The notes below the pieces were generated by a model. That model had not been told where the DNA came from and did not search any database. It worked only from the letters and a program-made list of their open reading frames with translations. Of a stretch of 64,000 bases of DNA, positions 1-64,000 are shown in pieces (the stretch's first letter is position 1; each line of letters starts with the position of its first letter). Source of the stretch: Octopus vulgaris (Eukaryota); contig OX597834.1 in NCBI GenBank assembly GCA_951406725.2, forward strand, positions 18,786,001 to 18,850,000, read 5' to 3'. Both the position numbers and the translations under genes were made by a program.

Positions 1-317
1 GCTGTACTAGATTGTATTACTTCACCAATTCCCAAGAAAAGTATCCTTTCTTCTCTGCGCTTGTCTGTTATTTTCTGTTGCAAAAACTGATTATCCTTCT
101 GCATTCTACCAGCTGAAGTATCACATCTGAAGGAGATAGCTTGAACTGAAGAGATTTGCTGTCAGAATTGATCTAGATCACATTGGATAATATTCTCTAG
201 ATGTTCATTGTGAAAGCCAGGATTGGTGTATTGAAATTCAGAATCAGTAACATCATATGGAATAAATAATGACTTGATATGTTTGAAGTTTCTACCTTTC
301 AGAAGCACGTGTGTGTG

Positions 318-353
<36 letters not shown>

Positions 354-367
354 TTCTCTCTCTCCCA

Positions 368-411
<44 letters not shown>

Positions 412-740
412 ATGTACCATACCTACAGGTGCTGACAGTCATGGATCTCCATGCCAAAGTCTGAAGTTTCATAATTTTTCATGGATTAAGTTACGTTAGT
501 GATTTCCCATGGCCATTTGCTGGTTTATTTTCAGTTGACTCTGTTGGTTTTCTGCTTTGCTGGGCTTATCTCTGAGGCGTAAGACTCATTTATCTTTCAA
601 ACAAGAAAACTGCTTCATGTGATATCATGGCATGTTCATACACTGATGTGTATGAACATACTTGTGTGACACATGCCTTGGGAGCAAACCTCCTCTGAGT
701 CTTAGCCACTGGACCATTTTCTGCTGTTTGACTAATAACC
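1..740 (-). pseudogene. Decayed hAT-superfamily (KIAA1586/ZNF862-like) transposase fragment, interrupted by a (CT)n microsatellite
   Basis: The minus strand of 1-310 reads ...FQYTNPGFHNEHLENIIQCDLDQF*QQISSVQAISFRCDTSAGRMQKDNQFLQQKITDKRREERILFLGIGE. This resembles the hAT region around the first catalytic Asp (AISLRCDGSxDR...FLG). In-frame stops are present, and the extension to 740 is weaker. Confidence 0.55.
319..410. repeat. (CT)n/(CA)n microsatellite
   Basis: Directly visible. Confidence 0.95.
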
Positions 741-1214
741 AGGGCTCTTCAAAAGCATTTCACTCCCAAGCTAGAGCAAACCAGGAAATAGTGGTGACTA
801 AGGGGTAACAATTTAATCCACAAAAAGTTTGAACTTTGTTCTGGAATTTCCCCACCAGATGCAGTTTAATGTCTTTTGTACAGACAAAAGCTACTATCCT
901 CAATGACCAGCAGTTTGTGGAAAGTGTGTGTGTGTCTTAGCAACATTATACATATGATACATGCATCCACCAGTTTTATTCTGAAGTTGTTTGCATTGTT
1001 TAATTGCAACTCTATGCTGCAATGGATGTTGTTTCTGCAAGATTTTATTCTAGGTACCAACTTTCAATTTGATTTTGATGTACTCCTAAAAGAATGTGGT
1101 ACAAAGTTGTTTCAAAGTAGAAGGGGTGGGTACAGTGTACCAGTGATATTCCCTGGCCATTTAATGTTTTTGGTATTGTTGGCCTCACAATTCTGTAGAT
1201 GGAACAAAAAGAGT

Positions 1215-1400
1215 TGAGCACTGGTACTGGGGCCATATAAAAAGGACCCAGGATACTCTATGGGGTGATTAGCATTAGGAAGGGTATCCAGCCATAGAAA
1301 CAATGCTAGAGCATACAATAGAGCTTTGTGCAGCCCCTGGCCTTAGCAGCTTCAGTCAACTGTCCAACCCATGCCAGCATGGAAAACGGACATTAAATTA
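1215..1400 (+). mobile_element. Short copy of the RTE 3' end / RTE-tailed element
   Basis: Contains the family motifs gcattaggaagggtatccagccatagaaac and ccaacccatgccagcatggaaaacggacattaaa, shared with the 3' end of the RTE at 11012-12410. Confidence 0.75.
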
Positions 1401-2136
1401 TAATGAGTGCTTTTTGTGTGGTACCAGAATGAGTTGGGTAGTTCACAAAGGGCTGAGATGTGATTTGCTTCTATTGCTTCAAATGTACCCCCTTGAGATG
1501 TTAGGCAAAGGTGATTAGTACAAATCTGAAATTTCTGGTCCGTCCATTGGCTGGTCATTACAGCAGATGTGTGGTAGTAGAGCCAGCACACTACCTTGGG
1601 GTAAGCCTTTCTGTTGTCAACACCAGTGACTTTGTTAACCAAGACAACAAAGATGCACCTATTTTTCAGGAGGGCTCCTGTGAGGTCTATAAGTGCCAGA
1701 TCTTTTGTCAACTCCAAAAGTTTTTCCAGAGGAGGAGGAAGTGGTTCACCATGTCATATGTAGCAGACAGATCAACAAAGACGGCTCCTGTTAACTGGCT
1801 TTTTCTTAAAAAAACTATTCCCAATATGTTGAATGAGATTGAGAATTTGACTTGTTATAGATTTTTCAGATCAGAATATAGCTTGTTGAAGAATGACAGA
1901 TGGTTTAACAGCATAGGAAAGCCTGATAAAGATCAGGCATTCAAACAGCTTATATGGTTGGCATAGCAGAAAGTTTGGACAAAAGTTCTGTTGCATATGC
2001 TGGATCTTTGCCCAGCTGGAGAAGAGCAAATAATCCTGCTTTTACCGGATCTTTGGTATGTTTTTTTGTTAGCATGCACTTTCTTACTCATCAGCTCAAA
2101 ATCTACTTCCATATCAGAGGCTCAAAGTGCTTGATC

Positions 2137-3150
2137 TCATCATCATTTAATGTCCGTTTTCCATGCTGGCATGGGTTGGACAGTTGACTGGAGCTGCTAA
2201 GGCCAGGGGCTGCATAAAGCTCTATTGTATGTTCTAGCATGGTTTCTATGGCTGGATGCCCTTCCTAGTGCCAATCACTCCACAGAGTATCCTGGGTGCT
2301 TTTTATGTGGTACCAGCACGAGTGCTTTAATGTGGCACCAGCACGAGTGCTTTTAATGTGGCACCAGCACGAATGCTTTTGATGTGGCACCGGCAAGAGT
2401 GCTTTTAATGTGGCACCAGCACGAGTGCTTTTAATGTGGCACCAGCGCAAGTGCTTTTAATGTGGCACCAGCACGAATGCTTTTGATGTGGCACCGGCAA
2501 GAGTGCTTTTAATGTGGCACCAGCAAGAGTGCTTTTAATGTGGCACCAGCACGAATGTTTTTAATATGGCACCGGCAAGAATGCTTTTAATGTGGCACCA
2601 GCAAGAGTGCTTTTAATGTACATCAGCACGAATGCTTTTAATGTGGCACCAGCATGAGTGCTTTCAAAGTGGCACCAGCACGAGTGCTTTTAATGTGGCA
2701 CCGGCAAGAGTGCTTTTAATGTGACACCAGCACGAATGTTTTTAATGTAGCACCGGCACGAATGCTTTTAATGTGGCACCAGCACGAGTGCTTTTCATGT
2801 GACACCGGCACGAATGTTTTTAATGTAGCACCGGCACGAATGCTTTTAATGTGGCACCAGCACGAGTGCTTTTAATGTGGCACCAGCACGAGTGCTTTTA
2901 ATGTGGCACCAGCACGAGTGTTTTTAATGTGGCACCAGCACAAGTGCTGCTTTTAATGTGGCACCAGCACTGGTATTAAATCTGCAGTAGCAGACAGGTC
3001 TTCTTCAGTACAGGGATGCACCAGATATCTCACTCCTTGGCCATCTCCTTTATAAGGCTCAGTGTCTTGAGATTGGCCTTCAATACTTCATCCAGTCATC
3101 TCCTTCATAAGACTCAATGTCTTGAGATCAGCCTTCAGTATTCCATCTGG
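2137..3150 (-). mobile_element. 5'-truncated RTE LINE (ORF C-terminus plus 3' UTR) with an internal minisatellite expansion
   Basis: (CAT)n tail at about 2137 and the family 3' UTR. 3000-3150 resembles the RTE C-terminus (W.EV...DL..L.L...M..D..W) also seen at 11520-11620 and 37260-37460. Confidence 0.75.
2297..2972. repeat. Minisatellite of about 26 copies of a ~26-bp unit, GTGCTTTTAATGTGGCACCAGCACGA
   Basis: Directly visible head-to-tail array with no unique spacers. Confidence 0.95.
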
Positions 3151-4384
3151 CTTTACCAGTCTTAGGAATGTTGATACTGATATTAATCTCTTCAAAGGAG
3201 ACTAGCTTAGCCAGTCCAGAAGTGTGGGAGTGCCCTGCTGGAGATACCTTTGGCTTTGGCTCTTCAGAATTGAATTTCCTATTGGACAGCAACTGGTGCA
3301 CAATATCATTGGCATTTGTGGTACACTGCTTCTGTGTTGAGGTTGATGGATGATTTCTGATTTTCCGGATGATGCTCCATGCCTTCTTGCTGTTTTGCAT
3401 ATTTGTTGTGTCTACCAGATTTTGCCATATCTACTATCAGTGTTTTGATAGAGAGGTCACGAGTCTCTCACCTACATTGATGGTACTTTCAGTTAAGGGG
3501 TCAAATTCATAGAGTTGTTGGTGTTGCTCATAAAGTACGGTACTCCAAATATCAAAGCTCAAAATATATTGAGTACAGCTGTCTCATGGGAGAATCTTGC
3601 AGACTGCTTGGGGCAATTTTTCTCAGGCTCTGGTCCAGTTGTGTCACTTACATAATGGTGAATATAACACTGGAAAAACAAAGAAAAATACTTAAATCTC
3701 AATAGTGCTTCCTTCTGTTTGTATCTTAAGAACATGCTTATTTTGCTTAATGTTTTATCCAGGCCTGACTATAGAAGCCAATAAGGGAAGCTCTACACAC
3801 AACTAGAAATACCACAATGAGAAATATCAATGAAACCATTCTCTGTTTCATTGGATGCATTGAGACCAACGAGAGAGCACCTAACTTTTAGCCATTCCTG
3901 GTTATCAGAGCAGAATTCAAATCTGTTTCATTCTTTCTCTCCTCAGCAAACATGTTGGAGCAAACTGTTGGAGCTCTCTCTTTTTCAATCAGTTCAAATG
4001 GAACAAATGCTGTCATTCTACTTTAGTTCTTTTATCCTCAAAATCTAGTCAAATCTAGTTGAATGAAGCACAAATTGTTGTATCTATTCCATTGACAGAG
4101 ATATGTATGGAGCTCATTTATTCTTATCTCAGCAAATTTCTTTTCACACTATACTTTTTTCGTATAAAAATTTTTTTCTTAAGAATTTTCATTCGAGGAA
4201 TATGAACAACATCCATCATTTGTTTCCCCTCTATCTCCACCTGTGGCAGATTGCACTCTTTATCATCTGTGCTGGCTTAGGCATGCTGGAAATGGGTATT
4301 AATTTAGTTTTCCCTCTTCTAGATTGATTACTTTCACCACAGGTAAGGAGCTCAATCTACCCTACAAAAATCTATTTAGCATAT

Positions 4385-4660
4385 AGGTGCAGGCATGGCT
4401 GTGTGGCAAGAAACTTGCTTCTCAAACACATGGTTTTGGGTTCAGTCTTACTGTGTGGCACCTTGGGCAAGTGTCTTCTACTATAGCCTCAGGCTGACCG
4501 AAGCCTTGTGAGTGGACTTGGTAGATAGAAACTGAAAGAAGCCTGCTCTGTATGTGTGTCTTTGTGTCTGTGGTTGTCTCCCACCACTGCTTGTCAATCA
4601 GTATTGGTGTGTTTATTTACCTGTAACTCTGTGGTTCGTCAAAGAGACTGATAGAATAAA
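4385..4660 (+). mobile_element. tRNA-derived SINE family A (tRNA head, CORE-like ggcaccttgggcaagtg block, internal microsatellite), 3'-truncated
   Basis: A-box-like tggctgtgtgg and B-box-like gggttcagtc. Colinear with the full copy at 51197-51600. Confidence 0.85.
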
Positions 4661-5859
4661 TACCTGGACGCCAGGGATGGGGGTGTGTGTGTGGAAGCAG
4701 TAGAGTCGGTTGCATCACAGCTGTGAAGGCATTCTTCACAGATTTGCCAAAGTCGTAAATCGCCTTCACACAGAGCTTGTCTGGTTGCACCTAGCTCCGT
4801 TACCGACAGGAGCAAAAGCGAGAGAATAGCGGTAAGACCTAGCTGCTGCTGATGACTGCGCATAAGGGACTTCCAGCAGGCCTTCCAGAAGACTAATCCT
4901 TGCGCCTGTGTGGATGAAAATCCCAAAATGGCATCTGGAACCAGGCGTCACTACAGATGGATGAAATGCCTCTGAGCATTTTGCCCTGCATGCTAACAAT
5001 TCTGCCAGCTTGTTGCCTTATTGAGACCTGTAATTACAAACTTTCAGAAGTGAACATATGTTTTAATATAGTATTACATAGGCAAGAAAAGGCTTACACT
5101 ACCGATACTGTGTAGTAAATAAAAGAGAACTATTGTAACCAGTTTATCATCTCTGTACATCTATTTCATACACATGTATTTAAAGTTACTACATGATTAG
5201 CATTACAAAGCATTTGCATATTATACTTCTGTTATCAAATATCATTTAATTAGTCACAGTTATCTAGCTGTCATCATAGTCATTTGCAGCAGTGATAGCA
5301 ATATTTGCACTGTGACTCACGACTTTTATCGCAACCTCGTTAACAAGTCGGAGATGTAAAGTTACAGCACTGCCAGTGAACTAACGAGAACTGTTGTCAC
5401 ACTGAAGTTAATCAGTCAGCTGTCTCTTGTTATGTAACAATGTGGTTAGTCAGAACAGCAATGCTTCTCTGTAATACTTATTGTTTTACCCCAAATCAAA
5501 TATGATTGAATAACATTCTAGCTATGATTAAATGCATTCTTGCTATAATTAAATGAATTCTAGCCATGACGATTCTTCCTTTTTAAGACTGCATAACACT
5601 ATATTATATAATGCATCCTTTTGTTATATAAGACAGTGTAGTGCATTGTGATGAAGATTTGGCTACTATTTCTAGCATGTAGTCTCCCTCATGGTGTCAG
5701 TCAGTCAAAACCATGATGTTAGTCTGTTACTTCCCCAGTGTACTCAGTCATTTAGAAGCTTAGTCAGCATGTAGTTAGTCACTCGGAACTATTGTATAAC
5801 GGTATCATTGTTGGCACCTCTGGTGTCCATGTTTGGTTCATCTGGTGCTTCCTTGATGC

Positions 5860-6125
5860 TTAAACCTGACAATGGCTCAGAAGGCCAAGTCAGGAATAGA
5901 ACAATCTCAGGCATTGATTGCATGGCAGTGTGGGTGGTGGTCTTGGCTGGAGCTGTTGAGCTTTGAGTTGCCTTCTAGTTGTTTTTTCATCAGTCTTTCA
6001 TCTTTCCTCAAAAGTGGAACAGCCAAAATGCATTGCTCTTCATCAGGATGTACAGTTGGTGGCTTCTGTTTTTCGGGTGTTAGGACTAATTCCAGCTTGA
6101 AGGAGGGATGACTTTAGCTGGTCTA
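5860..6125 (-). mobile_element. RTE-clade LINE C-terminal fragment with zinc-finger remnant
   Basis: The minus strand reads DQLKSSLLQAGISPNTRKTEATNCTS**RAMHFGCSTFEER and, after a frameshift, PCNQCLRLFYS*LGLLSHCQ. This matches the RTE C-terminus pattern (D.LK.SL...GI...C..C.R.F.S..GL.SH). Confidence 0.7.
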
Positions 6126-6809
6126 GCCATGTCAGCAGACAAAATTTTACCTACAATCAAATCTTGATTCATCATAGTCTCTAAAAACCCCTTATGAAAA
6201 TCATGTTTTAAGCCAGAAGACTAAAATGTTAATTTAAGTTAGACATGTATTTGTGCAATTAAAAGGTCGTTATTTTTCTCAGCACAAGTTCTTATGTACT
6301 TGCAATTGTCTGTGTTACTGAAAAGGTTCCCCACCCCTGGCTCTGACAGAAAAGTAAATGCAGTGATCCTGACCTTTACAAGGCTTCTGTGAGTATTTTG
6401 GAGAAAGGGTGGAGGGCACCGCAATTCATGGATAGGTGCAGTAGGAAGCAGTGCATATCTTCAGATTAGAGAACTGATTGAATTGCTTGCAAATGAGTAA
6501 ACTCTATAAAAGGCACCTAAGGGACAGGGTGGTGGTGGTGTTAAACAGGATAACAATGCAGTCAGTCAGAACTGTATTGATGTCAGCTTGTAGTCATGCA
6601 GAATTTATGTCATGGTGCAGTCAGTCTGTCAGTCAGAGAATAAAGAAACAGTATGGTTGGTCAGAACTGTTGAGCTACAGTTGCTGAAATATTGGTTTCA
6701 AATTTTGGCACAAGGCCAGCAAGTTATGGGGAAGGGTACTAGTTGATTATATTGACCCCAATACTAAAGTGACACTTATTTCATTGAATCCCTGCAGATA
6801 TTACAAAAC

Positions 6810-7310
6810 CGGTACTCTGTCAGTTATGATGACAAAGATTCCAGCTGATCCGATCAATGAAACTAATGTACTAGTGGCTAGCACTCCACAAACATGCATA
6901 CCCTTAAGCCTTTTGTTACTGTATTTATTTTGAGATGTTCTGTGTTTCTTTGAATTACTTTAAATATAACAAAGAATTTAGTAAAATAACTTAATTATCA
7001 TTCAGCTAGTGTTAGGAACATAAACTGTGACTAAGGCTTGGTGGAAGATTTTAATTCAAAACTTATAAAAACAAGACATTTGTACTCACAAAAGGGTTAA
7101 CATAGTTCTCTGGGAGATTCAGTGTGAAATGGAATGAGATAAGTCTGGTCGTTTGAAATACAGGTATGACTCATTTTCGACAGCTGAGTTGACTGGAGTA
7201 ATGTGAAATAAAATATCTTGCTCAAGGACACAGTGCCCCACCAGGGTATCGAACTGATGACCATACGACTGTGAGCTGAATGCCCTAACCATTTCACTAC
7301 ATGCCTTCAC
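6810..7310 (-). mobile_element. tRNA-derived SINE split by a piggyBac MITE
   Basis: tRNA-like head at about 7240-7310. Its tail matches that of the SINE at 48321-48710 and is contiguous once 6908-7100 is removed. Confidence 0.7.
6908..7096. mobile_element. piggyBac-type MITE (family 1)
   Basis: TTAA at 6904-6907 and 7097-7100, with termini (g)ccttt...aaaggg. The uninterrupted target cccttaacatagttctc is present at 48438. Confidence 0.85.
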
Positions 7311-7897
7311 TGCAGGTATTATATTCTTGTCAACACAGGTTGTCTTTCAAAGCATTCATGCTATTGTTAGTTTATCAGTCACAACTATTATCTATCTTCC
7401 ATTGTGTCCAGTAAAATACATTTGATTCAGAACTATCAGCGAATATAACAAGACTTTTACTTCTATAACCATTGTTTGTCAATTGGTTCAATGGTTGTTA
7501 TCATCAGTCATACTTTCAACTAATAATATATTTATACTTTTAATAAAATAAATCACTGAGGTTAATTTCCAATTAGGTATTTGAGCTCATTGCAATGAAA
7601 TTCATTAACACTACCAGCTTAACTATATTACTGTTAACGTGTTTCTTCCCAACGTTCATGGTTCTGGAGACCATTAGTCATATGAGACCATTTTAGTCGT
7701 TGAGACATTTTGTTTGCAGCGCTGTTAAATTGGTGACTGTTGTTAGTCATTTCAGTGAAGAAATTCTAGCCAAAGCAGTGGGCAGGTGTTTTCTACTATG
7801 ATCTTGGTATGACCAATACCTTATGAATAAATTTGGTAGACAGAAACTGTGAAGAACCCTTGTGTGTGTATGCATGTGTGTGCATATAAATACACTC

Positions 7898-8262
7898 TTT
7901 TATTCTTTTACTTGTTTCAGCCATTTGACTGCGGCCATACTGGAGCACCACCTTGAAGGGTTTTAGTCGAACAAATCAACCTCAAGTACATATTCTGTTA
8001 GTTCCTTTTGCTGAACTGCTAAGTTACCCACCAACACTAGATGTCAAGTGGTGAGGGGCTGGGGTAAACACACACAAACACTCTCTTTCACACACACACA
8101 CACACACACATGTATATGATGGGCTTCTTCCAGTTTCCATCTACCAAATCCATTCACAAGGCTTTGATCAGCCTGAGGCTGTAGTAGAAGATGCTTGTCC
8201 AAGGTGCCACACAATGACTGTGTAGCAAAAGCAGACTTCTTACCTCACAGCCATGCCTGTGC
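7898..8262 (-). mobile_element. SINE family A
   Basis: Runs from the tail tcttttacttgtttcag to the head cacagccatgcctg, with internal (CA)n. Confidence 0.85.
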
Positions 8263-8984
8263 ATGTGTGTGTGTGTGTGTGTGTGAATGCTGGCATTCCA
8301 TGTCATTATATCACAGTAAAATGGTGATATGACGTTTACATTCCTTGTTGACATTAAGACTCGTTACAATGCTCTTTTGACGACTTGCAAAATAAAACAT
8401 AAAAAAAAGCCCACTACGGTCACAGTGACATAACCTCATGAAGTTGCAGTCACAGTGACCAAACACTCATAACACAATATAGTTGTAACATCATAAGTGA
8501 GGCCAATTACAAGTGATATTACTTAGCCTCAATAATTGATAAAACAGTACGATCATAATTGATCTGCTGTATTTCACGGCTTAGCTTATTACTGTCAATT
8601 AATCACAAATTTTACATCACTGACTAACGATAATCAATATAAATATTAGGTATTTGTAATTATCATTGGAAGTGGAATGGAAATACAAGAATGCTTCTGT
8701 GTATATTTCTTTGATTATGTTCATGGAAAGCTATTTATTTGATGAGATAAGTCATAAAGAACTCATTAAAATGTTGAAAAATATTAATCTAGATGGAAAA
8801 GCATTGCTGTATGGTTAAGAAGCTTGCTCTACAACCACATGGTTATGGGTTCAGTCCCACTATTCAGCACACTGTTGAGCCAGGTGTCTTCTATTATAGT
8901 CCCTGGCCGATCAATGCCTTGTGGGTGAATTTCGTAGATAGAAACTGTATGAAACCCATTATATGTGTTTGTGTGTGTATTCTT

Positions 8985-9748
8985 TTTTTCTTTTACTTGT
9001 TTTAGTCATTTGACTGGGAGTCATGCTGGAGCACTGCCTTAAAGGATTTTAGCCGAAACAAATTGACCCCAAGACTTATTTCTTAAGCCTAATACTTATT
9101 CTATTGGGCACTTTTACCAAACTGCTAAGTTATGTGGATGTAAACGCACCAACACTGGTTGTCAAGCGGTGGTGGGTGGGACACACACACACACACACAC
9201 ACACATACAAGATAGCGGGATTTAGTTCACAGGTGATCTAAACAATTAGGTACGCTAGGTAAGTACTGTAATGCAAGATTGCACCTAAGGACTTATGGAC
9301 TTCTACACAATCGGAAAGTGGAACTGTGAACTTTTATGCTTCTTTTTTCTTCTCTTTCTTCATCTCCTTATTCCTTTATTCCTGTCCTCTCTGTTGTCAT
9401 TTCATTAATCTATACCCTTCTCATTTTCCCTATTTGTCTCTGATGACAGAATACCCCCATACTTTGGGATATCCCAGAAACAGCTGTAAGACTTTGAATT
9501 TTTTTTCCAATAATACTAATGTATATGACTTGAGATGTTTGCCTTGCCTTAACGTTTGTTGTCCTCTTTAACAATTAAATATACACAACAGGCCTCTTTT
9601 CAGCCCCATCCCCCAAATCCATTCATAAGGCAATAGCCAGCCTGAGGCTATAGTAGAAAACACTTGCTCAAAGGCACCACCCTATGGAACTGAACCCTGA
9701 ACCAAGTGGTTGAGAAGCAAGCTTCTTACCACACAGCCATGCCTGCAC
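8985..9748 (-). mobile_element. SINE family A with a ~370-bp hammerhead-bearing insert (about 9211-9585) in its internal (CA)n
   Basis: Family A tail at 8985-9210 and head at 9585-9748 flank unrelated sequence. Confidence 0.75.
9436..9492 (+). ncRNA. Type I hammerhead ribozyme motif, PLE-type, with partly decayed helix II
   Basis: gtct-CTGATGA-[c agaatacccc catacttt gggatatccc a]-GAA-ACAGCTGT-A-agac. Helix I is gtct/agac, helix III is the palindrome ACAGCTGT, the triplet is GUA, and helix II pairs 7 of 10. Confidence 0.7.
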
Positions 9749-9777
9749 ACACGTGCACACACACACACTCATGCATG

Positions 9778-9819
<42 letters not shown>

Positions 9820-9917
9820 TACATGTGTGTGTTAATATTTGTTTTTATGTTCAGTTATAATAAAAACAGTTTTATATTAATCTGATTGGGTTCCCTACAC
9901 TGTTGTAGAATCTTAAA

Positions 9918-10045
9918 CAAGAATGTTGGTGACAGTGACTTCGAAGTTTTGGCCAGTTAAGCCATCGTCCAATGATGGCTTAACAGCAGCTTGATGATGG
10001 CTTAACTGGCAAAAAACTTTGAAGTCACTGTCAGCAACATTCTTG
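9918..10045. repeat. Palindromic (foldback) MITE-like element; partial second copy at 17418-17493
   Basis: Arms of about 52 bp: caagaatgttggtgacagtgacttcgaagttttggccagttaagccatcgtc and gatgatggcttaactggcaaaaaactttgaagtcactgtcagcaacattcttg. Confidence 0.85.
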
Positions 10046-10067
10046 AGCATGTATGTATGTATGTATA

Positions 10068-10203
10068 ATCATCGTTTAATGTCCGCTTTCCATGCTAGCA
10101 TGGGTTGGACGATTTGATTGAGGGCTGGTGAACCAGTTGGCTGCACCAGGCTCCAATCTTGATCTGGCAGAGTTTCTACAGCTGGATGCCCTTCCTAACG
10201 CCA
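10068..10203 (-). mobile_element. Short RTE 3'-end copy
   Basis: catcgtttaatgtccgctttccatgctagcatgggttggacg...ggatgcccttcctaacgcc. Confidence 0.85.
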
Positions 10204-10218
10204 TGTATGTATATATAG

Positions 10219-10250
<32 letters not shown>

Positions 10251-10599
10251 ACATCCACATTGCTTGTGAGTTGGGCAAAAGAGACTGAAAGAATAAATAT
10301 CAGGTTTCAGGAGAAAAAAGAAAAAAAAAGTACTGTGGCCAATTTGTTTAACTAAATCAGTCAAGGTGGTGGCTCCAGCATGGCCACAGTCTAACGACTG
10401 AAATGTAGGTAAAAGAAGCATGTAATGGCAACAAACAGCAGCAATCAGAACTAGAAATGAAATAGGACACCGAGAAGATCAAAAGAGAAGTATGACAGGA
10501 ATGTGTGTCCTCACTGGGCCTGTTTTTATTATACAGTGGAGCATTTAGCAATATCCATTAAGCAGATAACACAGTCTTCATAACAAGAATAGAAAAAGA

Positions 10600-10985
10600 C
10601 CCGCAAACATTAGTTAGTACCATTTATAATTGAGAGTGGAATAAATTGATAGCTTTTGAATATATGCGAGCCATTGTTATATCAGATGGTGGTGATGGTG
10701 TTTGGAAATCATTAAAGAAATTACATCAAATGCAGCCCAAGGCTGCTTTTGGTGAAATCAAACATTTACAGTTAAGTAAATGGCTATCTGTAAAAGAGAG
10801 AGAAAGAGTCCTCAGGGCATATGCAGTATTCATTTCTGCATATGGTTGTGTGATCTACAGCATCAACAAATAAGCATGAAAGCTTATCAGTACTGCAGAT
10901 ATGTGTTTCCTTAAATGAATGCTGAAGGTGTCCTATATAGACTGTGACATATATGGAAATTCTTGGATGAGCAGAGCAGTGCTGT
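10600..10985 (+). mobile_element. Old RTE LINE RT-thumb fragment
   Basis: Reads FEYMRAIVISDG...KAAFGEIKHLQLSKWLSVKERERVLRAYAVFISAYGC...ADMCFLK*MLKVSY, matching F.YLG..I..DG...AK.AF...LYGCE.W...EMWFLRRML. Confidence 0.7.
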
Positions 10986-11011
10986 CTTAACTCTTTAGCA
11001 CTGAAACTGGC

Positions 11012-12410
11012 CATCATCATCATCATCATTTAACATCTGTTTTCCGTGCTGGCATGTGTTGGATGGTTTGACTGAAAACTGGTGAGCCAGATAGCTGCAC
11101 AAGGTTTCAATCTGATTTGGCAAGATTTCTACAGCTGGATGTCCTTCCTAACACCAACAACTCCAAGAGTGTAGTGGGTGTTTTTTATGTGCCAACAGCA
11201 TGGGTGCCATTGACCTGACATCAGCCACGACTGTGGACTCACTTGGCTTGACAGGTCTACACAGCATGGTATATCCCCAAAGGTCTTGGTCACCTGTCAC
11301 TGCCTCCATGAGGTCCCAACACTCAAACGGTGCTTTTTACATGGAAGTCAGACAGTACTGGCATCAGCCACGACTATAATTTCACTCAGCTCGACAAGTC
11401 TTCACAAGCACAGCATACTGCCCAGCGTTTGAAGGGTGCTTTTAACGAGTCTGTTACACAACATTGGCATCAGCCATGACTACAATTTCATTTGGCTTGA
11501 TGGGTCTTCTTAAGCATGGCACATTGGCAAAGGCCTTGGTTGCTTGCCATTGTCTCCATGAGGCCTAACATTCAGAGATCATTTTTCACCACCTCATACC
11601 AGGTCTTCCTGGGTCTATCTTTTCCACAGGTTCCCTCCACCGTTAAAGTGGAACACTTTTTCATACAACTATCCTTGTCCATACGCATCACATGACCATA
11701 CCTGTAGAGTTGTCTCTCTTGCACACCACATCTGATGCTTCTTTAATTCAACTTTTCTCTCAGAATGCTTACACTCTGTCGTGCATGCACACTGACATTA
11801 CACATCCGGCGGAGCACACTAGCTTCATTTCTTACAAGCCTACGCATGTCCTCAACAGTCACAGCCCATGTTTCACTGCAGTGTAGCATGGCTGTTTGCA
11901 CACAGTCATTGTACAGTCTGCCTTTTACTCTGAGTGAGAGGCTCTTTGTTACCAACAGAGGTAGGAGCTCTCTGAACTTTGCCCAGCCTATTCGTGTTCT
12001 AGCAGCTATACTCTTGGAGCATCCACCCTCATTACTGACCTGGTCACCGAAGTAACGGAAGCTATTGACTACTTCTAGTTTTACCCCACTTCTGGCATGT
12101 GATGGAATCTATTTTCTGTATGTTTTTAGTGTTAATTGTACCAGTGCACCTTCCACACACAAACTATTTTCTCTGTTAACCTTCCCCTGATATTTCTGCA
12201 CCTCGTATGTGTCCATAGCTTACACTGGGTACATTTTATGGAGTTACTACCTATGCCCCTTCTATAGATCAAGCAGGGCCAGCTACTTGAAGGGATTTGT
12301 GATTAGTCTGCTTTCCTGCTTACTAAGACTATGGTGTTTGCTAGGGCCCTTCGATTCTAGACCTTGCTTCCACACCTGAAACTTCTTCTCTAGTTCTGGC
12401 AGTGATTCAG
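11012..12410 (-). mobile_element. 5'-truncated RTE-clade LINE with 3' UTR and (GAT)n tail, inserted in a piggyBac MITE (10991-11011 plus 12411-12620)
   Basis: ORF 11743-11955 reads SLSLRVKGRLYNDCVQTAMLHCSETWAVTVEDMRRLVRNEASVLRRMC. FRYFGDQVS lies upstream and GRPRKTW-like sequence downstream. The flanks join into the MITE seen intact at 27396-27595. Confidence 0.9.
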
Positions 12411-13022
12411 TCATATCCAGCCAAAATATTCTCCCTGCTTTGTGTTGAAACTCACTAGATCTGGCCTCTCACACTTACACTACAATGTCATACAATGTTT
12501 ATTCTAAGCATAAAGCAATCATATAATTGAAATCTTGAAGCTATGGGATAATGTATAGTCAATTCAAAACGATGCGAATAAATTAGAACATTTGACGGAA
12601 TAATATGAATGCTAAAGGCATAAGTCATGAGCACACTAGACAGTCACCTGGCAACTTGAAGGGTTTAGGGGCTCAATTTTGATCTTTATAGGCTGTGACT
12701 TAGTGTCAATAAATAAATACTATAGGGGTCAGTGCATTGATTTGTCATGGGTGCAGGCTTTAAGTCTGCTAATATGGCCTTGGAGCAGAGACCACCAAAA
12801 ATTTACTTTACATAGGAGACAACAGCTAAAGTTATTTGGATGCTATATGAAAAGTGAAAGCCTTGAACACTTGGTGATAAGCAGGAAGCTGAAAGGCAGA
12901 GGATGCTAAGGAAGACAGATGATATTTGATAGACTTACCAGCTGATCAACCCAATGTGCTAAGTAGTGTGTGGGACAGGAAGGTATGAAGGTCTATGATT
13001 GTCAATGCCTGTAGATATGGCA

Positions 13023-13026
<4 letters not shown>

Positions 13027-13080
<54 letters not shown>
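13027..13080. repeat. (GA)n microsatellite
   Basis: Directly visible. Confidence 0.97.
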
Positions 13081-13082
<2 letters not shown>

Positions 13083-13409
13083 CATCAATCATGAGTTTAA
13101 TTTATTGTAAGTGTAGTACATGACAACCACCAAGATATCATGTACATTTTAAATTACAAGAGGATTTGTGGTAATAACTATATCATGTTATGACTGTTTA
13201 GCCGTGACTGTAAGTTTGTGATGTGATGTTAAGTTGCTGTGTTGTAACTCTTAACCTGTTGTGACTGCAATGTTAAGACTAATAAGTAATTGTGATTGCA
13301 CTGTTATGACTTCAGTCATTTTAACCACAATCACGACCGATTATTGATATTGTATTCAATACATTACAAAAACCCAGTTGTCTTGAAAATATTGAGATAA
13401 GGTATTAAG

Positions 13410-13611
13410 ATTATTATAATAATAATAATAATTATAATAATAATAGTAATAATAATAATAATTATTATTATTATTATTATTATTATCATAATAATAATAA
13501 TGATAATAATAATAATAATAATTATTATTATCATAATAATAGTAATAATAATAATAATGATAATAATTATTATTATTATTATCATTATCATAATAATAAT
13601 AATAATTATTA

Positions 13612-13651
<40 letters not shown>

Positions 13652-13737
13652 CATTATCATAATAATAATAATAGTAATAATGATAATAATAATAATTATT
13701 ATTATTATCATAATAATAATAATAATTATTATTTATC

Positions 13738-13778
<41 letters not shown>
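13410..13778. repeat. Compound (AAT)n/(ATT)n microsatellite with alternating orientation
   Basis: Directly visible. It is the source of the poly-I/N/Y ORFs. Confidence 0.95.
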
Positions 13779-13939
13779 CTTGAATGAGAGAGAAGCACAT
13801 GCTATCAAAGTGACACTGGCTTAAAATATACTAAGCCCGATATACCCATTATGACTACCCGTCTGATGTTACTATGGCCTTGTTATGTAAATAACCACAG
13901 TCACAACTCAATACAATATTACATCATGGTATCACAGTA

Positions 13940-14136
13940 CTTATTTCTTTATTGTCCACAGGCGACTAAACATAGAGGGGACAAACAAAAGGATTAAGTT
14001 AATTACATCAACCCTAGTGTGTAACTGGTACTTATTTAATCAATCCTGAAAGGATTAAAGGCAAAGTTAACCATGACAGAATTTGAACTCAGCACATAAT
14101 GGCAGACAAAATACCGCTAAGCCTGGCGTGCTAACG
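13940..14136 (-). mobile_element. tRNA-derived SINE family B (Meta/MESC-domain type), diverged
   Basis: Reverse complement of the family seen intact at 21908-22133. Confidence 0.75.
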
Positions 14137-15544
14137 AAATCAACACGTTCTCTCTCTACATCATATATATATATGATCTTATGCTAAGTTTTGCAACATC
14201 ATATATGATCTAATGCTAAGTTTTGCGAAGTATGTTCCATGAAAACATTTTGGTTTTCTACAAGATAAAGGTGTCTTTTAATAAAACTTTTGTGCAGAAT
14301 TTGATCTGGTCATTAAAGCCAACTGGTAGAAATTAGAGATGTTTTGGTCTTATTAGACCTCTTCAGCAAAGTATATTCTACTTATTTGGCTAGATTTAAG
14401 AGTGATCGATGAATTGATTGAAACAGAAGGAATATATTGACTATCACTGTACGAATGTCAAAAAATAGTATCTACCTTTTACTAAAACAACAACTTACAT
14501 CTTTTCGAATTTTTTAATGAATAAATTCTTTCTCTAGAATAGTTACTTCAATTAATGTCCAATTAAAATCAGGGTCATGGAGGTTATCCATAAAATACCG
14601 GTATGGGTTTGTTTGTTTTTTTATTTGAAAATTGTTAAAGAGTTGCACAAAAAGAATTAGTTTGAGAACCAGTGATTTAGGGAGGTGGGGGTCAATAATC
14701 ATAGACATTACATGTGGTTGATTTATAGGCAGGGGGTCTGATAAAGAGGGAATTCCAGAGAGATACAGTTGCGGTGGATAAAATTCTGAGTGCTGTGTAT
14801 TGAAGAGTTTGGAGGGTGAAGCACAGTATGAATGGCAAACGGAGAGAGGTAGGTGCATTGTATAACTCGAAGTGGGTGGTACACAAATAGCTACTTCAGA
14901 CAAGCTTGAACTGTTTTAGAAATGCTAGAGACGGAAGAAGAATACAGTTCATCTGTGTGCTAATGGCTGTAATGCGCTAGCAAGTGAAATTTTGCCAATC
15001 TGATAGCTGACTAATTTATACAATCTACTGGACTAAATTCATTGAAGTATTTAGTCTCAATTTCGTCTGAATTTAAATTCTGCCATATCGACTTTTCCTT
15101 TCATCTTTTTGGGGGTCGATAAATGCATGTGAAAACACAAACTGTTCTTGTGTAAAGTTAAAAGAAATGGATAGTAATATCAAGGTATGAATCAGGTTTT
15201 AGAAAACATGCTGTGACTGTAGCAAAACACAGTGGATTAATTTTTATCAATAATAATGAACAAAGAGAAAAGAATTTTGGTTATGAAGAAATCACTAGAC
15301 ATAAACATTAGTGTGAAGATGATAGAGAGAACAGGAAGATCGCAGTGTTTAGACTCTGTGTGTGTGTATGTGTCCACATGGAACATAAGATAGTAAAATG
15401 TTACACATGATAATAAAATGAGATAAGGGAACATTTTCATAGTCGTCTGACCTGCTAGAAATAGCAGTCAAATCTTGCTAAACCCACATACAATCATCTT
15501 AGAAAGAACACACAGGATAATGTAGTCTAGGGTATTCTGTGAAT

Positions 15545-15730
15545 CAACATCGTTTAACGTCCGCTTTCCATGCTAGCATGGGTTGGACGATTTTGACTGG
15601 GGATCTGGGAAGCCAGAAGGCTGCACCAGGCTCCAATCTTGATCTAGCAGAGTTTCTACAGCTGGATGCCCTTTCTAACACCAGCCACTCCGAGAGTGTA
15701 GTGGGTGCTTTTTACGTACCACCAGCATGG
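15545..15730 (-). mobile_element. Short RTE 3'-end copy
   Basis: catcgtttaacgtccgctttccatgctagcatgg...gagagtgtagtgggtgctttttacg. Confidence 0.85.
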
Positions 15731-16512
15731 GCAGGCTTCTCTAGTAAACATGTCACTTTAAATGTTATCAGTTTGGCTGATGATGTCTAATAACAAACCA
15801 AGTTCTAGTGTTGAGGAGTCCCACTCATCCATTGTATTCCATATTTAATCAAGGTTTAACATTTCAGGTTTATCTCATCTACCTTTGACCAATATTAGCA
15901 TCTTCTGCATGACATACTCCTACCCTAGCACCTACTTTCCAGCCATGCTCACTCATTCCTTTAAGCTTTTCATCCATTTCCCAATTGTTTAAGTGTCAGT
16001 CTTTGTTATTACCTAAACCCTAAATATTGTTTAAGGATAGAAAGCAACTAGCAAGACATGAAAAAAAAAATGATGAAATGGTTGTATCCAGAATGCTTTT
16101 GATCAAAACTCAGCTCAGTTAGGGCTGATCTGGGGCTGAACTAAAGATGGGTATTAAAATCTAGAGGACTTGTGTAGGCCCGCTGTAACTTGTATGAAAG
16201 AACAGAAGAGGTGAACTGAGAAAGTGGTTGGTTATTAAAAACATCAGTTAATGTATGTAGGAGAGATAACTGGTGAGGGTTTTTGAATATTTAAGTACAG
16301 GTTGAGGAAATACTGTGTACTGACAGAGAAATTACCCGTGTCAGACCAAGGCCAAGCCAAAAATGAGGAAAAGTGGTGGTGTTTGATCTTTTGATGTTGA
16401 GCACCACAAAAAATGATTACATGAGACTAAATGAATGATGATAAACCTCATAGTATTGTTCTATGTTGTATAATCAAGGCAAACATGTGAAAATGGTTGT
16501 TAAAATGATTAT

Positions 16513-17018
16513 TAAGGCATCGAGCTGGCAGAGGCGTTAAAATGCCAGACAAAATGTTTAGTGTCGTTTCATTCATCTTTATGCTCTGAGTTCAAATTCT
16601 GCTGTGGTCGACTTTGCCTTTCCTCCTTCCAGGGTTGATAAAATTAGTACCAATTGAGCACAAGGACTTACCCCTTCCCCGAAATTGCTGGCTTTGTATC
16701 AAAATTTGAAACCAAAATGATTATGATTGTAATGTTAAGACGTTTACTTCACAGCTATGTGGTTTTGGCTTCAGTCCCACTGAGTGACAGATACCTATTT
16801 CTTTACTACCCACAAGGGGCTAAACACAGAGAGGACAAAGAAGGACAGACAAATGGATTAAGTTGATTACATCGACCCCAGTGCGTAACTGGTACTTATT
16901 TAATCAACCCCGACAGGATGAAAAGCAAAGTCGACCTCGGCGGAATTTGAACTCAGAATGTAGCGGCAGGCAAAATACCGCTAAGCATTTTGCCCGGCAT
17001 GCTAACGATTCTGCCAGG
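16513..17018. mobile_element. Two SINE family B copies in inverted orientation (16513-16715 +, 16790-17018 -)
   Basis: Both carry gagttcaaatt and gtcgactttgc.tt....t.....ggt.gat.aa.t.agtacc blocks, on opposite strands. Confidence 0.8.
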
Positions 17019-18608
17019 CTTTCTTGTCATATTACCATCTAAGCAAAATAGTGATTTGATGTTTGCATTCCTTGTTGATCTTGTGACTAGTTGCTCAGCA
17101 GAATTGACCTCTGGACTTACTCTTTGTAAGCCTAGTAGTTATTCTTTTGCTAAACTGCTAAGTTATGGGGGATGTAAACACAACAGTTGTCAAGCGGTGA
17201 TGAGGGGACAGGCAGATGCACACACACATACACACACACACACACAAATACAACAGGCTTCTTTTAGTTTCTGTCTGCCAAATCCACTCGCAAGGTTTTG
17301 GGTAGACCTAGGCTATATTAGAGAACACTTGCCCAAGGTGTCACACAGTGAGACTGAACCCAGAACCAAGTGTATATTAAACTGAAAGATTACTCAATCC
17401 ATTTGGTAGAGTACACATTTTGGCCAGCTAAGCCATCATCCAATAATGGGTTAGCTGTCCAAAACTTCGAAGTCATTGTCAGTACTATTCTTGACACACA
17501 CACACACACACACACTCTCTCTCTCTCTCTCATGCACACACTTGTGCTATAAGGAGACTATAAAGTTATATACATGAATTGGAGCCTGCATATTCTTTGT
17601 CTATCCATGTGCATGCATTATTGCACAATACTGGTGTACATAATTAGTGAAACTAGTTTCAAGTAATACACCTGTTATCTTTTGACAGACAGAAATCTTC
17701 ATATTACATTCTTCTTCACTACATCTTCCCTTCTTCCTTGAAAAGCTGCAAAAACTAAGAAGAAATTGATACAGTCTTAACTGTAACCGATTGTCTTAAT
17801 GTCTTAATCCATGAAAGCTGCCATGTTTCAAAGCAGATTAAGAACTTTTGAATACGGACCTGCAGTGTTGCAGAAGATAAGAACATCTATCATGCACAGT
17901 TGGGAGATCTTCTGAAACAATAGAGCTTAACATTGGATTGCAAACAAAACATTAGCAGCTGAGGGTTGTGGGGGAATGAATAGTCAGTGGTTGGAAGAGG
18001 CTAGTTTAATTTCTCACCCTAAACCCACGTATTCACATCATCTCTTCTCCTCTCCCCACCCCATCTAGTCAGTATAAGTTAATTGCTTTTATCCTGTTGA
18101 TTGCCAATTTTCTAATCCCATTTAATTCTAAATGTTATCAAGATAATGCTAGATAATCTGGAGCTTAGCGTCAATAGAAAAATAATAATTTTGTATATAT
18201 TTGTGCAAAGTTAAAATTAATCTTTTTAATTCGTGTATGTGTGTTTGTGTTTGTGTGTATGGTGAAAATTCCTTGAGGAATTAAGTGTTATGCAAAGTGT
18301 TAACGATTCTATTTGATCTTTGTTACTTTTGTTTGTTTATCTCGTTGTTGTCAAACATCATCAAAAAAACGAAACCTCTCACTTGTAAATCCCAAACACC
18401 TAGAAAGTTGATGACAATAATGATTATGTCTTTGATGATTCATTTGTATTTGTTCCAAAAGATTGGCTACAATGGTCTTTGGAAACCCAAGCGGAGAATT
18501 TTGCTATTTTGGCAACATAATGTTGACAAACTTGTATTTATAGAAATTAGAGATTTGATAAAATAAAGTTTGTTTTTTCCCTCCTTTAATATTTTAAATA
18601 CTTATTAA

Positions 18609-18808
18609 CCCTTTCATTACCAGCCTGACTGAATCCGGCTCTGGCTTGTTTTCACAAGTTTTGAATTAAAATCTTTCACCAAACCTTAGTTACAATTTAT
18701 ATTCCTAACACTAGCTTAATTTTAACTAATTTATTTTGCTAAATTCTTTGTTATATCTAAAGTAATTGAAAGAAACAGGGTTCATCTCAAAATACAGTAA
18801 CAAAAGGG
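18609..18808. mobile_element. piggyBac-type MITE (family 1)
   Basis: TTAA-CCCTTT...AAAGGG-TTAA. The interior is homologous to 6908-7096 and 52413-52634. Confidence 0.9.
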
Positions 18809-19034
18809 TTAAGATGGTGAGCCGGCAGAGTTTAGCAAGCTGGGATCAATGATTGATGGCTTTTAATCCATCTTTATACAACTGAGCACTGGAGTCAATT
18901 AATCGACTCTAAAATTGCTAGCCTTGTGCCAAAATTTGAAGCTATTATTTTCAATGCTAACTGTAATTAATACAAAAACTACAATTACGTTAGTTCATAT
19001 GAAAGTTGTTATTTGTATATTTCTTTTTTTTTCT

Positions 19035-19360
19035 TTTTTCTTTTACTTGTTTCAGTCATTTTGACTGCGGCCATGCTGGAGCACCGCCTTTAATCGAGCA
19101 ACTCGACCCCGGGACTTATTCTTTGTAAGCCCAGTACTTATTCTATTGGTCTCTTTTGCCGAACCGCTAAGTGACAGGGACATAAATACACCAGCATCGG
19201 TTGTCAAGCAATGCTAGGGGGACAAACACAGACACACAAGCATACATGCACATATATATATATATATACATATATACGACAGGCTTCTTTCAGTTTCCGT
19301 CTACCAAATCCACTCACAAGGCTTTGGTCAGCCTGAGGTTATAGTAGAAGACACTTGCCC
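19035..19360 (-). mobile_element. SINE family A, 5'-truncated
   Basis: Near-identical to 29665-30010. Confidence 0.9.
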
Positions 19361-19807
19361 ATATGTAGAGAATTTTGTATAAACTTTGTTAGTCTACACA
19401 TGGAAATGTGCATCATAAATACATATATAAACAACGCCTGCATATATTTCAAAGCACAATAGCTGTGATGGTCTGGTGTTGGGCTACTGATCACATGGCC
19501 CTGAGTTCTAATTGCACTTACAGTCATTGTTCTTTCACAAAAACGAGTTTCTCTCTTCCTTTATTGTTGAGTAATTGCTGACAGCAATGGCATTCCTTTT
19601 ACATAAACCACTACAACTGCTTGTATACAATGATTAATGAGGTAATTATTTGTTTAGTAATATCAATGAATATGATAGCTAAAGTGTTGTACTGAATCAC
19701 CCCAGAGAGCATTCACTAAAATAAAAACTAAAGGTATGATTGATTTTGATTATTGGGACCACTTTATTTATATTTGACGGATATTTGTCCTCATCTTGTT
19801 TGTTGTT

Positions 19808-19853
19808 AACATAATGTTTCGGCTGATATACTCTCCAGCCTTCATCAGGTGTC
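19808..19853 (-). ncRNA. Type I hammerhead motif (left arm, degenerate)
   Basis: gacac-CTGATGA-a-ggctg gagagtatat cagcc-GAAAC-ATT-atgtt. Confidence 0.55.
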
Positions 19854-19924
19854 TTGGGGAAATTTCGAACCTGGGTTCTCATTCCTAAGGTATTTTTCGG
19901 TGTTGTTATTATTATTATCATTAC

Positions 19925-19966
<42 letters not shown>

Positions 19967-20227
19967 CATTATTATTCAGGTCACTGCCTGGAATCAAACT
20001 CGGAATCTTGGGGTTAGTAGCCCACACTCTTAACCACTACGCCATATGCCTGTTGGCCCACGGGCTTATGACATAGTGGTTAAGAGTGTGGGCTACTAAC
20101 CCCAAGATTCTGAGTTCGATTCCAGACAGTGATCTGAATAATAATAATAACATTGAATAATAATGATAATAATAATAACATCGAAAAATACCTTAGGAAT
20201 GAGAACCCAGGTTCGAAATTTCCCCAA

Positions 20228-20273
20228 GACACCTGATGAAGGCTGGAGGGTATATCAGCCGAAACATTGTGTT
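20228..20273 (+). ncRNA. Type I hammerhead motif (right arm)
   Basis: gacac-CTGATGA-a-ggctg gagggtatat cagcc-GAAAC-ATT-gtgtt. Helix I is gacac/gtgtt and helix II has 5 bp. Helix III reads ACAT rather than the palindromic ACGT. Confidence 0.65.
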
Positions 20274-21046
20274 AACAATAAACAAGATGAGGACAAATAT
20301 CCGTCAAATGTAAATAATGTACATAATTCCTCAGCTCTTAGATATAGAACTGTATGCTCATTACTGTTGAATATCTTCTAAAGGAGTGAACCTGCACATC
20401 TACCTTTTGAAGGAAGATGATTTGATTAGATAATCTCTAATATTCCGCACTAAAACTCCGCGCAGGACTTATGAAATAAATACCAGTAAGATAACATAGT
20501 TTATACAGTTGAATACTCATCTTGCTATTAGAAAATTAACCCCAAACCTTTCTGGTTTGACACACAAAAATGCCATCGCTCAAAGGTTCAACACACTTGT
20601 ATTAAAGACAATAAAATATCAGCTATTTTGTGAAAAAGAGCCAAAATGATACTTTGTTTCATAAAGTGTCAATAAGCTTATATGTTAGAGATAAAGTAAT
20701 AAATGTTATAAGTTGTCCTGTTCAATGGTTTTTATTGGTCTTGACTATTCAACAGACACGCATTAATGCCCATAAATGCATGCAACTGTATAAATGTGAG
20801 CAAGAGAAATACATTTGTTCTCCATCACAAACACTACATGGGTTTGGAAATCTATCTGATAATTATCTGAATACTGGATGAGTTATATAAATATTTTATG
20901 TCGAGTCAATCAAACTAGACATGATAGCCAATAGACACTTAATTGTTTTTATCTTAACTTTTTTTTTTATTTATGTCCATTTACTTTTTCTATTTTCAAA
21001 AACAAAAGAGATTTATTACTATCAAGCTGTTACATTATTATTATTA

Positions 21047-21084
<38 letters not shown>

Positions 21085-21542
21085 GTTATTATTATTATTA
21101 TTATTATATATTTTAAAATTATTTTGCTATGCAGAACATTCTTTGCTTAGCTTATAGTTGTCATATTCTAAAAACAGATTTGTTAGCTTGCTAGTCATAC
21201 TTTATATCCTGGTATCGTTTGTTCTACAGCAACCAAAGATTAGTCATAGTTCGGATCGTAGCTTTCGTATATGTTAGCTGCTATCCACTATATCAATTAC
21301 TAATTTATCAATCACTGTTCTCAACAATATGAGGTGTAAATTTTCTCCAGTTATTGCAAAAACAAATCCACCATCACCCCACCCCCATCATCACCATCAT
21401 CATGATCATCATTTAACATCCGTTTTCCATGCTGGCATGGGTTGGACAATATGACAGGAATTGGCAAACCAGAGAGCTATACCGGGCTCCAGTTGTCTGT
21501 TTTGGCATGATTCTTACTGTTGGATGTTCTTCTTAATGCCAA

Positions 21543-21752
21543 CTTATTTCTTTACTACCCACAAGGGGCTAAACGCAGAGAGGACAAACAAGGACAAACC
21601 AATGGATTAAGTCGATTATATCGACCCCAGTGCATAACTGGTACTTGTTTAATCGACCCCGAAAGGATGAAAGGCAAAGTTGACCTTGGCAGAATTTGAA
21701 CTCAGAACATAACAGCAGACGAAATACGGCTACGCATTTCGCCCGGCCTGCT
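21543..21752 (-). mobile_element. SINE family B, inserted in an old RTE 3'-end copy
   Basis: Reverse complement of 21908-22133. RTE-tail sequence lies on both sides (21400-21542 and 21753-21890). Confidence 0.88.
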
Positions 21753-21907
21753 ACTTTACAAAGTGTACTGGGTGGTTTTATTTTTTATGATATCAGCATT
21801 GGAGCTTTCTATGTGGTACCAGCACAAGTGCTTTTTTATGCAGCACCAACACAAATGCTTTTATGTGGTACTAGCACCTACAGGATTGCCAGGTAGCTTG
21901 CAAAACA

Positions 21908-22133
21908 AGGCGGCGAGCTGGCAGAAACGTTAGCACAGCGGGTGAAATGCTTAGTGGTATTTTGTCTGCCGCTACGTTCTGAGTTCAAATTCCGCCGAGG
22001 TCGACTTTGCCTTTCATCCTTTTGGGGTCGATAAATTAAGTACCAGTTATGCACTGGGGTCGATGTAATCGACTTAATACCTATGTCTGTGTCCCCTCTA
22101 TGTTTAGCCCCTTGTGGGTAATAAAGAAATAGG
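21908..22133 (+). mobile_element. Full-length SINE family B (tRNA head plus Meta/MESC-like domain) with target-site duplication
   Basis: Head aggcggcgagctggcagaaacgttagc...gagttcaaattcc and core gactttgcctttcatccttttggggtcgataaattaagtacc. The direct repeat aggtagcttgcaaaacaagg occurs at 21891-21910 and 22131-22150. Confidence 0.92.
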
Positions 22134-23412
22134 TAGCTTGCAAAACAAGGACCTCTCAGCTGAGTGAAACTGACGAGAGGTTGGAGTATGATAGAGGAAC
22201 AAGGATAGCTGTCTGTCTACAGAGGAGATACTTAGTGTTACCCCAGTAGGACAAGGAAACAGAGAGAAGTGGGAGAGAGTTAGAAAGAGAAAGCATGCTC
22301 CTCTATTTGTTTTGGAGTTCTATATTCTAAACCTATCAGTCAAAACTTCTTTACATGTCTCGTCCACAATAATACAGATGACGACTAATGACACCTGCGG
22401 TCCACTAACTTTCTCGTAATCATTCTGACACTTTGATTGACACTATTATCAATATACATATACAATATACAATACATATACAATATACATACCTCTTTTT
22501 TTAACTGGTATTTTTTAAACCGTTTTTTTTAAAAAATAAGTGCGGAAGTCACATCTACTTTAAATCACAGTGTGGTGCAGTCATTCTTTTATTGTAATTA
22601 TTTGAGGTTAAGCTAAATTGCATAATGAAACCTGATTTCATAACCTGATATCTTATTTACTTCATTTTTGTATTTCATTTGCAAGAAAGAGAACTCAACA
22701 AGTCACTGAAAAAGTTGTGAACAGTGATAAATTAAGTACCAGTTGTGTACTGGGGTCGATGTAATCGACTTAATCCCTTCGTCTGTCCTTGTTTGTCCCC
22801 TCTATGTTTAGCCCCTTGTGGGCAATAAAGAAATTAGAACTAGTCCTGGAACTTTTTGATACCACCTCGGATGCACTCAGATGCAAATATATATGCATGT
22901 TTCTATATACGGTTACATGTTTGTGCATAAATGAACATATTTGTGCAGGCATGTACATATGTAGATTTATACATGCATACTCATATTACCCATGTACATA
23001 CACATATCAATTCCATAACAATATTTAACTATTGAAATGTGAAGAAATCAATTCCCATTGATAAGGTTTGCGTGATACTAGAAATAATATCAATCTAGAT
23101 TAGGTGTTGCATAATGAAGAAAACCAAGCTGATAACCTCAACTGACAGGATTAATTGAGATTTGTCTAAAATGAATTTGAATTGAGTAGAGATAATTGTT
23201 TATAAAATTAATTCAGTGTCAAAAATATCGATTAACGCACAGCTTCACCATAATCTTTGAAAATAATCAAATGTATTCTTGTTTTTGTGTTCCCAGTGAG
23301 ATCTCATATTGTTATAATTAATATATTTCGAATTTCCATATTGATGCTTAAATACCACATGCATTGCAGATTTGCATAATAGCATATTCTTAATTTGATT
23401 GAAGAGATTTGT

Positions 23413-23446
<34 letters not shown>

Positions 23447-23734
23447 TGATAATGATAATAATAATGATAATTATGAATTTTTCTGATTTTTAGGCTCAGT
23501 GCCATCTGTTTTGTGGAGAGCGGGGTTGGTTAATAACATTGATCCTGGGTAGGAAAGGCAAAGCTAACCAGGGTGGAATTTGAACTCAGAATGTAAAGCT
23601 AACCAGGGTGGGATTTGAACTCAGAATGTAAAGAATGTAATTTGCAAAGCAGTTTTTCCAATGCTCTAATGATTCTAAAGGCTTCTCACTACTACCACCA
23701 CCACCACCACCACTACTACTACTAATAATAATTA

Positions 23735-24850
23735 GTAATCCTTTCTACTGTTGGTACAAAGCCTGAAATTTGGTGGGAGAGGGAGAATTGACTGTTAACT
23801 CCTAGTGTTCCACTAGTTCTTATTTTATCAACCCAACAGAACGAAAGGCAAAGTCGACCTCGGTGGAATTTGAACTCAGAACATGAAGACAGACGAAATG
23901 CCACTAAGCATTTCACCTGGTGTGCTAACGATTCTACCAGCTCACAGCCTTACTATTACAAGTAATAATAAGTTTCAAAGCCAGAAATTACAGGACCGGG
24001 ATGAGCCAATTACATTGATTCCAATGTCCAACTGGTACTTTATCAACCTTGACAGGATGAAAGGCTAAGTTGACCTTGACAGAGACTAAACTCAGAATTT
24101 AAGGGAGTCAGAACAAATACCAAGAGGCATTTTTCTGATGCTCTAAAAAACTCTGCCAAGCTGCAATAACAACAAAATATTGGTTTCAAATTTTGGCACA
24201 AGGCCAGCAATTTCAGAGACGGATAAATCGGTTAAATTGACCGCAGTATTCAACTGGTACTTATTTTATCAGCCCCAAAAGGATTAAAGGCAAAGTCAAA
24301 CTCAGCGGACAAAATGCTGTTAAGGATTTTGCCCAGTATGCTAACGATTCTGCCAGCTTACCGCCTTGCATCAAGAGAATATTGGTTTCAAATTTTGATA
24401 CAAGACCAGCAAGTTCGAAGATGGGGCAAGTCAATTAGATCAATGGCTTGTAAAAGGCGGCTAGCTGGCAGAACCGTTAGCACGCAGGGCGAAATGCGTA
24501 GCCGTATTTCGTCTCGTTACGTTCTGAGTTCAAATTCCGCCGAGGTCGACTTTGCCTTTCATCCTTTCGGGGTCAATAAATTAAGTACCAGTTATGCACT
24601 GGGGTCAATGCAATCAACTTAATCACTTTGTCTGTCCTTGTTTGTCCCCTCTGTGTTTCGCCCCTTGTAGGTTGTAAAGAAAGAAATTAGATCAGCCCCA
24701 GTGTTCAATTGGTACTTGCTTAATCGACCCTGAAGGAATGAAAAGCAAAGTTAACCTCTGTGGGATTTGAAATCAGAATGTAGATGGATGAAATACCATT
24801 ATTAATTTTACTCACCATGCTAGCAGTTCTGCCAGCTCCCTGCCTTTACA
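23735..24850. mobile_element. Cluster of nested SINE family B copies in both orientations (youngest at 24453-24685 +)
   Basis: Repeated ggcaaagtcgacctcgg/gaatttgaactcag and ggcacaaggccagcaa blocks. Confidence 0.8.
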
Positions 24851-25014
24851 TTAGCAATTACAACAAAATAATAGATTACTATAACTGGTACTTCTCAATT
24901 TGCAACTGAGTTCCTACCTGACATAAAGGTCTTAATTTGACATAGATGCACCTAGAAGACTTATACATATTTGACCATTTTTGGTATGTTTTTATATACA
25001 TTATGTATTATTTA

Positions 25015-25390
25015 TTTTCTTTTAACTTGTTTCAGTCATTTGACTGCAGCTGTGCTGGAGTACCGCCTTTAGTCGAACAAATTGACCCCAGGACTTCTTC
25101 TTTATAAGCCTAGTACTTTATTGGTTTCTTTTGCTGAACTGCTAAGTTACGAGGAGGTAAATGCACCAGCATTGCTTGTCAAGCAATGTTGTGTGTATGT
25201 GGGGGAGGGACAAACACAAACACACAGATGGGTTTCTTTCAGTTTCCATCTAGCATATCCACTTACAAGGCTTTGGTTGGCCTGAGGCTATAGTAGAAGA
25301 CACTTGCCCAAGATGTCACGTAGTGGGACTGAACCCAGAACCATGTGGTTGGGAAGCAAGCTTCTTACCACACAGTCATTCCTGTACCTA
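25015..25390 (-). mobile_element. SINE family A
   Basis: Colinear with 29665-30088. Confidence 0.88.
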
Positions 25391-25409
25391 TAAATATACG
25401 TATATAGAA

Positions 25410-25922
25410 CTAGCAGTATCGCCCGGCGCTGCTCGGGTTTGTAAGGGAAATAACTATATAAGCATTTTTAGAGAGTTACTTTCCTTATAGATGCCAATTC
25501 GGGCTTTCTTAGCCATATCTGTTTTGGTGTCTTCAAGCCATGAAGTCGTTGTTCTAAAAGAACGCTGGTCTCCTTGACAACGCATTACGACATTGATTTC
25601 TTTACACTCCCTTCCCCACAGCTTCACGAGGGAGGGAAGAAGGTGGAGAAGCAAACAGGTGCAGGTGTGACCGTGGACGCCAACTCCGCCGCCATCGACA
25701 CACGAAAAATTATGCATTAAAATGGCATAAAAAATGATGTTAAATTATTTTTAAAATCGTAGACTCATCGTTGACGCGTGCTAATAGCCAGACGGGCTCG
25801 ATATGAATCACGACTATAAGATACCCGAATTTGGTTAAACTGCACCGCAAAATGTGGGAGGAGTTAGGAATCTAAATCGAAGGGGACAGACACTCACACA
25901 ACTAGAGTTTTATATATATAGA
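25410..25922 (-). mobile_element. Non-autonomous Helitron
   Basis: The minus strand starts TC(tatatatataaaactc) and ends with a GC hairpin cccgagcagcgccggg followed by cgatactgCTAG. It sits between A and T with no TSD. A second copy is at 39227-39738. Confidence 0.88.
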
Positions 25923-26229
25923 TATATTCTATAACAGACCTTAATTTAAGCTTTTCTTAATGTATTATTATACACACATTAAGACAGTGACCTTGCAGAA
26001 TCATTAGCACACTGGATGAAATGCTTAATGGTATTTCACCCATTGCTACATTCTGAGTTCAAATTGCCCCAAGGTTGACTTTACCTTTCATTATTTTGGG
26101 GTTGATGTAATCAACTTGGCCCCTCCCCACAAAATTGCTGCACTTGTGGCAAAATTTGAAACCACTGTTATATACATCTGCCAATACCTAATACTTTTTC
26201 CCCTGTTTTAATTAGCATGTTATTTATCA

Positions 26230-26483
26230 TTGTATTTTCCATTTCATGGATACATCCTTGTTGCTTCTTTATTCGTAATATCAACCATGTACCAGTTGAT
26301 CTCTTTACTGCATCTAAGGCATTTTCTTTGTCATTTAAAGGCATTAGAGATCATTGAATAGGAGAACTGTAAAGCTTCCTTCAGGCTGGCTAATGATTCT
26401 CGTTTTAATTTCAGAATCATGTGACTTCCTCCTCTGTCTTTTGCTTGGTGTATTGGCAGATGAAGTTTTTCTTCTGCATGACA
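26230..26483 (-). pseudogene. Tigger/pogo transposase N-terminal (HTH-psq) remnant
   Basis: MSCRRKTSSANTPSKRQRRKSHDSEIKTRIISQPEG, then after frameshifts LNDKENALDAVKRSTGTWLILRIKKQQGCIHEMEN. This resembles Tigger-type N-termini (K.RK.I.LE.K.KII...E.G; ILKDKE.I..AVK...MEK). Confidence 0.65.
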
Positions 26484-26794
26484 TCTTCGAGAGTGGTAAA
26501 TCTTCAGAAACTGAGATGTAAGTGGTGAAGTATAAACTGATGCTGAGCAAAAATATACTGCTGCTGCCAGGAGAAAATTACTATCAAATGCCACATGGAA
26601 ATCTTTTGTACAGCAAATGGCAAATATCTTTTGTACCTTTTACTTGTTTCAGTCATTGGACTGCAGTCAAGTTGGGGCACTTCCTTGAAGTGTTTAGTCA
26701 AAGAAATCAACCCCAGTAATTATCTTTTAAGCCTGGTACATATTCTATGCATCTCTTTTGGTGAACTGCTGAATTATGGGGACATAAAAAAATA

Positions 26795-27122
26795 AAAGAT
26801 CTTCTTTGGTTATGAACGACCATGGGGTTGCTCTTAAAAAGTTCCCCTCTGAGGCACAAGTCCAAGCAAGTTGTTTATGGAAGACCAGCAGGCACCCATG
26901 CATACCGGCCTCCACCCCCTCCAGACCACCAATGTTATCCAAGGGAAAGGCAAAGGTTGATACAGTTTGGCACCAGTGATTTCACAACTCATTTCTGCAG
27001 CTTAGTGATCTGGAGCAATGTGAAATAAAGTGTCTTGTTCAAGAACACAACATGCAACCTGGTCTGGGAATCAAACTCACTACCTCATGATTGTGAGCCT
27101 GATGCTATAATCACTGAGCCGT
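26795..27122 (-). mobile_element. tRNA-derived SINE with a distinct tail, nested in a family A SINE
   Basis: The head and core (27000-27122) resemble 7170-7310, but the 3' part differs. Confidence 0.7.
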
Positions 27123-27395
27123 GGAGACATAAGCAAACCAACAAACACTATTATACACACACATGTGCATACATGTATTTATACAATTCCTAATAATATC
27201 TAATTATAAAACTACTGTAGATTTTTTTTATATACTAGATGGCTATGAGGGTCCATCTGAGTAAAATAGAAACCAAAGGGGTCCATAGGCAAAAAATGGT
27301 TTTGAGAATCACTGGTCCAGAAGAAGAGTATTTCAGAATGAAGATAAGGTTCCAATTTCTCAAAGGCCGGCACTAGGGGTAATATGCAGCTTTAA

Positions 27396-27595
27396 CCCTT
27401 TCGCATTTAAACCAGCTGTATCTGGCCCAAATATTCTACATGTTTTATGTTCACACAGAACAGATCTGGTCTCTCACACCTACCCTACTATGTCATTCTG
27501 AAAAATAAACAATCACTTGATCAAAATCTGGAAGTGACAAGATTATGTGAATAAAAAAATATTACATTTGATAAAGTAATCAGATTGCTAAAAAG
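27396..27595. mobile_element. piggyBac-type MITE (family 2)
   Basis: TTAA-CCCTTT...AAAAG-TTAA. Homologous to 56267-56488 (inverted), about 36940-37168, and 12411-12620. Confidence 0.82.
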
Positions 27596-28262
27596 TTAAA
27601 ATATTGCCTTTAAATGAACCAGCAGGGAGCTTCTTGATGGCTCTTTCAATTGTAGGAAATAATAGTAGCCACATTTGCCTCTTAAAAACAATAAATAGAA
27701 AAAGTAGGTCACTTTGGGTAATGTAATCTTAGATAATAGACTGTCTGAAAATAGGAAGAACAGGACTAAAGTGCTTTCGATCTAAGATCTCAGTAGAGGC
27801 TAACCTGGGGCTACAGAACAAACTAACATTCAAATTGCTAAGTGAAAGTGGCAATTAATGAAAATAATGCAATTAAGAAGAAGATGGAGGCAACAAGAAG
27901 CTTCTATAACGATAAGTAAAATAAGACAGATTAATTTTGAATGAGAGTTGTGGAAAATGTGTTGAAAACGAAAAGATAATTGGAGTGTGTAGATAAGAGA
28001 AAGTTAGAAATAAGAGATGAAGAGAAGCTCTGAATGAAATAGTATGGTTTGTATTAGGAAGTGGAGATGAGGTGTATGAAACAGCAAGTTTGAGTTGTTA
28101 TATAAAGTCTTTGTTAGGAGAGAGAGAGGAAAAGACTAGAAAGTTATTGTGAGAGATATAAGAAAAACAAAATGTATTGAAGGAAAAGCTAGAGATTTTT
28201 ACACTTGATAGGAGAGAGAGAGTGTGTGTATGTGAGAGGAATAGAATGTGTGTGTTTGTGTG

Positions 28263-28318
<56 letters not shown>

Positions 28319-29664
28319 CATGTGCATATTTGCCAAAGAGAGTGGAACAAGCAGAAGATCTCTTAGTGTGCGTGGAAGAGAAAAAGGAAAGTTACTAAGT
28401 AAAGAAAATTCATTGAAATTCTTTTGATAACTTTATCAGCACACAGATATAATTGAGTTGAGTATATACATATGTATTTGTCTCTTTATCTCAATAATTA
28501 TTCTGAGATGTAAGACAGTGAATATACACCAACGCTAATGGAAGAGCATAGGGTGGAATATCTAATATTTGATTCTCTCTTTTTAACGTTTGGAATTTGT
28601 GGTGCACCAAAGTTGACATTGCATTCTCTTTTTGCTTTCAGTAAAATATACATAATGTACTGATTCACTTATCCATGCTTTCCATAAAAACTGATCTTGT
28701 GATTTGACACAAAGCACAAAATCTTAGTTGAAAACCATTTCACTCCACTTAGATTTCTATTGCCCTTGGGGAAAGGTAAGAACATCATAACTTCCTGTTT
28801 CTTCCTGTTTCTTAATCTAGTCCTGTTGTCTAGACAAAGAATGAGGAATCATTTTAGCAATAGGTGTAACTTATAAGTTCATAAGAACCTGTAGAGACAC
28901 ATCTGTGTTGCGAAAAATAATGAATCTTTAATTTTACAAATTGATAGTTATACAACTTGTATTAAAGTACTGTTTTGGTTTTAAGGCTAAAGCTGTTCTT
29001 TTACATGTGGCTTTTTAGAGACTTTGTCAGCAGGTGGCTTTAAATTAGAATACTGGCAAAAGACAACAATTATTTGTAGAATTACTTCCCCATCTCTCTC
29101 TTCCCAAGTTATTTCTATGTATGTCTGTCCGTCCGCATGTGTGCTGGCCTCTCTTTCCTCTGTCTCCTCACCTACCTCTATGTCTGTCTGCTTTTATGCC
29201 TCTGTCTATGCACATGTATACATGTGTGTCTGTCTGTCTGTCTCTCTATATTTATCTAACCATCTGTATAGGCCCCTTATGTCCATCCACCCATACGGCT
29301 ATCCACACCCTCCCATATATTTCCGCCCACATTCCTTCCCCTCATGCTTTTTACCTCTCTTACCTACCAAGAACAACATCTCTTTCTTTGTCTTCTTTCA
29401 ATATCTACATCTTTCATCTCTAACCCTTCCACCTAATTTGTGTCAACAGTTTTCTTAAACCTACCTCTCTTTTCTTTCCCTTTTCAATCCTTTCTTTCTT
29501 CTCCTCCCATTTTAACCAGAAAACTGTTCCCCATCTGTCACCGTCTATTTTATAAAATTCTACTTCCTATATTCATTTTCGTTACTGTCCTCTCCCAGCA
29601 ATAAGCCTCTCTCTCTCTCCTTCCTCATCTCACTCCATCTTCTTCTCAATAATAGTTTTAACCA

Positions 29665-29878
29665 TTTACTCTTTTACTCTTTTACTTGTTTCAGTCATTT
29701 GACTGCGGCCATGCTGGAGCACTGCCTTTAATCGAGCAACTCGACCCCAGGACTTATTCTTTTGTAAGCCCAGTACTTATTCTATCGGTCTCTTTTGCCG
29801 AACCGCTAAGTAACAGGGACATAAACACACCAGCATCGGTTGTCAAGCAATGCTAGGGGGACAAACACAGACACACAA

Positions 29879-29921
<43 letters not shown>

Positions 29922-30088
29922 TACGACGGGCTTCTTTCAGTTTCCGTCTACCAAATCCACTCACAAGGCTTTGGTCGGCCCGAGGCTATAGTAGAAGACA
30001 CTTGCCCAAGGTGCCACGCAGTGGGACTGAACCCGGGACCATGTGGTTGGTAAGCAAGCTACTTACCACACAGCCACTCCTGTGCCTA
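29665..30088 (-). mobile_element. Full-length SINE family A
   Basis: Head (rc) aggcacaggagtggctgtgtggtaagtagc...gggttcagtccc, internal (TA)n, and a (gtaaaaga)n tail. Confidence 0.93.
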
Positions 30089-31274
30089 TTCATTTATATT
30101 ACTCAATAGCTACTTCTCATTCTTTTGCTCTCTGTTTTAATCAATATCTTATTTTACCTTTCTCTTTTTCTATCTACGGACATTACTCCATTTTTCTCTT
30201 TCCCTCTTGTTCAGCCTTTCATTCTCTCTCTTTCTCGCTATAAAATCCCAAAACCCGCAATTTTTAACAATTGTTAGATTACTATTGCTCCATACAGTGC
30301 TAAATTAAATCACTTTGTATTAGACAGTATTGGGTTGTCTTACAACGTTACACAAACAATTTACCTCCACATCAACATTAGCATTTCTTTTTTTAGCCAT
30401 TCAATAATATTTTAAAGATAAAAAAGCAAACATCAAAGTATTTTCTCTTCTATTATTTCTAATAACCCAGAAAAAAAAAGGAAAACAACAAAAACTCTAA
30501 CAACACAATTAAAATGCTTAAACGTCACAAGACTTAGAGTCATCTTTAATGTAATAGAATTTAAAAATAAAAATAAAAAAAGATCTATTCGACAGTAACT
30601 GTAGTCTCAACAACATTGATATGCTTCATTTAACTTGCAACTGACACAAACTACTGTGTATTTTTGATGTTAAAGTAATTTGTAATGTTCTCTAAGATTG
30701 GGCAAGATACAAGACTAGATTCGGGCGTTACGGTCAACATTTTCCTGTCAGATTGTAATGCAATGAAAAATATTGGAAGTTTAGTTTCCATTACTTGATT
30801 TATAGTTTAGCGATGGAATATTGATTATAATGACTCTTTTGGTAGAAGAAAGAACGAGGCAATCACTTCATGTAAGAAAGAGAATGATTTCATAATAACA
30901 AGCAAGTTCATAGATAGATATCAGTCTTACTGGTCTTAATGTTTACTCTTCTACCCTTATACGGGTTTCCAGTAAATGGACTGTAGCCAGACTGGGACTC
31001 ATTTTATCAATCTCTTTTTACCAAGCCACATAGTTGCAGGACATAAATGGATTCAACATTAACATAAAACCTGTTGTTTTTTCAATGATATGAACATATA
31101 GACATATGCACACACACATGCATGCACGCACACACACATGCGTGCACACTGGTACCAGCCTTCCCATGTGGTAGGTTTGATAATTGTTGAGATTTCTCTC
31201 TACATGAAACCATTGAGTGCCTTGTTAATCCACAAAAAACTCTGTGTGTGTATGCATATATATATATATATATA

Positions 31275-31570
31275 TATCACCGTGATCATCATGACCGACC
31301 ACAGGCTATCAGATGTTGCTACACATTGCTGGTCACAATGCACTTTGCATTGTTTAAGCCTTCAAATGATGCCACCCTGCTGGCTAAGCGAGCAGGCCAA
31401 CAGAAGAAAGAGTGAGAGAAAGTTGTGGCAAAAGAGTACAGCAGGGATTGCCACCACCCCCTGCCGGAGCCTCATGGAGCTTTAGGTGTTTTCGCTCAAT
31501 AAACTCTCACAACACCTGGTCTGGGAATTGAAACCACGATCCTACAACCGTGAGTCCGCTGCATCCACAT
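31275..31570 (-). mobile_element. tRNA(Arg)-like SINE (OR-type) sharing head and core with 48321-48710 but with a different tail
   Basis: 31408-31562 matches 48528-48682, whereas 31275-31405 is unrelated to 48321-48525. Confidence 0.8.
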
Positions 31571-31572
31571 TC

Positions 31573-31604
<32 letters not shown>

Positions 31605-31608
<4 letters not shown>

Positions 31609-31912
31609 CGGTGGCACATAAAATCACCCACTACACTCTCGGAGTGGTTGGCGTTAGGAAGGGCATCCAGCCGTAGAAACACTGCCAGATCTGACTGGCC
31701 TGGTGCAGCCTTCAGGCTTGCCAGACCCCAGTTGAACCGTCCAACCCATGCTAGCATGGAAAGCGGACGTTAAACGATGATGATGATGATGATGATATAT
31801 ATATATATATATATATATTTACTACACTCTCGGAGTGGTTGGCGTTAGGAAGGGCATCCAGTTGTAGAAACTCTGCCAGATCAGATTGGAGTCTGGTGCA
31901 GCCATCTGGTTT
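31605..31912 (+). mobile_element. Two tandem short RTE 3'-end copies
   Basis: actacactctcggagtggttggcgttaggaagggcatccag occurs twice. The first copy ends in (GAT)n at about 31795. Confidence 0.88.
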
Positions 31913-32869
31913 CATCCGACTGTATGCTCTGAGTTTAAATTCCATCAAGTCAACTTTGCCTTTCATCTTTTCAGGGTTGATAAAATAAGTACCTGTTGAG
32001 CACTGGGGCCAGATCTGCTGACCTTAAATTGAAATCAATGTGGTGGCAGAAGGAAGAATAAATATGTTATCATAATGCCAGAACTTCACTGCATCTCTAT
32101 GAATTGAATTTTATTTATTTATTTATTTGTTATATGAGAAATTAACTCTAAATATCAAATATTGGTTTCTAATTTTGGCACCAGGCCAGCAAGTTTGAGG
32201 GAGGGGTAAGTCAATTACATCAACCCCAATGTTCAATTGGTACTTATTTTATCGACCCCACCCCTAAAAGGATGAAAGTCAAAGTTGACCTTGGTTGAAA
32301 TATTGACTATTCTTAATGTTTATGTTGAGGATTTTTTTCTCCCACTAATATTGATGTTTCAAACTTAAAATTCCTTATGAAAAATATATCAAATTATCTA
32401 ACTGTTTTACACTTTTTCATTATCTTTGCTCAAATGTTGTGGCATAGATAGTTAAAACCCCACCCTGTCTGACTTTATATCCCTCCGTAAACTAGGGACC
32501 AGTAATATATTGGTTTCTTACATTGGTACAAAGCCTCAAGTTTGAAAGGGAGGACCTAGCTGATTATATGGCAGTTAGTAGTTGATTGATCATCCTTACT
32601 TCTTATCAGTAATGTGTTAAGAAGGCAAGCATCAACTATAACTTTCTTTTATAAAACAGGCCCTGCAAGTAAAAAAGAAATAAAATTTTATCCTCATTTG
32701 CAGACTTCTTATAAGATAGAACAGATCAATTCCTATTCCCAAGCTTGGCATAGTGGTTAGTAATAAAAACATGTATGAAAATCTTGTTCTTTGCAAACCA
32801 ACTTTTGGTTTGGTTTAGTGGGAACCAATTTTTTTCTGTTGGTGTTAAGTAATAAATGGTTTAGATTTA

Positions 32870-33260
32870 GCTTTAGATGTTGACAAAGCAGGTCACTGAC
32901 ATCCAGTGTTACAATTTCACTTCTGTAAGAAATATCGACTTAGTTTACATTTCTTAAAAGGTCATTTGAATCACAGTTTGGTTGCTGTGTGTTATGAGTG
33001 TATTGGTTTTTCACATTTTAAAGGTAACTTTCTAGAACTTTCCTTTATATCACTCTCAGAGGGTGAATACAAATGTTTTGAACTATTGTGGGATTGGAGA
33101 TGACTTGAAGAGATAAAAATCTTTGGTATTGATTAATAATTTCTGGTATTGATACTTGTGTTATATCAGTTCTCTTTTTATAGTTATGTATTCTGAATCC
33201 AGAATATTAACTCCACACTCTTCTTTGATAATGTTTAAGAATTTGCATATGCAATCTTTA
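32870..33260 (-). mobile_element. Possible very old Penelope-like RT remnant
   Basis: Frameshifted minus-strand peptides PTIVQNICIHP and EIVTLDVSDL/FVNI resemble the PLE RT motifs RPIVS...SP and LVSLDV.SLFTNI. Confidence 0.35.
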
Positions 33261-34059
33261 GAATGTATGTATTAATGTTTTTGTTCAGATCCATCCCCAG
33301 ACATAGCTGGTTTTATTAATTCACAAAAAAAAAAAAACGAAAACAAAATAGCTGTATAACCTTTCTTTTTTCTTCTCTTTACCAATTGATATTACCAAGT
33401 ATCATATGCTACTAGAATTTTTTTTTTCCTTATTAAGTTGTTGAGATGCTAGTTTATTTGAAGAATTTGAGACATATAGTGCAAACAATAAGATAACAAG
33501 CCACTAAAAACTGCTCTACTAGATTCTTTAACTTAATAGAAATAACTGCTAAAGGCGGTGTGCTGGCAGAATCGTTAGCACATTGGGCAAAATGCTTAGC
33601 GGTATTTTGTTTGCCATTACGTTCTGAGTTCAAATTCCGCCAAGGTGAGGGCAAGAGCATTCAGCTGTTGAAAATCTGCTTCAGTGAAGTTGTTGTTTCT
33701 TAGCCCAGGGTTGGCCATGATTGACCACATCTACAGTCAAAACTACTTCAGTCTCAACAAACGTGTTTATTTTTATTTATTATTTTTTTTATCTCACACA
33801 TCATGTATTTAATACTACATTATAGAATGTAGAATTTGTGATTATCATTGGGAAGATGATAGACTCACCAGCCCTTATTGATATAAACTTCTTTAAACAT
33901 TACATGGAAGAAACATAGTCAAGGTTTCTGTAAAGGTATTTGAACATATCTCAATCATAAAAGAGAGAGAATGACAAAGAGTCAATACAAATCAATTAAG
34001 TTATATTAAAAATCCAGTATTACTGATAATGCTGGGTTTGGTTTGTGTTAGTATGGTAA

Positions 34060-34760
34060 TTGCATATTTGGGTTAAGACATTAGCAAAAACTGGATAAAA
34101 AAAAAAGGAAAGAATTTAAAAAGCATTGAAAACACCAAACAAGTGTACAAAATCAATGTAATTGTACTGTGAAAGAAAGAGATATTTATTGATGTTTCAA
34201 ACAATTTTCCTTTGTCAAAATAAAGATGGAGAAGAGGAAGAAAATAACTGGATGGAAAATGAAGCAATGTGTGACTGTTGAAGGCGAAACTTGCTGGTAG
34301 GGCAAACAAGAAATGAGTAGAATAGGTGGTCTTCAGCATAGAAGAGTGAATTTAAGCTAAGGGGAATAAAAGCAGTGTGGCAAAGTGTGTGAGTGTGTAT
34401 GAGAGAGAAGAAAGTATTTATTTGGGAAATGTTGTGTAAGAATGTCCAAGTGATAGTAAAGAATAAATAACCATTGATATAACATACATTGGGTGGGTGT
34501 GAGATGGATGGGTGTGAATTGTGTATGGGGAGAAAAGGGACAGTTGTGGTCAAGGTAAGGGCAGAAGAGAGTGTAGGTTGTTCAAGGAAAGTAGTCAGTT
34601 ATTGACACCAGATGGAGCAGCTATGTCCAAGTAGAAGACTAATTGTTTTGACTAAACCAGAAAATTGGAGTCTCGTGGTGTAGTACAATCCTGCAAACTG
34701 TGTGATGCAAGTGGAAGTGGCCTGGAGAAGTGACCAGTTTCTGCTTTTGCTCACAATTTA
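34060..34760 (-). mobile_element. Penelope-like element 3' remnant (GIY-YIG C-terminus, pyrimidine-rich UTR, decayed hammerhead)
   Basis: The minus strand reads TGHFSRP...KQLVFYLDIAAPSGVNN*, compared with the PLE pattern HF...EQ.LIF.LGT..P.GLN. Downstream, 34185-34224 reads tttatt-TTGACAA-aggaaaattgttt-GAAACATC-aataaa. Confidence 0.55.
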
Positions 34761-35299
34761 ACCTGTATCATCATCATCCTCCTCATCATCTTTTAATGTC
34801 CTCTTTTCCATGTTTGCATAAGTCTGATGAAATTCCTTGAGTCAGATTTTCTACAGCCGGATCTTCTTCCTGTCACCTATTCTCCTCACTTGCTTCCAAA
34901 CAAGGCAATATTTTTCCCTAATCCTTTGAACACAAATAACACAATAGTTGAGTATTTCCATGAAAGATTGCAAATGGAATGTCATTACTTGTATGAGGGT
35001 GGGGTTCTTTTACAGTTAGCATGCAATGTTAAGACTAGGAGACATGAACACACACACATACACACACGTTTATGACAGACTCCTTATGTTTCCATCAACT
35101 AAATCCAAAATCCAAATGGGATTCTACATTCCAAATTTAGTTGACACGGAGCTGTAGTAGAAGACATTCACTGATAGTGCTGTGCATTGAGACTGAACTT
35201 GAAAGCTCATGGTTGGGAAGTGAACTTCTTAACAACATAGCCACACTTGTACTATTATGTTATATATACTTATGTGTGTAGATACACACATACATACTT

Positions 35300-35570
35300 G
35301 CATGTGTGTGTGTGCATGTGCGTGCACGTGTGTGTGTGTGTGTGGATGGGTGTGTGGGTGTGCGCATGTGTGTGCACGTGTGTGTGTGTGTGTGTGTGCA
35401 CATGTGCGTGCACGTATGGGTGTGTGTGTGTGTGTGTGATGGGTGTGTGAGTGTGTGTGTGTGCGCGTGTGCGTGCACGTGTGTGTGTGTGTGTGCGCAT
35501 GTGAGTGCACATGTGTGTGTGTGTGTGTGTGTGGATGGGTGTATGAGTGTGTGTGTGCGTGTGGGTGTGC
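35300..35570. repeat. Compound (GT)n/(GC/AC) alternating purine-pyrimidine microsatellite
   Basis: Directly visible. Confidence 0.95.
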
Positions 35571-36339
35571 ATTATAAATAAACATTATGTCCTTTCAGCA
35601 CATTAGATCTTTGAAATAGCAACTTTTGATCATCAACTGACCTACATGGGATGAAACCATATAATTCTTTGTGTCTCAGTGTTGATAGATGACTCAAGAG
35701 TCCATGATCAATATTTCAATAGATTTCTATGCAAGATTTTCATTTCAGCCAAGCTCTCAGATAGACAACTTTATTAATTTAACAGGATCTAGTCATTTCG
35801 ATACTAATTAAACAGACGCAGCATTTTTCACATGGAAAATAATATCACTTAATAAATATTTCTTTTGAAACAGAAATCAACAACTTATAAGGAATTCCCT
35901 TGAAAAATTTCGGAGATGTTCTATCGCTATACTTTTCTTCATAACGTCATCCATTGCTCCACCATATTGGTGTCATTGCTGGCCTATTATTGCACTTTCT
36001 CTCTACAGAGTTGAAAAGAACTATTCAAATGTATTCAGTCAGCCATACATAACACACGATATGGTTCCAATCAATATGGTGTCTTTGATATCAAACATTA
36101 CTTACTATTTATTGCAATAGTTTATTTATAGTACACAGCTAGTTTCCACTACAGTGTCTACTATGCTTCACTTAAAATATATAAATTTACAAGTAGTATA
36201 TTGGTTGTATTGTTTAAGCTACTAAATTAGCTTTTGTAGTCATGATTTAAGTAATTGCCTGGTTTTCCTTACTGCTTAATTCATGTACATTCCTAGAGAT
36301 GAGCCAATGAGGTTGCCTCTCTGTGGTCACTTAACCTGT

Positions 36340-36565
36340 TAGCTGGCAGAACCGTTAGCACGCCGGGCGAAATACGTAACCGTATTTCGTCTGTCGTTAC
36401 GTTCTGAGTTCAAATTCCGCCGAGGTCGACTTTGCCTTTCATCCTTTCGGGGTCGATAAATTAAGTACCAGTTATGCACTGGGGGTCGATGTAATCGACC
36501 TAATCTGTTTGTTTGTCCTTGTTTGTCCCCTCTATGTTTAGCCCCTTGTGGGTAATAAAGAAACA
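36340..36565 (+). mobile_element. SINE family B
   Basis: Near-identical to 21915-22130. Confidence 0.9.
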
Positions 36566-37259
36566 TATAAATAGCAGCAAGTCTCCTTAAATCAAATTTT
36601 ACCCACTTAAAAAAATGGAGGGCAACATTGGATAACGTAGGGCTAGATTAAGTTGAATGGTCAGAAATGGAGCGTCTTTTGTCATAGATCTGCTTGATCA
36701 GGCTGACTTGGAATATAAATGACAACAGTGTTCAACATCTGAGCCATATCTGCTATTAAGCTTTTTAATTTCCCTTGCTGCCATTTGCTTCATTGTCAAC
36801 TGGTCACTGGTACCCTTTACTCTGCTTCTCTCAGTTCCTGCTTTATGTATCTTCCTCATGGGATTGATGGTTTGCTTTGTAATAGTGGTTCTCAACCGGG
36901 GTCTGTATGACCCTTGGGGGTTCATATATGATTTTATTGTTTACCCTTTGGCATTTGAACTGGGCATATCTGGCCAAAAATATTCTACTTGTTTTATGTT
37001 CAAACTGGACAGATCTGATCTCTCACACTTAGTGTACAACATCATTTGAAAAATAAACAGTTGCATCATTGAAATTTCAAAGCTGTGAGAGAATACATGA
37101 TCAATTCAAAATATTAAGAATAGATAAACATTACATTTAACAGGATAGTCTGGATGTTATTACGTTAACATTTATGTGCAATAAATTGGTTATATTCCTA
37201 CAATGCACAAAATATTTTAACAATTTTTTTTACACAACTCCTAATAGTAATTAATTATT

Positions 37260-37460
37260 GGACAGCTGTGTGAAAAAGTGTCACACCCTAGCGGTTGAGG
37301 GAACTTGTGGAAGAGGTAAACCCAGGAAGACCTGGGATAAGGTGGTGAAGCACGACCTTTGAACATTGGGCCTTACTGAGGCAATGACTAGTGACCGAGA
37401 TCTTTGGAGATATGCTGTACTTGAGAAGACCTGACAAGCTAGGTGAGACCATAGCCCATA
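37260..37460 (+). mobile_element. RTE LINE C-terminal fragment
   Basis: VKKCHTLAVEGTCGRGKPRKTWDKVVKHDL*TLGLTEAMTSDRDLWRYAVLEKT. Confidence 0.85.
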
Positions 37461-38590
37461 GAAAAAGGAAAAAGCAGAAAGTAAATATTATAACGCATTT
37501 TAGTTTAGCCACCCACCTTATTACTAACTCCCACTGCACTCACCATCATAATCCTTATTTTTATATCCTTCTCTTTTTTCTAAACTGGCATAGATTTGAT
37601 GTGTCTTAAAATGTTTCAACTCTTATTGCAGTCTTTTGTCATTTGGGAACTTTATACCAGATTTTACAGCTGGATACCATTCTATTATCAACCTCTTTGT
37701 AGCTTGGCATTAGAGCAGCTATTTGTGGTAGGATTAAAAAGCCCACTATATCATTATCAGTCCTTATCTGGAGTTACTACCATCTTAGATCCATACAGTC
37801 AGGCTTGCAGAGTCTGCGTCTCTTTCATTTCTTGATTCTTAAAACAATTATTCTAATTCCAATTATAAAGTTAACTCCATTCCAGTTTTATAACTGACTG
37901 TGTAATATAAAGAAAAAAGTTTTTTAAAGCATTTTTTTTAAAAAACATTTACTCAAACTTTTTATGTAGAAATTGGAAATTTACATTCCCTTACTACCAT
38001 GTAAATATATAGAAATAAAGCTAAACAAATCTGCATCATTCAAATGTCCATCTAGGAAGTAACTGACATTCTGATAGTTTTAATTTGTTTTACGTAAAAC
38101 AACTACATCTTTCATTTTCCAGTGTTTATTTTATCTTTTGTTTTTTCAAGTAATGCCTGATGTTTATTATGTAACTGATAGATTTGTTGTCAAACTATAA
38201 CTTTGTTAGTCTCCTGTTTTAACCTCTCTGAAGCTCATTTATTTACATCCAAATGTCAACTCATTTGTCAAAGCTAATTTTTATAGTTGCTTTTATTATA
38301 TAAGCTGTGTGTGTGTGTAGTAAATATCTAAGCTGGTTGGTTGCAGAATTGATTGTATCTATGATAAAAACCACTGTTTTTACAGCATTTAACATTGTTA
38401 CTGAACAGCAAGCATTTAATGTCGGTTATATTCAAATTTTGCAATGATACATGGCAACCAAAAACCTTTTACATAGTCTTAATATAAATGTAAAAATTGC
38501 TTTAAAGAGTTTCATTCTGAAATATTCAGATATAATAGAATATAGAATTTTCAAAAAATTTAAATGAGATATGCCACCTTTCCTATAATA

Positions 38591-38803
38591 GGAGGGAGTG
38601 CTGAACGATTCCTGGCTTTAAGGGCATTGCAAAAGGCCTGGTTGGAGGTCTAACTTTCTGAGTTCTTTTGCAGGACTTAGACTGAGGGATTGCTACAATA
38701 AGTGTGTGAATTTGAGAGGTGAATATGCTGAATAAAATCATAATTAACTGATCCTCCTGTATTTTCTTTCACCCAAAGCCAGGAACATTTTAGCATTCTT
38801 TTT
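38591..38803 (+). mobile_element. mariner-derived MITE; second copy inverted at about 61921-62095
   Basis: Imperfect TIRs gtgctgaacgattcctggcttt and aaagccaggaacattttagcat. The internal CYNKCVNLRGEYAE* matches a mariner transposase C-terminus. Confidence 0.75.
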
Positions 38804-39226
38804 AGTATTCTTGTTTCAAGCAGTTCCATTTAATTGAACAATGCAGTCATTACATCAATTCAAATGCAGTGCTATCTTCAGCTGCACAAATAAATAAAAG
38901 GTTGTACTGCACCTATATTTGATATCCTGTTACTTATTTTGATTTTATTCACCTTACTTTGAGCTGTGTGGATTATACTGGACTGACTTGATGCTTCAAC
39001 TTAAGTACCTAATTCAACTGAATCTTTATATATATGTATATATACAGCAGTGATGATGGTTAATCATCTCATCCTGGTGGCATAGACAAGAATGCATATA
39101 TGCACCATGAAACCATATAAGAGGTTCTTTCGTATGGTTTTGTGTTCTAACACAATATCCAATTTTAAGTTATTTCTGTTGCTATTATATCATATTATAT
39201 GGTATCATATTAAATATATATATATA

Positions 39227-39738
39227 CTAGCAGTATCGCCCAGTGTTGCTCGGGTTTGTAAGGGAAATAACTATATAAGCATTTTTAGAGAGTTACTTCC
39301 CTTATAGATGCCAATTTGGGCTTTCTTAGCCATTTCTGTTTTGGTGTCTTCAAGCCATGAAGTTGTTGTTCTAAAAGAACGCTGGTCTCCTTGACAACGC
39401 TTTACGACGTTAATTTCCTTACACTCCCTTCCCCACAGCTTCACGAGGGAAGGAAGGGGGAGAAGCAAACAGGTGCAGCTGTGAGCGTAGACGCCAACTC
39501 CGCTGCCATCGACATACGATGCATTTTATGCATTAAAATGGAATAAAAAATGATGTTAAATTATTTTTAAAATCGTAGACTCATCGTTGACGCGCGCTAA
39601 TAGTCAGACGGGCTCGATATGAATCACGACTATAAGATACCCGAATTTGGTTAAACTGCACCGCAAAATGTGGGAGGAGTTAGGAATCTAAATCGAAGGG
39701 GACAGACACTCACACAACTAGAGTTTTATATATATAGA
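39227..39738 (-). mobile_element. Non-autonomous Helitron (same family as 25410-25922)
   Basis: Same 5' TC and 3' hairpin plus CTAG termini, with an A|T insertion site inside a (TA)n tract. Confidence 0.88.
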
Positions 39739-39964
39739 TATATATATATATATAAAACACAATAAGTCAGTTTGCAGTACCCCTTAATCAGACTGCTGGG
39801 TGCATGCATTTCAGAGTAGTTATCTGCTCTTCAGCAGCAGACCAGAAAGGCAAATGCTACTAACTGACACCAAAGACAGGTCCTTCCTCTGATATTCTCA
39901 TCATCATTCTATTACTAGATGCACTATTCAGGAGCTTACTGTAAGCAAAATATAAGGAAGGTGA

Positions 39965-39969
39965 CAGTG

Positions 39970-40005
<36 letters not shown>

Positions 40006-40065
40006 CATTATATATATATACAGTGCTTATATATATATATATAAGCATTATATATATATACAGTG

Positions 40066-40131
<66 letters not shown>

Positions 40132-40133
40132 TG

Positions 40134-40170
<37 letters not shown>

Positions 40171-40212
40171 TATATATATATACAGTGCTAATATATATAT
40201 ACATATATATAT
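39965..40212. repeat. (TA)n tract punctuated by repeated cagtgct/aagcat units
   Basis: Directly visible. Confidence 0.9.
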
Positions 40213-40884
40213 AAATAAATTTCAATTGGTTTGCATATCAATGGGGGATAGTTTTTTATGTTACTTCTCTTAGGTTTTGTCAGCATTTGTCATGTTTCTC
40301 ATCATTTGTGGCTCTTTGCTTGGTAGTCAGGAACATTTTGCATGCACTATTCTCACAATGATACAGATAGGCAGTGTTTGTTCAAATATCCTGAGGCTAA
40401 ACACTCTCCTGATTGTTTTTACTACAGATGATATCATTCTTTAACATTAATAGCATTATTTATCTGGATGTTACAGCTATAATAGCTCTAATATACATTA
40501 TTGTAATTACATAGTTTTTTTTTTCTTTTCCATTTCTAGCTTTGTATCCTTATTTACTGTTGTTGCAAACATTCTTATGTAATAGAGATGGATAAGACAT
40601 TGAGCTGTGGCAGCTATGTGATATAGCATTATTTCTTTATATAATGCAGTATAATACATTGTAGTGTCGAAGTTTAATACAGTGCAGTGTAGTCTAAATG
40701 CGATGTGTTGCAGTGATTGAAATAGTTCTATTATTTTCATGCTTCAAATGAATGTTTTTATCTTACGGCTGCAGCTCATTCCAATAATTCCATATTAATT
40801 GTTTGTCTTGTTCTGTTTCATAGAAGTTCAGCTTTCGCTTGGTATTGCATGTAGGCAGAACCGAACATCCCACCCAACAATTAC

Positions 40885-41540
<656 letters not shown>

Positions 41541-44387
41541 GTTCTGCCTGTGCAGTATCAATCATTTTAGAAGAGATAAGCTGGTTTACAATGCTTGCTC
41601 TTCTGCTGCAGTCTACAATGTCTTGCTTTCTCCTTTTCTCTGCTTCTTCTCCTCCTACTCTCCTATCCTCATTAATACATCTGTTGTCAGCAGTGAAAGT
41701 GCCATCCAGCTATAAAAACATTTTGGTTCTGTTATACACAGGCTTTCCAACAAACACAACACATTGTCATCACACTTCTTTACAACTGATAAAGTTGTCA
41801 CTCGTCAATCCATCCATCAATAACATACTGCTGCTGATGACGTAAAATTATTTCTAATTATTATGTTTAAAATGCAGAAACAACAGCTATTGTTTTGTAA
41901 CAAAAAAAGAAATGTAAATAAAGGAGAGAATAATTGAAATTTTCTCATAAGCCAAACAAGCTCCTAAATCAAAACCATTATAATGTGCTTTACTCTTTGT
42001 TAGTATCAGTCTTTTCACTCTTAATTCTTAATCCTATTTCATGTTGGCTAATTAGATTGAACTATTTGAATTAATTTCTTATCACAAATATAATTGAAAA
42101 GTTACAAGTAAATTTTGTTGAAATGCAATGATTTTATTTCGGTTGAGTTACCAAGCGAGGCGCTGAGGTGTTTCTGATTAAAACCAAATCTACTTTGTTT
42201 GTTGCTTTTTTTTAATCATTAAACAAAGATGTGATAGTTAATTGGTGAAAGTGTTCAGTTTATGATAGAAAAATCAGGTTTTGAAGTATAATCTCATATC
42301 TTGTGTTAAATCAGAGTCCAAAACTATATTTGGTACAATCTACTATGTTGTATATCACCATACCAGATGACTGTGGAGACACGTGACTTAGTAGTTTGGG
42401 TGTTAGATTCACTACTGTAAGATTGTGGTTTCAATTCCTAGACTGGGTGATGCACTGTGTTCTTGAGCAAAACACTTTATTTCACATTGCTCCAGTCCAC
42501 TCAGCTGGTAAAAAGGAGTAACTTTGCAATGGACAGGTGTCTCATCCAGGGAGGAATTATATACATGAGAAAAACTGGGAAACTGGCCCAGAGTAATGTG
42601 GACTAACCATAGTAGATGAGTGATTTACTATAGATGTATAACTGCTAGAACTGATGTTTACGGGTGAAACATTCGGTGCAACCTATGATTCTGTGGCTTT
42701 AACCATGTCAATCTAAATTTCATCCTTTAAAGATGAATAATAAAGGCATCAGATAAGCAAAAAATAAGATAAGTTTTATGTATGAATATTTGACATAGCA
42801 ACTCGTTAGGTTTCACTGAAAAAGTAGCAATTGAATTGCCTTTGGATAGCAATTAATAAGAAAATGATTCAAAAGTAAAGAAGTGTTTTATAAAGAAATA
42901 TAATTTGTGTTGTGATGAAGAGGGGATTTAGAAGGATTACTGGTTTAAGTGGGCTTTGGAAATGATGTTAAATTTATTCTCTTTGAGAAGAATATCATTC
43001 CAAAATAATGACTTGCTTTTGAATGTCCCCAAGTTCCAGTCATTCTTTTTTAAGGGAGTTAATATGATTAATGGAATAAAGCTTAGTTTTGTACAGGTGC
43101 AAATTTTTACAATTGAAGTTTAATGATTCATGATGAGCAACGTAGTCTTTATTGAGTCTTCACATAGAATAGTGGAGATTGAACTTTGGGTACTGCATAA
43201 AATCGTCTTGTCCTGGGCTAGATATTAAATTGCATCTGGTCGTGAGGTTCCAGCCTGAGATTTCAGTAATTTTAGAGAGAATGGAACTACCCCTTAATCA
43301 CTATTACTTTCAGGTCTGCTCTGGCCCAGAGTCACAGAGCTATCAAGAGCACTAGCTATGAGTCAGTTACCAGAAGATGATCCTCTGGTTGGGGTATACA
43401 AAACTTAGAGGAAGGCTGGTCTTTAGACATGTCACTCAGGCCAGCTGTTGTCTGGACTTACTCTGATATGGTTGGACATACTCTGATAAGGGTGCACAAG
43501 TCTTACACCTCAAGAATATGCTCAAAAAAGTAGAAAACTAGCAGAGTGAATTGCAAATAAACAGGCAGAAGGATATTAGAAATAACTGCTGTTACCTTTT
43601 CTGAGAGAAATCCTGAATCTTCAAATTTTGGCATGGGGTACCATAATTGCCCCCAGCTGTAGGCATGACACATGAAGAGAGATGCTATTTTAAGACTGTC
43701 ATATCTGCTTGTCAATAATAACAAATAAATTCTAAGAAAGATGTCTGAGTTTATAAATTTTCAAAGTATTTATACATTGATAAACTCCTTATTCAATGGT
43801 TAACGGATAAACTTACCTTTCTAAAAATATTGATCCTTAGCTGACTGAGCTGAAAGGATATCACTGAAGACTAGGGAACGTACATTAGGCATTTCTTAAC
43901 TTTTCCAGGGTTAAGAAAAGATTTGAGTTAAGATGTGAAAGCTGTTATAAAGAAACCTGTTAGGTCAAACTGTAAACTGGCATGGTATCTATTTGTCTAT
44001 TTACAGCTGGGCCATCAAGAATTAAGTGACTTTATTTAGAACACATCACAGCACCTGAGAAGGGAAACAAACTATTAAACTTCCAGCCATTCAACCATCT
44101 GTTTCATATTTATATTGTCCAGAGCTGTTCTATAAATTAAGGTTTTTACAGGAATTATAAAAGCTAAACTTTAATCTTGACACTTCACCATTGATTAAGT
44201 AGTAATGGCTGCTACTTTTAATTACTTTTGATGAGGCAAGTAACTAAAACCTGTTTAAGGAAATAAATACAAGTTGGTCTTTGATCTGTTTCTGTGTGTG
44301 TTTTTGTGTGAATTATACACGTATGTGTGTGTATATATATAGATGTTATGTGTGTGTATATATGTTTTTGTGTGTATTATATACGTC

Positions 44388-44436
<49 letters not shown>

Positions 44437-44528
44437 ATGTGTGTGTACATAGGTCTTTTTTAAGTGTGTCTATACAACTCTCTATATTTCCTTTTGCTAT
44501 TTGATTTCTTTTCTTATTCAATATTCTT

Positions 44529-44571
<43 letters not shown>

Positions 44572-44620
44572 ATATAGAAACTCACACTTAATTTCATATT
44601 TCTCTAGTGTGTTTGTGATT

Positions 44621-44860
44621 ATGCGAACACTGTTCGAAAATAATTGTTCGGAAACAATTACTTGCAAAACATTTATGAAAAATTGTATGAAAGAAAATTA
44701 TTCAAAAGGACAATTATAGGAAATGTTAATTATTCTAAAATCTTTATTTTATTTAAACAAAAACGATAAAATTAAAAATCAAGTACACAAATGATATTTA
44801 TTTCAAATAACTGTTTTCGAATAACTGTTTTTTGAACAATTATTTTCAAACAGTTTTCAT
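44621..44860. mobile_element. Foldback/MITE-like element with ~58-bp imperfect, internally repetitive inverted ends
   Basis: atgcgaacactgttcgaaaataattgttcggaaacaatta... aligns with the reverse complement of 44801-44860 (atgaaaactgtttgaaaataattgttcaaaaaacagtta...). Confidence 0.6.
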
Positions 44861-45314
44861 GATATAGTGCTTTTTATCAAGATGGGAATAGTTTTGCTTT
44901 TGACATAAATTGTGCTTAGAAAAATACATAAGTGCAGGCATAGCTGTGTGGTTAAGAAGCTGGCTTGGTAACCATGTGGTTTCAAGTTCAGTCCCGCTGG
45001 GCAGCACCTTGGACATATGTTTTCTATATTCTCAGGCCAACTAATGCTTTGTGGGTGAATTGGGTAGACTAAAACTGTAAGAAGCCTGTCATGTGTCTGT
45101 ATCAGGTATGTGATGTTGACAAGCTACAAAAATAGTAAGACATTGATGTTCATCACTCCTGGATGAGATTGAGGGTGAGTTGTCTTGTCTGACCATGAAT
45201 CTAAGGAGTTTTTACCCCAGGCACTTTGAACGGGTATTCTCCACTACGTCAATAGCAGCTTACCAGCAAATACATAGAGCATATGTGTTAAGTATATATG
45301 ATTGTTAATATATA

Positions 45315-45930
45315 TCATCATCATCATCATTTAACGTCCGTTCTCCATGCTAGCATGGGTTGGACGGTTTGACTGGGGATCTGGGAAGCCAGAAGGCTGC
45401 ACCAGGCTCCGGTCTTATCTGGCAATGTTTCTACAGCTGGATGCCCTTCCTAACACCAACCACTCCGTGAGTGTAGTGGGTGCTTTTTACGTGCCACCTG
45501 CACTTGTGCCAGGTGAGGCTGGCATCGGCCACGGTTGGATTGGTGCATTTTACGTGCCAACTGCACGGAAGCCAGTCGAGGCGGCACTGGCTTCAGCCAC
45601 GATTCGGATGGTGCTTTTTATGTGCCAATTACTTGGTGACCCTGCTGGTGCTACATAAAAGGCATCCAGTCTACACTGTGAAGTGATTGACATTTGGAAG
45701 GGCATCCAGCCATAAAAATCATGCCAAAACTGACCTCACCTGTGCTGGTGCCATGTAAAAAGCACTCAGTCTACTTTGCAGGGCAGGTGATTTTAGGAAA
45801 GGCATCTAGCTGTAAAAATCATGCCAAAACAGACACAGAAGCTTGGTATAATCTGTCTGGCTGGCTGGCTCCTGTCAAACCATCCAACCCATGCTGACAT
45901 GAAAAGTGGATGTTAAACAATAATGATTAT
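45315..45930. mobile_element. Two RTE 3'-end copies back to back in inverted orientation (45315-45630 -, 45640-45930 +)
   Basis: (CAT)n and ttaacgtcc at the left end; ccaacccatgctgacatgaaaagtggatgttaaac at the right end. Confidence 0.8.
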
Positions 45931-46057
45931 GATATATATATATATACATACACACACATATATTTGTGTTTGTATAGTGTTTGTCTCCACCCTGCTGTTT
46001 GATGAGTGATGTTGGCTTGCTTATGTCCCCATAACTTAGTGGTTTGGCAAAAGATCC

Positions 46058-46459
46058 GGATCTTTTCGGTTTGAACGGCAGTTTTTCTAGCGGTGTCATA
46101 TGAAATTGTCACCCATAATTATGACCCTAGTATCAATCTATTGCATTTCAATCTGTGTTAGGGTTAGGGGGAAGGGTATCTTTTTTTCTTCAGAAATGTA
46201 AATAAACCCAATCTGTTTCTAAAACGAGAGACATATTCATACGGCACAATGTTTTCACCCCAATAGACGTCATTGATTGGTTGAAATTGCAGAAATTGAA
46301 GAAAAAAAACAACAAATATCTTACAAACTATAGAATTTTCTCAATAAAGCCAAGAAAAAAAGATGTTTTATAAACACATTCTACCAGTATACGAAGTTTA
46401 AAAGTGTTTAGTTACTTGGAAATTATTTTAAAAAACTGCCGTTCAAACCGAAAAGATCC
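46058..46459. mobile_element. MITE with perfect 29-bp TIRs and probable 8-bp TSD, inserted in a family A SINE tail
   Basis: TIRs ggatcttttcggtttgaacggcagttttt and aaaaactgccgttcaaaccgaaaagatcc. Flanks are aaagatcc (46050-46057) and aaagatct (46460-46467). Superfamily uncertain (Merlin, hAT or P). Confidence 0.88.
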
Positions 46460-47359
46460 AAAGATCTTGTTAGAATAAGTACCAGACTTGAAAAATAAGT
46501 AATGACATCCATTTGTTTGACTAGACTCTTCAAGACAATGCCCCAGCATGGCTGCAGTCCAATGACTGAAAAAAGAAAAAGATAAAAAGATACCCTATCT
46601 TGGACAGAAATTGGTTGTTAATTGCTAAATACCTGCAATTTAAAATAATAAAAAAATATATATTCGGTATCCATGTCATTCAAGTTTTTGATCTGTATCA
46701 GCTTAATGCTATATCCAGAAACAATTTACTGATTTATAGCTGTAAAAGAAAACAACTAGAAACAGTTGAATGTCAATGTATAAACGTATGTCACGAAGGA
46801 AAGGATTAGGTATTGATGTTTCAGAAAATATGCTCTTTGTCAAGATAGATAAGTGGAGAAGAGAAGGAGAAAATATACAGCTTGAGAATGATAAATGTGT
46901 GTGTGTGTCTGTGTGTGTTTACACATGTTGAGTGAATAATAGCAAGATAGAAGCTTTATACTACATCAAACAACATAATGAGAATTGCTATAAATCTAAG
47001 AACAACTGTATACATACTGTCAGCAAAATTAAAAATGGATGGAAAAAAAATACTTCATTTATAAATAAACTAGATCACACACACACATACACATTTAAGT
47101 GTATAACTAACTATATAAGTGAATTGTGTAATAAATAGGCTCATTATTCACAGATGGATGAATTTGTACTTGTATACGGTTATGAGTAGCTGCTAAGTAT
47201 AATCTAAATTACCAATTTGTTAGTTACTAAATATATGCTCAATCAGACTACATACGATTGTAGTTAGTAAGTATATGGATTATATCACAATTGAGTTTGT
47301 TTACACTAATTCCTCAGTCACTCTGGTGCACTAAATGAAGTAACAGCTAAGGTAATCAG

Positions 47360-47477
47360 TGTGTGTATATATATGTGTGTGTGCATGTATATATTTACAT
47401 ATATATATATATATACATACATATATATATACACACACACACACACATACATATATATATACACACACACACACACA

Positions 47478-47517
<40 letters not shown>

Positions 47518-47535
47518 CACACACACACACACGCA

Positions 47536-47569
<34 letters not shown>

Positions 47570-47773
47570 ACAGACAAACAGATTAAATCGATTACATCGA
47601 CCCCAGTGCGTAACTGGTACTTAATTTATCGACCCCGAAAGGATGAAAGGCAAAGTCGACCTCAGCGGAACTTGAACCCAGAACGTAATGGCAGACGAAA
47701 TACGGCTACGCATTTCGCCCGGCATGCTAACGTTTCTGCCAGCCTGCCGCCTTTCTGCCAGCCCGCCGCCTTG

Positions 47774-47815
<42 letters not shown>

Positions 47816-47860
47816 CATATATATATACACACACACATATATATATACACACACACACAG
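47360..47860. repeat. (TA)n/(CA)n tract containing a family B SINE (47567-47772, -)
   Basis: Directly visible. Confidence 0.9.
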
Positions 47861-48320
47861 GTGTTAGAACACCTACAATGCTAGAAATAAGAGTTAAAGT
47901 GCTCTGATGCTGCAGTCAATGCATCTAATTGTATACATACATACTGAGAGTATACTGTCTGTATGTATGTCATTGCCCGGTCTAGGAATTGAAACCTCTA
48001 TCTTACGATCATGAGTCCAACACCCTAACACTCAACCACATGACTCCTGTAGTGAATTTCTGTCACCCAGTGACATTTAACAACCTTTTTAATGTTGACA
48101 CAAATTTTACAGCCTGCTACCTTTTCTACAGATATTCTGGAAGGGCTGTAACTACGAGGAACAACTGATGCACAGTAAAGGTTACATGTTAGTCATGCTC
48201 CCAGTCTATGCATCAAAATAATAAAAGGGCTCATTATTTACATATGGGAAAATTTGTACTTGGATAAGGTTATGAGTAGGTGATGGGTATAATGTAAATT
48301 ACTAATTTGTAAGTTAATAA

Positions 48321-48710
48321 ATGGATGGAAGCACTCCGTCGGTTACGACAACGAGGGTTCCGGTTGATCCAAATCAATGGAACAGCCTGCTCGTGAAATT
48401 AACGTGTAAGTGGCTGAGCACTCCACAGACACGTGCACCCTTAACATAGTTCTCGGGGATATTCAGCATGACACAGAGAGTGACAAGGTCGGCCCTTTGA
48501 AATACAGGTACAACAGAAACAGGAAGTAAGAGTGAGAGAAAGTTGTGGTGAAAGAGTACAGCAGGGATCACCACCATCCCCTGCCGGAGCCTCGTGGAGC
48601 TTTAGGTGTTTTCGCTCAATAAACACTCACAACGCCCGGTCTGGGAATTGAAACCACGATCCTATGACCGCGAGTCCGCTGCCCTAACCACTGGGCCATT
48701 GCGCCTCCAC
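48321..48710 (-). mobile_element. Full-length tRNA(Arg)-like SINE (OR-type) with 10-bp TSD
   Basis: Head (rc) gtggaggcgcaatggcccagtggttagggcagcggactcgcggtc...ggtttcaattccc. taagttaata occurs at 48310-48319 and 48711-48720. Confidence 0.9.
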
Positions 48711-48808
48711 TAAGTTAATAGATATATACTCCATCAAACTACATAACATTGTAGTTAGAAAGTATATAGACTACATCACAATTCTGTCTGTTCAGTAGAT
48801 GTGTTATA

Positions 48809-49016
48809 CCCAGTCCATGCAGCAAAGTGGTTGGTGTTAGAAAGAGTAGCTTGCAGTAGAATTTGTAAGACACAGTATTGATCTATAAGCCTTTACTTGG
48901 TAGTATATTATGGTTACAAAGCAAAATATGGGGTCTCCACCAGTAGTTAATTACTAAATTACTAATATTGTAGCTGTTACAACTATTACCGACCACTTTA
49001 CTGCATGGACTTGGGG
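48809..49016. mobile_element. MITE-like element with ~27-bp imperfect TIRs
   Basis: cccagtccatgcagcaaagtggttggt and accgaccactttactgcatggacttgggg. Confidence 0.7.
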
Positions 49017-49184
49017 CAGGATTGAAGTGTCACCTCTACTGTTTGTTGGCAGTTTTTATTCAGAGTTACTGCCCTCCAAGACAAGTTACTTGCATTGCAG
49101 CTTATAGAGACTATGTTTGCTTCAATTGTTATTTTCTTTTCATTTTCTTTGTTTTTGCATTGTTTTTATAGCTTGATACCTCAA

Positions 49185-49525
49185 CTCTTTTGTTGCCATA
49201 TTTCTGATAAGATGCTCTGTGTTTCTTTCAATTAATTTTAAATATAGCAAAGAATTTAGTAAAATAACTTAGTTATCGTTAACCCTTTGAGCCCTGACCT
49301 CCTGGACCTTATTTCACCATATACCTAGCACTCCACTGGTGCTATAGTAGAGAAAAATAAGCCATCCACCAGTAAACTGATGTTATGGCTCAAAGGGTTA
49401 TGCTAGTGTTAGGAACGTAAATTGTGACTAAGGTTTGGTAGATTTTAATTCAGAACTTTTGAAAACAAGACATTTGTACTTCAGAGCCAGAGGCAGTTTC
49501 AGACAGGTTGGTATCGAAAGGGGTA
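49185..49525. mobile_element. piggyBac MITE family 1 with a third piggyBac-type MITE (49283-49397) nested at its internal TTAA
   Basis: The inner element reads TTAA-ccctttgagcc...ggctcaaaggg-TTAT. The outer parts match 52413-52634. Confidence 0.82.
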
Positions 49526-49747
49526 ATGAGAGTCCCTGCCATTTTGGAGAGGTTATGTATGCTGTGTGCTGGAGTAAAAGTTGTCACTATTGGCGTTGAG
49601 AAAAAAAGGGATGGAATATAAATTTGGATTTGAGGAAGTTTGAACTTAGAAAAAATTAGTTACATAAAGCATAATCTCTATATCGTTCCACTCTCTTGGT
49701 TACCTTTGCTACCTGTCTGATTATTATTAAATATCTGTGATACAATC

Positions 49748-50032
49748 TTTCATCTTTACTTGTTTCAGTCATTAGATGGCAGCCATGCTGGGGCACCACC
49801 TTGAAGAATTTTATTTGTATGCATCAACTTCCGTGCTTAATTTTCCTTTTTTCTAAGTCTGATACTTATTCTATCTTATTTTTTGATACTTATTTTTTGC
49901 TGAATCCCCAAGTTATGGGAATGTAAACACACTAGCACCAGTTGTTAAGCTGTGGTGGAAGACAAACATAGACACAAAGATGAACACACAAATGCGTGTG
50001 TATATATATACACACAAAGATAAATGCACAAA

Positions 50033-50065
<33 letters not shown>

Positions 50066-50193
50066 GTCCCTTTCTGTAGAAGAGCGTAGGCTCAAAATGT
50101 AAAAGACTTTTTCTATTCCTGAGCGTTATACTAATACATCTGTTTGTTTTGTACACCACCTGTCTTCATCTTTTGATTTTTTTCGTAAACTCT

Positions 50194-50236
<43 letters not shown>

Positions 50237-50480
50237 GGTTTGATAATTGCTGATGCACGAAACTATCAGACCTTGAGTTACTCTGTTGCTTCTGCTAAAT
50301 ATCAGAATGTAATATATGACGAGCTTCTTTCAGTTTCCATCTACCAAATCCACTCACAAGGGTTATGGTCAGTCCGAGGCAATAGTACAAAACACTTGCC
50401 CACAGTGCAATGCAGTGGGACTGAACCCAGAACCATGTGGTTGGAAAACAGGCTTTTTAGCACACAGCTATGCCAGCACC
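49748..50480 (-). mobile_element. Diverged SINE family A with a PLE-like insert (about 50065-50197) in its internal microsatellite
   Basis: Tail at 49748-49990 and head at 50320-50480. Confidence 0.75.
50070..50105 (+). ncRNA. Degenerate minimal hammerhead motif
   Basis: cttt-CTGTAGA-a-gagc gtag gctc-AAAATGTA-aaag. Helices I and II are intact, and the GAAACGUA deviations are CpG-type transitions. Confidence 0.45.
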
Positions 50481-50743
50481 TACAATTAAACTACTTTTTA
50501 TTATATTTTTTATGTGAAAACAATCACCTAAAGCAAGTTCCTATGCAGCATTAAAAGATTAAGAATGAGATTAGAGATGTCCATTTACTTGGAAATAATT
50601 AATACTGAATGGAGAAAAATAAAAGCTGGAAGGGAACTATTTTAGAAAAAAAAAATTTACTTGATATTTTTGGTCAGTTCATTAACATTTAAAAAAAAAT
50701 GTAGTTTCATTGAAATAGAAGTCATGTCTATATTTTCCACTGT

Positions 50744-50843
50744 TTGAGTAGATAGCCTTCCCATTGAGTAGATAGCCTTCCCATTGAGTTGATAGCCTTC
50801 TCATTGAGTTGATAGCCTTCCCATTGAGCTGATAGCCTTCCCA
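50744..50843. repeat. Minisatellite, 5 x 20 bp (ttgagtagatagccttccca)
   Basis: Directly visible. Confidence 0.95.
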
Positions 50844-51196
50844 TTCGTCTATCACAGACTGAACATCAATTTTTAGTAGATTTTAAATGATTTTATAAAA
50901 TAATCATATACACTCTAATAGTTACAAGGAGGATGACTGGAGGTGGGGAGTAGTAGAGGAACATGAAATGATATTAGATGAGGTGAGATGAATTGTTAAT
51001 GGGGATGTAAGGTGTTACGATTCAGGTAAGAAAGGCAGAAAATGTCAAGTGTGCTATCAGCTTCTTAAGGTCAAGTGAGGGAGTCAAGCAGGCATTGTGA
51101 CACAGGCTGAAATATGACTATCAGGTTACAAACAGATAAATAATGAATAAAATGAATGAATGAATAAATATATAAATAAATAAATAAATAAAATAT

Positions 51197-51600
51197 AGGC
51201 ATTGGAGTGGCTGTGTGGTAAGTAGCTTGTTTACCAACCACATGGTTCCTGGTTCAGTTCCACTGCATGGCACCTTGGGCAAGTGTCTTCTACTATAGCC
51301 TCGGGCTGACCGACGTCTTGTGAGTGGATTTGGTAGATGGAAACTGAAAGAAGCCCGTCATATGTATGTATATATATATATATATATGTGTGTATGTGCT
51401 TGTCTCCCCAACATCGCTTGACAACCGATGCTGGTGTGTATACATCCCCATAACTTAGCGGTTCGGCAAAAAGCGACTGATAAAATAAGTACTAGGCTTA
51501 CAAAGAATAAGTCCTGGGGTTGATTTGATCGACTAAAGGTGGTGCTCCAGTATGGCCACAGTCACATGATTGAAACAAGTAAAAGAGTAAAAAGAGTAAA
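51197..51600 (+). mobile_element. Full-length SINE family A
   Basis: Runs from the tRNA-like head through to the gtaaaagagtaaaaagagtaaa tail. Confidence 0.92.
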
Positions 51601-51889
51601 ATACAGAAAAAAATCTGTGATATGAATTTATTAGGAGTTAGTGAATGAAAAACTTACCTGAAATATTTTTCACATGTAATTCACCTGGCCTGTCAGCTGG
51701 CCTTTCATTGTTACATCTTATACTGGTTTCTCACATTCAAAACTGGTTGTGTATTGTTTGCCCCATTATCTAATCCTATTGATTGTCTTTTGCTTGTCAA
51801 CTTCTATTAGCTGTTTGTTAATTGTCTATTAGTGTAAAGTTTCCACTGATGGATTACTGGTTGTCTGCCCCTTTTTGGTGTTCTCTTGC

Positions 51890-52298
51890 TCTTTACTCTT
51901 ATACTCTTTTACTTGTTTCAGTCATTTGACTGTGGCCATGCTGGAGCACCGCCTTTAGTCGAGCAAATCGACCCCATGACTTATTCCTTGTAAGCCCAGT
52001 ACTTATTCTATCGGCCTCTTTGGCCGAACCGCTAAGTGACGGAGACGTAAACACACCAGCATCGGTTGTCAAGCAATGCTAGGGGGACAAACACAGACAC
52101 ACAAACACATACACACATACATATATATATATATATATACGACAGGCTTCCTTCAGTTTCCGTCTACCAAATCCACTCACAAGGCATTGGTCGGCCCGGG
52201 GCTATAGCAGAAAACACTTGCCCAAGATGTCAAACAGTGGGACTGAATCCGGAACCATGTGGTTGGTTAGCAAGCTACTTACCACACAGCCACTCCTG
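51890..52298 (-). mobile_element. SINE family A
   Basis: Reverse complement of 51205-51600. Confidence 0.92.
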
Positions 52299-52412
52299 TA
52301 ATTTTTTTTGTTTTTTTTTCTTCAGTCTAGCTTCCAGAATTTAGAGGAGCAGTTCTCATGACTTTTGCAGGCCCTCTGAGACCATTGAGCTTGATATTGA
52401 TATTTCGCTTAA

Positions 52413-52634
52413 CCCTTTTGTTACCATATTTCTGTTGAAATGCTCTGTGTTTCTTTCAATTAATTTTAGATATAACAAAGAATTTAGTAAAATAACTTAG
52501 TTATCATTAAGCTAGTCTTAGGAATACAAATTGTGACTAAGGTTTGTTGAAAGATTTTCATTCAGAACTTTTAAAAACAAGGCATTTGTACTACAGAGTC
52601 AGAGGCGGTTTCAGGCGGGTTGGTATCAAAAGGG
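52413..52634. mobile_element. piggyBac-type MITE (family 1)
   Basis: TTAA-CCCTTTTG...CAAAAGGG-TTAA. Confidence 0.92.
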
Positions 52635-53014
52635 TTAATATGATACAGATCAACACTTGCAGGAAAGAAATATTGGAATAGCAGGCAGATTAGAGAAAAA
52701 GGAGGCACCATACGGAAACAGAGCTTATGGGGTCAGTGGATACCAAACATAGATATAGAGCAGTGACACTAAAACAGTAGATAATCAGTAGACACCATGC
52801 ACAGGTAGACAGCAGTGGACAACAAACAAGAGAGCTAGTGAACATCAAGTAGGGTAATAGTCAATAAGTATATAAAAGGTAGATAGCTGGTGGACACTAA
52901 AAAAAGGTAGACAGCAGTGAACCAGTGGACAAATACCATCTACTGCATTTAGTGTCGTGTTCAAAGATATCAGATAATCATTTCTAGTTGCTGTTTAGTT
53001 CTAAGTTATGACTC

Positions 53015-53430
53015 TTTATTCTTTTACTCTTTTTACTTGTTTCAGTCATTTGACTGCAGCCATGCTGGAGCACCGCCTTTAATCGAGCAACTCGACCCCG
53101 GGACTTATTCTTTTGTAAGCCCAGTACTTATTCTATCGGTCTCTTTTGCCGAACCGATAAGTAACAGGGACATAAACACACCAGCATCAGTTGTCAAGCA
53201 ATGCTAGGGGGACAAACACAGACACACAAACACACACACGCATATATATATATATACATATATATGATGGGATTCTTTCAGTTTCCGTCTACCAAATCCA
53301 CTCACAAGGCTTTGGTCGGCCTGAGGCTATAGTAGAAGACACTTGCCCAAGGCGCCACGCAGTGGGACTGAACCCGGAACCATGTGGTTAGTAAACAAGC
53401 TACTTACCACACAGCCACTCCTGCGCCTAT
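53015..53430 (-). mobile_element. Full-length SINE family A
   Basis: Near-identical to 29665-30088. Confidence 0.93.
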
Positions 53431-53507
53431 GCTGTATTTTTCAGAAAGAAAAATTACAAATCTTATCACCTTGGCATAGAGGTTCACAATCACATGCCTG
53501 TAGGCAT

Positions 53508-53557
<50 letters not shown>

Positions 53558-53642
53558 CAGACAGACAGACAGACATTGTCTGAAGTGACTTTGCTTTTTG
53601 AAGACTGTAGTGTGTGATTTGAGAGATTTTGGTATTATTTGT

Positions 53643-53875
53643 AAGGCGGTGAGCTGGCAGAAACGTTAGCATGCCGGGCGAAATGCTTTGTGGTATTTCG
53701 TCTGCCGCTACATTCTGAGTTCAAATTCTGCCAGGGTCAACTTTGTCTTTCATCCTTTCGGGGTTGGTTAAATAAGTACCAGTTACGCACTGGGGTCGAT
53801 ATAATCGACTTAATCCGTTTGTCTGTCCTTGTTTGTCCTCTCTGTGTTTAGCCCCTTGTGGGTAGTAAAGAAATA
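53643..53875 (+). mobile_element. Full-length SINE family B with 12-bp TSD
   Basis: ggtattatttgt occurs at 53631-53642 and 53876-53887. Confidence 0.92.
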
Positions 53876-54172
53876 GGTATTATTTGTGGCAGTTTGAGCA
53901 GGGTCAATCATATTTAGTATTCTGAACCAGCAAACTGGGGATTTATTGGCCATCTCCTTGAACCTTTAGCACTTCAGATTTCCCTGTCAAATGTCCCACT
54001 TATTTATTCACATTGATATGAGTTAGTTCATGCATTACTTTGTAGCTTTGAAATTCCAGTGATGTGAGTGTTTATTTTTAGAATAGCACTGTAGGATATG
54101 TGTGATAGGGAAGATCTGGCTAGTCTCAGGATAAAACCAGTAGAATATTTTGGCTGGATATGGCCAGTTTAA

Positions 54173-54572
54173 ATACTCTTCTACTCTTTTACTTGTTTCA
54201 GTCATTTGACTGCGGCCATGCTGGAGCACCGCCTTTAGTCGAGTAAATCGACACCAGGACTTATTCTTTGTAAGCCTAGAACTTATTCTATTGGTCTCTT
54301 TTGCTGAACCACTAAGTTACGGGGACGTAAACAAACCAGCATCGATTGTCAAGCGATGTTGGGGGGATAAACACAGACACACAAACACACACACATATAT
54401 ATATACATATATACAACGGGCTTCTTTCAGTTTCCATCTACCAAATCCACTCACAAGGCTTTGGTCGGCCTGAGGCTATAATAGAAGACACTTGCCCAAG
54501 GTGCCACGCAGTGGGACTGAACCCGGAACCGTGTGGTTGGTAAGCAAGCTATTTACCACACAGCCACTCCTG
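54173..54572 (-). mobile_element. SINE family A
   Basis: Colinear with 53015-53430. Confidence 0.92.
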
Positions 54573-56266
54573 TTAAAAGGTTTAAACTATATTCATAAAA
54601 AATTTTATGCCTGCTGAAGGAAGCAAACAAGTGGAATATACTAAATGAAATATCTCAAAATCGTTACAAAATGTTATAAAATAATTTTATAAAATATAAT
54701 GTTGTTAAACAGAGGTGTGTATTGGGAAGTTCCTAAGTGGTGAAGTTCATAATGAGGATGATGATGGTAGCTGTGTCTGCACCTATGTTAATAATTATTT
54801 AGGACATCTTATTTTGATTAGAAATTTTTAGATAATAAATATGTTTACTGTCAATGATCTACAAATAAAAAAAAACAAACAAAGACTATAGAAATACTGG
54901 TGTAAAAAGAAAAACAAAAAAACAGAAACTCACAAAAAGATTGTGAAAAAAACCTTTCTTAGCATATTCTTAAAGGAAATAAAATCAATTATGGAGATCA
55001 CAGCCACTAATAGAAAAGAAGCTAAATATGAAGTATTTAAGAAAAAAGCTAAATTACTTCTATGAAAATAGTATCCTATTAAAAAATATCAAAAACCAGT
55101 TTCCAACAATTTAATTTTCAATATATTCCAATTAATAAATCTTTTTCACTATGACACAGAGCCTGATGACGTTCTACTTAGTCTCAGAATATTGTCAGCA
55201 GACCGATAAATATGCAGAATATTTCATTTGATCTCTACTTTGGAAGTTAACACTACAAGAAGGTGGAAGTAATGTTAATTACTACAAATTACTTTTGAAC
55301 TTACTAAACTCTACCACCATCTTCCACTATTTATTAGTAATATCATGCTTATATTCTATTGCGGCTGCTGTGCTCTTCTAATAAATATTGCGAATTATTA
55401 ATGATTTTCTTCTCTTAATTTATACTCATTGTCGTTTCCCTAAATTTGAAATGCTTCTTAATTTTATCATCTCTTTGAGTTGTGTTTGTGTAAAATACTG
55501 CAAGTCTTATCTGTCTACTGTTTTTTTAAATGTAATTAATTATAATTATTATAAACAACTTGATAGCCAATTTGTAAACTGTTTTAGATGATTCAGACAG
55601 AATTCTTATAGTTTTTAAAATATTTTTGTTATTTTTGTCTTATATTTTTTTAACCATTCCTTAGTCGAAGAATATTGTTGTATCTTGGGTGAGTCATTAT
55701 GCCAATAATAACACACACACAGGTTCAATTCCACTTCTTTATTGTTAGTCAATTGGTTAAATATCTTACCAACTAACTAATTAATCATTTGTTTAATGTG
55801 TTACTTAATCAATTTGTTGTTTGTTTGTCTGTCAAAAATCTAAGAATATTTTTTTTAATGCTTTTACTGGTCCCAAGCTCTGGGCTATGATTGTGCTGGG
55901 ATACTGCCAACAGAATGAAACTGAGGAACAAACTTTAAGTGTTTTGGTAATGTTCTATTTGAAAATGTCTGTACAATTTCAATATTTTGTTCTTATCAGT
56001 TGGTATCAATAATATTGAAATTTTCCTGGTTTAATTTTTAGTTTTGAAATTAGATTGAATCAAGTTTTTGTATGGATTTCAAAAACACCAAGTTTATTGA
56101 ATTATGCAAACAAATCGTATGGGCGTGGTTGTGTGGTAAGATGTTTGCTTCTCAACCACATGGTACTGGGTTCAGTTCCACTGCATAGTATTTTGAGCAT
56201 GTGTCTTCTGATATAGCCCACAGCTGGTCAAAGCCTTGAAAATGGATTGTGTTGACAGAAACTTAA

Positions 56267-56488
56267 CCCTTTAGTGTTCACATTATTCTGCCAAAATTAA
56301 TCCTTTTTTTATCCACATTGCCTTGAACTAATTATACATTATCTTGTAGCTGTGAGATTTTGATGAGGTAGCTGTTAATTTTTAAAATGATATTGTAGGG
56401 TTGGTGTGAGAGACCAGATCTGGCCAGTATGAACATAAAACAGGCAGAATACTTTTGGCCAGATATGGCCAGTTTAAATGCTAAAGGG
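56267..56488. mobile_element. piggyBac-type MITE (family 2) inserted in a family A SINE (56120-56722, +)
   Basis: TTAA-CCCTTTAG...CTAAAGGG-TTAA, with SINE sequence resuming on both sides. Confidence 0.9.
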
Positions 56489-56799
56489 TTAAAGAAGTCT
56501 ATGGTATATATGTATATATTTGTGTCTGTGTTTGTCCTTCACTACAGTTTGACAACTGGTGTTGGTTTGTTTACAACCCTGCATCTTAGTGGTTAAGCAA
56601 AAAGAGACCAATGGAACAGGCTTTAAAAAAAAAGCTACTGGGTTTGATTTGTTCGACTAAACCCTTCAGGGAAGTGCCCCAGCATTGCCACAGATTATGA
56701 CTGAAACAAATTAAAGGTAAAGATAATCATTGCTCTTTTAATGCAGGTGCTTCAAATTCAGTATGAATTGGCCAGGTGTGAAATATGGCCCTAGCAACA

Positions 56800-57330
56800 T
56801 TACTCTCAATATCTTGAACTGACCCTGTTAATTCTCTCTCTTCTTTCATGGAGATTTTTTACCAGTAGATAAACATCTTTCTTTCACCCAGCACTTCTTA
56901 TCTGTTCACATGACATATCCATACCAGTGCGGTTGTTTATTATGGCCTAATAACAGTTTTGGCTCATAAGTACTCTACATTTCATCTATATTCATGTGAC
57001 GTATCTATAGATCACACTTCATTCTCCATCTTTTGTTGATCATTGATGCACATTACCCATGTTTCATTATCATGTATCATCCATGTATCATCACAACTTC
57101 TACACAGGCTTTACAGAGTCTAATTTTTGGAAGAAGAGAACTAACTCATTGCAGGCAAAATATCTCTATATATTTTCCATCCATTTATTCTGGCACGAGT
57201 TGTATAGGCCTGTAACACATCATTTCTGTGGCCCAGTTCTAACAATACCAATCTACTTAGGACCTTTGTTGTTCTGCTTTGACTGGTATCTAACACCAAC
57301 TCTATACCTTTTCTCATCCAGCATACATAA
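56800..57330 (-). mobile_element. Old RTE LINE RT-thumb fragment
   Basis: The minus strand reads RARINGWKIYRDILPAMS...MIHDNETWVM, compared with RTE ARI..GW.KFRELLP.L...MLHGSETW. Confidence 0.6.
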
Positions 57331-58402
57331 TTCATATAGTTTTCCATTATATATTGACATGAAGCATGAAATCATTGAGAGTAGAAACAAAAAGTTGTGA
57401 TGCTCATGGTTTTTTCATAGGAAAAAATGGTAGGAAAGGGTTCCATTTGAAATAAAAGAATAAAATAAAATAATTTCATTTATAATGATTACTTTTTTGC
57501 CTTAGTGTGGGAATGAAACTTGCTTAGGGGGTGCAGATGCAGATCCAAAAGTTTTTACAAACAAGGTCGATTTTTTTTCCTATCTTAATGTCAAAACAAA
57601 CACAGGTGTAATAATTATTTTTATATTTGTACATCAGTCAATTCAGATAATTACAATAATGAAAAAGTAATGTGTCAAATCAGTCCAAAAATGTTTCTAT
57701 GTTCCTTCGTTTTGGCAATGAAGTTTTTCTGGAGGATGCTCAAAACATTTTCATTGCCTCCTCAAAATTTTAGTGAGTGTGCTTGTACCCGCTTCCACCC
57801 CCTGTTCCCGAGGCTATGCTTCCTTACATACAAAGTGCATTCCAGAAGTTTTGGGACTTTTGCAGGATAGACATTCATTTACTTCAAAGAAGTGCAACAG
57901 TGTAATCTCCTTCAAAGTAAGATCCTCTGACTACAGTGGTTTGGCAAAAGAGAGTAACAGAATAAGTACAAGACTTAGGAGAAAAATAAAAAATAAGTAT
58001 TAAGGTTGATTCATTCAACCAAAAATTTTCTTCAAAGTGGTACCCCAGCACAGCCATAGTCTAATGATTGAAAGAAGAAAAAGATAAAAGATTAGGGTTG
58101 ATCAACTGAATTCTCCCTTCAAATATGTGACCTTGTACCTGTGTTAGGTATAAATATTATGGACCCTATTATAAAACTAGTTTCATGCATTGTGATTGTC
58201 AATGACCCAAATAACTATGGTTTTGTGTATCCAAAATTGCTTTCTTCATGCTTTAGGTTTCCTTTTGAAATGAATATAAAATAAATATCCCTTTTTATTT
58301 CATGAATTACTTTGACTTTCCCATTACTCTTTCGCAACTGAAAATGTGAATCAATCTTGTCAAGATTTGAAATTACTACCATACAAGTCATTGCATTGCT
58401 CA

Positions 58403-59110
<708 letters not shown>

Positions 59111-60307
59111 GATAGAACTGTGCATGGTGCTGTTGAGTTATAATCTTTCGTATTTTCTGTTGAGAAATTTCTTCCTTTCTTGTACATTCATTAATCATTG
59201 CACACAATTTTCTCACTGCATAAAATGTTGAATCCGCATAATAGGCAGTTTCACATCTGAAGTTGCAATGCTAACACCACTCGTGTAACAAATTGATCAT
59301 TCCATCTGAATCAAACCACTCGATGTTGAAATCATAATTTAATTTAATATTTTATATTTACTTTGATTCTCATCCATTTCCTTAATTTTGCTGTTTTCTT
59401 TCCTTTTAAAGAAATGAAAGACTGTCCATACTAGACAGAATATTAGCGTAATGTTCTCGTTACATATTTAGATCTGCTGAAGATCTTTGAAGAATATCAC
59501 AGTTTCCAGTGGTATTTGTTCAGTTCCTCAACAGTATTTGGTCATGAGATTTTTAATGTTATTGCAGCAAACCTCTTTTGAAAGAAGGAACAGTTAAAAT
59601 ATACTTTCCTTTTAACGGTTTGCATATCATTGCTAAGTAAATTGCTTTACCTTACCCTTTAAAATTGTATCCTAGCTTATCTTTGAATGTACCAAATAGT
59701 TTCTCAAACAACGGCAGCATCTCTTGGAAAACATTATTTTTTTTTAATGTTAATTTAGGAGTTTGGAGAGGGTAGTGAGCTATGATATATAGAGATATGA
59801 AAGCAATCAGTTATTGATAAAATATGAGAAATAATATATAGATAAGGAAATATATATGGAAATCAAATCACTATCTAAATACTTAATGGCATTTGGTGCT
59901 ATATCTCAGATTTCTCACATTATTGAGTTTGATTTTCTGCTTATGTTAACAGAACATATTTACTGCTAGTATTAAACACGAATTTGTTACCGTATCTCTC
60001 TTGAAATACATTATTTTCTTTCAGTTTTTCATTATTTTGAAAATAATGAAGAATATGATAAAATAAATTGGACATTATTCACCTGATATAAGGTGGCAGC
60101 TGGCAGAATTGTTAGCACATGGGACAGTATCATTCACTGCATTTTTTGAAGGGGGTCAATAAAATAAGTATCAATTGAGCACTGGGGCCAATGTAATCAA
60201 TTAGTCCCCCAACCTTCAAATTTCAGGCCTTGTGCCTATAGTAGAATGGATTTTTAAGCTGATGTTTGAAACAATTTAACATGAAATTTTGATGGACGGT
60301 TATAATT

Positions 60308-60580
60308 TTCACGCTGAGAGTTGCTGAAGCATGGAACAAACTGCCGGCATCAGTTGTTAGTTGTCGGAGCACTGCATCCTTCAAAACTTCCATGCTTTCT
60401 CAAATTCGCCAACACTACACCTGATTTTCTCTCCTCCATACACACACAAGCATGTATCTGACTCATACATTGTTCGCTTTCCAGACATTTGTACATTACT
60501 GCATATACTTTATACGCACTTTCTGACAAGTTGTGGTGCACCTGAGCACTGTATACAATAATTTCATTATTTATTATTAT
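60308..60580 (+). mobile_element. CR1/L2-type LINE 3' end (ORF C-terminus, 3' UTR, (ATT)n tail)
   Basis: 60308-60424 reads FTLRVAEAWNKLPASVVSCRSTASFKTSMLSQIRQHYT*, matching F..RV...WN.LP..VV...S...FK. Confidence 0.85.
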
Positions 60581-61012
60581 TTTAATTTGGATCTCTTTAA
60601 ATCAGGAAGTTTGTACCATAGAACCAAGGGGATTCTTGAGTGGGTTTGTATCACAAGGGTTTAGTGGTTTTACCACATAACAATCTGATGAAATTTATTA
60701 TAAAATTACCTTTTTGCACTAGTTTCACTAGATGACAGAAATTCTTCTAGACTATACCAACACTATGGATGTGTGAAATATATGGGTTATGCTTTAAATA
60801 GGGAACATGAAAATAATAAACCATTTTCGACTAGATATACTGAGGTACAGTAAAATATCAATCAGTTCTCCACAATATAGCTCTGCCTTTAAATTCAACA
60901 TATGTTAGTTAAGTAGAATTAAACATAATTTGATTAGCTTCTCAGTCATGTTGATAGATATAAATTGTGGGTTTTCTAACAGAGAATAAAGCAGATTTAT
61001 TTCATTAACAAA

Positions 61013-61258
61013 TGAGGTCGTCGCCAGTGCCGCTGGACTGGCTCCTGTGCAGGTGGCACGTAAAAAGCACCATTTGGGCATGGTTGTTGCCAGTACCACC
61101 AAACTGGCCCTCGTGCCGGTGGCACGTAAAAGCACCCACTACACTCTCGGGGTGGTTGGCATTAGGAAGGGCATCCAGCTGTAGAAACTCTGCCAGATCA
61201 GATTGGAGTCTGGTTTGCCAGACCTCAGTCAAATCGTCTAACCCATGCTAGCATGGAC
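61013..61258 (+). mobile_element. RTE 3'-end copy, near-identical to 63430-63671
   Basis: Direct visual alignment. Confidence 0.9.
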
Positions 61259-63089
61259 ATTGAGCTGAAATGACTGTGAGGGTCTAAAAAGTCTTAAGTA
61301 TTAAAAAGACAAGTAAATGCAGTATGAAGGTCAATCCAAATCAACTGTTTATCCTATAGATAAAATGTGTATGGGATTTTCTTAGAGATAAAACAATGAA
61401 TGAGCTTTGTTGCTTTCCATAGATAGGCTTAATTCCTAAAAATGTTTCCTGAAAATTTAGTAGCTATTAGTAACAGATAAATGGACTGAAGTAGTACATT
61501 GCTTAGCCATTATCTTACCTATCAGGTTATTTTGCCACAATGGGAAGTTATAAAGCTGATTAATTATGAGTAAAATTGCCCAGAATGGCATAATAGCTTA
61601 AAATAATGACTTGTTCATGATATGACGAGTGCTAAATGAGATCTGATTATTACAATAAAAAAAAGTGAAGAAAATAAAGTAAGGAAAAAAATAAAACTTT
61701 AAGGGGCTAAACCTGATATAATGACTTTGATCTTCACAGGAAGATTGGAAATATGAAGTTCAGTGTAGTTGTATGTGAAGTTTTCCTCTTCAAATAAATC
61801 AAATATTTCATGCTATTTTTAGTACTTAGTATTCTCATTACACCCACCTGTTTGTACTTTGGTGCTTGTGTGTATGCATGCTCACTTATATTTGTGCAGA
61901 CATGCATCTTTATATGCATACGAGGGGGGGGGTGCACTGGAAAGCTCTTGGCCTTGGGTCAAAGAAAATACAGGAAGATCTGTTAATTATGATTTTATGC
62001 AACATGTTCCCCTTTCAGATTCACACACTTAGTGCAGCTGTCCTTCAGTTCTTCTAAGCCCTGTAAAAGAACTCAGAAGGTTGGTCCTAAAACCTGTTTA
62101 TGGACGAGAAGTTTGTAAGATAGAACCAGGGCCAGTCTCAGACTGGTTAGTAAGAAAAGGGTTAGAGTTAGGGTGCTGAGTTTGAATCCTGTAATAAACA
62201 AAATTTGCATTATACTAACAGAGAAATCGATATCTCTGCTGCTTTGTGTAATTGGGATATCACTTCCTCTGGGATAAAGCATGGGCCATTCTGCCTAATG
62301 TGCAAAATGATATTCAAATACAACCAATGTACACAAGAATCTATGATAAAATAGCATGATCATATGAAGTTCATTGAATAGTCCTCAATATCTGGAAAGA
62401 ACCTCAGGCACCTCACCCTGGTTATAACATGATAAAATCTAAAGAAATGAACAAATAACATGTAATCCTAATTGATGGAATATTTTTTTTTTTTTATTGA
62501 ACTGATATTTTTTTATGAGAGCAAAGCTATTTCTAGAATGTGAGGAAAAGCAATATTCAATAACTAACAGATGCTACCAAAGTAGTATTTAATATATTCT
62601 TTCTTTTGAAGACTACCACAAAATTTATTCTGAATTCTTACAATGTATATAAATCAGACATATTGGAAATGGATTATTGAAGCTGGACATGTTGATATTG
62701 AAAGAAGAAAGAAAAAAATGATGATTCAAGTTTGGTTTCTACATATGCTGTATTACCATTTAAATTGAAATTATTGAAACCTGAGACAGACAAATGTTAT
62801 GCTGTACACTATAATCGTTGAATGTTCTCAAAATAACATATATCACAAGCACTATTTATTTTCCAGCTTAAATATTGGTATAAGGCCAATAATCTTGCAA
62901 GAAAAACAGTCGATTTAATTGACTCTAGCACTTGTATTATTCTATGTTCTATTGACCCAGAGAGAAGATTATGGTGGGATTTGAACTCAGAAAATGGAGT
63001 GAAGTAAACAATTGCAGCGTGGAAGGTGTTTGTAAGCCATTTAAGAAACACACAAAAGCCGTTCGATTCACTTCAACATTTAAGTTTAA

Positions 63090-63140
63090 TTTGTCAAAAT
63101 ATTTTCGTCACTTTAAGACCGCGACCTGTTCACTGACAAA
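63090..63140 (-). ncRNA. Type I hammerhead-like fold, G3:C8 variant (left arm)
   Basis: tttgtca-GTGAACA-g-gtcgc ggtcttaaa gtgac-GAA-AATATT-T-tgacaaa. Confidence 0.55.
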
Positions 63141-63162
63141 AATCCGTGATGCAGCATGGATT

Positions 63163-63212
63163 TTTGTCAGTGAACAGGTCGCGGATTTTAGCGACGAAAA
63201 TATTTTGACAAA
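63163..63212 (+). ncRNA. Type I hammerhead-like fold, G3:C8 variant (right arm)
   Basis: tttgtca-GTGAACA-g-gtcgc ggatttta gcgac-GAA-AATATT-T-tgacaaa. Helix I has 7 bp, helix II has 5 bp, helix III is palindromic, and the triplet is UUU. Confidence 0.6.
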
Positions 63213-63402
63213 TTAAACTTAAATGTTGAAGTGAATCCAACGGCTTTTGTGTGTTTCTTAAATGGCTTACAAACACCTTCCACGCTGCAATTGTTTTCGT
63301 TCCAGCTCACGATCTCAGGTCAAATCACTTGCTATGCGAGTACATCTCCGAAGTGAAGTAAATAAATACTATAAGATATTTTGTATGGCACTTTACTAAT
63401 TA

Positions 63403-63705
63403 TGCTGGTGGCATGTGAAACATTCGAGCAAGGTCGTCGCCAGTGCCGCTGGACTGGCTCCTGTGCAGGTGGCACGTAAAAAGCACCATTTGGGCATGGC
63501 CGTTGCCAGTACCATCAAACTGGCCCTCATGCCGGTGGCACGTAAAAACACCCACTACACTCTTGGAGTGGTTGGCGTTAGGAAGGGCATCCAGCTGTAG
63601 AAACTCTGCCAGATCAGATTGGAGTCTGGTTCGCCAGACCTCAGTCAAATCGTCCAACCCATGCTAGCATGGAAAGCGGGCGTTAAATGATGATGATGAT
63701 GATGT
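63403..63705 (+). mobile_element. RTE 3'-end copy with (GAT)n tail
   Basis: Family motifs plus the terminal gttaaatgatgatgatg. Confidence 0.9.
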
Positions 63706-64000
63706 TATTACTGTATCTTTAGTACTGATTTCAAATTTTGGCACAAGGCCAGCAAGTTCAGAAAGGGGGTTAAGCCAATTACATTGACCCCAATATTCTA
63801 CTGGTACTTATTTTATCGACCCCGAAAGGATAAAGAGACGGTTAAAAACAGACAAAATGCCACAAAGCATTTTGCCTGGCACAGTAACAACTCTGCCAGT
63901 CACTGGCATTATTGCTTCTTTAATGTTAACACTAATACTGATGAGGATGATGGCAGATAATTTTCTGTAAAGTGTTTTCTGTTATTTTCAGAGCAAGCTC

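What the first reader, a model, noticed from the sequence alone, without database searches (positions are those of the whole stretch)
63009..63351. Foldback retro-insertion carrying a hammerhead ribozyme fold with a swapped G3:C8 core pair
Seen: 63163-63212 reads tttgtca GTGAACA g gtcgc[ggatttta]gcgac GAA AATATT T tgacaaa. This is the exact type I hammerhead topology: 7-bp helix I, 7-nt core, 5-bp helix II, GAAA, palindromic minimal helix III and an NUH triplet. The core, however, is GUGAACA instead of CUGANGA, so only positions 3 and 8 differ and they differ complementarily. The minus-strand arm (63090-63140) has the same core with a different loop II and a G-U that preserves helix II. Established: C3 and G8 form a Watson-Crick tertiary pair in the active hammerhead, and the double swap rescues cleavage in vitro. 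Minimal HHRs with palindromic helix III are typical of Penelope-like elements and are proposed to act as dimers. Inference: this is a non-autonomous PLE/retrozyme-like family with a natural covariant core that CUGANGA-based searches would miss.
Basis: partly seen in the sequence, partly recalled or inferred. Interest (0 to 1): 0.88.

Follow-up and report, generated by a model that had tools for sequence, protein, structure and literature searches.

The report
Penelope retroelement hammerhead with swapped core
This is a short head-to-head insertion of the end-repeat of a protein-coding Penelope-like jumping gene with thousands of copies, and it carries a hammerhead-shaped RNA whose two paired core letters are swapped (G3:C8); related elements keep the pair as C:G or U:A, so the fold is likely real, but self-cutting is predicted, not shown.

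Summary
Observation confirmed; origin corrected. 63009-63351 is a foldback insertion with an 11-bp target duplication. Both arms carry a Penelope-type minimal hammerhead fold with G3:C8, plus an extra G between A9 and G10.1, as is usual in these ribozymes. The family has 6,323 exact G3:C8 sites among 6,905 counted. It is not a non-autonomous retrozyme: it is the pseudo-LTR of an autonomous Nematis-type Penelope-like element (RT plus GIY-YIG). 10 of 10 long-ORF copies carry the same hammerhead about 1 kb past the stop, and in a tandem copy the repeat runs into the ORF start. The arms end at two fixed sites, the PLE 'tail'. Homologous elements have C3:G8 or U3:A8 at the same place, never a mismatch (10 of 10 families, p about 0.001, not tree-corrected). 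Against a strict need for cutting: about 150 G3-G8 copies exist, copy 5' ends do not pile up at the cut site, and this foldback would pair into one long hairpin. Cleavage is untested. Natural U3:A8 is in print; I found no natural G3:C8, but three key papers were unreadable or not read. The scan noted G3:C8 candidates behind PLE RTs in two other genomes (unchecked).

The parts
62998..63008 (+). Left target-site duplication (11 bp)
   Evidence: Identical to 63352-63362
63009..63151 (-). Inverted, tail-less pLTR arm; its outer end is at the upstream of the family's two fixed 3' ends
   Evidence: carries a loop II variant shared with other copies
63090..63140 (-). Hammerhead fold, G3 at 63133, C8 at 63128, 9-nt loop II, G-U pair in helix II; predicted cut between 63097 and 63096
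63148..63351 (+). pLTR arm with tail, equal to the 5' end of the PLE mRNA (leader, hammerhead, first 30 codons)
63163..63212 (+). Type I minimal hammerhead fold: G3 63170, C8 63175, extra G 63177, G10.1-C11.1 63178/63195, G12 63196, palindromic helix III 63199-63204; predicted cut after U17 at 63205
63262..63351 (+). First 30 codons of the RT-GIY-YIG ORF
   Evidence: Reads on into the RT ORF in tandem copy L102; 38% identical to the sister family's N-terminus
63292..63351 (+). PLE 'tail' (about 55 nt) between the two fixed 3' ends, inferred to be reverse-transcription start sites
   Evidence: 190 of 205 arm ends fall at these two sites; 51 of 60 inverted pairs have one tailed and one tail-less arm
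63352..63362 (+). Right target-site duplication (11 bp)

Best explanation
The insertion is two head-to-head copies of the pseudo-LTR of an autonomous Nematis-type Penelope-like retrotransposon, likely made by target-primed reverse transcription from two internal start sites, and it carries a minimal hammerhead fold whose natural G3:C8 pair likely supports slow, dimer- or protein-assisted self-cleavage after 63205. Shown: the anatomy, the family, the link to the ORF and the 3:8 covariation across families. Inferred: the element's RT-endonuclease nicks AT-rich DNA and starts cDNA about 30 and about 85 nt into its own ORF, then copies back to the RNA 5' end, giving short pLTR-only copies. The two arms differ at a subfamily-level loop II variant, so they likely came from two templates. 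Also inferred: the ribozyme would cut only a minority of transcripts, separating units of tandem read-through RNA or removing a 59-nt leader. Most templates that got inserted were uncut.
For: 10 of 10 family copies with long RT-EN frames carry the identical hammerhead about 1 kb past the stop on the sense strand; GIY-YIG PF01541 is above its cut-off; the pLTR reads into the ORF in L102. Two fixed 3' ends and tail asymmetry match the two RT start sites reported for an anole PLE (PMC11167929). G3:C8 is in 6,323 of 6,905 counted sites. A descriptor blind to positions 3 and 8 gave 10 hits in 65 metagenome PLE loci: 9 C:G, 1 U:A, no mismatch. A relaxed version gave 9 hits in 17 regions, all Watson-Crick, with a shuffle false-positive rate of 0-3%. 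The sister family in this genome (54% identical over 814 aa) has C3:G8 and a compensated helix II at the same place. The C3G/G8C double mutant partly rescues cleavage in general (PMC8495972) and in a PLE hammerhead. Extra nucleotide, G10.1-C11.1 and palindromic helix III match the PLE consensus (PMC4209133).
Against: No cleavage data. About 155 copies have G3-G8 (41 of the first 100 of 379, counted by eye), against about 20 with the mirror change C3-C8 (10 of the first 100 of 203). The G8 copies are less diverged than other variant classes (0.049 against 0.08-0.09), which suggests mismatched sources also transposed. Only 5 of 205 arm 5' ends lie within 3 nt of the cut site, no excess. G3 can mispair with U17. 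Conservation inside the family mostly reflects its youth (core 98.4% against flank 97.7%). G:C is seen in one lineage only. Rescue by the double swap is partial. Eight of 17 regions gave no hit.
Confidence: 0.6

Rival explanations
1. Same PLE pLTR, but the hammerhead is a catalytically negligible fold kept for structure, such as a binding site for the element's protein or a leader for translation, or simply inherited. The 3:8 pair is kept for shape rather than cutting.
For: Hammerhead mutants do not affect insertion in vitro, and no RNA ends were seen at the cut site for the anole PLE. G3-G8 copies are in excess. No pile-up of 5' ends at the cut site. Relatives tolerate A9C, G5U and U15.1-A16.1. 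PLE minimal hammerheads cleave poorly in vitro.
Against: By established knowledge the 3:8 pair belongs to the active conformation, and it stays Watson-Crick through three states in 10 of 10 families. G12-A13-A14 and A6 are kept in all hits.
Confidence: 0.32
2. A non-autonomous retrozyme or SINE-like family that spreads through circular or tandem RNA.
For: Short pLTR-only copies greatly outnumber ORF-bearing ones. One locus holds a tandem array of 15 units of about 170 nt (L069).
Against: The unit is contiguous with the body and ORF of an autonomous element and contains its start codon. Copies end at fixed sites inside the ORF start and are dispersed, single or inverted.
Confidence: 0.05
3. Chance resemblance inside a MITE-like or miRNA-like hairpin.
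For: Rfam gave only sub-threshold miRNA hairpin matches here.
Against: Homologous position and covariation across PLE families; variable-length inverted arms with 7-13-bp duplications; link to an RT ORF.
Confidence: 0.03

Closest known systems
Minimal type I hammerheads of Penelope-like elements (Cervera and de la Pena 2014, PMC4209133)
   Same: In the pLTR; extra nucleotide between 9 and 10.1; G10.1-C11.1; palindromic helix III; also found as opposite-strand pairs 100-700 bp apart; a natural 3:8 covariant (U3-A8) was reported in Schistosoma Cercyon
   Different: G3:C8 rather than C3:G8 or U3:A8; helix I of 7 bp is longer than the usual 4-5; fixed in a young family of thousands of near-identical copies
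Nematis clade EN+ PLEs (Craig et al. 2021, PMC8557442)
   Same: C-terminal GIY-YIG with CCHH; short CX3CxxC linker like the Nematis rows of Fig. S2 (visual comparison); tandem and inverted pLTRs; tail; (TA)n targets
   Different: Tail about 55 nt against 30-40 nt; about 1 kb microsatellite-rich spacer before the pLTR; no tree with named reference elements was built
Anolis Poseidon PAc (Frangieh et al. 2024, PMC11167929)
   Same: pLTR overlaps the ORF start; two internal RT start sites define the tail; AT-rich targets; uncut RNA is the main template
   Different: Other clade; canonical C3:G8; its ORF begins inside stem II, whereas here the ATG is 56 nt past the cut site. Its engineered C3G/G8C mutant is the natural state here
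Animal non-LTR retrozymes (bioRxiv 10.64898/2026.07.22.740005, first part read)
   Same: Short type I hammerhead repeats derived from pLTRs
   Different: Retrozymes are tandem and non-coding; this family is dispersed and has an autonomous parent. Only locus L069 is a tandem array

Membership tests
Type I hammerhead ribozyme | Helices I and II around the core, ends in helix I | tested here: met
   (pair probabilities 0.68-1.0)
Type I hammerhead ribozyme | Literal core C3 U4 G5 A6 N7 G8 A9 | tested here: not met
   G3 and C8; U4, G5, A6 and A9 are met
Type I hammerhead ribozyme | Watson-Crick pair between positions 3 and 8 | tested here: met
   G:C here; C:G or U:A in relatives
Type I hammerhead ribozyme | G12 A13 A14, A15.1-U16.1, H17 | tested here: met
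   63196-63205; family columns
Type I hammerhead ribozyme | Site-specific self-cleavage | not testable with these tools
   Only contigs were available; no RNA ends
PLE minimal hammerhead | Extra nucleotide between 9 and 10.1, G10.1-C11.1, palindromic helix III, located in a pLTR | tested here: met
EN+ Penelope-like element | Single ORF with PLE-type RT and C-terminal GIY-YIG | tested here: met
   PF01541 above cut-off; RT motifs visible in P0001; distant homologues carry PF00078. Pfam's RT model did not hit P0001 itself
EN+ Penelope-like element | Direct or inverted pLTRs, tail on one end, 5' truncation, AT-rich targets | tested here: met
Nematis clade | CX2-5CxxC linker, short spacing to the GIY motif | tested here: met
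   (visual comparison with Fig. S2 rows)
Nematis clade | RT phylogeny groups with named Nematis elements | not tested
   No reference sequences available as tool data
Non-LTR retrozyme | Non-coding tandem monomers without own ORF | tested here: not met
   one tandem locus only
Non-LTR retrozyme | Circular RNA monomers | not testable with these tools

The most novel reading that the evidence does not exclude
The first natural, catalytically active G3:C8 hammerhead, completing three Watson-Crick states (C:G, U:A, G:C) at the active-site pair within one PLE clade. It would act as a deliberately slow, protein-assisted switch 56 nt upstream of the element's start codon that decides whether an RNA is cut (and translated or degraded) or stays whole and is reverse-transcribed.
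Probability: 0.2. Interest if true: 0.78.

Novelty: new variant of a known kind. Interest (0 to 1): 0.55.

Why it matters
The swap that biochemists used to prove the 3:8 pair has been fixed by nature in a young element with thousands of copies. This supports selection on the active fold of PLE hammerheads, whose role is an open question, since they seem dispensable for insertion in vitro. The family offers near-intact protein, its own RNA, a C3:G8 sister family and a U3:A8 family in one genome: a ready test set. Hammerhead surveys should allow any Watson-Crick pair at 3:8.

Tried and rejected
Rfam: no hammerhead family at E up to 10 in 60000-64000, nor in 5 of 5 relatives with C3:G8 or U3:A8, so the miss says nothing about the swap. 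RNA evidence: no RNA holder listed on record; the eight runs laid were contigs, with no ends, strand or level. My first label 'Neptune' was dropped for Nematis-type after seeing the linker rows. The permutation p of 0.0003 used 11 hand-entered states including L155, which the descriptor did not recover; it is not used. The tree is the quick version (careful search unfinished). Search for a C3:G8 subfamily inside this family: none among the first 100 of 203 non-G3 sites. Excess of 5' ends at the cut site: none. A fourth related pLTR family (L107, L273, L068, L046) was too truncated to show its hammerhead. PF26215 was not in the genome-search library. PDB search gave one weak RT match. No PLE ORF lies in the window itself. 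Lunse et al. 2017 and one further survey paper were not held. Supplement file 1 of PMC4209133 was not searchable; in file 2 I saw three passages only.

Full report
Observation. Two inverted arms, 63006-63151 and 63152-63296, are 94-98% complementary and are flanked by an exact 11-bp duplication at 62998-63008 and 63352-63362. The plus-strand 50-mer 63163-63212 folds into helices I and II with z = -3.4; the minus-strand copy gives z = -2.1. The core has G at 3 and C at 8, and there is one extra G between A9 and G10.1. Cervera and de la Pena list this extra base, the G10.1-C11.1 pair and a palindromic helix III as shared features of PLE minimal hammerheads (PMC4209133, parts 1-2 of 4 read). All three are present.

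Family. The genome (G000, 2.8 Gb; the closest named protein to the element is from Octopus vulgaris) has 6,323 exact matches to the 20-mer spanning the core, with 0 for the reversed control. Sites with another base at 3 number 203 and sites with G3 but another base at 8 number 379, so G3:C8 is 6,323 of 6,905 (92%). None of the first 100 non-G3 sites is C3:G8. In loci not chosen by best match, G3 is in 84 of 85 arms and C8 in 79 of 85, and subfamily-level changes cluster in loop II. Contigs from four other organism labels show no variant of 5% or more at 63170 or 63175. Within-family conservation is weak evidence of selection because the copies are young (core 98.4%, flank 97.7%).

Parent element. 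Three of the first 30 loci shared upstream sequence. Walking upstream led through about 1 kb of microsatellite-rich spacer to an ORF ending in a CX3CxxC linker and a GIY-YIG domain (PF01541 above cut-off). Of 20 loci fetched around long frames, all 10 of this family carry the identical hammerhead about 1 kb past the stop on the sense strand. L100 has 1,025 open codons. In tandem copy L102 the pLTR reads straight into the ORF, whose start codon is window 63262. The short linker and C-terminus look like the Nematis rows, not the Neptune rows, of Fig. S2 of PMC8557442 (passages and supplement rows seen); this is a visual comparison, not a tree.

How the insertion arose. Of 205 arms reaching the 3' part (of 217; the tandem array and arms at locus edges were left out), 81 end at 63291-63298 and 109 at 63345-63351. 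51 of 60 inverted pairs have one tailed and one tail-less arm, as in the window. This matches the two internal RT start sites that make the PLE tail (PMC11167929, parts 1-2 of 4 read). A duplication of 7 bp or more was found for 13 of 30 loci, three of them doubtful TA-rich strings; many others sit in (TA)n. Short copies often begin at one fixed point with a G that the long copies lack (15 of 132 contexts); I infer a capped RNA 5' end there. The window's arms differ in loop II by a variant shared with other copies, so I infer two templates rather than a self-copy.

Covariation across families. A descriptor blind to positions 3, 8 and 9 was run on 65 metagenome PLE loci and gave 10 hits: 9 C:G, 1 U:A, none mismatched. 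It also found C3:G8 with A9C and a compensated helix II in the sister family of this genome (54% protein identity). A relaxed descriptor, written after I had inspected the sequences, gave 9 hits in 17 regions: 4 C:G, 4 U:A, 1 G:C, with 0-3% false positives on shuffles; 8 regions had no hit, and one hit region was picked by eye. With the sister family this makes 10 of 10 Watson-Crick; the chance under free pairing is 0.0008, or 0.0016 with two close relatives merged, not corrected for the tree. The quick tree shows C:G and U:A interleaved and G:C in one lineage.

Against a strict need for cutting. Among the first 100 of 379 G3/non-C8 sites, 41 are G8 (counted by eye), about 155 copies, against about 20 for the mirror change at 3. 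The 12 G8 arms examined are less diverged than other variant classes, so mismatched sources probably transposed at a low level. Only 5 of 205 arm 5' ends lie within 3 nt of the cut site (the sample favours core-containing copies). G3 can pair with U17. A transcript of the whole window insertion forms one hairpin of -234 kcal/mol, so this copy could fold as a hammerhead only if transcribed from its inner start, and its two hammerheads cannot dimerise in cis. No RNA ends could be examined.

Literature. The double swap partly rescues cleavage (PMC8495972, passages; PMC11167929). Natural U3:A8 is reported (PMC3088659, section 8; PMC4209133). G3-C8 appears as an engineered variant in PMC3884650 (passages). 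Searches showed no natural G3:C8, and passages of PMC6155905 and PMC7151607 named none. Lunse 2017 was not held and is known to me only through a review (PMC6765202); Seehafer 2011 and Hammann 2012 are recalled titles I did not read; supplement file 1 of PMC4209133 was not searchable. Any of these may already hold such a case. PMC13725137 (passages) shows 5'-UTR hammerhead cleavage promoting translation in RNA viruses, which is the basis for the speculative novel case. The scan's notes list two unchecked G3-C8 candidates behind PLE RTs in other genomes and no look-alike sequence.

Verdict. A real PLE hammerhead fold with a naturally swapped 3:8 pair, in the pLTR of an autonomous Nematis-type element. 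It is a new variant of a known kind. Fold and homology about 0.95; cleavage at some rate about 0.6. Interest 0.55.

Noticed in passing
L110:8780-9000; L227-L246: A second high-copy family (2,460 first-look candidates) with a U3:A8 minimal hammerhead, palindromic helix III and tandem or inverted copies; parent ORF not found.
   Followed up: partly
L108:2442-6380 and 6892; L109-L116: Young sister PLE family with 1,312-codon open frames; its hammerhead has C3:G8 but A9C and a non-palindromic helix III.
   Followed up: partly
L062:9548-9571 and 53 other copies: Just upstream of the pLTR, long copies end in a branch-point-like motif, pyrimidine tract and AG, like a 3' splice site; it may instead be an initiator. 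Short copies start there with an extra G.
   Followed up: partly
L069:3898-6594 (G000 C28): Tandem array of 15 hammerhead-bearing units of about 170 nt plus the pLTR they follow, retrozyme-like and able in principle to form dimers in cis.
   Followed up: no
L150:4973; L152:2497; L157:291: Further natural core variants in related PLE hammerheads: U15.1-A16.1, U3:A8 with A9C, U3:A8 with G5U.
   Followed up: no
L107, L273, L068, L046: A fourth related pLTR family, seen only as short foldbacks around its ORF start.
   Followed up: partly
window 61015-61257 and 63431-63673: Two 96%-identical 243-nt copies of another repeat beside the insertion; it looks like an RTE-type SINE or LINE 3' end (recalled, not tested).
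   Followed up: no
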